Below are positions 1 through 64,000 of a stretch of 64,000 bases of DNA, one piece after another (position 1 is the first letter of the stretch; every line of letters starts with the position of its first letter). The position numbers and the translations under genes are program-made. Source of the DNA: the human T2T-CHM13v2.0 reference genome, Homo sapiens; the NCBI RefSeq assembly GCF_009914755.1, contig NC_060935.1; one strand, 5' to 3'. Under the pieces are notes generated by a model, which did no database searches, was not told the DNA's origin, and was given only the letters and a program-made list of their open reading frames with translations.

Positions 1-78
1 TCAGTGAAAAATGGACTTTGGAGGAAGGAGCCTGGTTATCCCATGCTGGAATTCATCATTTTGCCAGCACCAGAGCGG
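1..78 (+). CDS. 3' part of a candidate far-upstream AMOTL1 exon (...SEKWTLEEGAWLSHAGIHHFASTRA)
   Basis: CGG|GTAAGG donor at 78/79. The frame starting at position 3 is open and ends in phase 1, compatible with the 11958 acceptor. The exon start lies outside the window. Confidence 0.4.
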
Positions 79-196
79 GTAAGGCCGTTTTTGATGTCCC
101 TGATAGCATGGTACTCTTCAGCTTCTGCACCTCATTATGTCAATCCACTGTACTCAGTACGTGCCCACGCTGTTTGTCTTTTCAAAAGCAGCTGAG

Positions 197-390
197 TGGA
201 GAGGAGAGGGAATGGACTTTGAAGTCAGACAGACCTGGGTTCAGATACCGAATTCACTATTTACAAGTTTTATGGCCTTGAGAAAATCTGTCATTCCCTG
301 GGCTCTAACATGAGAGTAAGAATGCCCACTTCGCAGTGTTATGATGAGGACCATCAGCTGTCATGTAATGAGCTCTTGCCCTGGCCAGGT
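197..390 (+). mobile_element. MIR
   Basis: GGACTTTGAAGTCAGACAGACCTGGGTTCAGAT MIR head plus core remnants. Many similar MIRs occur at about 2600-2820, 4010-4210, 8440-8660, 16600-16790, 21900-22085, 24490-24720, 24980-25190, 28230-28500, 35830-36030, 37275-37530, 44910-45128, 49420-49670, 51680-51880, 54125-54350 and 56310-56500. Confidence 0.7.
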
Positions 391-1179
391 GGGAAGCTAG
401 TCAGACATCTTTGAGCACCTAACATGTGTTAGGCACTCTGTTCCTGTTTTGCTCATTTCTCCTCTCAGCAGCCTGTAAACATTCAAGTTGAGGATAAAGC
501 AACCAATATAAACAGAGTAGGCCAGCTCTTTCCCTTCTTTATGATTATCCAATTAATGTGACTCAGCATTAAATGATGGAGATATTGTTACTTTCCTGGA
601 GCAGAGCATACAAATATAAGAACCATACCCTGACACAGAGCTGTGGTCCTCTGTCAGGTCTAAGAGTCCGCTCCCTCCTCCATCCCTCAAATCTGATAGA
701 GACCTACTTTGATGGTAGGAGCCATTCTATAGATGGACGATGAAAGGTTGTTGAGGTTAATGCACTCACAGATGTTTTCACAAGGATATGTCTCCCATTT
801 GTTTGTTGTTTATTCATTTATTCAACAAATATTATTGAGTATCTATTTTATGCCAAGCACTAGTAATACAAGAACGAGAGCAAGATAGACATAGAGAACA
901 GCAGACTATACTCTCTGATGTGCCCACCTCTAAAACAGGGTAACTTATATGGCAACAAACATTTGCAGACCTTCTGCACTACACCAGGGTATGTCTTCCA
1001 ACCAAGACTGCTGCACACAATGAGATAGTCGCCAAAGGGAAGACAGGAAGCTTTGAGAGAGGAAATTTGGATGCATTCCACCCAAAAACCAACTGTCATT
1101 TGTTCCTGTGCACTGTCATACTGTCATTCCAGCCTCTTTTTAGAAGTTCTTAAGCCAGCATCTCTTCACACCCCATGGA

Positions 1180-1720
1180 AAAAAACTAAACCTCCCTAGT
1201 TCAACACACAGCCCTTCCAGATCTGACCTCTGCCTGCCCCTCTAGATTCATCTCCTGCTGCCCATCACTAATAGCAACCCCCTCCTTCTCACTGTATCAG
1301 CCTCTTCCTGGATCCCTGAATACATCCTGCCCTCACATGCCTGTGAACCTTTGCAAAGGCTGCTATTATCATCTCTCTTCCACTTGGCCAGTTCCTACTC
1401 ATCTTTGAAGCTTCTGCTTAAGTCATCTGTTCTGGGATCTCTTCCTGCCACCACCTCCTACCAACCCCCATCCTGGTCTGAAGGAGAGTCTCTCCTCCCT
1501 CCTCAGTGCTGCCATAGCCTCTGCAGATTCCCATGTCACAGCACGTATCATCACACTGTATTGTGCTTGCCTGAATCCTGAACAGCCTGTGTGCTTCTTG
1601 AGACAGATGCCTTGTTTTATTCATCTTTGTACCCCTTTCACTGTTGCATGGCAAATTCATGGTGTATATTTGATGGCTGGCTGGCTGTGTGGCTGGATGA
1701 ATGAATGAATGAATGAATGA
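1180..1720 (+). mobile_element. L2 3' end with (TGAA)n tail
   Basis: Typical L2 3' text ending GAATGAATGAATGAATGA at about 1698-1720. Confidence 0.7.
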
Positions 1721-4700
1721 CAGTTGGGACCACATCCTCTGAATATCTCTGCCTTCATTGAAAACCTTTTTTGGCTGTGGGAACCTATCTGATTATACAA
1801 CTGCTTCTGGCACCACCACATCACTTCACCTTGCTTTCAGCACACCTATAGCATTTGATTCAATGACCCTAGGCTTGTTACCAAAGCCTAAAGGCAGAGG
1901 AGAGAAAGAAAGTGTGGTTTTCCCACTGATGCTTGGTGCTTTTGTAACCTAGGCAATAGAATCATCCACCAGAGAATTTTAGAACTGAAAGAAGCCTTAG
2001 GGATCACTGTAACAAAGGGGTGGCTAAAAACTCCATACTGTGACCATCTCCAAGCTCTGTCTTATCCTTCTGTGAGTTTACCATGTCATCTATCTGCAAT
2101 CTTTGGGGCAAGGCTGGAACATAGGAAGGGAAGCCAGACCTGTGTCTAGGTTTGCCTAAAGAGAAGGTACTGCTTTTGGGTAAGTGACGAGCTTCTGGGG
2201 CTGAGGGAAAAGCTTAGTTCTGGTAGGCAACAGATACCATAATATCTGGTTCCAGTTCAGATAATCAGTCTATATCCTGCAAATATGAAGGCATCCAAGA
2301 CAAAGCAGGGCAGTGTTGTGGTGAAGTGGGTGAAGCACAGTCACCCACTGTCAGTGGGTGAAGCACAGACACAAGGAATCAGTGTGGCTGAAATCTGTAA
2401 ATCCTTGTGGGCAGCTGATACTAAGGTGGTTCTCAGAGGCCTGGGATGAGATCCAAGAAAGGTGCAGGTCCTCAGAGGACAGAGTCAGGTGCCAAAATGA
2501 GAACCTCGTGAGGTGTTGAAGTAGGATGAGGATACTGGCACTCGGAGAGGAAGTGTAATGTGCCAGAGCTAAGTCAGAAATGGACGAATTATAGAAAAAT
2601 ATTTTAACCATTTATTAGATATATAATATTGCCAGATGTTACACTAAGCCTTTTTTGTATAGATATAGACTATCTCAATTAATTCTCACAACAGCTTTAT
2701 TCTGAGTTCATGAATGAAAAAATTGGCCTGAAGAGGCTGAGAAACTTGTACGACATCATTCAGCTCACAAATGGCAGAGCTGGAATTTAAACTGAGATCA
2801 GTCCAATCCTAGCCACCATAGGCTTCTGTCCCTCCAATTCCCTCTCCAACACTCCCTACTCTGCCTTCACAGCTTAAGGCTCTGGTGGTCCATTTACAAA
2901 CTTGTATTGCTGGTTATTTGCTTGTCACAGTTAAAATGAAAACTAGCCCTGAGCAGGGCCAGAAAATAAACAGTGCTGTTGTAACATGTGCATTCTCATC
3001 CAAGCTCACAGCAGGGCTCTCCCCTACAGCCATCTCAGCTCATGCATAGCCAAGGCCTTGACCCACCTGCTTCAAAGCATCTTTCCTCGACACTCCATTT
3101 CCCTACCTCACCTCTCCCCACCACTGGCTAGTGCCAGCTATTCTATCTCTGAGGCTCAATATGGGCTGGTGGGGTTTGCATTTCTAGTGGAGTACCAGAG
3201 AAAGCCCTGGAGTGTCCAAACCTTGGGGTTTTGTTGTTGGCTTCCTGCAGTCCACAGAGAATTGCATTATCTTCCAGGGAGTCTCTGTCATCCTGTTGAG
3301 TCATAGGCCTTGAGGCAGATCCACACAACATCTGCCCTTCTATTATCCTCAGAGCATCTCGGGCTGCAATTGGGTAGGAGAGCTTCCAGGAAGCTAGCTG
3401 TGAACCCAGGATGTTTGGGGGTGATAAGGAGTTTCTGAAGGAAAGTCCCTCTTCCACTCCTGCTTCTGACACTCCTAAAAATATTCCCAGTGATCTGGGC
3501 CACTGGGTTTTTAAACTCATTTTAAAGGTCTGGAGCACATTTTCCAAAAGAAATCACATGCAGTCCCTGACATATGAAACAAAAGGGAGACAGTGTTTGG
3601 CCACTGTCGCATTTCTGACTGTTGCATTACAAGTTGATTGGGCTGTTCGGCCACCAGCCATATCAAGTATGTGGGGATTTGGTACGGAAGAGGAGTTCCT
3701 TCTCAGCAAATCTATAAAATATTTCTTCTTCCTCTTATAGATGTGCTCACTCAGCTGTTTGGGAATCCTGCTGTCTGTCATCCATGCTTCCCAGGGAACT
3801 CAACCTGCTTAAGCTCCTCTTTAGGGGAGAGGCAGGAAGTCTGGGAAACACGGCCTGGCAGCGTGGGCCAGGTGCGTCATAGAAATTCAGTGGTACTGTT
3901 CCCATTATGGTTATATAAACAGGAAGGAGCAGATTTCCTTTCTGAAGCCTCTCAGGGTCAGGGAGAGTTTTAACACTGGTCAAGGAGGAAGGAGGCAACT
4001 TTTCCTGACAGCAGTCTGTGTGCCAAACATTGCCATGTACATGATTTCATTGCATTCAAACCCTTATTGAAATCTTGTGAAGTAGTTAGTCTTATCTCCA
4101 TTTTGCAGATGAGAAAACTGAGTCTTGCAAAGGCAAACTAACTAAGCCCAGCTCAGACAGCAGATTCACACTCAGGTCTTCATACTCCAGAGCTGCGTTC
4201 TATCCATTTTATTCCTGTCTGTCAGTTTCTAAGGACAACATTACTCTGCATCTCCACCTTTCTGAGAAGTTTGATCCTTTTTGTCTATTTTTCTTGCGTA
4301 CTCTGTAGTGAACAGATGCATATAATGGAATCCATTATCTGTGATCTCCTACTGGCACTTGTTTCAATTAGTTCCTTAAAGTCTCTCATCTGTTTCAACT
4401 GTCGTTTTACAGAGAAGAGCACAGTATAAGCAGATTAGGACACTTATTAAAGATTAGTGGCAAAAACAGGGCTACAGCAAGGTCTCCTGCTTCTCTTTCT
4501 ACCACCCACACTATGCTGACTGCTAAGGCAATAGCATCTTGGGAAAACCACTTTTCTGTGAAAGAAGAGAAGCCTCTGTGTGGTCCAAGAAGACTCGATT
4601 TGCAGCTCTGAAAGAAGCAATTCCCCCTCAGGCCTCTGCCTTAGATGCTGGGTTGGAAATATAAGATCATGGTCTCTGCATTTCAGCAGAAACTCACATT

Positions 4701-7242
4701 TATCCTACAGATTTTGTTTTTTAATAGTTTAGTCATAGATTTCAATTGCAGCAAATGTTTTTGTCCTTAATCTTAACACTGGGTATTTTGTCTGATTTCA
4801 CTCAATAGATCTGAGTGTAAGTCGGAAGTGTATGATTTTCCTCTGCAGGGACCTTTTCTTGTACGTATTTTTGGAATCGTTCTTTATTCTGACTCATGTC
4901 CAAGTACACCTTCTAGTAGCTTCTTGGCTCAGCCAGATTTTATTTCCTTTGATATGATATTGAGTGAAGATTCTTTTAAATCTTCCTCTCTGGACTATAC
5001 TTGGTAACAGGAATCTGGTGGGGAACGCAGTGCAGGAATGGGACAAATTTAATTTATTTATATATTTCCCAAAACACCTTGCTTTTGTTGATAGCACCTC
5101 CTGCATTGATATTTGGAATTTTTAGAGGACACATTTGGCATTTTTACCAAAATGAACCATTGGCTTCCTGTCAGAGTTAATTTCATTTCATCTCTTGGTC
5201 GCTGGCCTTGAGGCAGATCCATACAACATCTGTATTGTTTCTGCTTAGGATAATGATTTTTTTAGGTGAGATATGGTTAATTATTCTTCCTATGGAGCCC
5301 ACTCCTGTCTTCTGGAAATTACGAAACAAAGTAGTTACCTGAGGCCTGATTTTCATTTAGGGAAAATAAAACAGCTGTGTTTTCTTTTTCCTTTTCATCA
5401 AGTCTTATAAAGAAGTGGAGCTGTGCTAAAAGGAAAGACTATTAAATCCTAGAGAACAAGAAATGCCCATTGGGCCAATTCAGCCTGGGAGCTAATGCTT
5501 CAACCAATCAATTGCAAATTTCATTTTGATGAAACCTTACTGATAGGCATGTGTTTGTCCTATCTGTTGGCTTGTCCTAGGAGGTGCAGATAAGAGACAA
5601 GGATAACAGAAGAGAGTCATGCTGAGCTCAGGCAGCCTTAGCCCCTCTTCCCTCTAAATCAGTCCTGCCCATGCTCCCCTGGGAGAGGAGGGGAGGAGGA
5701 GCGGGTATTGCTTCCCCGCTCTGCTCTGCTGTTAACTAGCAGAGGGCCTCCAGGAGAGAGAAGGCTACCTGCAGAGAAGATGATCAAAGGGCAATACCAG
5801 GAAGGAGAGGAAGGCAGAGAGATGACTCAGCTCAGCTCACTTCTTTCTGTCTTTCATGCTTGAAATTGGTGATTTCCTTGGGGGCTGGGGATGGGAAGGC
5901 CATACACACATCCTAGTGGGCCCTAGCTACTGTCTTAACTTGTTATTATGGCATTTGTGCAGCTCTTTCTTGCAAAGAGAATTAATAGCATCATTTGGCT
6001 GGATAAAGTTTCTCCCCATGTGGCATTTAGCCCCTCACCCATCTCTTGGAGAAAGAAGCATATCTGTGTGAGACTCCGTCTCTTCCTCTTCTGAACACCA
6101 TCAAGTAGCTATGTAACCCCTGGGGGCCCCTTGAGTGAGAACAGCCTGTAAAGGCCCTCCTGTGGTCTGCTCCTCCAAGTAGAGCCTGCAGTCAAAGCAG
6201 ACCCTGCCACCTCTGCAGCAGAGGCTGGGCAGGGGCTTGATGGCATTCCCAGACTGCTACAGGGCAGGTTCCCGGCTTACAGCTGGAGTCCCTGCACACT
6301 AAGCAGAATATCTGTGATGGGCATTGTACCCCCAAAAAAGTATGTAGAGTGTGCTCTTAGCTCTAGAAATGCAGCTAAGATTTCCTTTGATCCTGGCATT
6401 ATGTCCAGTGTTGCTATATAACCATACCTCATTTACTGAGGAACGAGGGAGCTGATTGAGTTTTCCAGATAACTGAAGCGTTATGTGTTACCCTTTAAAC
6501 ACTTAAATTTTGTTTAAGATTTTACTGTTTTCTAATGGTTGATAAGACTTTTCTTCTATGACTTTTTAATATACTTTCTTGCCTTCCTAAACAGAAAACA
6601 GTCATACCCCAGCTTATGTTTGGGAGTGGAGCAAAATTTCATTTAGAAATTTTTGCCTTTAATTTGGAATCCATAATAATAATATCCAACTTGTTTAAAC
6701 AATTCGTATACACATTTGAATATGCCTTAAAAATTCCTACTAGGACACATAAGAAGTTGTGGATGGTTTTTAGTTTGCGGATGGAGATTAGGAGAGGACA
6801 GGAAAGGAGACTTTTATTTTTCAGTTTATACTCATCTATACCAAATGTTTTTTCCTTTACAGCAAACACATTTTATTTGTTTATATTATAAAAATAAAAT
6901 TAAAACATTTACAATAATATAAGGAAAGAAAGAACATTAGAGTTAGGAGTTGGGTTCCCAGGCCAGCTCCCAAAAGCCCATCAACTCACGATATATCATG
7001 GCAATAGTAACAGTGACCATTAGACACCAGGCCCCTGTATAATCTGTTTCTATGGTAAACTTCCTCTTGAGCTCCAGAAATATTTCCACCTTGTCGTTTC
7101 CTCCCCATACGTCCCACCTCTAATAAATATGCTTCCCTAGAAACAGGGGCAGGGACTCCCTCTTGCTGTCTGCTGGGGCCATGGCAGCAGGAGGCCCACC
7201 TGCCACCTGGGATGAAAAGGAGAGCAATCTGGCATGCTCTAG

Positions 7243-7574
<332 letters not shown>

Positions 7575-8779
7575 AGAAAATGAATATTTATTATGTACCT
7601 ATGTGTGCTAGACACTGTGCCTCGTCTGTCTCATACCTTACCTATTTCGCTGCTCCTAACAATCCAGTGAGGTATGTATTATTGTTAGGAAACTGAAAAT
7701 GCCCGCCACCCAATATTCACAGAGCTGAGATGCAAATCCGTAAACTTGTGCACTGTTTATTATAACTCAGTGACACTCCAGCAGAACCATTTCTTTATAA
7801 GAGACCTATAAAAGTCAAGTGTGGGTAGGCACTTTGGACATTGCCCTGAGATTCAATAAGGTCTGTCACGGAATCCCTTATTAGAAGGGCACTGATCATC
7901 TCTGTGTCTGCAGTGCCTTGCACAGCGCTGGAAGCATGGTAAATTCCCAATAAATGTTTGTTTAATTAATATGAAACATTATTGTTGGCTCTATTCTACT
8001 TCCTAAGATAGAAAATTGGAATCATTGACTTTAGAGAATTTTCAACAGCAAATACTGAAACAAGAGAAATGTTTTCTCATTAACCCTCAGTTGATTAGGA
8101 AATTCAAATAACTAAAATGTTGTAAGGATAGTTCCTAGTTTACAAGTCATCCATTTATATGAACAAATTGAAGGCAAGTCCATTGTGAGAACAGTTTGGC
8201 AGGCTCCAGAACCTAATCACCCTGTGGAGCACTGGCAACGCTCTTCATAGGGGTAAACCTGTTGCCAGCTCCAAGTAACCAGCTTTCAAGCCAACTCTTG
8301 GAATGCAAACTAAAAGTTGGAGACAACGAACATTCCTCTAATGTAAACATACTCTGTGGTTAATATCTTCTTTTAGTAACTCAAAATTGTTAAGGGATAA
8401 AAAGAGTCCATTTGTGTCAGCTGTAAAGGAGCATGGCATCCAATAATAACTAATGTTTATTTGACTTTTACAGTGTGACACTCTCTCTCCTAGGGGCTCC
8501 AAGTGCATTAGTTTATTGCACTCTCACCACATTGGTATGCTAGGTATGATTATTATCTCCATGTTTACACAAAGCTAAGGCTGAAAGAAATTAAGTTACT
8601 AGCTAGTATTGGAACAGGTATTAGAACCCAGGTCTGGCTGATCCCAAGGCCTTCTATAGGTCACCTCTCTTGAGACACAAATGTTATTTGCTTGATTCTA
8701 TGGGAAACCAGAGGAGACTGATTCTGCAGACAGCCCATCTGAGCCCATCCACTCATAAGATCAGCAGGTCAAAACCTGC

Positions 8780-10300
<1,521 letters not shown>

Positions 10301-11957
10301 TGGAGTGATGAGTGCAAACCCTCACCCAAACATATTTAATTCCTGGATTTGGGAGCTCAGATTATAAGAAGCAGGAAAAAGAAGAGGTTGGAGAGATAGG
10401 CTCAGAAGCTCAAGAATGCTGCCTTGCTTGGGGAGGACAGCCCCACCCCTGCTTCCCTGGGCTCCCTAAGCAATGCTGGCCGAAGGGGCTTTCTGTCCTT
10501 CATGGTGATTTGTAAACCAAAAACTGACAGTGGAAAAGCCAGAGATGGCTGAGTGTTTACAGGATGAGAGCACATTGGCTCAGATCGGGGCCCTTAGGCT
10601 GCTGCAGCTGGTGCTCTGATCACTTTGAGACAATAGAAGGCCCCCAGGAGGCTGCCCAGACTGTTGACCCTCCAATAGTCCTCCAAGGATGGAGAAAGGA
10701 CAACCATTTCCATACTTGTTCCTTCCTTCCCACTGACCCTGTTATGGGCCATCAGCTGCGGGGCTCTCTCTGGAGCACACCCCAAGTCCAGCACCCTCGC
10801 CCCCTTAATGCAGAGCAGTCACAGTCAGTCCTGGGGGCTGGGGGGAGATACATAACACATCTGTCCAAGTTATCAGGCTACTGACTCAGAGGGGGAGGTT
10901 CTCACAGTGTTACATTAATTATTTTAGAATTTACAGCTCTCAGAGCATAACCATTGCTTCTACATTCTGTATTTGAAAGCAGTCAATCTTTTATAGAGTA
11001 GAAGGAGCACTGCTCTTCTCTCCTCCCCCACTTCTCCCTCACATACCCCTACCATAATGATGTCACGCATAAATTAACAACTTCTCAGCCTCGGTTTCCC
11101 AACCTGTGCAATGCAGCTCATATTACTTTGCCCACTTGAGCCAGGTGATCTCTTGAAGAGTAGGAAATAATGTTGGACTGGAGTTGGAATTCTGGTTCCA
11201 AAAGGAGGGGATTGGGGGGCATTTGGGTCTCCTCCTACCTTTCTGCAAGCTCTGAAAATCGTCCATCTCCTCAGGAGAAGCCCACAGAACAAACGATTTC
11301 CCAAGCATCAGAGGAGGGCAGACATAACATAACAGAGCAGGGAATCGGGTTAGAACGGGTTATGCTCTGATTTTTTGGAAAATGGGCAAACGGGGCGGGG
11401 ACTAGGGAGGATTCCGCCAGCCGGGAGTTGGGAGGCCGCGCGCGCCTCTGCGGAGCGTGACGGCCACGGTCGCCTAGCAACGAGCGGGGATGCGCGGGGC
11501 GCCTGGGTGGGCGAGGGGTGCTCGCCGCCGCCGCCGCGCGCCCTCGGGCCCCCGGGACCGCGGGAAAACTTCGCGGCTCCTCGGCGCTGGGGCGTCGGCG
11601 CCAGGCCCGGCAGACAGAGCAATGCGCCCCGCGGGCTGAGGGCAGAGGATGCGGCCGCGGCCCAGCGCCCGGCCGGGGGAGCCGCGGGGTGGCACGCGGG
11701 GAAAGTTGGCGCGCGCCTGACCGCGCCTGGAAGCCGCGCGGTGCCAGGGCCGAGTTGTCCCCCAAGTTTCTGCGGCGATTTGTCACTCCCTGGGGATCTG
11801 GCGGTCTGAATCCCGCGGGGCCTCCGGCTCAGGGATTCTGAGCGCTGGGAGAGAGAAGCCCGCGCTTTTCCCGGGGACCTGCGCTTGAGCTGGTGCTTGG
11901 CGGGTTCGTCCTGAATGGTAGCGATTCGAGTTGTTTTCTGCTTTTCTTCTCCCCCAG

Positions 11958-12008
11958 ACAGTGAGTTTGTGGAAGCCTCGCCCGCATCCTACAGCCCAGA
12001 CGAGTTAG
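11958..12008 (+). CDS. AMOTL1: 51-nt alternative upstream AMOTL1 exon (DSEFVEASPASYSPDEL-G), phase 1/1
   Basis: Long polypyrimidine tract plus CAG acceptor (11931-11957) and TAG|GTAAGT donor. Length is a multiple of 3 and it is open in the phase-1 frame used by the AMOTL1 exon-1 donor. Confidence 0.65.
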   Translation, partial: TVSLWKPRPHPTAQTS

Positions 12009-12220
12009 GTAAGTCTGCTCATTTTGTCTTTTATTTCTTGGTCGCAATTCTGCCCGAGAACTGCGAGTTTGGGGGGCGTCCATAGGAACTCAGCTAGGGA
12101 TGGGGCTGGGGTTGGAGGGCGGAGGGAAAGGGTCAGGGGACACCTGCTGCCTTCGCGGCCGGAACCGGCCTTTCCTCGGCGCTGTGCTTTCGGGGGTGGC
12201 AGGGCAAGTGTCCAATGAGC

Positions 12221-12285
12221 CGTGCGTGTGTGTGTGTGTGCGTGCGTGTGCGTGTGTGTGTGTGTGAGTGCGTGTGTGTGCGTGT
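12221..12285. repeat. (TG)n/(CG) alternating purine-pyrimidine microsatellite
   Basis: Directly visible; alternation is unbroken from 12221 to 12266. Confidence 0.95.
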
Positions 12286-13699
12286 TCGTCTGGGGCAGTG
12301 GTGCTGCTCCGAGGAGCCTGGCACAGCAAACTTCCAGAGCTGGGGCTTCTGAAACCTGCGCTCATCTTGCCGGGAGGACACAGCGGCGACTGGTTCTGAC
12401 TTGCCAAGTACCTGGCACGAGAAGGACGTCGTGTGGGTCGTCCTTACCCTGAATTTAATGAAGTCAGGGGCTGAAAACGGCGGTGTAATCATTAAACTGT
12501 AAGACCTAGGAGCTGCTTCCCTCCCTGATTTCTATTCCTCAGTTAGCCTGTAGGTGTCTCGAGATAGGACATTCCATCCTCATGCCTGTCATGGTAAGTG
12601 GAGATTTGCGATGGGTGAACCGGGACACTCTTGTCAAGAGACAGGCTGAAGAGAGAGTGAAGAGAAGGAAATGCGAATGGGCAGGATCTCTCTAACTCTT
12701 CCTGCCACCCATTCTCACTCGGTGGCTTAGTGGCTCTCTTTTTTTTTTCTTCTGCTTTCAAGGTTAGTTTAGCTGCTACTGGTCTGGGCTATCAAGTCTC
12801 TCCTTACTGTTCTTTCATCACTAGCCTGAATATCTTGCCTTCCTAAGATGAAATGAAAGGATTTATTTTATGATATATGTTGACAGTAAAGGAGGAGGGG
12901 AACTGTCCACAAACAGCGGTTTAAATATGTTTATCCTCAGTAACACACTCAGCTGTGGCACCCTGTCCCTGGTCAGCTTCTTGTGCTGGGAAGAATGTCC
13001 TCATCAAGTCCCACAGGACCTGAAGCAAAATTCCACCTCAACAACGACTTTCATTCATTTCTAGGAGCCAAGCGCCCAAAATAGATCTGGATCAAGGTTG
13101 GCATTCTGTGGCTGGGAGGAGTACCATGTTTTATTCAGAGGATGTGTTTCTGACAAGTTGCGAGGCAATCACATCTCTATCAGTGGAATTGTAGACTAAA
13201 TGCATGAGCAAAACTAGCTTTTAAGACATACTGTGGTGAATCATTTTATGAAATGAAAGTGACATCTAAACCATAGCTTTTCATGATGTGATTTATTAAG
13301 AGGACAGGTACTCGATGATCTGCTCCACGCATGTATAATTGTATGTTAATGACACCAGCATTGACACTCCACAGTGCGACGAAGCCATTTGGTCCTCTTA
13401 AATTGTACATAAACATAAGCAATGGTAGGATGAGCATTGCTTGCTCTGGGAAATCAGACTGTATAACTACTAAATTGTTTGCCTTCACAGAATGATTTGT
13501 GCTTCAGGAAGGCCCAGGTATTTGACCCTTTTTCATCTCCATATCTCCCTCTGGGACTTACAGACTGGACTGCCCCCATGAGGCACTGATAAATATGAGT
13601 ATCCTTTCAAATTAGCAGTAGAAAATAAAAAACAATGTTTTTTTCTCTTCAGCTCCCCTATGGTAAAAGCCCAGTTTCTCATGAGGAGATTAGAGTGTG

Positions 13700-14063
13700 T
13701 GTCTTAGTCCATTTGTGTTGTTATATCAAAAACAGATTGGGTAGTTTGTAAACAGCAGAAATTTATTTCTCACAAGTTCTGGAGGCTGGGAATTCTAAGA
13801 TCAAGAAACTGGCAGGTTCAGTGTCTGGTGAGGGCCTGCTTCCTGGTTCATAGATGTCTATCTTCTCACTGTGTCCTCAACATGGCAGAAAAGGGCCAGG
13901 GAGCTCTTGCGGTCTCTTTTCTAAGTGCCCTAATCCCTCTGGTGAGAGCTCCACCCTTATGACCTAATCACTTCCCAAAGGCCTCACCTCCAAATACCAT
14001 CACATTGAGGATTAGGTTTCAATACATGAATTTTGAGGGGATATAAATATTCAGTCTATAGCA
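13700..14063 (-). mobile_element. MaLR solo LTR, MLT1A/MLT1A0-like
   Basis: TGTCTTAGTCCATTT...AAATTTATTTCTCACAAGTTCTGGAGGCTGGG...CAGTCTATAGCA. Confidence 0.8.
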
Positions 14064-14640
14064 GCGTGATGGGAACCATGGGGTTCCCTTCTGGGATCTG
14101 GGCTTGCAGGGTGATAGAGAAAATAAAACAGAAGCCTGAGAGTTTGAGATCAAGGTTCTAGCTTTCACCCTGCTCCAGCTTCTTTAATAGACATGTTAAC
14201 TAGCCTCAGTTTCCTTATCTGCAAAAAGCGGGGGTTGTGCCCGGGGATCCCTAAGGCGTCTTCCAGTTCTATTTTCACCTCTTAAAGTGCTGTGAGGGGC
14301 TGTAAGCCAAAGGAGGCCTATAGCCATTGGGTATTCATTGTTTATATTCATGTGCTGTGCTGTTTGGGTACTTGGTGTCCCCAAGGGTTATTCTCTCCAT
14401 GACAGGGCAGCTCTCTGGATCAGACTGCCTTGTTTTCATGCTATTCAGGTCAAAGACGGAGCTGTCATTTCTCCCTTGGAAAGAGTCATGGTGGTTTTTT
14501 GGTGCTTTTCTTAGACACACAGCAGGAAAAATGCCTTTTACAGCAGTTGATGAGCTTGTCAAGCAGCCATTCTTTCGGGAGCACAGATGAGCACAGGTTC
14601 ACTCCTGGCCGGAATATAAGAAGAAGCAGAGCAAAGTTAA

Positions 14641-14983
<343 letters not shown>

Positions 14984-16085
14984 TGTACTCACAATACTTC
15001 TGACACCCAATGTGTGGGTTTTCCACACCAAGTAATTCTTAAATATTTTGCAGCCACCAACCAGATGTCCTAGAATTTAATTAAATTTTACCACTACCCA
15101 GAGTTAGCACAGGCCCTATAGGTTAAGAGCTCAGTCCTGCAAGACTATCTACCACTTCAGATATCAACGGCAAGTGGTGGGTCCACATATTACCCACACT
15201 TATGTCTAACTTGGCTACAAATCAGGGCTTCCTACAACCTTCTTTTGGTTTCTATAATTTACTTTAATAGCTTAGAGAACTCAGGGAAGCACTATGCTTA
15301 TGTTTACCAGGTTATTTTAAAGGATATAAATGAACAGCTGGATGAGGAGATGCAAAAGGTGAAGTCTGGAAGGGTCCAAAGCACAGGAGCTTCTGTCCTT
15401 TTAGAGTTGGGGTGCACCACCCTCCTGGCACATGGATAGGTTCACTAAGTCAGAAACTCTCCATACCTCCTCATTTAGGGTTTTTATGGATGTTCCATTA
15501 GGCATGATTGATTGAATCATTGGCCATGGGTGATTAACTCAATCCCCAGTCCCTTTCCCCTCCCCAGAGGTCAGGTATGTGTGTGGCAGGGTGGAGGGGT
15601 AGTAGGTGGGGAAGTGGGGAGAATAGGTCGGTGGGCTGGAAATTCCAACTTTTTTTTTCCTCAATGTAATTTTTGTTAATGTATATCTGTAAGCACTATT
15701 TATTTCTGCACCTACAATGGTTCCTGGATTCTAAACAGTCATGGAGTTTAAATTTGTAACATTGGTTTAATAACAACTTTTCAGAGAGCAAAAGATGAAA
15801 TTTTTCACTCCATGAAATATCCCATATTCTATGAGTCAGCACATGTAAAGCACACATAACAGAACCTGGTACAAAGTAAGTGCAAGATGAATGTTAGCTA
15901 TTATATCTATGATATTAAAATGTGAAAAGATGACACCTTAGCATTGAAGAAATATGGTTTTTTAAATTTTTAAATCAATATTATAAAGTTACTTTTAGTG
16001 TTGATTTGTTGAAATTTATTATCTTTATCCCAGGGAATGCCTTCCTTGGCTCTTGATCTTTATTTTCCTTGACCTGCTAACAAAC

Positions 16086-16335
16086 TTTTTTTTTTATACT
16101 TTAAGTTCTAGGGTACATGTGCACAACATGCAGGTTTGTTACATAGGTATACATGTACCATGTTGGTTTGCTGCACCCATTAACTCGTCATTTACATTAT
16201 GACACAATGCTATCCCTCCCCCATCCCCCATACATTATGACATTATGACATAATGCTATCCCTCCCCCATCCCCCCACCCCACGACAGGACCCAGTGTGT
16301 GATGTTCCCCACTCTGTGTCCAAGTGTTCTAATTG
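16086..16335 (-). mobile_element. L1PA (about PA6-8) 3' end, ~250 bp, carrying a 3' transduction (15659-16085)
   Basis: TTATACTTTAAGTTCTAGGGTACATGTGCACAAC L1PA terminus. The TSD AATTCCAAC(C)TTTT brackets the L1 together with ~430 bp of non-L1 DNA. Confidence 0.85.
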
Positions 16336-17654
16336 AATTCCAACCTTTTAATAATATGGTTGGTTCTTCCCACAACCAGCCCCCAACCTGAAGCTAAGGA
16401 CTTTCAGCCACCAGTTATCTCATTAGCATAAACTCAGGTATGGTTAAAAGGTATTTATTATGAATAAAAAAAAGATGCTCCTATCACCTCTATCACTCAG
16501 GAAATTTCAAGGGTTTTAGGAGCTCTGTGCTGAGAACCAGGGATGAAAACCAAATATATGTATATTTTTTATTATGTTGTGTCATCACAGAAGTCCTAAA
16601 AATTTAGTTTGAATTCTCTTGCAGTTTCTTGTGACCTTGGGCAGGTGATTAAGCTGCTTTAAGCCTCAGTTATTTAATCAACTCAACTGGGACCTTGCGT
16701 GGATATGGTAAATGGTGTATGTAAAGTCCATGTATTGAATGTGCTTGGAATTCAGGAAGTGCTTTTATTTTATTGTTTTATTATTATTATTCATTTAAAA
16801 CATACTTATTTCCCAAGATTGAAGGATAAAATAGCTTTTACCAGTTATCCCACCTACTAATCAAGCGGTTTTTATTTCTGGAAGCTTCTCTACAACTTAC
16901 CTAGTCTCCAAAAGGAGGTAGTCAGGAATGGTGATTAGGTCAGTGGAATTATTTAGTGATTCGTCCCTGGAGCCACATGTGGAATGGTTTTCCATCTGAG
17001 GTTTTGGTGATAGTTCCACTACTTTTTTGCCTCATGATTGATAGTCCATTCCACCTTTGAATTTTTATATCAGTCTGCAAATGAATAACTATTGGCTCCT
17101 TGGGGGATTGATTCTCAGTGTTGCAGCAAGATCATATAATAAAATTAAGTCACCAAAAAGGGGATTTTTTAAAAGGCAGTAGAGAAAGGGGTGTGTCTCT
17201 GGATGAATGCTGTATTGAAGTGTCATGATGGAGTGTCAAGAAATATGCTTTCTTTCTTGAGATGGTGGTACCATTTTCTGAGGAGGCAAAGCCCACACCT
17301 TTCCATAGCCTTTCGGTAGTTCCATGCATAGCTAGAAGTTACGGTCATCTGAGAGGGTTAGAAAGGATGTGTGGAGAGTTGGATGAACCCAGATGTGACC
17401 ATGTCTGCCCTGTGAATAACCTTGACTGACTCTCCTCTACCTGGAGGATAGATATTTGGTTTGACATAGGAGGAACGCCATAACCTGCATCACTCATACC
17501 CACTATGACATTCTAGTTGTATGGAACTATGGGGCAATCCTCTACATTCAGCTTGGTTTCCTCCACCTGGATGCCCCTCTTCCCCCTTCTCCCTTTCTCC
17601 CCTGGCTTGCTCCTATCTAGCCTTCAACCCTAATCCCATGTGTCATGTCCTCCT

Positions 17655-17860
17655 GGTGGTTTTCCATTTTGGCTGCACATTAGAATCAGGAGGAGCTTTT
17701 ATAAGTCCTGAGACCAGTTCCCAATCCTGAATGATTACATCCACATCTCTGGCATGTGGACCCAAGCATCAATGTTATTGTGTTTTTTTGTTTGTTTGCT
17801 TGGGTTTAATCACATCTCAAGTGATTTCAATGTGCAGCTAAGATTGTGAACAACTGCGCT
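17655..17860. mobile_element. MER5-type hAT-Charlie element
   Basis: GTGGTTTTCCATTTTGGCTGCACATTAGAATCA...GAACAACTG. Confidence 0.65.
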
Positions 17861-18644
17861 ACACTGTGGCCACCTTATTCTTCTTTGTAAATCTAGCAGC
17901 CAGCACAGTGCCCAGCACAAGTTAATCTTCAGTAAATATTTGTTGAATGACGGAGTGAGGGTGTGACCCGTGAGACACTTTATCTTTTCAGTTGTATATC
18001 TCTAAGACTGGCCTTTCTGCTTGTTGTAACAGTGCCTTGAGGACTGGATCCTTTCTTCTGTGACCTCTATCTCCTATGTTTATTCCTGGGGCTTATCCAG
18101 CTTATTTTTTATCTTTCTTAAAACTTGAAGTTTTGAAAGTCCAATTTTTAAACTTTAGTTTTTTAGTATAAAAGCAGTATGTGCTTATTTTAGAAAATCT
18201 GGACTTTAGAAAGAATAGGTGGGGGAGCTCACTCTCACCACCCACAAGCAAACTGGTTCCTTGTTTTCTTAACCTTTCATAATTTGTTGCCCTTTGGGGT
18301 TGCTTGACCCTCTGGCATGCCTCAAGGAGCTCAGTTGGTGCTGTCTCTGCTCAGACCTGGTGAACTGGCCTATGAGTGCCAGGAGAGGAGTGTGTCATGA
18401 GAATAGCATTCTTGGGAGCCACCAGGGCTAACTCCCCTGAGGGCCAATATGCAAGGAGAAAGTGTTTTCTTGTGCTATTCTGGCCTTCCTCATTCAGGCA
18501 GGATGTATGCTGGGTCTTATTAGGACAAATTATGACATTTGTATAACTTCTTTAAAATAATAACTTAAATATTTCCCAGTCTCCTCCTACCCCCTTGTCC
18601 TCCAAAAATATGGGATGAGATTGCAGCTCTGGATCACAGTGTTT

Positions 18645-19560
18645 ATGCCTTAGTCAGGATAGGCTAAACCCCAGTGTCAGTGGCTTAACACAAGGAAGAC
18701 TGCGTTTCGTGCTTGTGCAATGGTCAAATGTAGAGTTGTCAGAGGGCTGTGCTTCATGTGTCATTAAGGACCCTGGCTTCTTCCGTTTCCTGGCTTTACC
18801 ATCTTCTAGGGGCTCAGATTCTTTCAGTGATGTTTGCATCCATTTGTCAGGTAAGTGAATCAGGTGAGCAAGAATGTTCACCCTTGATTGCCTCAGCCTG
18901 GAGGCAAAATACTCACTTCTCCTCATTTTCCAAGGGTAAGAACTAGTCTTACAGCCTCACCCAGATGGAATGGGGTGGGGTGGAAAAATGTAGTCTAGTT
19001 ATATGCCAGGAAAAAGAGGAGAAGACACACATTGGTGATCACTAGCTGACTATACCAGTCGTATTTCTCTTATTGCTCAAACCATTATGACTGAGCCTCA
19101 TTTGGGCCATGTGGGTGCTTGGTCTTGGTATTATTTAGGATATAGGTTGGGCTGCTATAACAAAGGCCAAAATGACAGTTACTTAAACAATATGTAAGTT
19201 TATTTCTTTTTAACTTAGAGCATGAACAGTCCAGTGCTGATCTGGTGGCTTCAGGGTGCACTATATCCTCAAAAGTAATTTCCATGCAGTGGTTCAAGGT
19301 GACTGTTTCAGCTTCTACTATCACATCCGCATTCTAGTCCATAGACGAGGGAGAAGGAAAGTGGTGGGCACAACCTGAAAGCTGCACACATCTAATGGTG
19401 TTCACTTATATTCCATTGGCCTGAACTTTAGTCACGTGGCTACCCGCAGTTCCAGGAAGACTGGGAAAACTGGGTGGGGATAGGATGGAGTCTATTATCA
19501 GAGAATAGCTGGGTAGGGTACAGGGAGAAAGAGATGCTGGATGACTAGCAATCTTCCTAA
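18645..19560 (-). mobile_element. Two old MaLR LTRs (MLT1J/K/L-like; ~18645-19060 and ~19130-19560)
   Basis: TAGTCAGGATAGGCTA, CAGTGGCTTAACACAA and CCATTGGCCTGAACTTTAGTCACGTGGC motifs; subfamily uncertain. Confidence 0.6.
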
Positions 19561-19708
19561 CAAGTTATAGGAAGCACATCTTAGTGGTTAAGAGCATGGG
19601 TATCAAGCCATACTGAGTGATGAATTTTAGCTCCACCTCTTACTTGCTTTATGACCATAGACAAGTTACTTAATCTGTATCTTCTTTTCCTAAACTTTAA
19701 AATCATGT

Positions 19709-20727
19709 ACTATTTTCTGATGCTTTTCCAGACCCACTTACCATCCTTTATCACTCTTCTCTGTGCTCTGAAACACTTACCTTTTGGAATGCATCACCTG
19801 GATTCCTGTTGTATTTGACCAATAAGAAGCACTGGCAGGATACAGGAGGGTGGTAAGAAAGAGAACTCAGTGTACCTACTTCCTTCCCATCAAGCTGTGG
19901 GACAATATGGCTGTGTGATTCTGCTGCACATAACTATAGAATGGCCTTCTCTTATAGCATCTTGTCTTGCTGGATTCTGATAACTTCCTCTTCCAGCTTA
20001 TGGGTTGCATTAGGGTTCTCCAGAGAGACAGAACAAATAGGATATATATAGGTATAGTTGGATGAGAGGGAATTTATTAGGGGAATCTGCTCTTGTGATT
20101 ATGGAGGGTGAGAAGTCCCGTGACAGGCTGTCTGCAAGCTGGGGAACCATGGAAGCCATGGTGAGCCTCAGTCCAAGTCTGAAATCCTCAGAACCATGGA
20201 ACATGATGATGTAACTCTCAGCCCAAGGCCAAAGGCCTGAGAACCTGGGTAACCACTGGTGCGAGTACTGGAGTTCAAAACCCAAACAACCTGGAGTTCT
20301 GATGTCCAAGGGCAGAAGAAGAGCGTCCCAGCTCTTGAAGAGACAGCAAGGATTTGCCTTTCCTCAGCCCTTTTGGTTCCATCCAGGCCCCCGGCCAATT
20401 GGATGGTGCCTATCCACATTGAAGGCAGATCTTCCCCACTCAGTCTACCTACTCAAATGCCAGCCTCTTCTGGAAACACCCTCACAGACACACCCAGAAA
20501 TAATGCATTGTCATCTCTCTAGGTATCCCTGAATTCAGTCATGTCGACACCTAAAACTAACCATCACAGGGATGGTAGCAGCTCCTCATAGTGACTAGCC
20601 CCAGGGTGCTTCATCATCATTTGCTGTTTTCCTTTAACCCTTTTGTAAATAGTTGCTTCATTAGACTGTCTTCAGTCACTCCTTTTGCACATACCATCTA
20701 TTTCCTGATAGGACGCTGACTGATACA
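19709..20727. mobile_element. LTR33-like ERVL LTR split by MLT2B
   Basis: Terminus ...TTTCCTGATAGGACGCTGACTGATACA; the two halves flank the MLT2 element. Confidence 0.6.
20006..20568 (-). mobile_element. MLT2B-type (HERV-L) solo LTR
   Basis: TGCATTAGGGTTCTCCAGAGAGACAGAAC...GGAAACACCCTCACAGACACACCCAGAAATAATG...AACCATCACA. Confidence 0.85.
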
Positions 20728-22792
20728 ATGGGGATAATAATAGTACTGACCGCAGCCCATGGTGGTGAGGATTAAATGCATTATGTGAGAAATGCCTGAT
20801 TGTAGTAACCACCATTAAATGTCTTTCTGTCTGATACCTCCAAGTATGGTCAAAGCTTTCTGAAAGATTTGGCATATAAGTTAAATAATACTGTCACTTA
20901 TCTCCTCTTCCCTATCCTGTTTCAGAAGGATGGGTTGAGATTCAAGACTTTTGAACAAATCTGTTCTAAGACAAATGTAAAGTTTCCTCCCTCTCATTTT
21001 TATGGGGATGAAAAAGGAGACAGGAACCAGGCTAGATTCACCTACTGTGTCAGGCACTTTGTACTTTATACATATAACCATTGTACTCAGCTTATGGCTT
21101 GGGTCATGTTACCCACAGTGGTACCCCCAAATATAACAATTTCCAAGCATTTGCCTGCCCATCTTACTAAGAAATGGAGTCTTTTTAAAGGCCACCCTGC
21201 AGTTTTATGGTCCAGGAATCCTTAGGTGGTGCTTATTTGCATGCACAGAGTCAGTTCTGGCTGCTCTAGTGTCTTGTCAGGGGAGCTGGGATTCAGAAAC
21301 ACCATATTGAGACCCGTGAACACCGTGATAATTGCTCCATGCCCTCTCTTCTCCACTTGACACTGGCTGTTGCTGCTGCTGCCCCTACTCACACCAGAAC
21401 TTGGAGGCTTGGCCTTTGCTTACTTGAGAGCCTGACTGGTTTCCCAGGGTCCTACTCTCTCCTGGCTGCAGGGATGAGAATGCTACTCTCCTGTGCACTC
21501 TCTGAGTGGGCCCAGGTCCTCCTGATTGCGACACAAGCCTACACCTGTCCTAGGTTTTGGGATTGGGTGGGCTACGTGTGCGTAGCCTTGAGCTGGCCTC
21601 CAACTGACAGGGGCGTCCCTATCCCCTGCCTTGCTCCCGTGATGTACCCTAGATCTCTCCACCCTTTAGAAGCCTATGTATCCTGCCATCCTCCTCCTCA
21701 AGCCCTGAACACAGCTTCTGAGAGCTAACTTTTTCTCAGGATGATTGACAGTGGGAAATTCAATTCCCTTCACAGGAAACCTCACCCTACCACGGGGGTG
21801 TGGTTTGGCCTCCTATTCCAACAAAACAATCACAAAATAGTTCAGCGTTGTTACACTTCCCCAAATCTGAGTAACTCAGTCTTTTCCATGATTAATCTTG
21901 TTGGGCACATTAGTTTATTTCATTCTCAGAACAACTTAGTGAAGCAGATGAAATTATTTTCATTTTCTAAAGGAGGAAACAGAGGCTCAGAGAGGTTAAA
22001 GGATCTGCCCAGAGTCGTTTGGCTAGAGGCAAAGATTAGATTCAACATCTAATCTCTGGCTCCAGAGCCAGTTTCGGTTTTCTAGGAAGGAGAATGTACA
22101 AGTTGGTCTCCTCCTAGGGAGACTGTATTGGGAATTGAATAAATATGTTAAAGTATCCAGCACAGGGACAGGCAGTACAATACATGGATATTCAGTACGT
22201 ATTTCTTGAACAAAAGATGACTGGTAGGCACTCAAAACTATATATATATTTTTTTTTTATTTTTTAGACCACCAAATAATGATCAATATTATCTGAATAT
22301 TGATCTGAAACAACAACCATAAAAACTCCTCTTTGCTTCCTTCATTTATTTCCTGCCCTTTCTGCCCTTTCCATCCATTCATTCCTATGTATTGCAGCAG
22401 AGTCCCTGGGACACGAAATCTCCCCTGGTTTCCCAATAGTGCTGATACTATTTCTAAAAGAAACGAAACCTTTGCAGCAGCACAATTTGGGGCGAGGCGG
22501 TAGAAGCCTAAGGAGAATACAAAAGGACGATTCAGGGCAGGTGGACTCAAACTTGAATGTAAAATTGATCACCACTCCCCTAATATTGGTTTGCAAAGTG
22601 ATATTACACATTGCTCAGGAAGTGAGTTTTATTTCAGGGTATTCTAGTTGGGAGAGAGAATGGAGTAGGAAGGGGGAAAATGACAATAAATTCTGAAGAT
22701 AAATGGTTATCTGCTTTGGCTAAAAAAAAAAAAAAGATCAAGGAAAGAGATCTGGAGTAATGGGATAAAACATATATATGCTCACATGCATT

Positions 22793-22841
22793 CACACAGC
22801 ACACACACACACACACACGTGCACACACGCACACACACACA
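22793..22841. repeat. Interrupted (CA)n microsatellite
   Basis: Directly visible. Confidence 0.95.
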
Positions 22842-25761
22842 TAGGAAAATGGGAAGGGCATTTTCCCTGCCAAAAAGATGTTTCTACTAGAAATAAATGG
22901 AAGAGTGGCCATTCATTCCTGAAAATTAAACACAAGCGTGACTCCCCAGAAACGATATTTCATCAGTTGTTAAGCACTAAGGGAGTCTAAAGAGTGTATA
23001 AATTACTAGTGTGATTTGTTCAAGGATACTATGATTATGGTTTCTGGGGCACATTCTTGCCGGATGATCATTGTGGAATTTATCCTGTTTGTTTTTTATT
23101 ACTCTCACACTCCTCAAATCAGTTTTGCCCAGTGTGGACACATTAAATTAATTTGATATTCATGGTTTGCTCTCTCTCTCCTGCTCACCCCCTCTCCTTT
23201 CCAGTTTCTCTCCTTTTCTCACTCTCTTCTTTCCCTCCTCCATTTCTGTCTCTGTTTTCCTAAGTCAGTTGCACCCTCCTCAGCCCCCACTCACCTCCTC
23301 TTGCTCCCTCCTCCTTTTTCCATCTTATATTGGAATATGGACAGAAAAGGCAGTGCTTGCCTTCCTAGGGCTCTCTGCCAGAAAATGGAATAGGTCAGAT
23401 TATAAAAGGGGATAAAAAAAGAATGTTCCTTGGCAAAATGGGGAAAACATGTTCAGGGATGGTTTGCTGTCTCTTGCTGCCTGCTGCCTGCGGAAATACA
23501 CTCCTTACAGGACCCCTGCTTATGAACATTTATCCCCATGGCACATATGTGTGGTTATGTTAATGTCAAATATGTATAAACATTTATTTCTGCTTAATTC
23601 TCTTCCCCCTGTGACCTTTGTACCCCCAAATCTAGAGTGGACAAGATTACTGATCACCTGATGGTAAGACTTATTAACCTTTTCTCAGGGATTTTTTAAA
23701 AGATTACTGGGAAGAGTGGACACTGAGACTGCTTTCAGGTTGCTGTCTAACAGTCAATAGCTTTTGGAAACTTTAGGTTCTTAAGAAAACACAGAAGGGA
23801 CATGTGGGTACAAAACCTGGTCTGGAATGAATCCTGTGGAAAATACAGGGTTTGGGGCCGGTGGGGTGGGGTACAATAGTCTACTGCTGGGATCTGTAAA
23901 CCTGCCAGGGCTCCTTTGTCTGTCTCCCAAGGGTTTGCTGTTTACTGTCTGTTGACCATGAATAAATGTCCATTATTGTTGCTCTTGTGGTTGGTCAGCC
24001 AGAGAGTTAGACTTTAGGCTCCTTTTATAAAAATATTTACCTGCTAGCTCTAAAAGTCATTTTCCCTCAAATTCAAACGGCAACTCCAGACTGAGTATTT
24101 GCTGTGAACTAAGGAGTGTGGCAGGCAGTTTTATGTCGCTGTCTGGCTGTGGTGGGGGTTAACTTCAGGTGAACACCGGCTACCTCCCCCTCCACTGGTT
24201 CCCCTCCCATCTTGTAGGCGGGTGATTAGGATCAAAAGAATTAGCACATTTAAATCATTTAGAATAGTGCCTGAAAATGACTAGCATCTAATAAATATTA
24301 TTCTCATCCTACTGCTTTCCTGCTTTTTTTTTTTTTTTTTTTCCTGTCTTCCCCTCCTTGCCTTGTCACTCTCAAGTATGGCTTCTTACCCTGAAGTCCA
24401 TTTTGTTTCTACTCTCTTAATTCATTTGCTGACATTGAAAAAAGATAGAAAAAGAAAATAAATTACAAATAGCTTTATTAAATGCATTATAATAAAAAGA
24501 GCTAATATTTATTGAGTGCTTTTCATGTGTTAGATTATAACATTATGTCAGTCATCTTAAAACAATCCTGTAAGACAGGTACTATTACTTCCCTCATCTT
24601 TCAGATGGAGAACTGAAGCTAAGACAAGTTAAATAACTTGCCAAATCATACCTGGTAAGTGGTAGGGCCAGGGCTTAAACCCAGCCCTGTTCTTCTCTAT
24701 TGCTAGGATTCCTAACCACCATCTTCAGTTCCAGAGCAAGTCACTAGAACCCAAACTCCTGATTCTCAATAACAGATTCTTGGCAGAACCCTAATTTGTG
24801 ACTAGGTATGTTTAACTACAAAACCTTAGCTTGACTCACTCACAATACTGCCTACAACTTGCCACACACTGCAAGCTAGGCTCAGGCATGTGAAGGTGAG
24901 TGAGACACAGTCCTTCCCTCAAAGAACTGGTAACTTAATTGGGAAGAAAGATCTATTAACAGGAACATTTACAACGTGGAGTTCTAGCTCCTTCAGGCCA
25001 GTGGGCACTGATGGGCTGCATGACCTTGGGCAAGTGATCTAACCCCTGTGGACTTCAGTTTCCTCATCTGTGATATGGGAAGGCAAATATCTACTTCATA
25101 GGGTTATTGGAAGGGGTTAAGTGAGATAATATATGTAGAGTGCCCAGCACATATTTGGCACTCTATGAGCAATTTCAATTATTGTTGTTATTATATGGTG
25201 ACTGCAAGGGGGACATGGGACCCCAGAGAAGAGGAACCCGACTCAGTCATGGAGGTCAAGGAGAGGCCAGGCTGGCTTTCCAGATGAGATCCATCCATCA
25301 CAGTGTGACCCGAACGGCATCATGTATGCCTCAGAACAGCTGGCAGCAGCCATTGTGAGCTCTTCCTCTGGGGTCCCTGTGACCAAATGCTGAATAATAA
25401 AGTGCAGAAGAATGAAGCTGAATCTTCTCTCCCATACAAACCCAGATTTAGCATGGGAACGCTCCGAAGTGGGACTGTAACCTTGTTATCTCCTTCCTCA
25501 AATGCTGTCCACACCCTCATGCCTCACAGTGTCTGTTTTGCTTACTCTTAAGAGGTCCTTAAATTTGGCTCAGTAGTATTCAGTGGGACAAAGCTGTTAC
25601 ACCATGCTCACTTGCATTTCACTCCTTTTTCCATCCTTATCAGTATTGCTTTTTACTACTATCAGCTTCTTATAGCTGACATTCCACACTGTTTACCAAA
25701 TGAGAGACTAAGGGCTCCACTAAAGGAATTTTAGGGATATAACCTAGTGTAGGTAGGTTGG

Positions 25762-25960
25762 TATTTGCCAGACTTAGGAAATAAAACACAGGAGACCCAG
25801 TCAAATTTGAATTTCAGATAAACAGTGAATATTTTTTTTAGTATAAGTATGTCCACTACAATATTTTGGACACATAATACTAAAATATTTTGTTGTTTAT
25901 CTTCAGATAAACAGATAATTTGAATTCAGATCCAACTGGTGTTTCATCTGGCAGCCCTAG
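25762..25960. mobile_element. MER53 palindromic MITE
   Basis: TTGCCAGA...CCCAGTCAAATTTGAATTTCAGATAAAC...TAGTATAAGTATGTCC...TCTGGCAGCCCT; inverted arms. Confidence 0.8.
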
Positions 25961-26628
25961 GTGTGGGAGCAACATCTGGGGATGCTCTGCTCTTTGCATT
26001 GGATTTTGGCTTGCTCTTAGTAGGTGTGATAAATGGTGACTCAGTTCCATGTCACCAGGTATTCAGTTGCCACTTGACTCCATTTAGGTGCTTACATCGA
26101 TGAGACTTGATTGCTGCTATGCATATTATTTTATCACCTCAGTTAGAAAATGGATGCTTGAAATTAACCCTTCCTACAGTAGAAATCCTGAACAACTTCA
26201 GGGATTTGATGCGTGCTTCACTGTGCTCAATATATAAACACAGAAGACTGCCTACTCCTGGACTGGTTATATGGCTTCTGGGGTCTGAATGTTAAGGTTT
26301 TGATTTTCTTCCATTCTTTCTTTTAGCAGAAGCTCATGTCTGATCGACTCCATTTTGGAGAGTCAGAGCATCTTAGTGTCCTCATAGGAGGGAATACCCA
26401 ATGCCGTCCTCCTTAATGCACCATCACTCAGCCTCTGCTAGAACATCTTCTGAGCAGGTGTTGTATGAGTGGGGGAGGAGCTCCTGCTTCCTGAGAAAAC
26501 CTGGTCTATTGTTACACAGTGATCATTATTATAACGATTTCTTTATAGAGAGCTGAAACCTGACTTACTGTTTCTTACACACAGTTGTCCATGTTTTGCC
26601 TTCTAGAGCTTTCCAACATTTATTTTAC

Positions 26629-27398
26629 TGAAATGGGAGGAGTTCCCATATCCCCGTCACAGGGCCTGCGACAGGGGCGTGGCTCGCTTCTTCAGTGCCT
26701 CGCTGCTCAAACTCCTAGAGGCCGCATGCAGACAGGCAGGTTGTGGGGAGCGTTTTTGGGCTCCAAGCCCACGGCAGCATCTAGGGTTGACTGTTTACAG
26801 CTCCCGAAGCCCCAGTGGGTGTGTGTTACAGTGTGCTCTTTCAGTTTTGCTGTCTGCAGGCCGCTTGTGTTCATCAGCTCAGTTAGACCCTCTGCCTTAT
26901 CCCAAGGACAGAGGGCTTTCTGTATCCTGAGTTCTTGCCCTATTGTACCAGAAAAATTGGATCACACGTGGGCTTGGAGGATGGGTGCAAGGTTTTATTG
27001 AGTGGTGGAGGTAGCTCTGAATGAGGTGGACGGGAAACCAGAAAGGGGATGGAGTTGGAATGTGACCTTCCGCTGGAGTCAGGCTGCTCAGCAGCCAGAC
27101 TCTCCTCTGACTGCCCCCAACCAAATTCCGCTGTCGATGGCCTGCAGTGTTGGATGGTGTCTGGTGGTGTGCTCTTCTGCTCCTCTCAACGTCCAGCCGC
27201 TTGTGTCTGTGCCCGCTAGGGTCTCGGGTTTTTATGGGCACAGGATGGGGGGCGTGGCAGGCCAAAAGCAGCTTTTTGGGTGCAAAAACAGAAATGCCTG
27301 TCCTCATTTAGGTTTGTGGGCACAGGCCCGAGGATGGAGCCCTTGCCAGGGACCCCGCCCTTCTCTACCCAGCACTTCCCTGCCCTCCTCCTGTATCA
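26629..27398 (-). mobile_element. ERV1 solo LTR (LTR27/LTR28/MER52 group), inserted into an hAT-Charlie remnant (~26603-27626)
   Basis: TG...CA termini (TGAAATGGGAGG / CCTGTATCA), minus-strand AATAAA near 26994-26999, 4-bp TSD TTAC/TTAT. Confidence 0.75.
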
Positions 27399-28797
27399 TT
27401 ATTATGACCCAACATAAGGATATATTTTATGTTTAGACCCACAAACACAAATACAAATATAAATATAATTAAACAGAATTTCATGGAATAGCTATTACTC
27501 TTATTCGGCTGCATCTGGTATTTCCTATTATATTCTATTTCATTTATTTAAAATGCGGGTCAGGACCCCGTTAAACTGATTTCATGACCCACAATTGGGT
27601 GACCAACTACTGTTTGAAAAACATTATTGCTATATAGTGTTACAGAGCAAATACAGAATAAGTCTATTCCTCATTTCTTTCTAAAAGATTTTGAAATATT
27701 TGAAGGTTGTCATTATTATTATGTCTTAATCTTCTCTTTTCTACACTAGATATGGCCGAGTTTCCCCATCCACTCCCATCCTGCTCAACACCTTCTGAGT
27801 GCTTTCTAGCTGAGAAACATTTCACTTAAAATTTGGCACTGAGACATGAGCACATCACCTCACATATAACTTGGCCAATACGTGGCATTGTGGGACCATT
27901 AGACCTCTTGATTTCAACTCCCCTGCCTGAGTTTATATCAATCAGTTAATTAATATTCATTTGGGTATAGTTATAATTACTAATTTACCTAAAATACCTA
28001 ACCTAGCCCATTTTTTTTTTCTGTTTTGTCTATTTTGGTATCTTGAAATATTTTTCCTATTTGTTGGGGTGGGGGGATGGGGAGCTCAAATCAAGATGAT
28101 AATTATTCATGTTTCCTGGATCTGCCCAAAACTCAGGAAATATAAACAAAAAGAAACTATGTGTCTAGCACAGTCTAGCACAGCAATAATTAAAACTCCA
28201 CGAAAATGACCATATTTGGTAAGAAAATGGCTAACAGGTTAATAATAGTTAATATTTCTAGAACACCTGCTGCAAGTTAAGCACTGGACTAAGAGCTTTA
28301 CATGTAATTTACTCATGAATTTCTCACAGTCCTGTGAGGTGGATACTATTGTAACCACCGCTTATGAAATGAGGAAAAACGGCTTTACAGAAGTTAAGTC
28401 GTTCAGCCAATATCATAGGACTACTAAGTGGCAGAGGAGGGGTGATTCCAGGCCCATCTGGCTGCTAAGTCTGTGTTTTAAAATCTGTAACTGCTTCCCA
28501 CAGAGAGGAAACCACCTCTGGTGGTTTAAAAAGAGAGAGTGCCTGTAACATGCTGAGAATAATGCTTACATGGAGGCTTAATAAATAGATCTTACTGTCT
28601 CCTATAAGAAAAGGGAACAGCTTAGTAGCAAATTCAGGCCACTAAGAGTCCCCAGGAGTCTGTGAAAACTGTCTAGATTCATCACTAACCACAATGGGGC
28701 AGGCCTCAGAGTGCTTTCCAGTCGGGAAGTAAGGTCTGGAGTCAAGAAACATCTTTCTTGTACCCATGAGATGGGAGGCAACATAAAATAGTAGTTA

Positions 28798-29145
<348 letters not shown>

Positions 29146-29154
29146 TTAATTTCA

Positions 29155-30605
29155 AATTAATTTCAGGGTTTTTTGAGGCTTTTGACACAGTTATTAGCTA
29201 AAAAATCAAATGTTCAAAGATATGGAGCAGTGCCTAATGTCTGGAGAGCAGCACTACCATTTATTATTTCATTTATAGTTGGGAAAGTTTTTGATGGTAC
29301 TAACAGATCAAAGTGGTGGCAGGAGGTTTTGGAACGGCTGGTTTAAATGGCTTCAGGAGACTTCAGTGTTTTGTTTAGCTACATGATTGAATGCGTAATA
29401 AATGCTTTGTGCTTTTGACTATCAATGCCTAGAGAAAGTGCATCAGTGAAGAGATGCAGGACGTTCAACTGATTGGCAAAAAGCAAGCTTTAGCTTGTCT
29501 TACAGGATGCTTAGTTTGCCAGTACACTTCAGACCAATGGGATAGTCATAGATGGCGTGACAGTGTTTAAAGGCAACAAAAGGCTACATCTCCATGTGGC
29601 CAGCACTGTCATGAGCCTCACTAAGCTATTTTGAAGATTTTTAAGCAATGATAAATTAAAAAGAAATTATACCCCACCTAAAGTAGTACATAAAGTATAG
29701 CAGGATTTCCGTATACTCTGCAATCAGTTCTTTGAAAGAAAAGTCAAAAAGTAGAGAATACAAGAAATTTTTGGGATATAATTTGAATGACTGTGAAAAC
29801 ATGACCTTTGATACTGAACTCATTTGCTCACTCCTTAACTTGACAGCAAAGCCCAGTATGTACAACTGTGTTGACTGTGGGTGGTCTCCAAGGCCACGCT
29901 GCTCTCTGAATTGATTTTGAGTTTTGTTTGTAAGATGATCACAGTCATGTTACACTGACCTGAAGGGCATATATATACATAACACTTTAAAAAAAACACT
30001 CTGCCTCATTCTTATTTCAAGATGAATTTCTATACGGATTAGATATGTTTTTTTCTGAAGATCATATCAATTAGACATTTTGAAAATGACTTAAAATGTT
30101 TTCCTTAATGTTCTCAGAAAACAAGTTTCTTTTGTAGTTTTAACCAAAAAAGTGCCCTTTTTGTCACTGGATTCACCTAGCATTCATAATTTTTTTTTCA
30201 TACAATGAATTAAAATTTGCTAAAATCATGGACTGGCTTTCTGGTTGGATTTCAGGTGAGATGTGTTTAAGGCCAGAGCTTTTCTCAATATTTGATTTTT
30301 TTCCTCAATATTTGATTTTTTAAAAATATACACATAGGTGCTGCATTTATATCTGCTGGTTTAAATTCTGTCATATTTCACTTCTAGACTTTTAGTATGG
30401 CAAATCATATTTTACTTTTACTTAAGCATTTGTAGTTTGGAGTATCTGGTACTAGCTAAGAAATAATTCTATAGTTGAGTTTTCTGCTCACCATATATGG
30501 ATCATTCCTCATCTATAATGTGCCCCAAATGCAGCTTCATTTTCCAGATACCTTGACGCAGAGTGAAGTTTTTCATCTTTTAGGTGCAAAAAAAAAAAAA
30601 AAAAA
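29155..30605 (+). pseudogene. 5'-truncated processed pseudogene: distal ~1.43 kb of the IGF2BP3 3'UTR plus poly(A)
   Basis: AT-rich, non-repeat, mRNA-like segment ending ...GATACCTTGACGCAGAGTGAAGTTTTTCATCTTTTAGGTGC + A18 (30588-30605), flanked by a direct duplication. It follows the recalled IGF2BP3/KOC 3'UTR colinearly from AATTAATTTCAGGGTTTTTTGAGGCTTTTGACACAG to the mRNA end. Confidence 0.8.
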
Positions 30606-30925
30606 GGGCAAGAGCTCTGCAAAAACCAGACTTGAATCTTGAATCTTGGCTCTGTCACTTATTAGCCATGTGATCTCAGGTAATTCACAGGACCTCGCCT
30701 AGCCTCCAGTCCACATGGGTAACACATGGGTAATAATATCTGCCATACTGATGGAATGAGATAATGAATGAAATCATCTGGTTCAGAGGAGACACTCCAT
30801 ATGTGCCAGTTCAACATAGAAAACTGGATTATGATCTTTCTTCTTGTACAATATCATGTGCCTGTTTCCTTATTTAGGTTGAAATTCTGAATGCATAGAA
30901 ATATAGGCCCTCAAATATCCTAAAC

Positions 30926-31111
30926 CAGTGGTTCTCAAAGTGTGGTCCATGGACAAGCAGCATCAGCACAATCAGATAATTTGTTGCCAATGCAAATTCT
31001 TGGGCCCCATCCAGGCCTACCAAATCAGAAACTCTGGAGCGGGGCCCTGCAATCTGTGTTTTAGCAAGCCCTTCAGGTGATACTGATACAGCTAAAGTTT
31101 AAGAACTACTG
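30926..31111. mobile_element. MER5A
   Basis: CAGTGGTTCTCAAAGTGTGGTCC...AAGTTTAAGAACTACTG terminal inverted repeats. Confidence 0.85.
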
Positions 31112-31837
31112 CCCTAATGGCACTGAAGATTCTGAGTCTTCTCCTGTTTTCAACAGGACTCAGTTAAAGCTCTAAAGAGGCTGCATCTTTTGGGTAGATA
31201 TTGTAATCAAATACATAGACTGTGGAGTTTACTTTCAGGTTGTTTCCATTTAATCTTTTTATTGTTGTTTATCCCAAACTGGCCATTTTCTGATTTCTCT
31301 TTCTCTCCTCTATTTAATTTGAAACCCCTATTGTATATACCTTACATCACATAGGTTGAATAGAAAGGGGCCATTCCCAGACACCCAGGTAAAGGAGACA
31401 AGTAACATTCCTAAAGAGCTTTCCTGGGCCATCCCTGCATCCTCAGCACAGGGTACCTGCAGGGACTATACTTCCTTTGCCTCCTTTAAGTTCCTGGAAC
31501 TTTCTGAGAATTTTTCTGCCACAAGATCTTTGCACATGATATTGGCTTGGCCTGGAATGCTCTTCCTGCCTCCTTTATGTGGCCAAACCTTCCTGTCTTT
31601 TAGGTCTTTACTTACATATCTCCTTGGAGAAGGCTTCCCCTTTCATCCTCTCTAAATGACCACTTTCTCCCTAATTGTTAACCCCTCTGTTATTGCAGTC
31701 CTAGTCTGCTCCTTTTTTTCATTGCACATAGGCTAGTTTGTAATTGTAGACTTCTTTATATGTTTTAGTAAGACAAAGCCCATACCAGGGTATTTGAGCA
31801 TCTAGCAGAGTATGTGGATTATCAATGTAATCAATAA

Positions 31838-32106
<269 letters not shown>

Positions 32107-32113
32107 TGAATGA

Positions 32114-32505
<392 letters not shown>

Positions 32506-33339
32506 CAGGACTTTATTTTTTCTAGTTATTTCTAATTTTTTTCTAGTTATTTTTAATTATTCCTCTCTCTCTCCCAATCCATACTTTGGACTTTTCTGAA
32601 GACTTGTACCTAGCATGATACTGGCTCTATGGCTGAGATGCAATAAATGCTTTCTGATTTCTTGATCAATAACTTATAGAACATTTAAGACATGAATTTT
32701 AACTTCTTCCCTCACTTTGAGTTTATGCTGTAAAACAAATTTTTCTCCTGAATGGAACCATCTAGAGTGTCTGGAGCCATTAGGAATGGTGAGAATTTCC
32801 CCACTTCTCTGTCTTTCCTTGGCTTTTAAAAAGGTGTAAGACCTGTTGGTCTGTAGTGCATATTCTGGAGAGAGAAGAACTAAAATTGCTGAACAGGTTG
32901 TGGAGGGGTCATTTCTCTCACTGTTCTTTCTATGAACTGAAAATATATGTTTTCAGTATAAACATCCAATAATTACTTTCAAAATGGGGATTACAAGGGT
33001 TCTTTAGGGTGAACATTCTGAACTTCAGCTATTGTGAAACTCCTTATTTTTAATAGTGGCTTTATGTTGTTTTAGAAACTCAGTATGATTCCAGTTTTAG
33101 AAACAAAAATGTGTCTATATCATCACTGGAAATCAGAGAGGAAAACATGATTAGTTTTTTTGCTCATGAAAAGAGGAAAGGGAAGCAATCATAATAGAAT
33201 GATATATTATAGGGTGGATGGAACTGAAGCTGCTATTAGTATGCAATTAGATTCACCCAGTATCTCAATGGAATGATCAATATGATTAGAAGCTTGGGAG
33301 CTTCTTTTAAAGTGGGTAACATCAATTAATCAACTAACT

Positions 33340-33547
33340 CAGTGGTTCTCAATCAGAGGCAATTTTGCCCCCTAGGGGACATTTGGCAATGTCTGGAGAC
33401 AGTTTTTGTTTTCATAAATGAAGGTAGAGGGGGTGGTTGCCACTGGCATCTAGTGGGTAGAGGCCATCCCTACAATGCACTGGGCAGTCTCTCACAACAA
33501 AGAATCATCAGCCCCAAATGTCAGAGGGCCAGGGTTGAGAAACCCTG
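33340..33547. mobile_element. MER20 DNA transposon
   Basis: CAGTGGTTCTCAATCAGAGGCAATTTTGCCCCCTAGGGGACATTTGGCAATGTCTGGAGAC...GAGAAACCCTG. Confidence 0.9.
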
Positions 33548-34484
33548 CAATAACATCAGCCAAAAAAGTATTATGAGTTTTCAGTACTCCCAAGGTTTCC
33601 GTAGTAGTAGTAGCAAATAATGTTTAGAATAACTGTCATGTATCGAATATCTACTCCATGTCGGAATCTTTATATTTACAGCTGGTCTGTCTCAGTCCGG
33701 GTCTGACACCAGTTTGTTTGGGGCCAACGTCTCTACTCTTCTTCCTTACCCCATTTGGTACAGGTGCATTTTCTCTGGACATCAGCATATCTATCCTCAG
33801 TTTCTTGTGTTTATATAGATAAAATTATGTGTTTAGTGCATATTAGGTAATATGCTTACAGGAGAAAGCAGTCAAGCCAGAAGAGACTGGTGTGTCACTA
33901 TGGGTGTGAAACGAAAAACATCCCGACAAACAGGCCTCAGATCTATAACTTAACGATCCCGCCAAACTACCTATGTAGCATGGTAGCACAGAGCCTGGTC
34001 CTCAGTAGGTACTTAATAAATATTTGTTGGGAAACTTTTTTCATAATCCACACAGAGTCCTTGATAAGCTTCAAATGGAGCAGGGTGTTCAAATGATCTC
34101 TTCTGTTGCATAACATTTTATTTGTTCCAGGAGCAGTTTCTTCATCCACAGGCACCTGATATTTCCAGAACTACACAAGTGTCGTACCTTGTGTATCTTC
34201 CCACTTGCCCTCCACATTGTCCTCCTTTTTGTTTTTCATTCTTTCACTCTGAGACCATCTGGTCCTGACAAAGGCTCATCCCCTTGCCCTTTCCTCTCCT
34301 TACGACAATGTACACTCAGTACTCTCTGCTTTAGACACTGCCAGTATTCCCTGAATTATGCTCCTGCCAACAGTTTGCAGGGCAGGGCATGTGTCAGAAT
34401 CTTCAGAGGAGGCATGTGCTGTGTGAAAAAGCTTATTTGAGAATATTATTTTATATTTAGAAAAAGGCAGGAAAAAACACACTA

Positions 34485-34899
34485 GAGTTGACCCTTGAAC
34501 AATGCAGGAGTCACGGGCGCTGACCCCCTCACACAGTTGAAAATCCAAATATAACTTCTGACTCCCCAAAAACTTAACTGCTAATAGCCTACTGTTGACT
34601 GGAAGCCTTACCGATAATATAAACAGTTGATTAACACATATTTCATATGTTATATGTATTAATACTGTATTCTTACAATAAATAATAAGCTATAGAAAAG
34701 AAAATGTTATTAAGAAAATCACAAGGCAGAGATGATCATCATAAAAGTCTTCATCCTTGTCATCTTCACATTGAGTAGGCTGAGGAGGAGGAAGAAGGGG
34801 GTGGGTTGGGCTTGCTGGTTCAGGGTGGCAGAGGTGGAGGAAGATCTGTGTGTAAGTTGACCTGCACTGTTCAAACCTGTGTTGTGCAAGGGTCTGCTG
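34485..34899 (-). mobile_element. Tigger2a-like TcMar element
   Basis: Terminal inverted repeats (G)AGTTGACCCTTGAACAA / TTGTGCAAGGGTCTGCTG with TA target duplications at 34483-34484 and 34900-34901. Confidence 0.8.
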
Positions 34900-37800
34900 T
34901 ATTGCCATTGTAAAACAGAGAACTGAAAGAAAAGGTTGGAAAAAAACTTCTCACCTGGTGATTATATAGGGGTTTATTAACTCTGGGGTTGATGTGACCA
35001 TTTGATGTTTATAAAAAGAAGAAATTAAAAGAAAAGGTGTTTAGAAGCATGGCAGCGTATGCTTTCCTTCCTTGTGTCCATGCCTTTGCTCGAAATATCC
35101 TCCTCTCAGCACCTGGATTTCTTGGAACTTGCCCGTTTTTTTCCTGTGCATCATTCCTCTATGCTCCCATAATGCTTTGTGTCTAATCTCTAGTGTGTTC
35201 ACCATCATTTTTTATCTTTAGCATACTACACTCTGATGTAGTAAATACTTCTGAAAGTGAATTGCAGGAGCACTGACTAACCCCAGTGAGCCAGCTGGAA
35301 ACCTCAATGTGCTAGGAGTCATTTCGAGTGGATTCTAGGACTGCACCTTTAGAGATTCAGAAATTTGGAGGTGGAACATGAGGAGTTTAAATTTTTACAT
35401 GCTTTGGTTTCATAAGTTACACTTCAGAAAGTGCTTGAAATTGAACTTAAAAAATATCCTTACTTGTTCTAGGAGCAAAACAAGCATTTTGATCAAAGCA
35501 GCCTGGGTGCATCAAATCATTGGTTTGTTCATTCAACAGTCATTAATGGAGAACTACCAGTTGTAGCGATGGTCCCAGGTGAGGCTGTGTGTAGTAGCTG
35601 TTCCTTATGTAGTCATGTTCATCCACTCTTCTTTTGCTGTTTGGCTTCTCTGTCTTTGCAAGCCCAAGCCCATTCTTAGGGCCCATTCAGTGAAAGTATT
35701 AGCTGGTAAAGACTTTAAATGTTTGTCAAGAAGGGGTGCTGAGAAAAGTGAGAGGAGAAAGACATTTGCATTTTAATAGAGTATTTAAATTCCTTGGTAT
35801 TTCAAATTACTGGAGAAGAGGAGGGTTTCTAACTTTTACTGAATTCCTAGATGTGCCCAGCACTTGACCTGTATTATCTCATTTAACCCTTGCAATAAGT
35901 TTATGAGGCAAATGTTATTATTTTATAGAGGAGGAAGCTGAGGCTCTCCGTGTCTAGAAATAGATAGAACATGGACTAGAAGCAGGTCTTACTGTAAAGG
36001 CCCTGCTCATTCTCCTCTATCCAGATGCCTCTGTTACTTCAACATTCTTCCCGCCTCTATGCTTGTTGGGAACAGCTTGGTATCACTGGAACATCCTGGT
36101 ACTCGTCCTGTTTTGAGTGAAAGACCGCTCTCTGGGCTGCCCCAAAGAGCACTAAAATTGGCCCATCATCTTCTTAGCTTTCTTAGGAATGAGTAAATGA
36201 CAACTTGGGTCACTTTAGAAAGGATGCTGACCTTTAGGATGAGTGCATAGATCTAAAGAAGGCACAGATGTGGACTGGTTCACTACCTTGCTGTTAGTGA
36301 AGGTGTGTTCAATTTTTATTGTAAACATACTTTGTTTCCATTAGACACAAACCAGACATCAGAATCTCCAGCCAAGTGTGCTTACTGAAAGATGTTATTG
36401 ATAACTTCTTGCTAGTGAAATTCAGAGTCTTTTTTTGCAGGCCTTAGTTCCTGAACAATAGATTCAGGAACTAAGTTAAGGCCTGAAAAGATTGTTTTCT
36501 GCATTTGATGTAGAGCTTATTCACAGATAAGGAAATTAAGGCACAGGAGGGAAACATTGGTCTCCAGCAGTGTTTTCTGCCTGTGCTTCCATGTATCTGA
36601 TTACTGGGTATTAATTTGAGGAGTCTAGGCTAGGTCCACCTGATTGAATCAGAAGATCCTTGAACCCACAAGCTGTGCCTAGCACTTCATTGCAGGTCTA
36701 AGAATCTGTAGCATTTGATAGAAGGACCCACTTCTTAAAACTTCCTCTGGCTTCCATGCCTTTACCTTTTCCCAGCTCTTCTACTTCTCCAGATTCTTCC
36801 TCTTCTCCCTCCTTCTTTCCCTGTTTTCCAGTTGTGGACATTCTGTTAATGAACTGATCTTCAAAGCTTCATCTCTCCTTTTCTCTACACCTCTGTCCTC
36901 CACTTCTCACCCAGTCCCTTGTTCCTTGTTTCCTCTTGCCCAGAGGATAGTAAGTCACTCAGCATCTTTCTCAAACCGTTTCCTCTTCTCAACTGTGCTT
37001 CATCTGTCATTGGTCTAATGATCCATTCTTCTAAGACTGCAAGATCTATTCTTCCTATGACTGGGCTCAAAGCCTAGGTTAACTTGATTACTTTGTCCTT
37101 TTCCCCAGGATAAACAACGAGTCAATGAGAAGAATAAAATCTTGCTTCAAAGATTTGATACCTTTCTTTATGACATCTGGTATCTCCAAAGATATGGTAT
37201 CTCTCATTTCCTTTTTATCACCTCTGTCAACCTCACCTATCATTGCTTCCTGCAACTATCCTAGATAGTCTCTTGAAATAATAATAGCAAATGTATATTG
37301 AATACTACATGCATTGTGCTGAGTATTTTACATTTGTTATTTTATTCAGTCTTCACAACCACTCTGTGAGATGCTATTTTCTTCATCTTGCCAAAAAGGA
37401 TACTGAGGTTTAGAGAAGTTAGGCAACTTGCTCAGCGTCACACAGATACTGAATGGTGGAGCTGCAACTCAGCTCATGCCTGTTTTGTTCTAAACTTGAT
37501 GGTTGTAACTTGGAAATTTTGCTGCTTCCTAGACTATAGGATGGTATCTAGGAGTGGGCAATTAGTAAAGATTAGTTTCCTTTCTTCTTTTTCTATCCAT
37601 CACTTCTTCCCCAATTTGTATTAAATTCGCGCAAATGTTAGGTGAATCAGTGGTCCCTTCACTGTCCATAAGATAACCACTTCAGCTCCTAATTTGCGAT
37701 TCAGGGTTCACAATGTGTAATACAAGGCACATTGAGGCAGAGGTTGTTTCTATACCTGGCTTTGCTACTAAACTTGTTCTGTAACATTGGACAAGTCATT

Positions 37801-38210
37801 CAACAGCTATGCCTGAGCTTCTTCATCCGGCAAGTGAAAGGTTTAGTTGACACTTTCTTAGATTCTTTCCAGGCCTACATTTTTGTGACGTTGTTATTCT
37901 GCCTTCCCTTGTTTTCTCCTCGTTTCTGGTAAAAACGCTTTCCTCTATGCCTTCTTCCCAAGCACCCAGACCTTGTCATCTCCCTCTTGGCTTTTGCCTC
38001 TGCTTGCCCAGTGCTGCCTTTTCCTCTTTCTGCTGTGTCTGAACTCCACCACCCTCCCAGGCTTTTCCTTCTGTGTAGTCAGTGCCTCTCTCCGCCCTTC
38101 CCAGGCATCTGCAGTACTTGGATCTCCTGCTTTGTTGCTTGCCTGTTTTCTGTTCACACATCTTGTCTTCTTAGACAGATAACAGATCCTTGAAGGGCTG
38201 GTCAGCTGCT

Positions 38211-38246
38211 CTAAGTTTCTTTTGTGTGCTAAGTTTCTTTTGTGTG
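38211..38246. repeat. Perfect 18-bp tandem duplication (CTAAGTTTCTTTTGTGTG x2)
   Basis: Directly visible. Confidence 0.9.
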
Positions 38247-39441
38247 TACCAGGGTAGATGACTTTAAATGGAGTAGGCATTTCATAAATAATTGTTAAAT
38301 GATTACATTTGGGCTTTATCTTGAGAGCAGAGTTTACTCAGTAGGAGGGCCCATCAGGGGAATCAGAATCAGGACATGCAACCCACCAGAACTGATGAGA
38401 GGTAAAACTGCTGGCAGTCTAGTTAGGGAACTGCCACAATCCAGGGAGGAGTCCCTGAAGGCCGGACCTAGATAGCAGGTAAACAGAGGCAGGGAGCACC
38501 AGATAAGAGAGGCTTGGTGTGCGCTAACTCTCCCACTAACATCCTGGGCAGCAACTGTACAGTTACCTAGCTTTCTCTTCTCCAAGCAGTAGAGCTGCCC
38601 GGAAAAAGCCAGGCAGAAGTGCTATGGGGCAGGCTCGGGCACCCCAGATTAGGGCTCCAGAGAGCCGCCAGTATAAACCAATATAATGAGGTGGATGAGT
38701 AGTTCTCAGCACAGCCTGATTTTAAGAGGTGGGGCAACATTTTCCCAGAGTCGCTTACTTTCTTTACCTCTACTCAGGCAGATAACAGCCTGGGGATTTA
38801 TGGCCAGAGGATGTACGGTTCTGCGAACACATTTAATATCCGAGGCTGTCAGGTCTGTTTTGGCCCTTCTGTTTGTCAACGGAGCACATAGTAGCAGCTT
38901 ATCGCCCAATCTCAAGTGCGTGATGGAAGCACTGGGGCCTGGGGAATGCTGAGAAAAGTGTGGCCACTTTCTACCTGGAAATTCCACTTAAGAAGAAAAA
39001 AAACCAACCTAAGCAAATCTAGACTTTTGGGCAGATCCGGAAACAGAATTTTGGCCGGCATTGGGCTGGTGGGGAAGGAAGACAAAGTGGAGGGAGAACT
39101 GGTGAGTCTGAAATTAATCAAAACCCGGCAGGGGACAAAGGAAGGGATGCTGTCGCCCTCCTAAGTCTCAGGGAGACACGTCAGCTTGAGCTCTGGGCAA
39201 TTTCAGCCTGGCAGTCTCGCGGCCCGGGGAGGGGCGGCGGGTGTCTGCAGACGGGCTCTAGGGCCCAGCGGCCGGGCGCCACGGCGGGGGTGGAGTGTAG
39301 GGTTCTAGTGACGAGCCCGGGCGACCCTCCCCGGCCCGCGCGCGGGGAGCGGGGAGCGCGGACGGCGGCGGGAGCGCGCGAGAAGCTCTAGGACCCAGCA
39401 GCGGTTGTCGGGTTTGGGGCTGGAGGTGAAGCCCTGTGTGA

Positions 39442-39510
39442 ATGGGGTTGATTGTCCGGCACCACTTCCCCGCGCTGCCCGGCAGCCGTCTTCCCCAGCC
39501 GAGGGACTGA
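39442..39510 (+). CDS. uORF1 in the AMOTL1 5'UTR (22 aa, MGLIVRHHFPALPGSRLPQPRD*)
   Basis: ATG at 39442 and TGA at 39508-39510. It is in the same frame as the main ATG (87 nt upstream) and separated from it by that single stop. Translation is not shown. Confidence 0.5.
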   Translation: MGLIVRHHFPALPGSRLPQPRD

Positions 39511-39517
39511 ACTAGCC

Positions 39518-39574
39518 ATGATCGCCTCATGTGGAGGGCAAAGTTGCGCCGGGGAACTTGTGAGCCTGCGGTGA
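39518..39574 (+). CDS. Overlapping out-of-frame uORF2 (18 aa, MIASCGGQSCAGELVSLR*)
   Basis: GCC-ATG-A at 39518, 11 nt upstream of the main ATG; TGA at 39572-39574, 3 nt before the exon end. Confidence 0.55.
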   Translation: MIASCGGQSCAGELVSLR

Positions 39575-39577
39575 AAG
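39529..39577 (+). CDS. AMOTL1: AMOTL1 first coding exon (49 nt, MWRAKLRRGTCEPAVK-G, phase-1 donor AAG|GTAACC)
   Basis: Translation matches the recalled N-terminus of human angiomotin-like 1 (MWRAKLRRGTCEPAVKGSPSACYSP...) exactly up to the GT donor at 39578. It lies inside a CpG island. The exon-2 peptide (SPSACYSP) was not seen downstream in the window. Confidence 0.93.
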
Positions 39578-42500
39578 GTAACCAGCCCCCACTCGAGGTG
39601 CCGGGAGGGCGTCTCCGAGTCTCCCACGCGAAGAACCCAGTCGCCCCGGGCTCCCCGGGCCCCTGCTGCTCACGGAAGGGGGCAGCTTCTGGGGGCCCGA
39701 GGCTGAGATCCCAGATTGTTGTTTTTAAGCGGGTTCCCTTGCCCCGCTCCAGGTCCAGTTGCCTGCGGGCCGGGCCTCAGCGTCTTGCCGCCCCGCGACC
39801 CACGTTGACTGAAGTTGTGGCCCCGGGGTTTGGGCCCCGGGGTGCTGCGCGCCCGACGCGGGGCTGGCCTTTCCTGAGGGGCGCAGCCATATGGCCAGAC
39901 ACTCCGAGGCGCGCCCGCGCCCGCGCGCGGGTCTCGCGGCGAGGGAGGGGACGGAAGGGGGTGTCCGGTGCAGCTTTCCCCGGCGCGAGACAAAGGCGCG
40001 CGCACCGGCCCGCCCGACGGGCTCTGGCGCTGTGGACTGGACCCTTTCTGCCCGCCGGCCAGACCCGGCTCTGGCGGGTGGGGGCGACGAAAGGGTCGCA
40101 CCCCAGCCCCAGACGCTCGGATCGCGTTAGCTGCTGCTCCTTCTTTGTTCTCTCCCCAGACAAGTTTCTTTGACAAACTGGAGAGTTACATCCAGCTCCC
40201 GCTTGCCTGTTAGGGCTGCCTTTACAATAATCTGCTTTCGCGGGGAGAAAATTTAAACTTTCCAAATGGAACTGTTTTTTCTTGGAATGTGACATTTGTG
40301 GCAGGAGGGAGAGTGGTACGTTGGCCGATGACAGCCGAGCGGAACGGTGGCCTAGTGCCGGGACAGGGACCGAGCGTGCCCCATAGGCGGCCGGGCTGGA
40401 GGACGCGGCGGCAGAGCAGACGAGCCCTGGCGCGCACCTCTAGGGCCTCCGCTACCTGGACTGCGCTCGCGGCGACGTGTCCAAGTTTCCCCCCTCAGAG
40501 CCCCAGGCCGAGAATCCCGGGTATCTGCGCAAAGCTCCCGCGCCTCGCCCACCCTACTCTTCCTATCTTTACTGATGACTAGGAAGACTTTCCTTTTCCA
40601 TTTTTGTTCGAAGATTTTTGCCTTTTTGGCTTCGGTGTTGGTTTCCTGTCTCCGCGTGGCAAATACCTTTTGGCCGGGCTAGCGTGTGGATCACCTGGAC
40701 TGGGGTTTCAGAGGTGGGCCCTGAGCGTGCGGCCTCCTGAGACGATGCGGTTTGGACCCAACATTTTGTCCCCATGGTCCCTCAGCTCCCTTTCTCTGTG
40801 AGGCCTTGGTTTCCCATTTTCTTCTCCTGAGGCATGTTATGAGAACTGAGTTTTTGTACTGCTTATAGAAGGCCTTGGTGGTGGTGGGGTACGTGGTCTC
40901 GAGAGCCAGTTGTGATACCTCGAAGATGCTTTCGGCTAACCAAAGCAGTAACGTGCTAACCTGCTCACCATAAACGAATTAAACCAGAATAGAGGGCTAT
41001 TAATAGCTACAGTTCCAGAAAATTTCCTTCCTTTTCGGGAAGCAAAAAGTCAAGGCTTGAAATATTAAACAATCATGGCTCCCTGCTTCCAAAACTGGCC
41101 TATGGGTCACTGCCAAACTGGCTAAGATTTCCCCTGGCTGCATACCACTCCTGGGCCCGGGCAGCTGTGGAAGTCAGACCCAGGTTAACGATTAAGGAGC
41201 TCTCTAGATTGCAAGGTCTTAAAGAATCTAGAGCAACTGACATTTACTTCCTAGTAAGGTGCTCTGAGCCTTATAGTGTGTATCTACTTTGAAGGCTCTT
41301 TATGAGAATAATGTGGGAACAGTAGTTTAATATACTTTGAACTGTTAGTAAAGGGTGGAAAAGCACTGATTTGACTAGAATGAAGGAAAACACCGATTCG
41401 ACCAGAATGAAAAGGGTAGGACATAGGTAGAAGGCTTTATACAGGCTCTACTTTTCCTTATGATGGTGGTGGGGGTTGGGGGGAGGGATGAGGATGTTTA
41501 GTTCTTGGAGTGCACTTTTGTTTTTCTGTGATGCATTTTTCAAGATAAATAAGGAAACCTTTGTAAACCTGCAGGTGGATAGGAGAGAAGGTGCTGTACC
41601 TGTAACGCCCCTTTCCCTCCCCCTTCTTTTTAAAATGCACAGAAGTCTTGGTCTTTCAGGTTCTTTGCAGATGATGGAGGATGTAGCATACTAATTTTCC
41701 AAAGGGCATGTGGAGATCAAAGCATTTAAAAATACATCTTTTCACGGAGGCTAATGGAGGATTTTCAGTTTAAATGAGATTTTAAAGTGCTGTCGTTAAG
41801 AAAAACACATGAATGCAGAAATGTGAGTGATTTTATGGGAAAGCACTCCGCTGATCAGACTTGAGAGTGTCTGCCCTGGGCCAGTTAGTCTAGAGGCTGT
41901 TGTGGGTAGAGCTCAGCTTTTCTGATGTCTACCCCTAAGGAAAAGTGTGGACCCAGGGCCTAGGGAAAAGATGGCTGAACTAATTGAAATGAGCAGTCTG
42001 GCTGGTGAGAGTTCTGTTGAAAGGTATAGCCTCTAGGTATCAGTGCTGCATTTCTTCATAGTAATTTGTGAAAATGCTTTGAAAATGATAAAACAAAGAC
42101 TTTTGAAAAAAATAATTAATGACATGAAATGGGAATTGCTAGTGAAAATTGTAAAAGTTTGATTTTTCAGGCCAATAAATTAAAAAGAAGTAACTTTATA
42201 GGACCTGCTAATATTTCTGATATATAAAATTCCCCCAAAGTAACCTTTTCTATTTTCTTTTCTTTTTGGCGGGGTTGGAGGGGGGGGGTGCGGTGTGTGG
42301 CTATCTGCATTTTAAATGCATGAGGAAGCTCAGGTCAGAAAATTCTGCAGTGTTTTGAATAATTTTTCTCCTATTTTTCATTAATTTTGGCAGGTTCTTA
42401 TGACTCAGAATTTAGTAGGTAATAAAATCCTCGAAAAGCAAGGGGTAGTGTGGAGGTCAAGTAAAGGGAGATATTTGATTACAAGGTTTGTTGGAAATAG

Positions 42501-43046
42501 TCTGAGGTTGTTGTGGTTTTATGTTTTGTTTTGTTTTTTTGTTTGCCTAGTGATTTTTTTAAAGTTAATTTTGTTGGCTTGGCTTTGTTTTGTCTTGAAG
42601 GAGAGGTACAATGTAAATCTTGGCCATTGTGGGTAGGGCAGTCCTCTACTTTTGCTGGAAGGAAGCCACTCCTGCTCTTGGTTTATGTGTTGGCATCAAG
42701 CTGAGTTCTACTTTAACTTGTGAGGCCCTTGGATCTGCTCTCACGGCCAGGCCTTGTGTAACCTTAGGGTATATTCATTTTGGACACTCAGGACAGGACT
42801 CCTGGACTCCTAAAGGGGCTCACACATCAGGCATTTTCCCCCCATCTTTTAGGAGAGAGTAGGAGAGTAGCTCTAAGGTGTTGGAAATGTATCCCTGTTA
42901 AGATACTGAAGAATTAGATTTAAGTTTTCAAAAACTGTCGTTCTATGGTGTGTGTTTAAACCTGTGTTTGAGACCTCACTGGCCAATATTGCAGCTATAT
43001 ACCTCTATTTTTTCATTTTGTTTTTAAGTAAAATGTCTGCTGTTTA

Positions 43047-44400
43047 CTTTTAACTTTTCGTTTTGAAATGATCATAGCTTCATAGGAAGTTGCAAAAATA
43101 GTAGAGAGGTCCTGTGTACCCTTCACCCAGTTTCCCCCATTGGTAACATCTTACATAACCATAGTACAGTAGCAGAACCAGGAAATTGACATTGGTACAG
43201 TCCACAGAGCATATTCAGATTTCACCAGTTTTACATGCACATGTAAAATTTGTATTTCTATGTGTGTACTTCTATGCATTTTTTCATGTGTAGATTCATG
43301 TAACCGCTACCACAATCAAGGTACAGACTATTTTATTACCCCAATGATCTCCCTTATGCTACACCTCTATAGTTGCACTGGCCCTCTTCTCCCCATCCTC
43401 ACTCTGTTGCTAAATGCTTAGCAACCACTACTCCTGTTCACCATATCTATAATTTTATCATTTTGAGAATGTTACATAAATACAATCATGTAGTATGTGA
43501 GCTTTTGAGATTGGCTTTTCACTCAGCATAATGCCATGGGGATCCATCCAAATTTTTGCATCTCTCAATAGTTTGTTTCTTTTCATTGCTGAGTAGTATT
43601 CCATAATATGGATGTACTATGGTTTGTTTAACCATTCACCTATGGGTTTTTTCCAGTTCATGACTATTTCACATAAAGTTTTTATGAACATTTATATATA
43701 GGTGTTTGTGTGAACATAAGTTTTCATTTCTCTGGCGTAAATGCCCATGATTGTGATTGCTGGATTGTATGGTAAGTGTGTGTTTAGTTTTTTAAGACAT
43801 TGCCAAACTTTTCCAGAGTGGCTGCACCACTCCTATTAGCAATGTATGAGAGATCCAGTTTCTCTGCAACCTCACTAGCATTTGATGTTATCACTATTTT
43901 TTATTTTAGTTGTCCTAATAGGTGTTCTAGTAGGTGCTCTAATCTTACCATGGTTTTAATTTGCATTACCCTAATGGCTGATTATGTTTAATGTCTGTCT
44001 TTTTTATGTGCTTATTTGCTATCCATATATCCTCTTTGGCGAAATAACTATTCATGCCTTTTGCCCATTCCCTAACTGGATTATTTATTTTACTTTAGAG
44101 CTTTAAGAGTTCTTTATATATTCTAGATGCAAGTCCTTAGTCAGATTTGTGGCTTGCACATATATTTTCCCAAGTATGTAGCATGTCTTTTTATGTCCTT
44201 ACCAAGGTCTTTTGCAGATCAAAAGTTTTTTATTTTGATAAAGTCCAGTTGATAGATTCCTTTTTTCTTTAAGGATGGTGCATTTAGTGTCACATCTAAG
44301 AACATTTTGCCTAGACCCATGTCTCAGACATTTTCTGCTGTGTTTTCTTCTAAAAGTTTTATAGTTTTACATTTTATTTTTAAGTTATAGTTCACTTTTG
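43047..44400 (-). mobile_element. Old L1M (L1MC/MD-like) 3' fragment
   Basis: CATAGGAAGTTGCAAAAATAGT...GGAAATTGACATTGGTAC 3'UTR followed by degenerate ORF2-antisense text. Confidence 0.8.
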
Positions 44401-45591
44401 TCTGTCTTAAGAGTTTGTATGTCTTGCTGCTGAGCTTATAAACCATCTATTAGGTCTCGAATATGCACAGATGGACTATCAGGTGTAGTTCCCATTCTGA
44501 AGTGCTCACAGATTAGGGGTGTGGCATGTGGACATTACCATGTGTTACTACTATGATGGGGACACATGTGATGTACTGTGGGTGCTCTGAGGAGAGAGGG
44601 CTCACTTTGGTCCAGGCGGTCAGGGAGGGCTTCCCTGGGCATGCTGCCCAACCATGGTGGGAATAAAATTGGTTTGCTTTTGATCCAGTTTTTAGATCTT
44701 TATTGCCATGAATTCTTTAGAGTGTGTTACTCTGATTCTTGAGCACATGCTGATTGAGTTGGCATAAACTGAGTGGTTGAGGACCTTTTTGAACAGTACA
44801 TGGCATGATAGCTTAAAAGAAGGTGAAAACACAGTACTTAAAACTCAGTAACATAAACAGTATGAATGAAGTTGAATAGATTAAGAGTTATGTATATGTT
44901 AAAATGAAAAAGGAGAGGTAGTATTTTGGATTGAGAACAGGTGTATCCTGGCCCTGCCGCCTCCTTGCTGTGTGACCTCGGAATTGTACGTGCTGAAGCC
45001 TCATGAGTAAAATGGGGAAAATAATAGTTCTTCCCTCATGGAGCTGCATGAGGGCAAAGTGAAGCAATGCGCACAATGCTGGGCACGTTGAAAGCATTCA
45101 ATAAATACCTGCTACCATTATTATTACTAAAACAGCAGAGAAGCAAAACACTTTATAATGTTACGTAAATTCGCATGTATCCGTCTTCTTTGAGAACCTG
45201 GAACCCCTGTTCTTACTCATGGAAGTGTTCCTTTTCACAGTTGGGAGCGCTGTGAATACTACTTAGTGAATGAGATAGAAGCTAGGATGCCCTATTCACA
45301 ATCTATTACTATCTATAAAATAAACCTTTCTTTGCTTCTATAAAAGTATGATTTCTGATGAAAGAATGATTTCCTCTGTGCCCTTGAGCACAGGAGGCAG
45401 GAGGAGGTGGGTCTGCATTCAGAAGGCTAGTTCAGAGTTTATGGTGCTTGGTACTGTAGGTGCAGTAAGTCAGGGCTGATGTCACCAGGCCGTGTCTCAA
45501 ATTTCATAACTGGCAGCTCTGTTTCCTTCTTGATGACCAAGTTGTTTACTTCTCAGAGGAAATTAATTGGATCTTAGATGTACAATTCCAG

Positions 45592-45786
45592 GACAGTTGT
45601 TCTCAAATGTGATTGAGCATCAGAATACCCCAGAGGGTTTATTGAAACATGGATTGCTGGGCCGCACCCCTAGAGTTTCTGTTTCCTTGGTTGATTGAGG
45701 ATAGGGCCTAAGACTTTGCATTTCTAACACGTTTCCAAGCAATGCTGATGCTGCTGGTACTGGAAACACATGTTAAGAATGACCAT
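45592..45786. mobile_element. MER5A
   Basis: CAGTTGTTCTCAAA...CCCTAGAGTTTCTG...TTTGCATTTCTAAC...GCTGATGCTGCTGGT. Confidence 0.75.
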
Positions 45787-46571
45787 TTTAAAACATAGCC
45801 CCTTTAAATTGGGCCTGGACTGAGATGCTTACCCTTTGGAATGGAGTTTGTTCATCTATAAGTAATTGAGTTTGAAACAGATCTATTTCTAAGGTTATTA
45901 GTTGATATAGCTATATTTCTTCCTCTAATCACTCTTCTTTTGTGCCTCACTTTCCTGACCATGACTTTTTCTTCTATCATTTGTCTCTCACTCCTTGGAA
46001 GACATGCCACAACTGGGTATATGGCTACCATATTGCCTTGGTAAATCACTTAGGCTCTATAAAGTAAGTGTATTTACTAAATATTTATCTTCTAAGGTTA
46101 TTGTGTGGCTTAAATGACATAGTGAATGTGAAAGAGCTTCATAAGAAGTGAAATTTTGTGTAAAATAGTTTTCTTAAAATTATTTTCTGCATCATCAGTA
46201 TCTTTTTGGAGCAGTGTCTCTGACTGACGGTAAGTTTCATTGCTACTTGGGGGACTTGGTAACGATTGCATAGACATATGCAGGGACCATGGACATACTC
46301 AGGGACATCATGAAGAAGGTTCCTGCAGTGGATGGATGGTTAAGCTAGGGTCTGAGTGCCTTCCAAATGGAAATGTTTTGGAGGCTGATTGATAAATAGT
46401 TGTAGTAAGGACCAAAGGAGAGCCCAGTGCTGGAAAATTGCTTGAGCAGATGTTGAAATATTAGAGATTCAGCTTCCTCAGAGTAGAGAAATATAACTCT
46501 GTGACTTTTTTTTTTTCTAGCAGTTTAGGACAGATGTGATCTGGCCCACATCTATTTTTTTAAAGTTCTAG

Positions 46572-46733
46572 ACCTATGCTGTCTGTAGTAACCACTAGTC
46601 ACTTGTGGCTATTTAAATTAATGAAAATTAAACGAAATGAAAAATTCAGGACCTCAGTCACACTAGCCACAGTTCAAGTGCTTAATAGCCATTTCCATCA
46701 CTGCAGCAATTTCTGTTGAGGAGTGTTGTTCTA
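46572..46733. mobile_element. MER3/MER33-like hAT-Charlie element
   Basis: CACTAGTCACTTGTGGCTATTTAAATT...CTCAGTCACACTAGCCACAGTTCAAGTGCTTAATAGCCA. Confidence 0.7.
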
Positions 46734-49674
46734 TAGTGAGATTGGCTCTGTTGTCTGATGGCAACACCACTGGGCTTCAGATGATAAGACAGGGACACAT
46801 TTTTGAATGAAATGTACCACATCTCCCTTGGAGGGCTGGTATGAACTGATTGGGAATGCTCTATTCACTTGAACCCCATTTTACCACTTCTGTTTTGGAG
46901 GCTCATTCCATTTGAAAGCTGGGTCAGCATGGCAACTGGGTTATGCTGGCGGCAAAGCTTACCAGGCCATTATCAGGAGATGTCTGCTGTTTCTAGGGAT
47001 GTTCCACTCATGGGATTCTTCCAGGGATCTGGTCCTTGAGAGAAGCAAATAGAAATGCTTGGGTGGAATTAGCACGGAAAGGTCCTCCTGAAGAGGACCA
47101 TCAAAGGTCATCCTGAACTTCTCCACCTTGGATCCGTTCCACTGTTGAACCAAGCTTTGTCAATGAGAGGCAGGCAGCTGGCGCTTGTTCATCTCTCCAG
47201 TGTTTGCACATGCTCAGATACCATTCCACACTTCATCATCCTATTGTCTCCTTTGAAAGTGTTCTGTAAACTGTAATAAGGTTCATCTCCTTGCCCACCC
47301 TACATCCAGTCAGTCTTTAGGTCCTGCAGTTGACCTCCAAAATACTTCTTGCATACTTTCCCTTCCTTTGCATGTCTCTACAGCTAAACCAGTTTAAGGG
47401 CTAATTACCTGTTTCCTGGACTATTGTGATAGCCACTCACATAACAGGTCTTCCCACTTCTGTTTTCTTGCACCTCTTCTGACCTACTCTGTCCTTCCTT
47501 CTTTCCCTGCTTCCTCCCACCTTTCCTCCACCCTTCTCAGAATAGGCCCAGCAAGACAGGGATGATAGATATCTTGTCTTCCAAGCTTGCTTTGCTTTCT
47601 CTTTGTGAGGTAGGGCTCTGCACACGCCCTGTGGCCACGTGCCAGGGAGGAAGGAGGCATCTCACATTCAGCTGCTGCTTCTCAGCTGTGAGGGCTGCTC
47701 TGGGTGGTATGACCCAGGAATGTGACCCCTGACAGCAGGTGTGAAGCAGGCCTTTTCCTTTCTGACACGGGTGGTGTTCTGGAGGGCTCTGAGAACCAAG
47801 TGTTTTGTGAGCAAGCCTCCTCTATCTGCTGGTCTTGGGAAAAGTAGAGAATATGAAATCCTCTGGTAAGGCCCTGTTTCCTGAGGGACTGGCTCCTAAA
47901 TATCACTGCAGTTATAGGTTGATTACTCATCCTGGTGATGTGGGAAAGGTTGGAACATAGAAGAAGGGCAGACAAAGAGATTAGGAAATGTGCTTTTTAT
48001 GGAAATTACTGGATGCAGCACTCAGTGCATATCATTAAATTCATTGCAGAAAAACACATGTAAAACCAATCTAGCTTCTTGAAAAGAGAAATGGTCTAAT
48101 GGTCTTTTTATCTAAAAGAGCAAAGAAAATGCCTTCTGAAATCACAGTAAGCTTCAATTAAGACACCTGGGAAAGTAATTTTAAAAGCATCACACAACCA
48201 TTTATACAAACATTGAAGATAATGGCGGTGTCAGGTTTGTTTAAACTAGTAGGTTTGTTAAAGGACATAATCCTGTCAGGCTTATCTTCCCGTGGTATTG
48301 ACTGGCCTGGCAGATCAAAAATGAGTGGTAAGTGGCATAAAAATGGTGAATAAATATACCTTAGCTGACTTTTAGAGTTGATCCTGTATGATAGTCATCA
48401 AAAAACTGAAGAATAGAGTCTAAAAAGTCTACTTTGAGATATATATTAGCTTAACCCTGAGTTGAGGCATTACATTTCCCCAAATTCTAACATTTCTTAC
48501 TTTCAAATTTCTCCAAAATAAATTCCAGGAGTTTGGAGAAAAAAATTGAAATAAAGACAAATATTTACATTTTAATGACATTTATTAAGTGACTAAAATA
48601 ACTTTATTAGTTTAGGAACAAAAAATGGGTTATGTGTAATTGTTTGTTCATAAAATAAAATACTGAATTTCTTGTATTAAATTTAGTAATTTATTTAGGC
48701 AGTAGTCACAATTATGCTAATTGAATTTACTTTGAATATTTTCAATTTCTCTTATAGAAGAGACATTAGGGAGCATGACATTTCTTATTTTGGACAGAAT
48801 ATAAATTAGGCAGAAATTTGGATACAGAATCACTCACTCCTTAAATATCTGTTGAGTGAATAACTCTGCTTTGTACAAGTCAATACTGAGGTGGAGAATT
48901 TGATGGGGTTACAATAAAAGGATATATAGTTCATCCATCTGATATTTGAGGGTCTGTCATGTGCCAGGAACTGGGCTAGGTGTGGGATATATATCCTTTG
49001 CTCCCCATGGAATTCATATTCTATAAAAGGAATGTAATGTATTAAGATGTTAGAAAACAAAAGACAAATGAACTGGGTTCGTTCTGCTCTAAGAAGAGAA
49101 GAAAGGATTCATAACTGTCTTTCAAGTATTTATTTTATTTTCACTTTGAAATGAGCTTAAATCACAGATATCATGACTTCTACAAGCTTAGAAGAGTTCT
49201 CTCCTGGGGAGGGTGGATAAATACAGATTAGGAGGATATGGAGGGCAAAGAGGCAACCAAAGAATTAATAGAAGTGTGGGGGTATCTTACTAGAAATCTG
49301 CTTAAATTGAGAAAATATGATGTAATGTCCTGCCTGATGGTGGGAAGAGGACCCTAATAGGCTAACTGTGGTGTGCCCTTTGGATATCTTTTTTTGATTT
49401 CAGTAATTATCTATGGAGCTTAATGGTTAAGACTCCAGAACTGGAAACCTGTATTCACACCCAAACTGTGCCACTCACTAGCTTTATAATCTTGGCTAAA
49501 TTACTTAACCTCTCTGTCAAGTAGAATTTCCTCATGTGATATATAGGGATCTTAATTACACCTACCTCAAAAAATTGTTAGGAGAAATACATGCTAGGTA
49601 TAAGAGCAATATCTGACACATTGGAAGAGTTAAGTGTTAGTTATCATGGTTGTTGCAGTTACTATTGCAACATT

Positions 49675-50147
49675 TTATTATGCTTATAGATTCTATGGGT
49701 CTGGACTTCAGGCAAGGCACTGTAGGATGCCCTGTCTCTGCTCCATCATTCCTGGGACTTCTGGGGCAAGAAGACTGAGAGCGCATGAGTGGTTTGTGAC
49801 TGGATTCACATGTCTGGCACCTGGGCTGGGATGACTTGAAGGCTAGGTCTGCAGACCAGAGTGTCAACAAGTTGCCTTTCCACATGGCTTGGCTTCCTTA
49901 TAGGATCGGGCTAGTTAGAATCTTATATGGTGGCTTAGGGTTCCAGGTGTGAGTATTCCCAGAAATTGGATGGAAACTGCATTGCCTTTTATGATTTAAT
50001 TTTGGAAGTCACGTAGGGTTACTCCTCTATTTTCTCTTGGCCAAGTGGAAAATAGATATAATTATAAGCCTGCCTAAATTCAAGGATGTAGACCCACCTT
50101 TCCACAGGTGTGTCAAAGAATTTGCAGACATGTATTAAACTGCTACA
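49675..50147 (-). mobile_element. MaLR LTR (MLT1G/H-like)
   Basis: CATGGCTTGGCTTCCT...GTCAAAGAATTTGCAGACATGTATTAAACTGCTACA. Confidence 0.65.
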
Positions 50148-52497
50148 GTCATCATCATTATCATGTTATCATTAGATAAAGTATGAAAAACGTAGCCCAC
50201 AGTAAGTCTTTAACTATTTGGATTACCTGGAAACTGCATTATTCTGAAGATGTGAATTTCTGTATAGTTGAAGGCAAATATTTTTGGTGGTGGTTTTTCT
50301 GTAAGATTGATCCCCTCCCCACTACTTTACCTCCTGCCTTATGTAACATTTTCTTGACGGTTCAGAAAATCATTATGAACATCAGTAATATGATGTGTTG
50401 TTTGAATCAGGAGTGGGGAGAGGCATATAGATAATACAAGTACGCAAGATAGTTTTCTTCCAAGAAGATGCTTTGCTTTCCGTAGTCAAGATTATGATTC
50501 CAAAATAGACAGTAACTGAAGGTACAAAATGATGATAGAATTAGTATAAAATGCATTTATATGCTCTATAAGCAAGAGGTAATGGGTAATACACTTGAAA
50601 GCCCTATTTTCGTAATTTTTTTTTCCCCTTTAAGACATTGTACCGTGAGACCCCTGGGCACTTGTCAGGTAGAACTTGATCAACACCCACAGAATAGGAC
50701 AGAATCTCCAGAAATGTTATATTATGTTCTGGTCACATTGATTTAGACATTTTTTTCAAATAATTATTGTAAATCCATTTTGAGACCCTTGATTTGGAAA
50801 AATTATCCAGTTATCTGTTGCATAGGATACTAAAGAAAATATTACACATTATATACCTTGAAGTGAGGTTGGCCTTTTTAAAAAAAAATTTATCGTTTGA
50901 TTGGCTAGGCCATTAAAAGACTCACCGTTTTGAGGATGAAAATAGGCTTTAAATTGCCATGTATGTTATGATCCTGAAGGAATAGACTTTTTCTGCATTT
51001 TTGGTAGTAAAGAGTTTTTCCTATGTTGTCAGTGAAAGGAACAGATCACTGCAAAGAAGAGATTTGAAGTTCATGTTTTGATCTCTGTCCTATTATATCA
51101 GAGATGAAATGAAAGAAAAATTATGGAACAAATGTGCTAGGGAGAGGAAAATTCTTTTCCTCTTGTTTGTAATGCTCAGTACAGAGGACAAATCCATCAC
51201 TCCCTCCCTCAGTAACTACCCTATTGTCACTGTCTCTGAAGATGGAGCCTCTTAGGCAGCTGAGGGTATTCAGGCTAGTCTAGTTTCTGATACCTTCTCC
51301 AGGGCCACTTAGCCCTTGACTTGCATGCCAAGGTGGCCAGGTAAGGAGACTTTGAAGAACCTTTTGACAATACCATGTAGCCTTTTGTTTTGTTCTTTGA
51401 TAGAACTGGACATTTTAAGCTTATTTTCTGAGTAATGGTGTATTATTGGTCTTCCCTCATCCCAAATTCTTGGAAAGTTGAAAATGTAATTTTAGCATAG
51501 TTTGTTAGCTGAATAGTCTGACCTAAACAAAACTCTAAAAGCTTTCATCTCTTATCTGCCTGAGCATCTTGCTGCTGTTCTATTTTAAAGAGCTCACTGA
51601 TTTGATCATCTCTTGAAAGTGAACTTTACGGGGGTGATTCCTGTTATCTTTTCCTGTCTTCATGAACAGAAACTAAAATTTACCGAGCACTTCCTATGTG
51701 CTTGGAACACTGTTAATAGCCCTTTCTGTTGTCTCAATTAATCTTCGTAACAGCCCTATGTAGTAGGCCCTATTATTATTCTCACTTACTAATAAGGCAA
51801 TGGGTACCAAGAAATTAAACCATTTGTTTATGTTCACATAGCTCATCAACAGCAGAGCCAGGATTCTTACATTGTTTAAAAAGCAGATTTGCCAAACAAA
51901 AACAGAAAGTATGGCATGTCCTTTCTTCCTGCTTGGTGGATATTTTCTCCTCTATCTTTTTTTGTTCTTTAAATCTTTCTAATAGTGTGGTCTTTTGGCT
52001 TGACAACATCATTCTCTTTCCCCTTCAGTCATCATGTCTTAACATCCTTCCCTTTGTCCAGGATCACCTGACTTCCTGCTGGGCAAGTTATTGCAATTTC
52101 TTTTCTCCTCACCTAAAACTAATCTCATGGAGCCTTTTTTTCCCCTAGTGAAATAATCATTGTTGGCTTATATTCCCCTTCATAAGAATTCCTCAAGGAC
52201 CCGAAGGTGCATTCTTGTGCAGGTGTTTTCTGGGTGGGCGTCTAGCTCTCTCCAGATGCATTTTATTTAACCAACAGGGGTCCATTCGCCTGACTAATAG
52301 AGTTCAAGCAGTGCTTTATATCAAAGGGCCTCTTTCAGGTTTCACTGACTTCCAGGGGCCATGGCCATCTTCCTTTGCCTGGGCAGGGAGATAACTCATT
52401 CTCAGTTACAATTGATTGTCAGCATTTTCATCTTAAAATTCTCCTTGACTTTTACATCTTTTGGACTTTCCCCATGGGGGAGGCTGTGTCATTTAGA

Positions 52498-54120
<1,623 letters not shown>

Positions 54121-57100
54121 TGCTACAGTGGCAAAAGCCATAGACTCTAGAGCCAGGCTAGCTGGGGTTGAATCATAGTTTTATTCTTTACTGATGGTAT
54201 GGCACTAGTCAAGTTACTCTCAGTGCTTTAGTATCCTCATCTGAACAATGGGGATAATCATCATATAGTTCTCATGGGGATTGAGTGAGTTAATACAAAT
54301 TGTTCAGAACAGAACAATACCCTCCACATAGAAAATTCCCAGCAGTATTTGGTTACGTCCATTTGCCTGTAGTTGATTTGTCCCTAGAAATTTTATTTTC
54401 CAGCATGTTTCCCTGTTAGTCTCCCTCTCAGCATCATGGCTGATGATAAATTAGGGGTTACTACACTGGGCTTTGTAGTGAACTCCATGAAATTGTACAC
54501 GAAATATATGTGTGTACAACCTTCTAGACCTAGGGAGAAGTTCTGTTGCTTTAGACAGATTTTTTAAGGGGTATCATGAGCCAAAACAAGAAGGTCAGAG
54601 AGGAGAAAGAAGTAGGTATAGCCCCAAGCACAGTTCTAGATCCTGTGTGTGTGCTTTGAGATGAACGTGGGCACTGGTATCCCAGCTCACCACTCCACAC
54701 TTCCTTGATACTGTTATTTCTGCACTGTTAGACAGTTTTCTGCTTTATGTGTTTGTCTCTCTTGATAGACTTTCAGATTTGGGTCTTATATCTAGCACTG
54801 TCTTGCCCATGGCAGATGCTCACTGTCATATATCTTTGTGGAATGAATGACTGAATGGACAAATGGATGAGTGAATAATTCTGCCTTTTGCTGCCAACGA
54901 CCCATGATCCTTTGTAACTCCTACTATCACATGTATCTGTTTTGTTTTTTTTTTTCTGTGAATGCTTTGGAGCAGTCAAAATTGAGTTTGCCTCTTAGCC
55001 TTATGGCTATGAGCCCTGTGACCCAGGGCCTGTCATTCCTGTTTTTGTATAGTACAAAGGAGAAAAAGAAACCTAATTCTCAGGAATATGAGGATTACCT
55101 GAGATAATGCTTGTAGCATGTCATGCTCAGTAATGTTTCTTTCTGTGTCTTTCTTCCCTATAACTAGATAGCTGCTTGTATTACTGGGACTTTTTGGCTG
55201 CAGTTGGCCACTACAACCAACTAGTGTGTAGTTGGTTCACATTAACTCACTTAAATCCTCATAACAACTTTATGAGGATTATCCCCCCATTCTTAGCAGA
55301 GGATTTTTGAGTTTCAGATTTATCAAGCATTTATGTATGGTATGCTAGGCATTTTCACAGCTTTATCTCATCATGTTGTTGAAATGAGTGTATAGTTTTT
55401 GTTATTAATATAATCACCTTTTTTCTGTTTAACAGTATTTTAGATGTGACTGAAATAGCCATATTCTCATACCCAGTCATTCAGGTTTGCACATATAAAA
55501 TATAGGACACTAAAACTACTGACTTTAAATCTGAATTTATTGAAAAGTAATAAATTATAGGAAGTATTCTTCACATTACTAAAGGAATTATTGCAGGTTG
55601 GTTGGTTAGTTCTAGAAAGAGTTTAATCTCCTTTACTTATCCATTATTTTTTGGATTTATTAAATCCAACACATTTTGTACTTAAAATGTGATTTATTTA
55701 CAAAATTTCAGTTTACCACAACTTTTCAGGAGTGTATATGTTTGTTGTGTAAGAGCTTATATTGGCAGAGAAGTGCAAACTTCCCAAACCTGACTGCATT
55801 CAAATTGTCTGTAAAAGATGGTCCAAAAACATCATTTCTGGTCTATACTTGTGGTGAAGCCAGTGTTGCAGGTCTGATGTGGGGACTTGGAAGTGAGGTT
55901 TTTAACAAGCTCCATGAGTGTTTCTGACACACTGTAAGTTTGGGATTCATTGTTAAAGTGGCAACACAGCCATGAAAATAATGTGCAAAAAAAAAAAGAA
56001 AAGAAAAGAAAATAATATGCAGCCAGATGGAAGTGATGAGGAAGGGTGGTTTCATCAATTGTCTTGGTGTTCTGGTGTTTGGCAGGGAGTGCCCTGTTAT
56101 TCCCTGAAGCTTTTATAAAAAATAACACAAAGAGAATGGTTCTGGATCCTTCTCTGCCTCATACATGGAGAGAAATAAACTTTCCCAGGACCTTTCCCCT
56201 TTATCCACAAGTTAAGAATATTTCATTACAACTCTCCTAATTTTAATCTAAGAAATTTGGTGGGAAAAAAAAGACTTACAATTAGTTTGCATTTATTGAG
56301 GGGTCTTTGGAGGGCAGAATGGTGTAGTCAAAAGAGCTTTTCTGTTGGAGGAGCAGTGTTGCTGGCTGGTTTTGTAACTCTGGGCATTATGTAACCTCTG
56401 TGAGCTCAGTATCACTATCAACAAAATGGGAGTGAGTGGTGATAAATAATATGATTTTTATAACATCCTGGCACTAATAAGCACTCAATAAATGGTAGCT
56501 CCTGCTCTTATTGGTTATACTCTTTATTACTTAAGGGATGTTTAGTTTCTTGGAGATATTGGTTGTTTAAATTATGTAATTCATTCATGAACGCATATTG
56601 ATTTAGGAGCTGGGTGAGTGTGATTAGAAGCAATGTGCTTGCCTCTTGAGAGAGTCCCAGTCCCTGTGGGATGCCGCTGCCTGACAGACATCCCAGTGTC
56701 ACTCATCTGCAACAATACACACTAATAGGGTCCGGAAAGCTGGAGGAATCCGTGGCAGACAGGAAGTATCTGAACTGCTCCTTTCTCTTAGTGGGAGTGA
56801 GAGAGGGAGCTTTGCAGAGCATAATTATACAGACATATTGTCATTTCATGTCTGGAGGGTTATTTTAAAGCTTTCTATCCTGTTTGTTTTCCTTTGTTCA
56901 AAAAATATTAAGTACTTACTGTCTGCATTGAGTATTACATGCTGGTAATACTTGTTCACTCTCAGTGGGACCACAGTGTGTGCCAGAGCCACCCAAAAGA
57001 ATACTACTGTGGTCCTGAGATACTTACTTCTATATAGGTATAAACAAACAGGTTATGATGAAAGATTATTTAAATTTCAGTAACTTAATTAAATATAGGG

Positions 57101-57586
57101 TTTATTTATTAAAACTTATCTGAGGAAAAGAATCTCGAGTTCAGGTACTTTCAGTCTTTTTGTTTTAGATAAGTTAAGCAACAAATATATCAACATAAAA
57201 TATATATTATAATGTTACTATATACAATTTGAGTCAAGATATTTAAGGACCTTTGGATTTTATGTTAAAGGCTAAATTTTAAAAATTATTTTTGTAGAGA
57301 AAGCCTTTTTATTATGGATACTGCCACTGCATTCTCACGGTGACTCTGTGTGAGAGGTGGGACTGGGAATATTCCTTTTTTTATTTACCGCAAGTGAGAA
57401 GAGAGGACTCCTGCCTCTGCCCCGGTGCCCAGACCTGCGGAGGAAGCCCAAGCAAGGGCCGCATTTAGGGCACAGTCCTGTGGGCTCAGGACCTGCCTGT
57501 GGGGGCTGAGGAGGAGGGGAGCACGCCTTTCTCTGAAGTGTGAGTTTGTGCTCAAGCTACAGAATCCCTGTGTGGTTGTTACTTCT

Positions 57587-57634
57587 TTTTTCTTTTTTTC
57601 TTTTTTATTATTATTATTACACTTTAAGTTTTAA
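57587..57634 (-). mobile_element. Extremely 5'-truncated L1PA insertion (~48 bp)
   Basis: T-rich tail plus TTATTACACTTTAAGTTTTA (L1PA terminus), flanked by TGTTACTTCT at 57577-57586 and 57637-57646. Confidence 0.7.
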
Positions 57635-58450
57635 GATGTTACTTCTAACATTATGTACAAAGCCTTTGTGCAATTGGATCACAGCACACTTGTAATTAAC
57701 CTGTTTCAGCACTAGGTGGCTTTCTCTTTTTCCCCGCAACAGCTTTTACCTTCGTTTCCTGAGTAGTTTGAAGGGCCTTAAAAAAGGCAAACTTAACTTT
57801 GAGCTAAGCTCTGTAGTAAGAACATGCTTATAACTAGTTATTTTAAAATGTATCTGAATATATCTATTAAGCTAATGTATTTGTTGAGTCCACATGATGT
57901 GTCAGAAACTCTTTGGTACTAGGAACATATGCAGACGATTCATTGGTAAAATAAATATGTGTTGAGTACTTGCTGTGATCTTATTTCTGCTAGTAACTGG
58001 AGATACAAAGGTGAATAAGACACAGTCTCTGTTGTTATAAACTTATGAGTTAAGGGGGGAGGGGTGGGAAAGAAACTAAATACATAGGCAATTTAATACA
58101 TTATGATATCAGTATGCATAGAATGCTTGGGGAGCACTGAGTAGCATATAGAAATTGGGGGGAGGAGGGAAAGATGACTCCCTGGAGGAAGTGGCACTAG
58201 AATAGAGCTTCAAAAGACTTTCTCATAATTAGTATATATTTTAGCATTTAGTATGTGCCAAAGTAAAAGTTTCATAGATTTGTAAGGGTAGACAGGCCCT
58301 CTAGATGAAGAAGACATCGGGGAACTACAAGTCTTTTTCACAGGTATTTGCACAAGGTTGGTGCCAAGGATAGGTAGGGCAATGTACATGAGTTACTATA
58401 ATTCCAGGCAGATAGTGCTAAGTCATGTAGTACTTAAGATACAAAACAAA

Positions 58451-58768
<318 letters not shown>

Positions 58769-60121
58769 TTAAAAAAATAAGTCTATCAGAGATTCTTGAT
58801 TGTAAGAAGCACAAAGTGACGTTGGGTAACTTAAGCAAAAGAGAAATTTATTGGAAATATATCGGGCAGCTCACAAATTAATTGGAAGGCTCAGAAAATG
58901 GGCAGGAATCTAGGCAGATAGCCACTGGGAACCCAGCCAGAGATACGCTACTTGTCTTGTTAGGGTGAGGTCACCATAGAGACTGCTGCTGCTCCTGGAC
59001 TCCAGGGGATAGTGCTATCGCAGGTAGTTTATCAACACCTTTTTGTCCTTGCATCATTTCCTCAAGATTCAGTGCACATCCAGTTGACTGAGCCTAGGTC
59101 GTTCTAACTGCTGGAACAGGGTTGGCTTCTGTAATGGAAGGTAGATAGAACCTGCCCCTAGACTTAGACAGTGAGTTCAGTGTTCCCTAACATTGAAAGG
59201 ATTTACTTAGGTGACTATCAGGAAGGGAACATGGTAGGTAATAGTTGGAAGTTGAACTACCTAATCTCTAATTTATTTTCCAGCTCTAACATGTTAGGAA
59301 AATAATGTACTCATGCTTTTAACCCCCTTCTCCTTACCCATAACTAAGCTACGCTGAACTCTCTATTCCTTAAAGAGACAACACTTTCATAACCCAGTCC
59401 TGTGCTTTTGTTTTTCCCATGTTGGGCCGATCTTCCCTCACTACCACCTTCTCCACACCCCACAGTGGATTAACATCCTCCTCATTTTCCCTCCGGTTCA
59501 ATTTCAGCCCACATATCTCTTTCTCCTTGTCACTGAAGCTCTATGTCCCTTCCGTCAGTCAACAGGTAGTAATGATTACTCATGGAACTCCAAAGCAGTA
59601 TGTTCCTTTAACATACTTTGCAATAAAAATGGGTAGTTGTGTGCACGTTGGTCTCTGGAACCAAATCGTAAAATCCTAAGGGCCAAGGACAGTCTTACTC
59701 ATTTCTTGCTATTTATAGCTCCACTCACAGTGATCTCTTGGACTCAATTGTTACTTTAAAGGTTAAGCATGTGCTCTGCATTTTGGTTTATATTGATAAT
59801 ATCTCAAAGATTTTTAAGTAAGCATTACAAAGTTAAACTTCAGACAAGTTTGAAGTTATTCAACACACATTCCACTTTCAGAGAGAGTCTAAGTTAAATA
59901 GGTGTCGGGGTCTTGATTTCACTTGTTTTCTGGAACATATGGATTGGTCCAGGGTTTAGAATTCAAGTTTGATGCCCATTCAAAAGACCTGCCATGTAGG
60001 GGTTGGGAATCTTGTAAACCCCACCCCTCAACCCCCAACTCCAAACCTCGGGTTTCAGGTAATGGTTGCTTGGGGGAAAAGAGAGTGAGAAAGCATATTC
60101 CAGGGAGTGCTTTTAGTTTAG

Positions 60122-60526
<405 letters not shown>

Positions 60527-63062
60527 TAAGATTGTGAATCAGCTAATCCAGATGAGCTGGCTTGGTTTCACATGAGGACTCCTAAACAGGCTGGCCCTTA
60601 TTTTTCAGGTACTGGTCATAGGTTCTCCAGCCCTTTTGAAAACATTGTTTCCAGGGTATCCTTCTCCTTGAGCGGAGTATTCGGCTCCCTAGAAAAACCT
60701 CGAGTTCTGCCGGAATCAGAAGGCTTGATGGCTTACATTTAACTTTGAGGCTGCTGGCACACTCAGCAAATTCCTTAGCTCTTTGAAAGGTAAGATAGAA
60801 GCCACAGAATTGTTTGTTGCTGTGGTTAAAATCTCTGTTATAAAGTTATAGGAGGTTATTGTAATCTAGACAGTGAAATTGTTTTTAAATCATTAGGAGG
60901 TTTTGGATTACATGTAGCTGGCAGAAAGCTTTGCCCGTTGGTGACATAACACCTGGGAGTTGTTCTGCAGTTAGTGGTCTCTTTGAGGAATGGGTCGCTG
61001 GCCTGTAGAGTTGAAAGCACTAGTATTTGCTGCATAGGGGAGAGTAAGGGCCCCCTCATCTTACGGAGCTGAAAGGTACAAGGAATTATCTGGAATTCTC
61101 ATAGAGACTGGCTTTGGAGGGATCTTTGTCTTTTCTTTAACTCTTACTTGGTACTGAGAACATTCCAGAGAATACCGCCATGTTCTTGCCATCAGTCAGC
61201 ACGTAGTAAGAAGCATATGTCTTACATGCTACATGCTTGCAGAAATTAGCAAGTACACAGTACACTGCCTGTCTTCAAAGGGTAATGACTTCACCAGGGC
61301 CATAACACCAGCCTATTAAATGACTACTGCAAAATACTAGGCAGGTGAAATTTAAGTACCACAAGTTTTGTGTGCCTCAGATCATAAGTGTGGTGACAGT
61401 TGAGGGAAGGGAGATCAGTCAGGGCATGGGGGATGGTGTTGAGAGGCGTTCTAGAGGCGGTAAACTGAAGAGGTACATTTACTAGGATGAACTTTAGAGT
61501 AGTTAGGGGTGCATGTGAAGCCAGAAGGTGGCACTTGGAGAATGAGGATGACATGTTCACAGGATGCTGGGATGCTGAGGGGACCAGCAGGACTATGCAC
61601 AGCTAAAGGGGGCCCTGTTTAGAGACAGCCTTGAAAACCACAAAAATTCCACCCTGAAGTTATAGTCCAAATCATTATGTGTAAGGGAGTGGCATGCCGG
61701 CAGTGGAATTTAAGGACAAGGGACTTCCTAGTTGTGTGTATTGTATGATAGCGGAATGACAGTTTCACGTCCTCCAGGGTTTAAACCTCATGGAGACTTT
61801 GAGCCTGTTGTATTAATGGCCTGTGGACAGATTCAGGAACTGACCCTTGGGAATTAGTAGTTCCAGTGGCAGGTGAATCAGAGGAGTGGCTCACCACGGT
61901 TTCTGTTGCTCCTCTTGCCTCCCCCAGACAACTCACTTCATTCACCTTAATTCATTTTTTTTCCCTTCAACAATGAAGCCGTTGTTATTGCCACTCTTGA
62001 GTAGGGAAAATAGTCTTGCTCAGAGTCACATTAGCTAAAGGCCTCTGTTACAAAGAAAGCAATGCATAAAACCATATGGGAAGGAAGTTTTCAGTGCTTC
62101 AGAAAAGCAAGCCAAAAAAGCAGTCATGCTCAAAGAGAGAGAAGCAAAGGAGTTTTCATGTTGACAAATGACGTGCAGATTTTGTTAAGAAAAAGGAGCC
62201 ATTCTTGGTGAAATGGGTCATAGGCAACATAAGGCAGAAATGTTGTACCCTTAAACTAGAATGTTAGAATTTCATCCTTTGTGGAGTGCAGCAAAAACAG
62301 ATCTTTAGGTTTTCTTCAGGTTAAGGGCCCTAGGCACTGTACTTTCTCCTCCCCAGTGGGAGACTCCCCAGAGAGCTGACTCCTTTACTCAGACCTTAGC
62401 TTGTTTTCCATTGCTTTTGCCACTTTCCCTATGCATACTAAAGCTGTGAGTGGTGATTCTTAGATAAGGTTCTGGTTTGAAAGAGATATCTAAAAGTTAC
62501 CTACAAAGTCCAGAAGTGCTTGTATGGGAATGGTCTTTATGAAGCCCCTACAGGCAGCTACACTGTACACAGAACAACTGTAAAGCCAGGGGGGTCCTTG
62601 GCAGGCTGTGGGCTCCCCTAAAAACTGGCACCATTGCTCAGCCCCTGGTACCGAGCCAGGCTCTGCAGGGGCTTTCTGGGTGGTAATGGTATCTGGGAGG
62701 CTTCTGTGGTTTCTCCCAGCTCTCGCTCCTGGCCATGAACTTTTGACATAGAAAACAGCAGTCCCTCTCATGCCATAGGTTTATTTCCAATTCCTCATTT
62801 CAGATATCCTTGACCTTGTCGCTTAGATCATGTGCCCTGCATTTTGCCTAAGAAAGTAGACTCAATTTGTGTTGCAGGAGTTCCCAGTGAAGACAGTGAA
62901 TTAAAATAGGCAGGGAAGGATTAGGTACATGTAGAATGGAACTGCGACCTCTGTTAAATTTTTGTTGTGTGGCCCCGGAATCTGGGGTAGACTCTGTGAC
63001 TCACATTACTGTCACGTTTCCTTGTCTTTCAAGTGAGAAAGCTAGCAGTTAAAGTGACTCCT

Positions 63063-63473
63063 AGTAGAAGTCCATCAATGATAGACTGGATTAAGAAAAT
63101 GTGGCACATATACACCATGGAATACTATGCAGCCATAAAAAAGGATGAGTTCATGTCCTTTGTAGGGATATGGGTGAAGCTAGAAACCATCATTCTGAGC
63201 AAACTATCGCAAGGACAGGAAACCAAACACCACATGTTCTCACTCATAGGTGGGAATTGAACAATGAGAACACTTGGACACAGGATGGGGAACATCACAC
63301 ACCGGGGCCTGACACTGACATGGACTGGGGGAGGGATAGCATTAGGAGATATACCTAATGTAAATGACGAGTTAATGGTTGCAGCACACCAACATGGCAC
63401 ATGTATACATATGTAACAAACCTGCACGTTGTGCACATGTACCCTAGAATTTAAAGTATAATAAATAAATAAA
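63063..63473 (+). mobile_element. L1PA (about PA4-6) 3' ~410 bp, including the ORF2p C-terminal remnant
   Basis: Translates to IDWIKKMWHIYTMEYYAAIKKDEFMSF...SLIGGN*; (AAAT)n tail; TSD TAAAGTGACTCCT at 63050-63062 and 63474-63486. Confidence 0.95.
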
Positions 63474-64000
63474 TAAAGTGACTCCTTCAGGCTGTGTCAG
63501 TGCTGGGACAGCTCAGCCGGTTGGTTGTCTCTTGGCTTTAGACGAGTGGATGGTACCTGGGCATGTCCATCTGCTGGGTCTGTTGTCATCTGCTCTGCTC
63601 TCCAGCCTTTCTTCAGCACTGAGGAGTGGTCAGCAGCAGTGGGAGTGTAACTCAGTGGACGTGCAGGACCCTGGGTGTGTGTGAAGAAGTCCTAAGTGAT
63701 CTTTGACATGTCTTAATAGTTAGGCATCCTGTCCTTCAGTGTGAATTCAGGTGTGTGTGGGGGTGTGTGAAATGCTTTAGTTCTTTCATGACACTGAGGA
63801 AACAGTGGTGAAGGGAAAAGGCATATCTTTGGTGTCCTCTGTGCTCCGGCCCTGCTTCAAGGATTGCCCTCTTTGTAGTGTTCTGTGGTTTGGAGTTCTT
63901 AAACCCACTCTTAGTTAGCAGACCATGAGATAAAGTGTGGAAAAGTAACTCATACTGACATTGTAGTGACAGTGAATGGCTTAGTGCTGGGATCCATACT

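What the first reader, a model, noticed from the sequence alone, without database searches (positions are those of the whole stretch)
15641..16351. L1-mediated 3' transduction: ~430 bp of foreign genomic DNA carried into a MER21 LTR
Seen: MER21 is interrupted by TSD AATTCCAAC(C)TTTT (15641-15653 / 16336-16349, followed by AA, a canonical TTTT/AA L1 endonuclease site). Reading the minus strand, the insert is 250 bp of L1PA 3' end, the source L1's own A10 (16086-16095), about 427 bp of non-L1 sequence including a MIR scrap (15659-16085), AATAAA (15699-15704) and a second A tail. The L1 5' junction shows microhomology (L1 AATTCCCACC versus target AATTCCAACC). Repeat annotation would show only unrelated fragments. 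The tag should identify the source L1 locus.
Basis: partly seen in the sequence, partly recalled or inferred. Interest (0 to 1): 0.7.

Follow-up and report, generated by a model that had tools for sequence, protein, structure and literature searches.

The report
L1 insertion carrying chr2 DNA
A short LINE-1 fragment that landed in an ancient retroviral LTR inside an AMOTL1 intron brought about 430 bases copied from chromosome 2; this is an ordinary by-product of LINE-1 copying, except that no LINE-1 sits beside the chromosome 2 source in this genome.

Summary
Window 15641-16349 is one insertion bounded by a 14-nt target-site duplication (13 of 14) at a TTTT/AA site. It lies inside a solitary LTR of about 0.93 kb (14636-16589) of the MER21 group. 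All 22 paralogous LTR copies examined read straight through the insertion point.

On the minus strand the insert is 240 nt of L1 3' end, A10, 427 nt of non-L1 DNA with AATAAA, and a short A run. The 427 nt have one parent, chr2:197804652-197805145, with 11 differences in 419 aligned bases (2.6%). That dates the event to roughly 8-21 My.

3' transduction from a donor L1 allele that was never fixed remains the best reading (about 0.75). Known L1 chimeras have the opposite order, and source loci without a donor are usual in primates. A retrocopy of a chr2 RNA nested in the A-tail of an earlier L1 fragment would give the same letters, and it cannot be excluded without outgroup genomes.

LTR and L1 subfamilies could not be named without a repeat library. 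The finding is ordinary and of low interest.

The parts
14636..16589 (+). Solitary LTR of the MER21 group (ERVL-type by print), host of the insertion. About 929 nt of LTR remain once the two younger insertions are subtracted (arithmetic only). Bounds are good to about 2 nt.
   Evidence: The 5' end comes from 6 paralogs that align from about 14630-14640. The 3' end comes from paralogs whose homology runs to ...CACA; 11 of 24 rows show the cacaNNNN[c/t]aca ending. There is no second copy of any LTR piece in the 64-kb window. Labelled MER21 copies match it.
15641..15653 (.). Left copy of the target-site duplication (AATTCCAAC-TTTT). It is one base shorter than the right copy.
   Evidence: (D2). 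It is native LTR sequence by 22 of 22 paralogs.
15654..15658 (-). Remnant of the terminal A tail. The T run 15650-15658 shares its first 4 T with the duplication.
15659..16085 (-). 427 nt copied from chr2:197804652-197805145 (the 'tag'). Relative to chr2 it lacks one 75-nt tandem unit and carries an 8-nt duplication.
   Evidence: only other copy in the genome. (11 substitutions in 419)..
15699..15704 (-). AATAAA hexamer, 40 nt before the A run. It is kept at the chr2 parent.
16086..16095 (-). Internal A10 between the L1 end and the tag.
16096..16335 (-). 3'-terminal 240 nt of an L1, 5'-truncated, with an internal tandem duplication of about 46 nt (16194-16275).
   Evidence: 1890 first-look candidates. 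(the last 98 nt are 93.9-99.0% identical to 28 of 29 copies)..
16336..16349 (.). Right copy of the target-site duplication (AATTCCAACCTTTT).
16350..16351 (+). AA that completes the TTTT/AA nick site on the + strand.
   Evidence: The motif is as given in print.

Best explanation
An L1 once lay on the minus strand of chr2, ending at about chr2:197805145/6 in T2T-CHM13 coordinates. It was transcribed past its own end. The transcript ran about 0.5 kb into the flank and was cleaved and polyadenylated after the flank's AATAAA.

L1 endonuclease nicked the + strand of a MER21-group LTR in the AMOTL1 intron at TTTT/AA. The T's primed reverse transcription of this read-through RNA. Copying stopped 240 nt into the L1. 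The cDNA end joined the other target end at a stretch that resembles the target at 10 of 11 positions. A 14-nt duplication was left.

The donor L1 allele was not retained in the lineage of this reference, either never fixed or later lost. Only the empty chr2 site and this offspring remain.

Shown: the anatomy, the single parent locus, the direction chr2 to chr11, the single duplication pair and the date. Inferred: that an L1 ever sat at the chr2 site.
For: - Anatomy and TTTT/AA site.
- Duplication beyond chance.
- Empty site in 22 of 22 LTR paralogs shown, chosen from 58 loci.
- The tag has one parent, on chr2, with no tails or duplication there, so chr2 is the source.
- Tag against chr2: 11 of 419 differ (K2P 0.027, 95% interval 1.3-4.7%).
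- The L1 piece looks equally young. Its last 98 nt are within 1-5 mismatches of 27 of 29 copies. In only 3 of 158 positions do 10% or fewer of the 29 copies share its base.
- No duplication flanks the L1 piece alone.
- Print: read-through past the weak L1 signal to a downstream AATAAA is the stated mechanism. In non-human primates the authors saw no clear full-length donor L1 at source loci, apart from one macaque region; in human, 3 of 6 calls had one. Transductions were 2.5-8.8% of new L1s (PMC4862182, passages of the Background, Table 1 and the subfamily section).
- Print: known L1 chimeras place the non-L1 part 5' of the L1 end, the reverse of this insert (bioRxiv 10.1101/2025.02.02.635956, introduction read in full).
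- Print: microhomology is common at 5' junctions of truncated L1 (PMC2912911, passages). Here 15 of 29 copies match at 10 of 11.
Against: - No L1 abuts the parent segment, and the window's L1 piece gives 0 matches in chr2:197802500-197812499. That span covers 2.1 kb on one side of the tag and 7.3 kb on the donor side.
- No sibling insertion shares the tag. Matches in closed regions are not shown.
- By my reading, the chr2 boundary (...AACTT|ATAAAC on the + strand) fits the endonuclease preference at only 3 of 6 positions.
- The terminal A run is short, and part of it can be explained without a tail.
- AATAAA lies 40 nt from the run, which is rather far.
- The same letters would result from a retrocopy landing in the A tail of an earlier L1 fragment (AAC+T9 on both sides of the tag, D4).
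- No outgroup genome could be read.
Confidence: 0.75

Rival explanations
1. Two separate insertions. First a plain 5'-truncated L1 (240 nt plus A tail) entered the LTR and made the 14-nt duplication. Later a retrocopy of a polyadenylated minus-strand RNA from chr2 was inserted into that L1's A tail. Its own duplication consists only of T's and is therefore invisible.
For: It explains the lack of an L1 at chr2 without a lost allele. AAC+T9 stands on both sides of the tag (15647-15658 and 16083-16094, D4). A T run followed by A is a good nick site, and such a site forces the same orientation as the host L1 (inference).
Against: No gene is annotated on the minus strand at the chr2 site; it is intergenic between ANKRD44-DT and NPM1P46. 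Retrocopies are rare next to L1 insertions: among human-specific insertions, 48 mRNA and 14 ncRNA retrocopies against 1120 L1 (PMC2912911 table). One would also have to hit this one tail. The L1 piece shows no sign of being older than the tag (3 of 158 private-like positions against 11 of 419). The right-hand AAC and two T's are also chr2's own letters.
Confidence: 0.12
2. A reverse-order chimera made in one event. Reverse transcription began on a polyadenylated chr2 RNA used in trans. At that RNA's 5' end or at a pause, the enzyme jumped onto the A tail of an L1 RNA, or the two RNAs were ligated beforehand. It then copied 240 nt of L1.
For: A single duplication pair flanks two RNA-derived parts in the same orientation. 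No L1 lies at chr2. Template switching and RNA ligation are the mechanisms proposed for L1 chimeras.
Against: In the chimeras described, the L1 3' end is the 3' part and the partner is 5'; here the order is reversed. It needs an unannotated RNA copied in trans. An A10 between the parts is what a genomic L1 tail gives in a read-through RNA.
Confidence: 0.06
3. A DNA-level templated repair of a break in the LTR, with microhomology-guided copying first from chr2 and then from an L1 elsewhere, and no RNA step.
For: There is likeness at the junctions. The chr2 flank GGCTAAGGAAATTAGAAC resembles the LTR target GGCTGGAAATTCCAAC (the score was reached by 1131 of 50000 and 919 of 50000 random 30-mers, so p is about 0.02, found post hoc). 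L1 resembles the target at 10 of 11.
Against: A 14-nt duplication at a TTTT/AA site, an A run at the end of each RNA-like part, and the tag ending 40 nt after AATAAA are the marks of target-primed reverse transcription. No L1 copy in the genome carries this piece's internal rearrangement (the best full-length hit, chr10, has a different duplication).
Confidence: 0.02

Closest known systems
L1 3' transduction (read-through of the L1 polyadenylation signal; described in PMC4862182 Background; the first descriptions by Moran, Goodier and Pickeral are recalled, not read)
   Same: Order 5'-duplication, L1 3' end, L1's own A tract, unique flank, AATAAA, A run, duplication-3'. TTTT/AA target. The tag maps to one other locus.
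   Different: The parent locus holds no L1 in this reference. The terminal A run is very short. The copy lacks one 75-nt tandem unit of the parent.
U6/L1-type chimeric retrocopies (template switch or RNA ligation; bioRxiv 10.1101/2025.02.02.635956, introduction)
   Same: Two RNA-derived parts in sense orientation within one duplication pair at an endonuclease site.
   Different: In those, the partner is 5' and the L1 end is 3' with the terminal tail. Here the L1 end is 5' and is followed by its A tract.
Processed retrocopy nested in the A tail of an older L1
   Same: T runs on both sides of the tag, same orientation, and a source locus without an L1.
   Different: There is no separable inner duplication, no annotated source transcript and no age gap between the L1 piece and the tag.
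MER21C / MER21B / MER21A solitary LTRs (ERVL-type). Print: 938-nt MER21C consensus; MER21C is Boroeutherian, MER21B Euarchontoglires (bioRxiv 10.1101/2023.10.30.564869, passages); MER21A is listed as primate (PMC4419796 table).
   Same: Length of about 929 nt. Thousands of candidate copies. It matches the labelled MER21C at GPR1-AS exon 1 and the labelled MER21A copies at HSD17B1 and CYP19A1.
   Different: The matches to labelled copies are short (59-122 nt at 76-78%). The subfamily is not resolved. This copy holds an extra G-rich stretch of about 50 nt (about 15577-15630) that the paralogs lack.

Membership tests
L1 3' transduction | One target-site duplication pair encloses the L1 part and the extra DNA together | tested here: met
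   14 nt, 13 of 14, at 15641-15653 and 16336-16349. 1 of 60 shuffles gives any such pair. No repeat flanks the L1 piece alone.
L1 3' transduction | Endonuclease-type target (TTTT/AA on the nicked strand) | tested here: met
   The + strand reads ...CCTTTT|AATAAT at 16344-16355. The motif is as in print.
L1 3' transduction | The L1 3' end with its own A tract is followed, in sense, by non-L1 DNA | tested here: met
   The name L1 rests on my recognition, on 1890 first-look candidates and on the G-rich tract lying about 120-160 nt before the A-rich end, as print says of the L1 reference (PMC5237266). No labelled library was on hand. A Pfam scan of two short frames of a neighbour copy found nothing.
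L1 3' transduction | Polyadenylation signal near the end of the extra DNA, then an untemplated A tail | tested here: inconclusive
   AATAAA is present and is kept at chr2, but it lies 40 nt upstream. Of the 9 T, 4 may be the duplication's and 3 are matched by chr2.
L1 3' transduction | The extra DNA maps to a unique locus elsewhere | tested here: met
   chr2:197804652-197805145 is the only other copy. All 4 first-look candidates were scored.
L1 3' transduction | At that locus the segment lies directly 3' of a donor L1 | tested here: not met
   Unique-looking DNA follows the segment. The window's L1 piece gives 0 HSPs in 10 kb. Print says this is the usual state for primate source loci.
L1 3' transduction | The whole insert is absent from the orthologous site of outgroup species | not testable with these tools
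   No primate genome other than this reference is reachable.
MER21-group LTR (ERVL-type) | Sequence likeness to copies that print labels MER21 | tested here: met
   Window LTR against the HSD17B1-upstream MER21A: 78% over 122 nt, E 5e-22. Against the CYP19A1-promoter MER21A: 76% over 59 nt. Against the GPR1-AS exon-1 MER21C: 76% over 78 nt, E 6e-10. Of 58 paralog loci, 50 hit the labelled MER21C stretch, 35 the HSD17B1 one and 17 the CYP19A1 one, over a background of about 12-15 loci that hit other repeats.
MER21-group LTR (ERVL-type) | Length near the published consensus (938 nt for MER21C) | tested here: met
   14636-16589 less 329 nt (Alu with one duplication copy) and 696 nt (this insert with one copy) gives 929 nt. 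Print figure.
MER21-group LTR (ERVL-type) | TG...CA termini and a short duplication of the host site | tested here: inconclusive
   The 3' end reads ...CACA. The 5' end is degenerate here, and only one of the 6 paralogs shown reads TGT at that place. I could not see a flanking duplication.
MER21-group LTR (ERVL-type) | Subfamily (A, B or C) by best match to library consensus | not testable with these tools
   No repeat library is available, and a majority sequence of copies is barred. Identity of 70-83% to paralogs fits an old subfamily (B or C) better than a primate one. This is inference.
MER21-group LTR (ERVL-type) | Link to ERVL inner genes | not tested
   This is a solitary LTR with no partner in the 64 kb. 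Inner genes were not needed and were not fetched.
U6/L1-type chimera | The partner RNA is 5' and the L1 3' end carries the terminal tail | tested here: not met
   The order here is L1 end, A10, partner, tail. The rule is as in print.
Nested retrocopy in an L1 tail | A second, inner duplication pair around the partner | tested here: inconclusive
   AAC+T9 stands on both sides (D4), but the right-hand AAC+TT is also chr2's own sequence. A T-only duplication cannot be told from tail.

The most novel reading that the evidence does not exclude
No L1 ever sat at the chr2 site. The insert is a reverse-order chimera. The L1 enzyme started on an unannotated polyadenylated chr2 RNA and then jumped onto the A tail of an L1 RNA. 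This arrangement (partner at the 3' side) is not among the chimera classes listed in the catalogue paper I read. The likeness between the chr2 flank and the nicked LTR target (p about 0.02) would then hint that target-RNA pairing beyond the T tract helped choose the start point.
Probability: 0.06. Interest if true: 0.4.

Novelty: new member of a known kind. Interest (0 to 1): 0.15.

Why it matters
As it stands, this is one more example of a common process. L1 read-through moves flanking DNA, and here 427 nt went from near ANKRD44 on chr2 into an AMOTL1 intron, antisense to the gene and with no annotated exon or functional element at the place (and the given annotation).

Its small value is as a record. 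If the favoured reading is right, the tag is the only trace in this genome of an L1 that was active at chr2:197.8 Mb some 8-21 My ago and did not survive.

It also shows that plain repeat annotation would split one event into unrelated scraps, and that an empty source locus by itself does not decide between transduction and a nested retrocopy.

Tried and rejected
1. A separate duplication around the L1 piece alone. The bases after A10 (minus strand) do not repeat the bases before the L1 5' end, so this was rejected.

2. A sibling L1 sharing the internal rearrangement. The one full-length hit of similar length (chr10, L068) has a different duplication at another place. That alignment was mis-oriented for the three comparison loci. 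I repeated it in the right orientation with other copies.

3. L1 much older than the tag, which would favour the nested reading. This was not seen (against 48).

4. A tool-given label for 'L1'. A Pfam scan of two short frames between stops of a neighbour copy gave 0 families. The name stays recalled.

5. LTR subfamily from labelled copies. The matches are too short to separate A, B and C.

6. The LTR's own host-site duplication. None was recognisable.

7. A second LTR copy that would indicate a provirus. None was found in the 64 kb.

8. Likeness between the chr2 flank and the LTR target. The unanchored p is about 0.02 and the match was found post hoc. It is kept as a note, not as evidence.

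9. The classical transduction papers (Szak 2003, Pickeral 2000) are not held. I used PMC4862182 instead.

10. A search for this locus in print (AMOTL1, ANKRD44, LINE-1, transduction; at least 3 of the 4 terms). It listed 7 papers, none on the subject judging by title and the start of the abstract.

11. Dates. The rate of 0.64 per site per 10^9 y is from PMC5237266 and gives about 21 My. The rates of about 1.1e-9 per site per year (about 12 My) and 0.17% per My (about 8 My) are recalled.
Full report
**What is there.** Read on the + strand, the window shows these parts in order.

| Window position | Content |
|---|---|
| up to 15640 | LTR sequence |
| 15641-15653 | AATTCCAAC+TTTT (left duplication copy) |
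| 15650-15658 | run of nine T |
| 15659-16085 | 427 nt of non-repetitive DNA |
| 16086-16095 | ten T |
| 16096-16335 | 240 nt of antisense L1 3' end |
| 16336-16349 | AATTCCAACCTTTT (right duplication copy) |
| from 16350 | AATAAT and more LTR |

- The repeat finder reports the flanking pair (14 nt, 93%, 695 apart).
- In 60 shuffles of 15600-16400, only 1 gave any 14-mer pair with at most one mismatch. For two fixed places with 5 nt of slack the chance is about 5e-5.
- On the minus strand the order is: duplication, L1 end, A10, foreign DNA with AATAAA (15699-15704) 40 nt before an A run, duplication.
- The nicked + strand reads TTTT|AA, the endonuclease motif given in print.

**The host.**
- The left flank (15150-15653) hit 1705 first-look candidates in the genome, and the right flank (16336-16620) hit 1084. 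In each search 39 candidates were scored. Non-self identities were 70-77% and 73-83%.
- I compared the two flanks apart against the 58 fetched loci (55 distinct places). In many, the end of the left piece is followed within about 14-20 nt by the start of the right piece.
- In the 22 loci whose right-piece match starts at query position 4 or lower, 22 of 22 read unbroken through the point (...gggctgaa AGTTCCAACCCTCTAATCAC...).
- So the duplicated 14 nt are the LTR's own, and the 695 nt between them are foreign to the family.
- Homology begins at about 14636 (6 paralogs) and ends at 16589 in ...CACA (11 of 24 rows show the same 12-nt ending).
- A second, unrelated insertion splits the LTR at 14674-15002. 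It is Alu-like by my recognition and has a 16-nt duplication.
- About 929 nt of LTR remain. No other copy of any LTR piece lies in the 64 kb, so it is solitary.

**Name and age of the LTR.** No repeat library was at hand, so I used copies that print labels.
- The MER21A upstream of HSD17B1 matches the window's LTR at 78% over 122 nt. The MER21A at the CYP19A1 placental promoter matches at 76% over 59 nt.
- The MER21C under exon 1 of GPR1-AS (CMKLR2-AS in RefSeq) matches at 76% over 78 nt.
- Of the 58 paralog loci, 50 hit that MER21C stretch, 35 the HSD17B1 stretch and 17 the CYP19A1 stretch. The background is about 12-15 loci that hit other repeats.
- Print gives a 938-nt MER21C consensus, 5,418 human copies and a Boroeutherian origin. 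It gives MER21B as Euarchontoglires and 88% like MER21C, and treats them among ERV3/ERVL solo LTRs (bioRxiv 10.1101/2023.10.30.564869, passages).
- MER21A is listed as primate (PMC4419796, table). PMC1781489 calls MER21C class I (passage), so print is not of one voice on the class.
- I file the LTR under the MER21 group. B or C is likelier than A because of the 70-83% identities, but the subfamily is not resolved.

**The foreign DNA.**
- Searched against the whole reference, the 427 nt have one other home: chr2:197804652-197805145, same strand sense as the window's + strand. Two weak hits (76-79%) to positions 173-248 look like an old interspersed scrap.
- The chr2 copy sits in unique-looking DNA with no A or T runs and no duplication, so it is the parent.
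- Over 419 aligned bases there are 11 substitutions: 8 transitions and 3 transversions, 2 at CpG. K2P is 0.027 and the 95% interval is 1.3-4.7%.
- chr2 holds 2.1 tandem copies of a 75-nt unit that are only 87% alike, so that repeat is older than the copy event. The window holds one unit, meaning one was lost at or after copying.
- The window also has a private 8-nt duplication.
- The point date is about 21 My with the rate quoted in PMC5237266, and about 12 or 8 My with two recalled rates. That is inside the 3.1-20.4 My span which that paper gives for L1Hs to L1PA5.

**The L1 piece.**
- Its last 98 nt are 93.9-99.0% identical to 28 of 29 scored genomic copies (median 95.9%). The first 60 nt are 81.7-96.7% identical. 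The middle carries a tandem duplication of about 46 nt.
- In only 3 of 158 positions do 10% or fewer of the 29 copies share the window's base. That is about what the tag's 2.6% predicts for one lineage, so the L1 piece and the tag look equally old.
- The L1 copies read AATTCCCACCT three bases beyond the truncation point. 15 of 29 match the target 11-mer at 10 of 11, 11 at 9, 2 at 8 and 1 at 5, while other offsets average 1.1-5.6.
It fits the microhomology-assisted 5' joining described for truncated L1 (PMC2912911, passages).

**The failed prediction.** It does not.
- After ...ctgctaacaaactt, chr2 continues with unrelated sequence.
- The window's L1 piece finds nothing in chr2:197802500-197812499. 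The 29 L1-bearing loci hit only six ~300-nt stretches there, each hit by 10-13 loci. I take these for Alu-like repeats in their flanks.
- The site is intergenic, 2 kb past the end of ANKRD44-DT. No minus-strand gene is annotated between it and NPM1P46.

**Weighing the readings.**

*(a) Transduction from a donor allele not kept in this lineage.*
- Every other feature fits.
- Apart from one macaque region, a primate survey saw no clear full-length donor L1 at the source loci of non-human primates; in human, 3 of 6 calls had one. Transductions were 2.5-8.8% of new L1 insertions (PMC4862182).

*(b) A retrocopy of a chr2 RNA nested in the A tail of an earlier short L1.*
- I found this rival late, from the AAC+T9 on both sides of the tag (D4). 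It yields the same letters and needs no L1 at chr2.
- It does need an unannotated RNA copied in trans that lands in this one tail.
- Human-specific retrocopies number 48 (mRNA) and 14 (ncRNA) against 1120 L1 (PMC2912911).
- There is no age gap between the L1 piece and the tag.

*(c) A reverse-order template-switch or ligation chimera.* The described classes have the partner 5' of the L1 end.

*(d) DNA-level templated repair.* The duplication at TTTT/AA and the A runs argue against it.

I put these at about 0.75, 0.12, 0.06 and 0.02.

**Verdict.** This is an ordinary kind of event with one open point: whether a donor L1 ever existed on chr2. Only outgroup and pangenome sequence can settle that. 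No paper on this locus turned up, and closed supplements might list it.

Noticed in passing
window 14658-15002: A second young insertion in the same LTR. It is an Alu-like element (name recalled) on the minus strand, with a T run at 14674-14698. It is flanked by a 16-nt duplication, TACTCACAATACTTCT (14658-14673 and 14987-15002). Six paralogs read through the site.
   Followed up: partly
window about 15577-15630: A G-rich stretch of about 50 nt inside the LTR that the paralogs lack. Where they have about 16 nt between the two conserved blocks, this copy has about 66.
   Followed up: partly
L006 2306-2460 (chr2:197804805-197804959): A 75-nt tandem repeat at the parent locus (2.1 copies, 87% alike). 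The chr11 copy holds a single unit whose left part follows unit 1 and right part follows unit 2, so one unit was lost by a single crossover or slip.
   Followed up: yes
window 15626-15649 versus L006 2130-2148: The chr2 DNA just outside the tag (GGCTAAGGAAATTAGAAC) resembles the LTR target next to the T run (GGCTGGAAATTCCAAC). The local score was reached by 2.3% and 1.8% of random 30-mers. The match was found post hoc and is unexplained.
   Followed up: partly
window 16194-16275: An internal tandem duplication of about 46 nt, plus an 8-nt triplet, in the L1 piece. None of the 29 compared copies shares it. The chr10 copy of similar length has a different duplication.
   Followed up: yes
window 15959-15975: An 8-nt tandem duplication (TTTTTAAA) in the tag that is absent from chr2.
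   Followed up: yes
window 63262-63469: Another L1 3' end, in the opposite orientation. It is 81-87% identical to the piece studied and is probably an older, unrelated insertion.
   Followed up: no
print, not sequence: PMC1781489 calls MER21C a class I element, while bioRxiv 10.1101/2023.10.30.564869 treats it among ERV3/ERVL solo LTRs.
   Followed up: no
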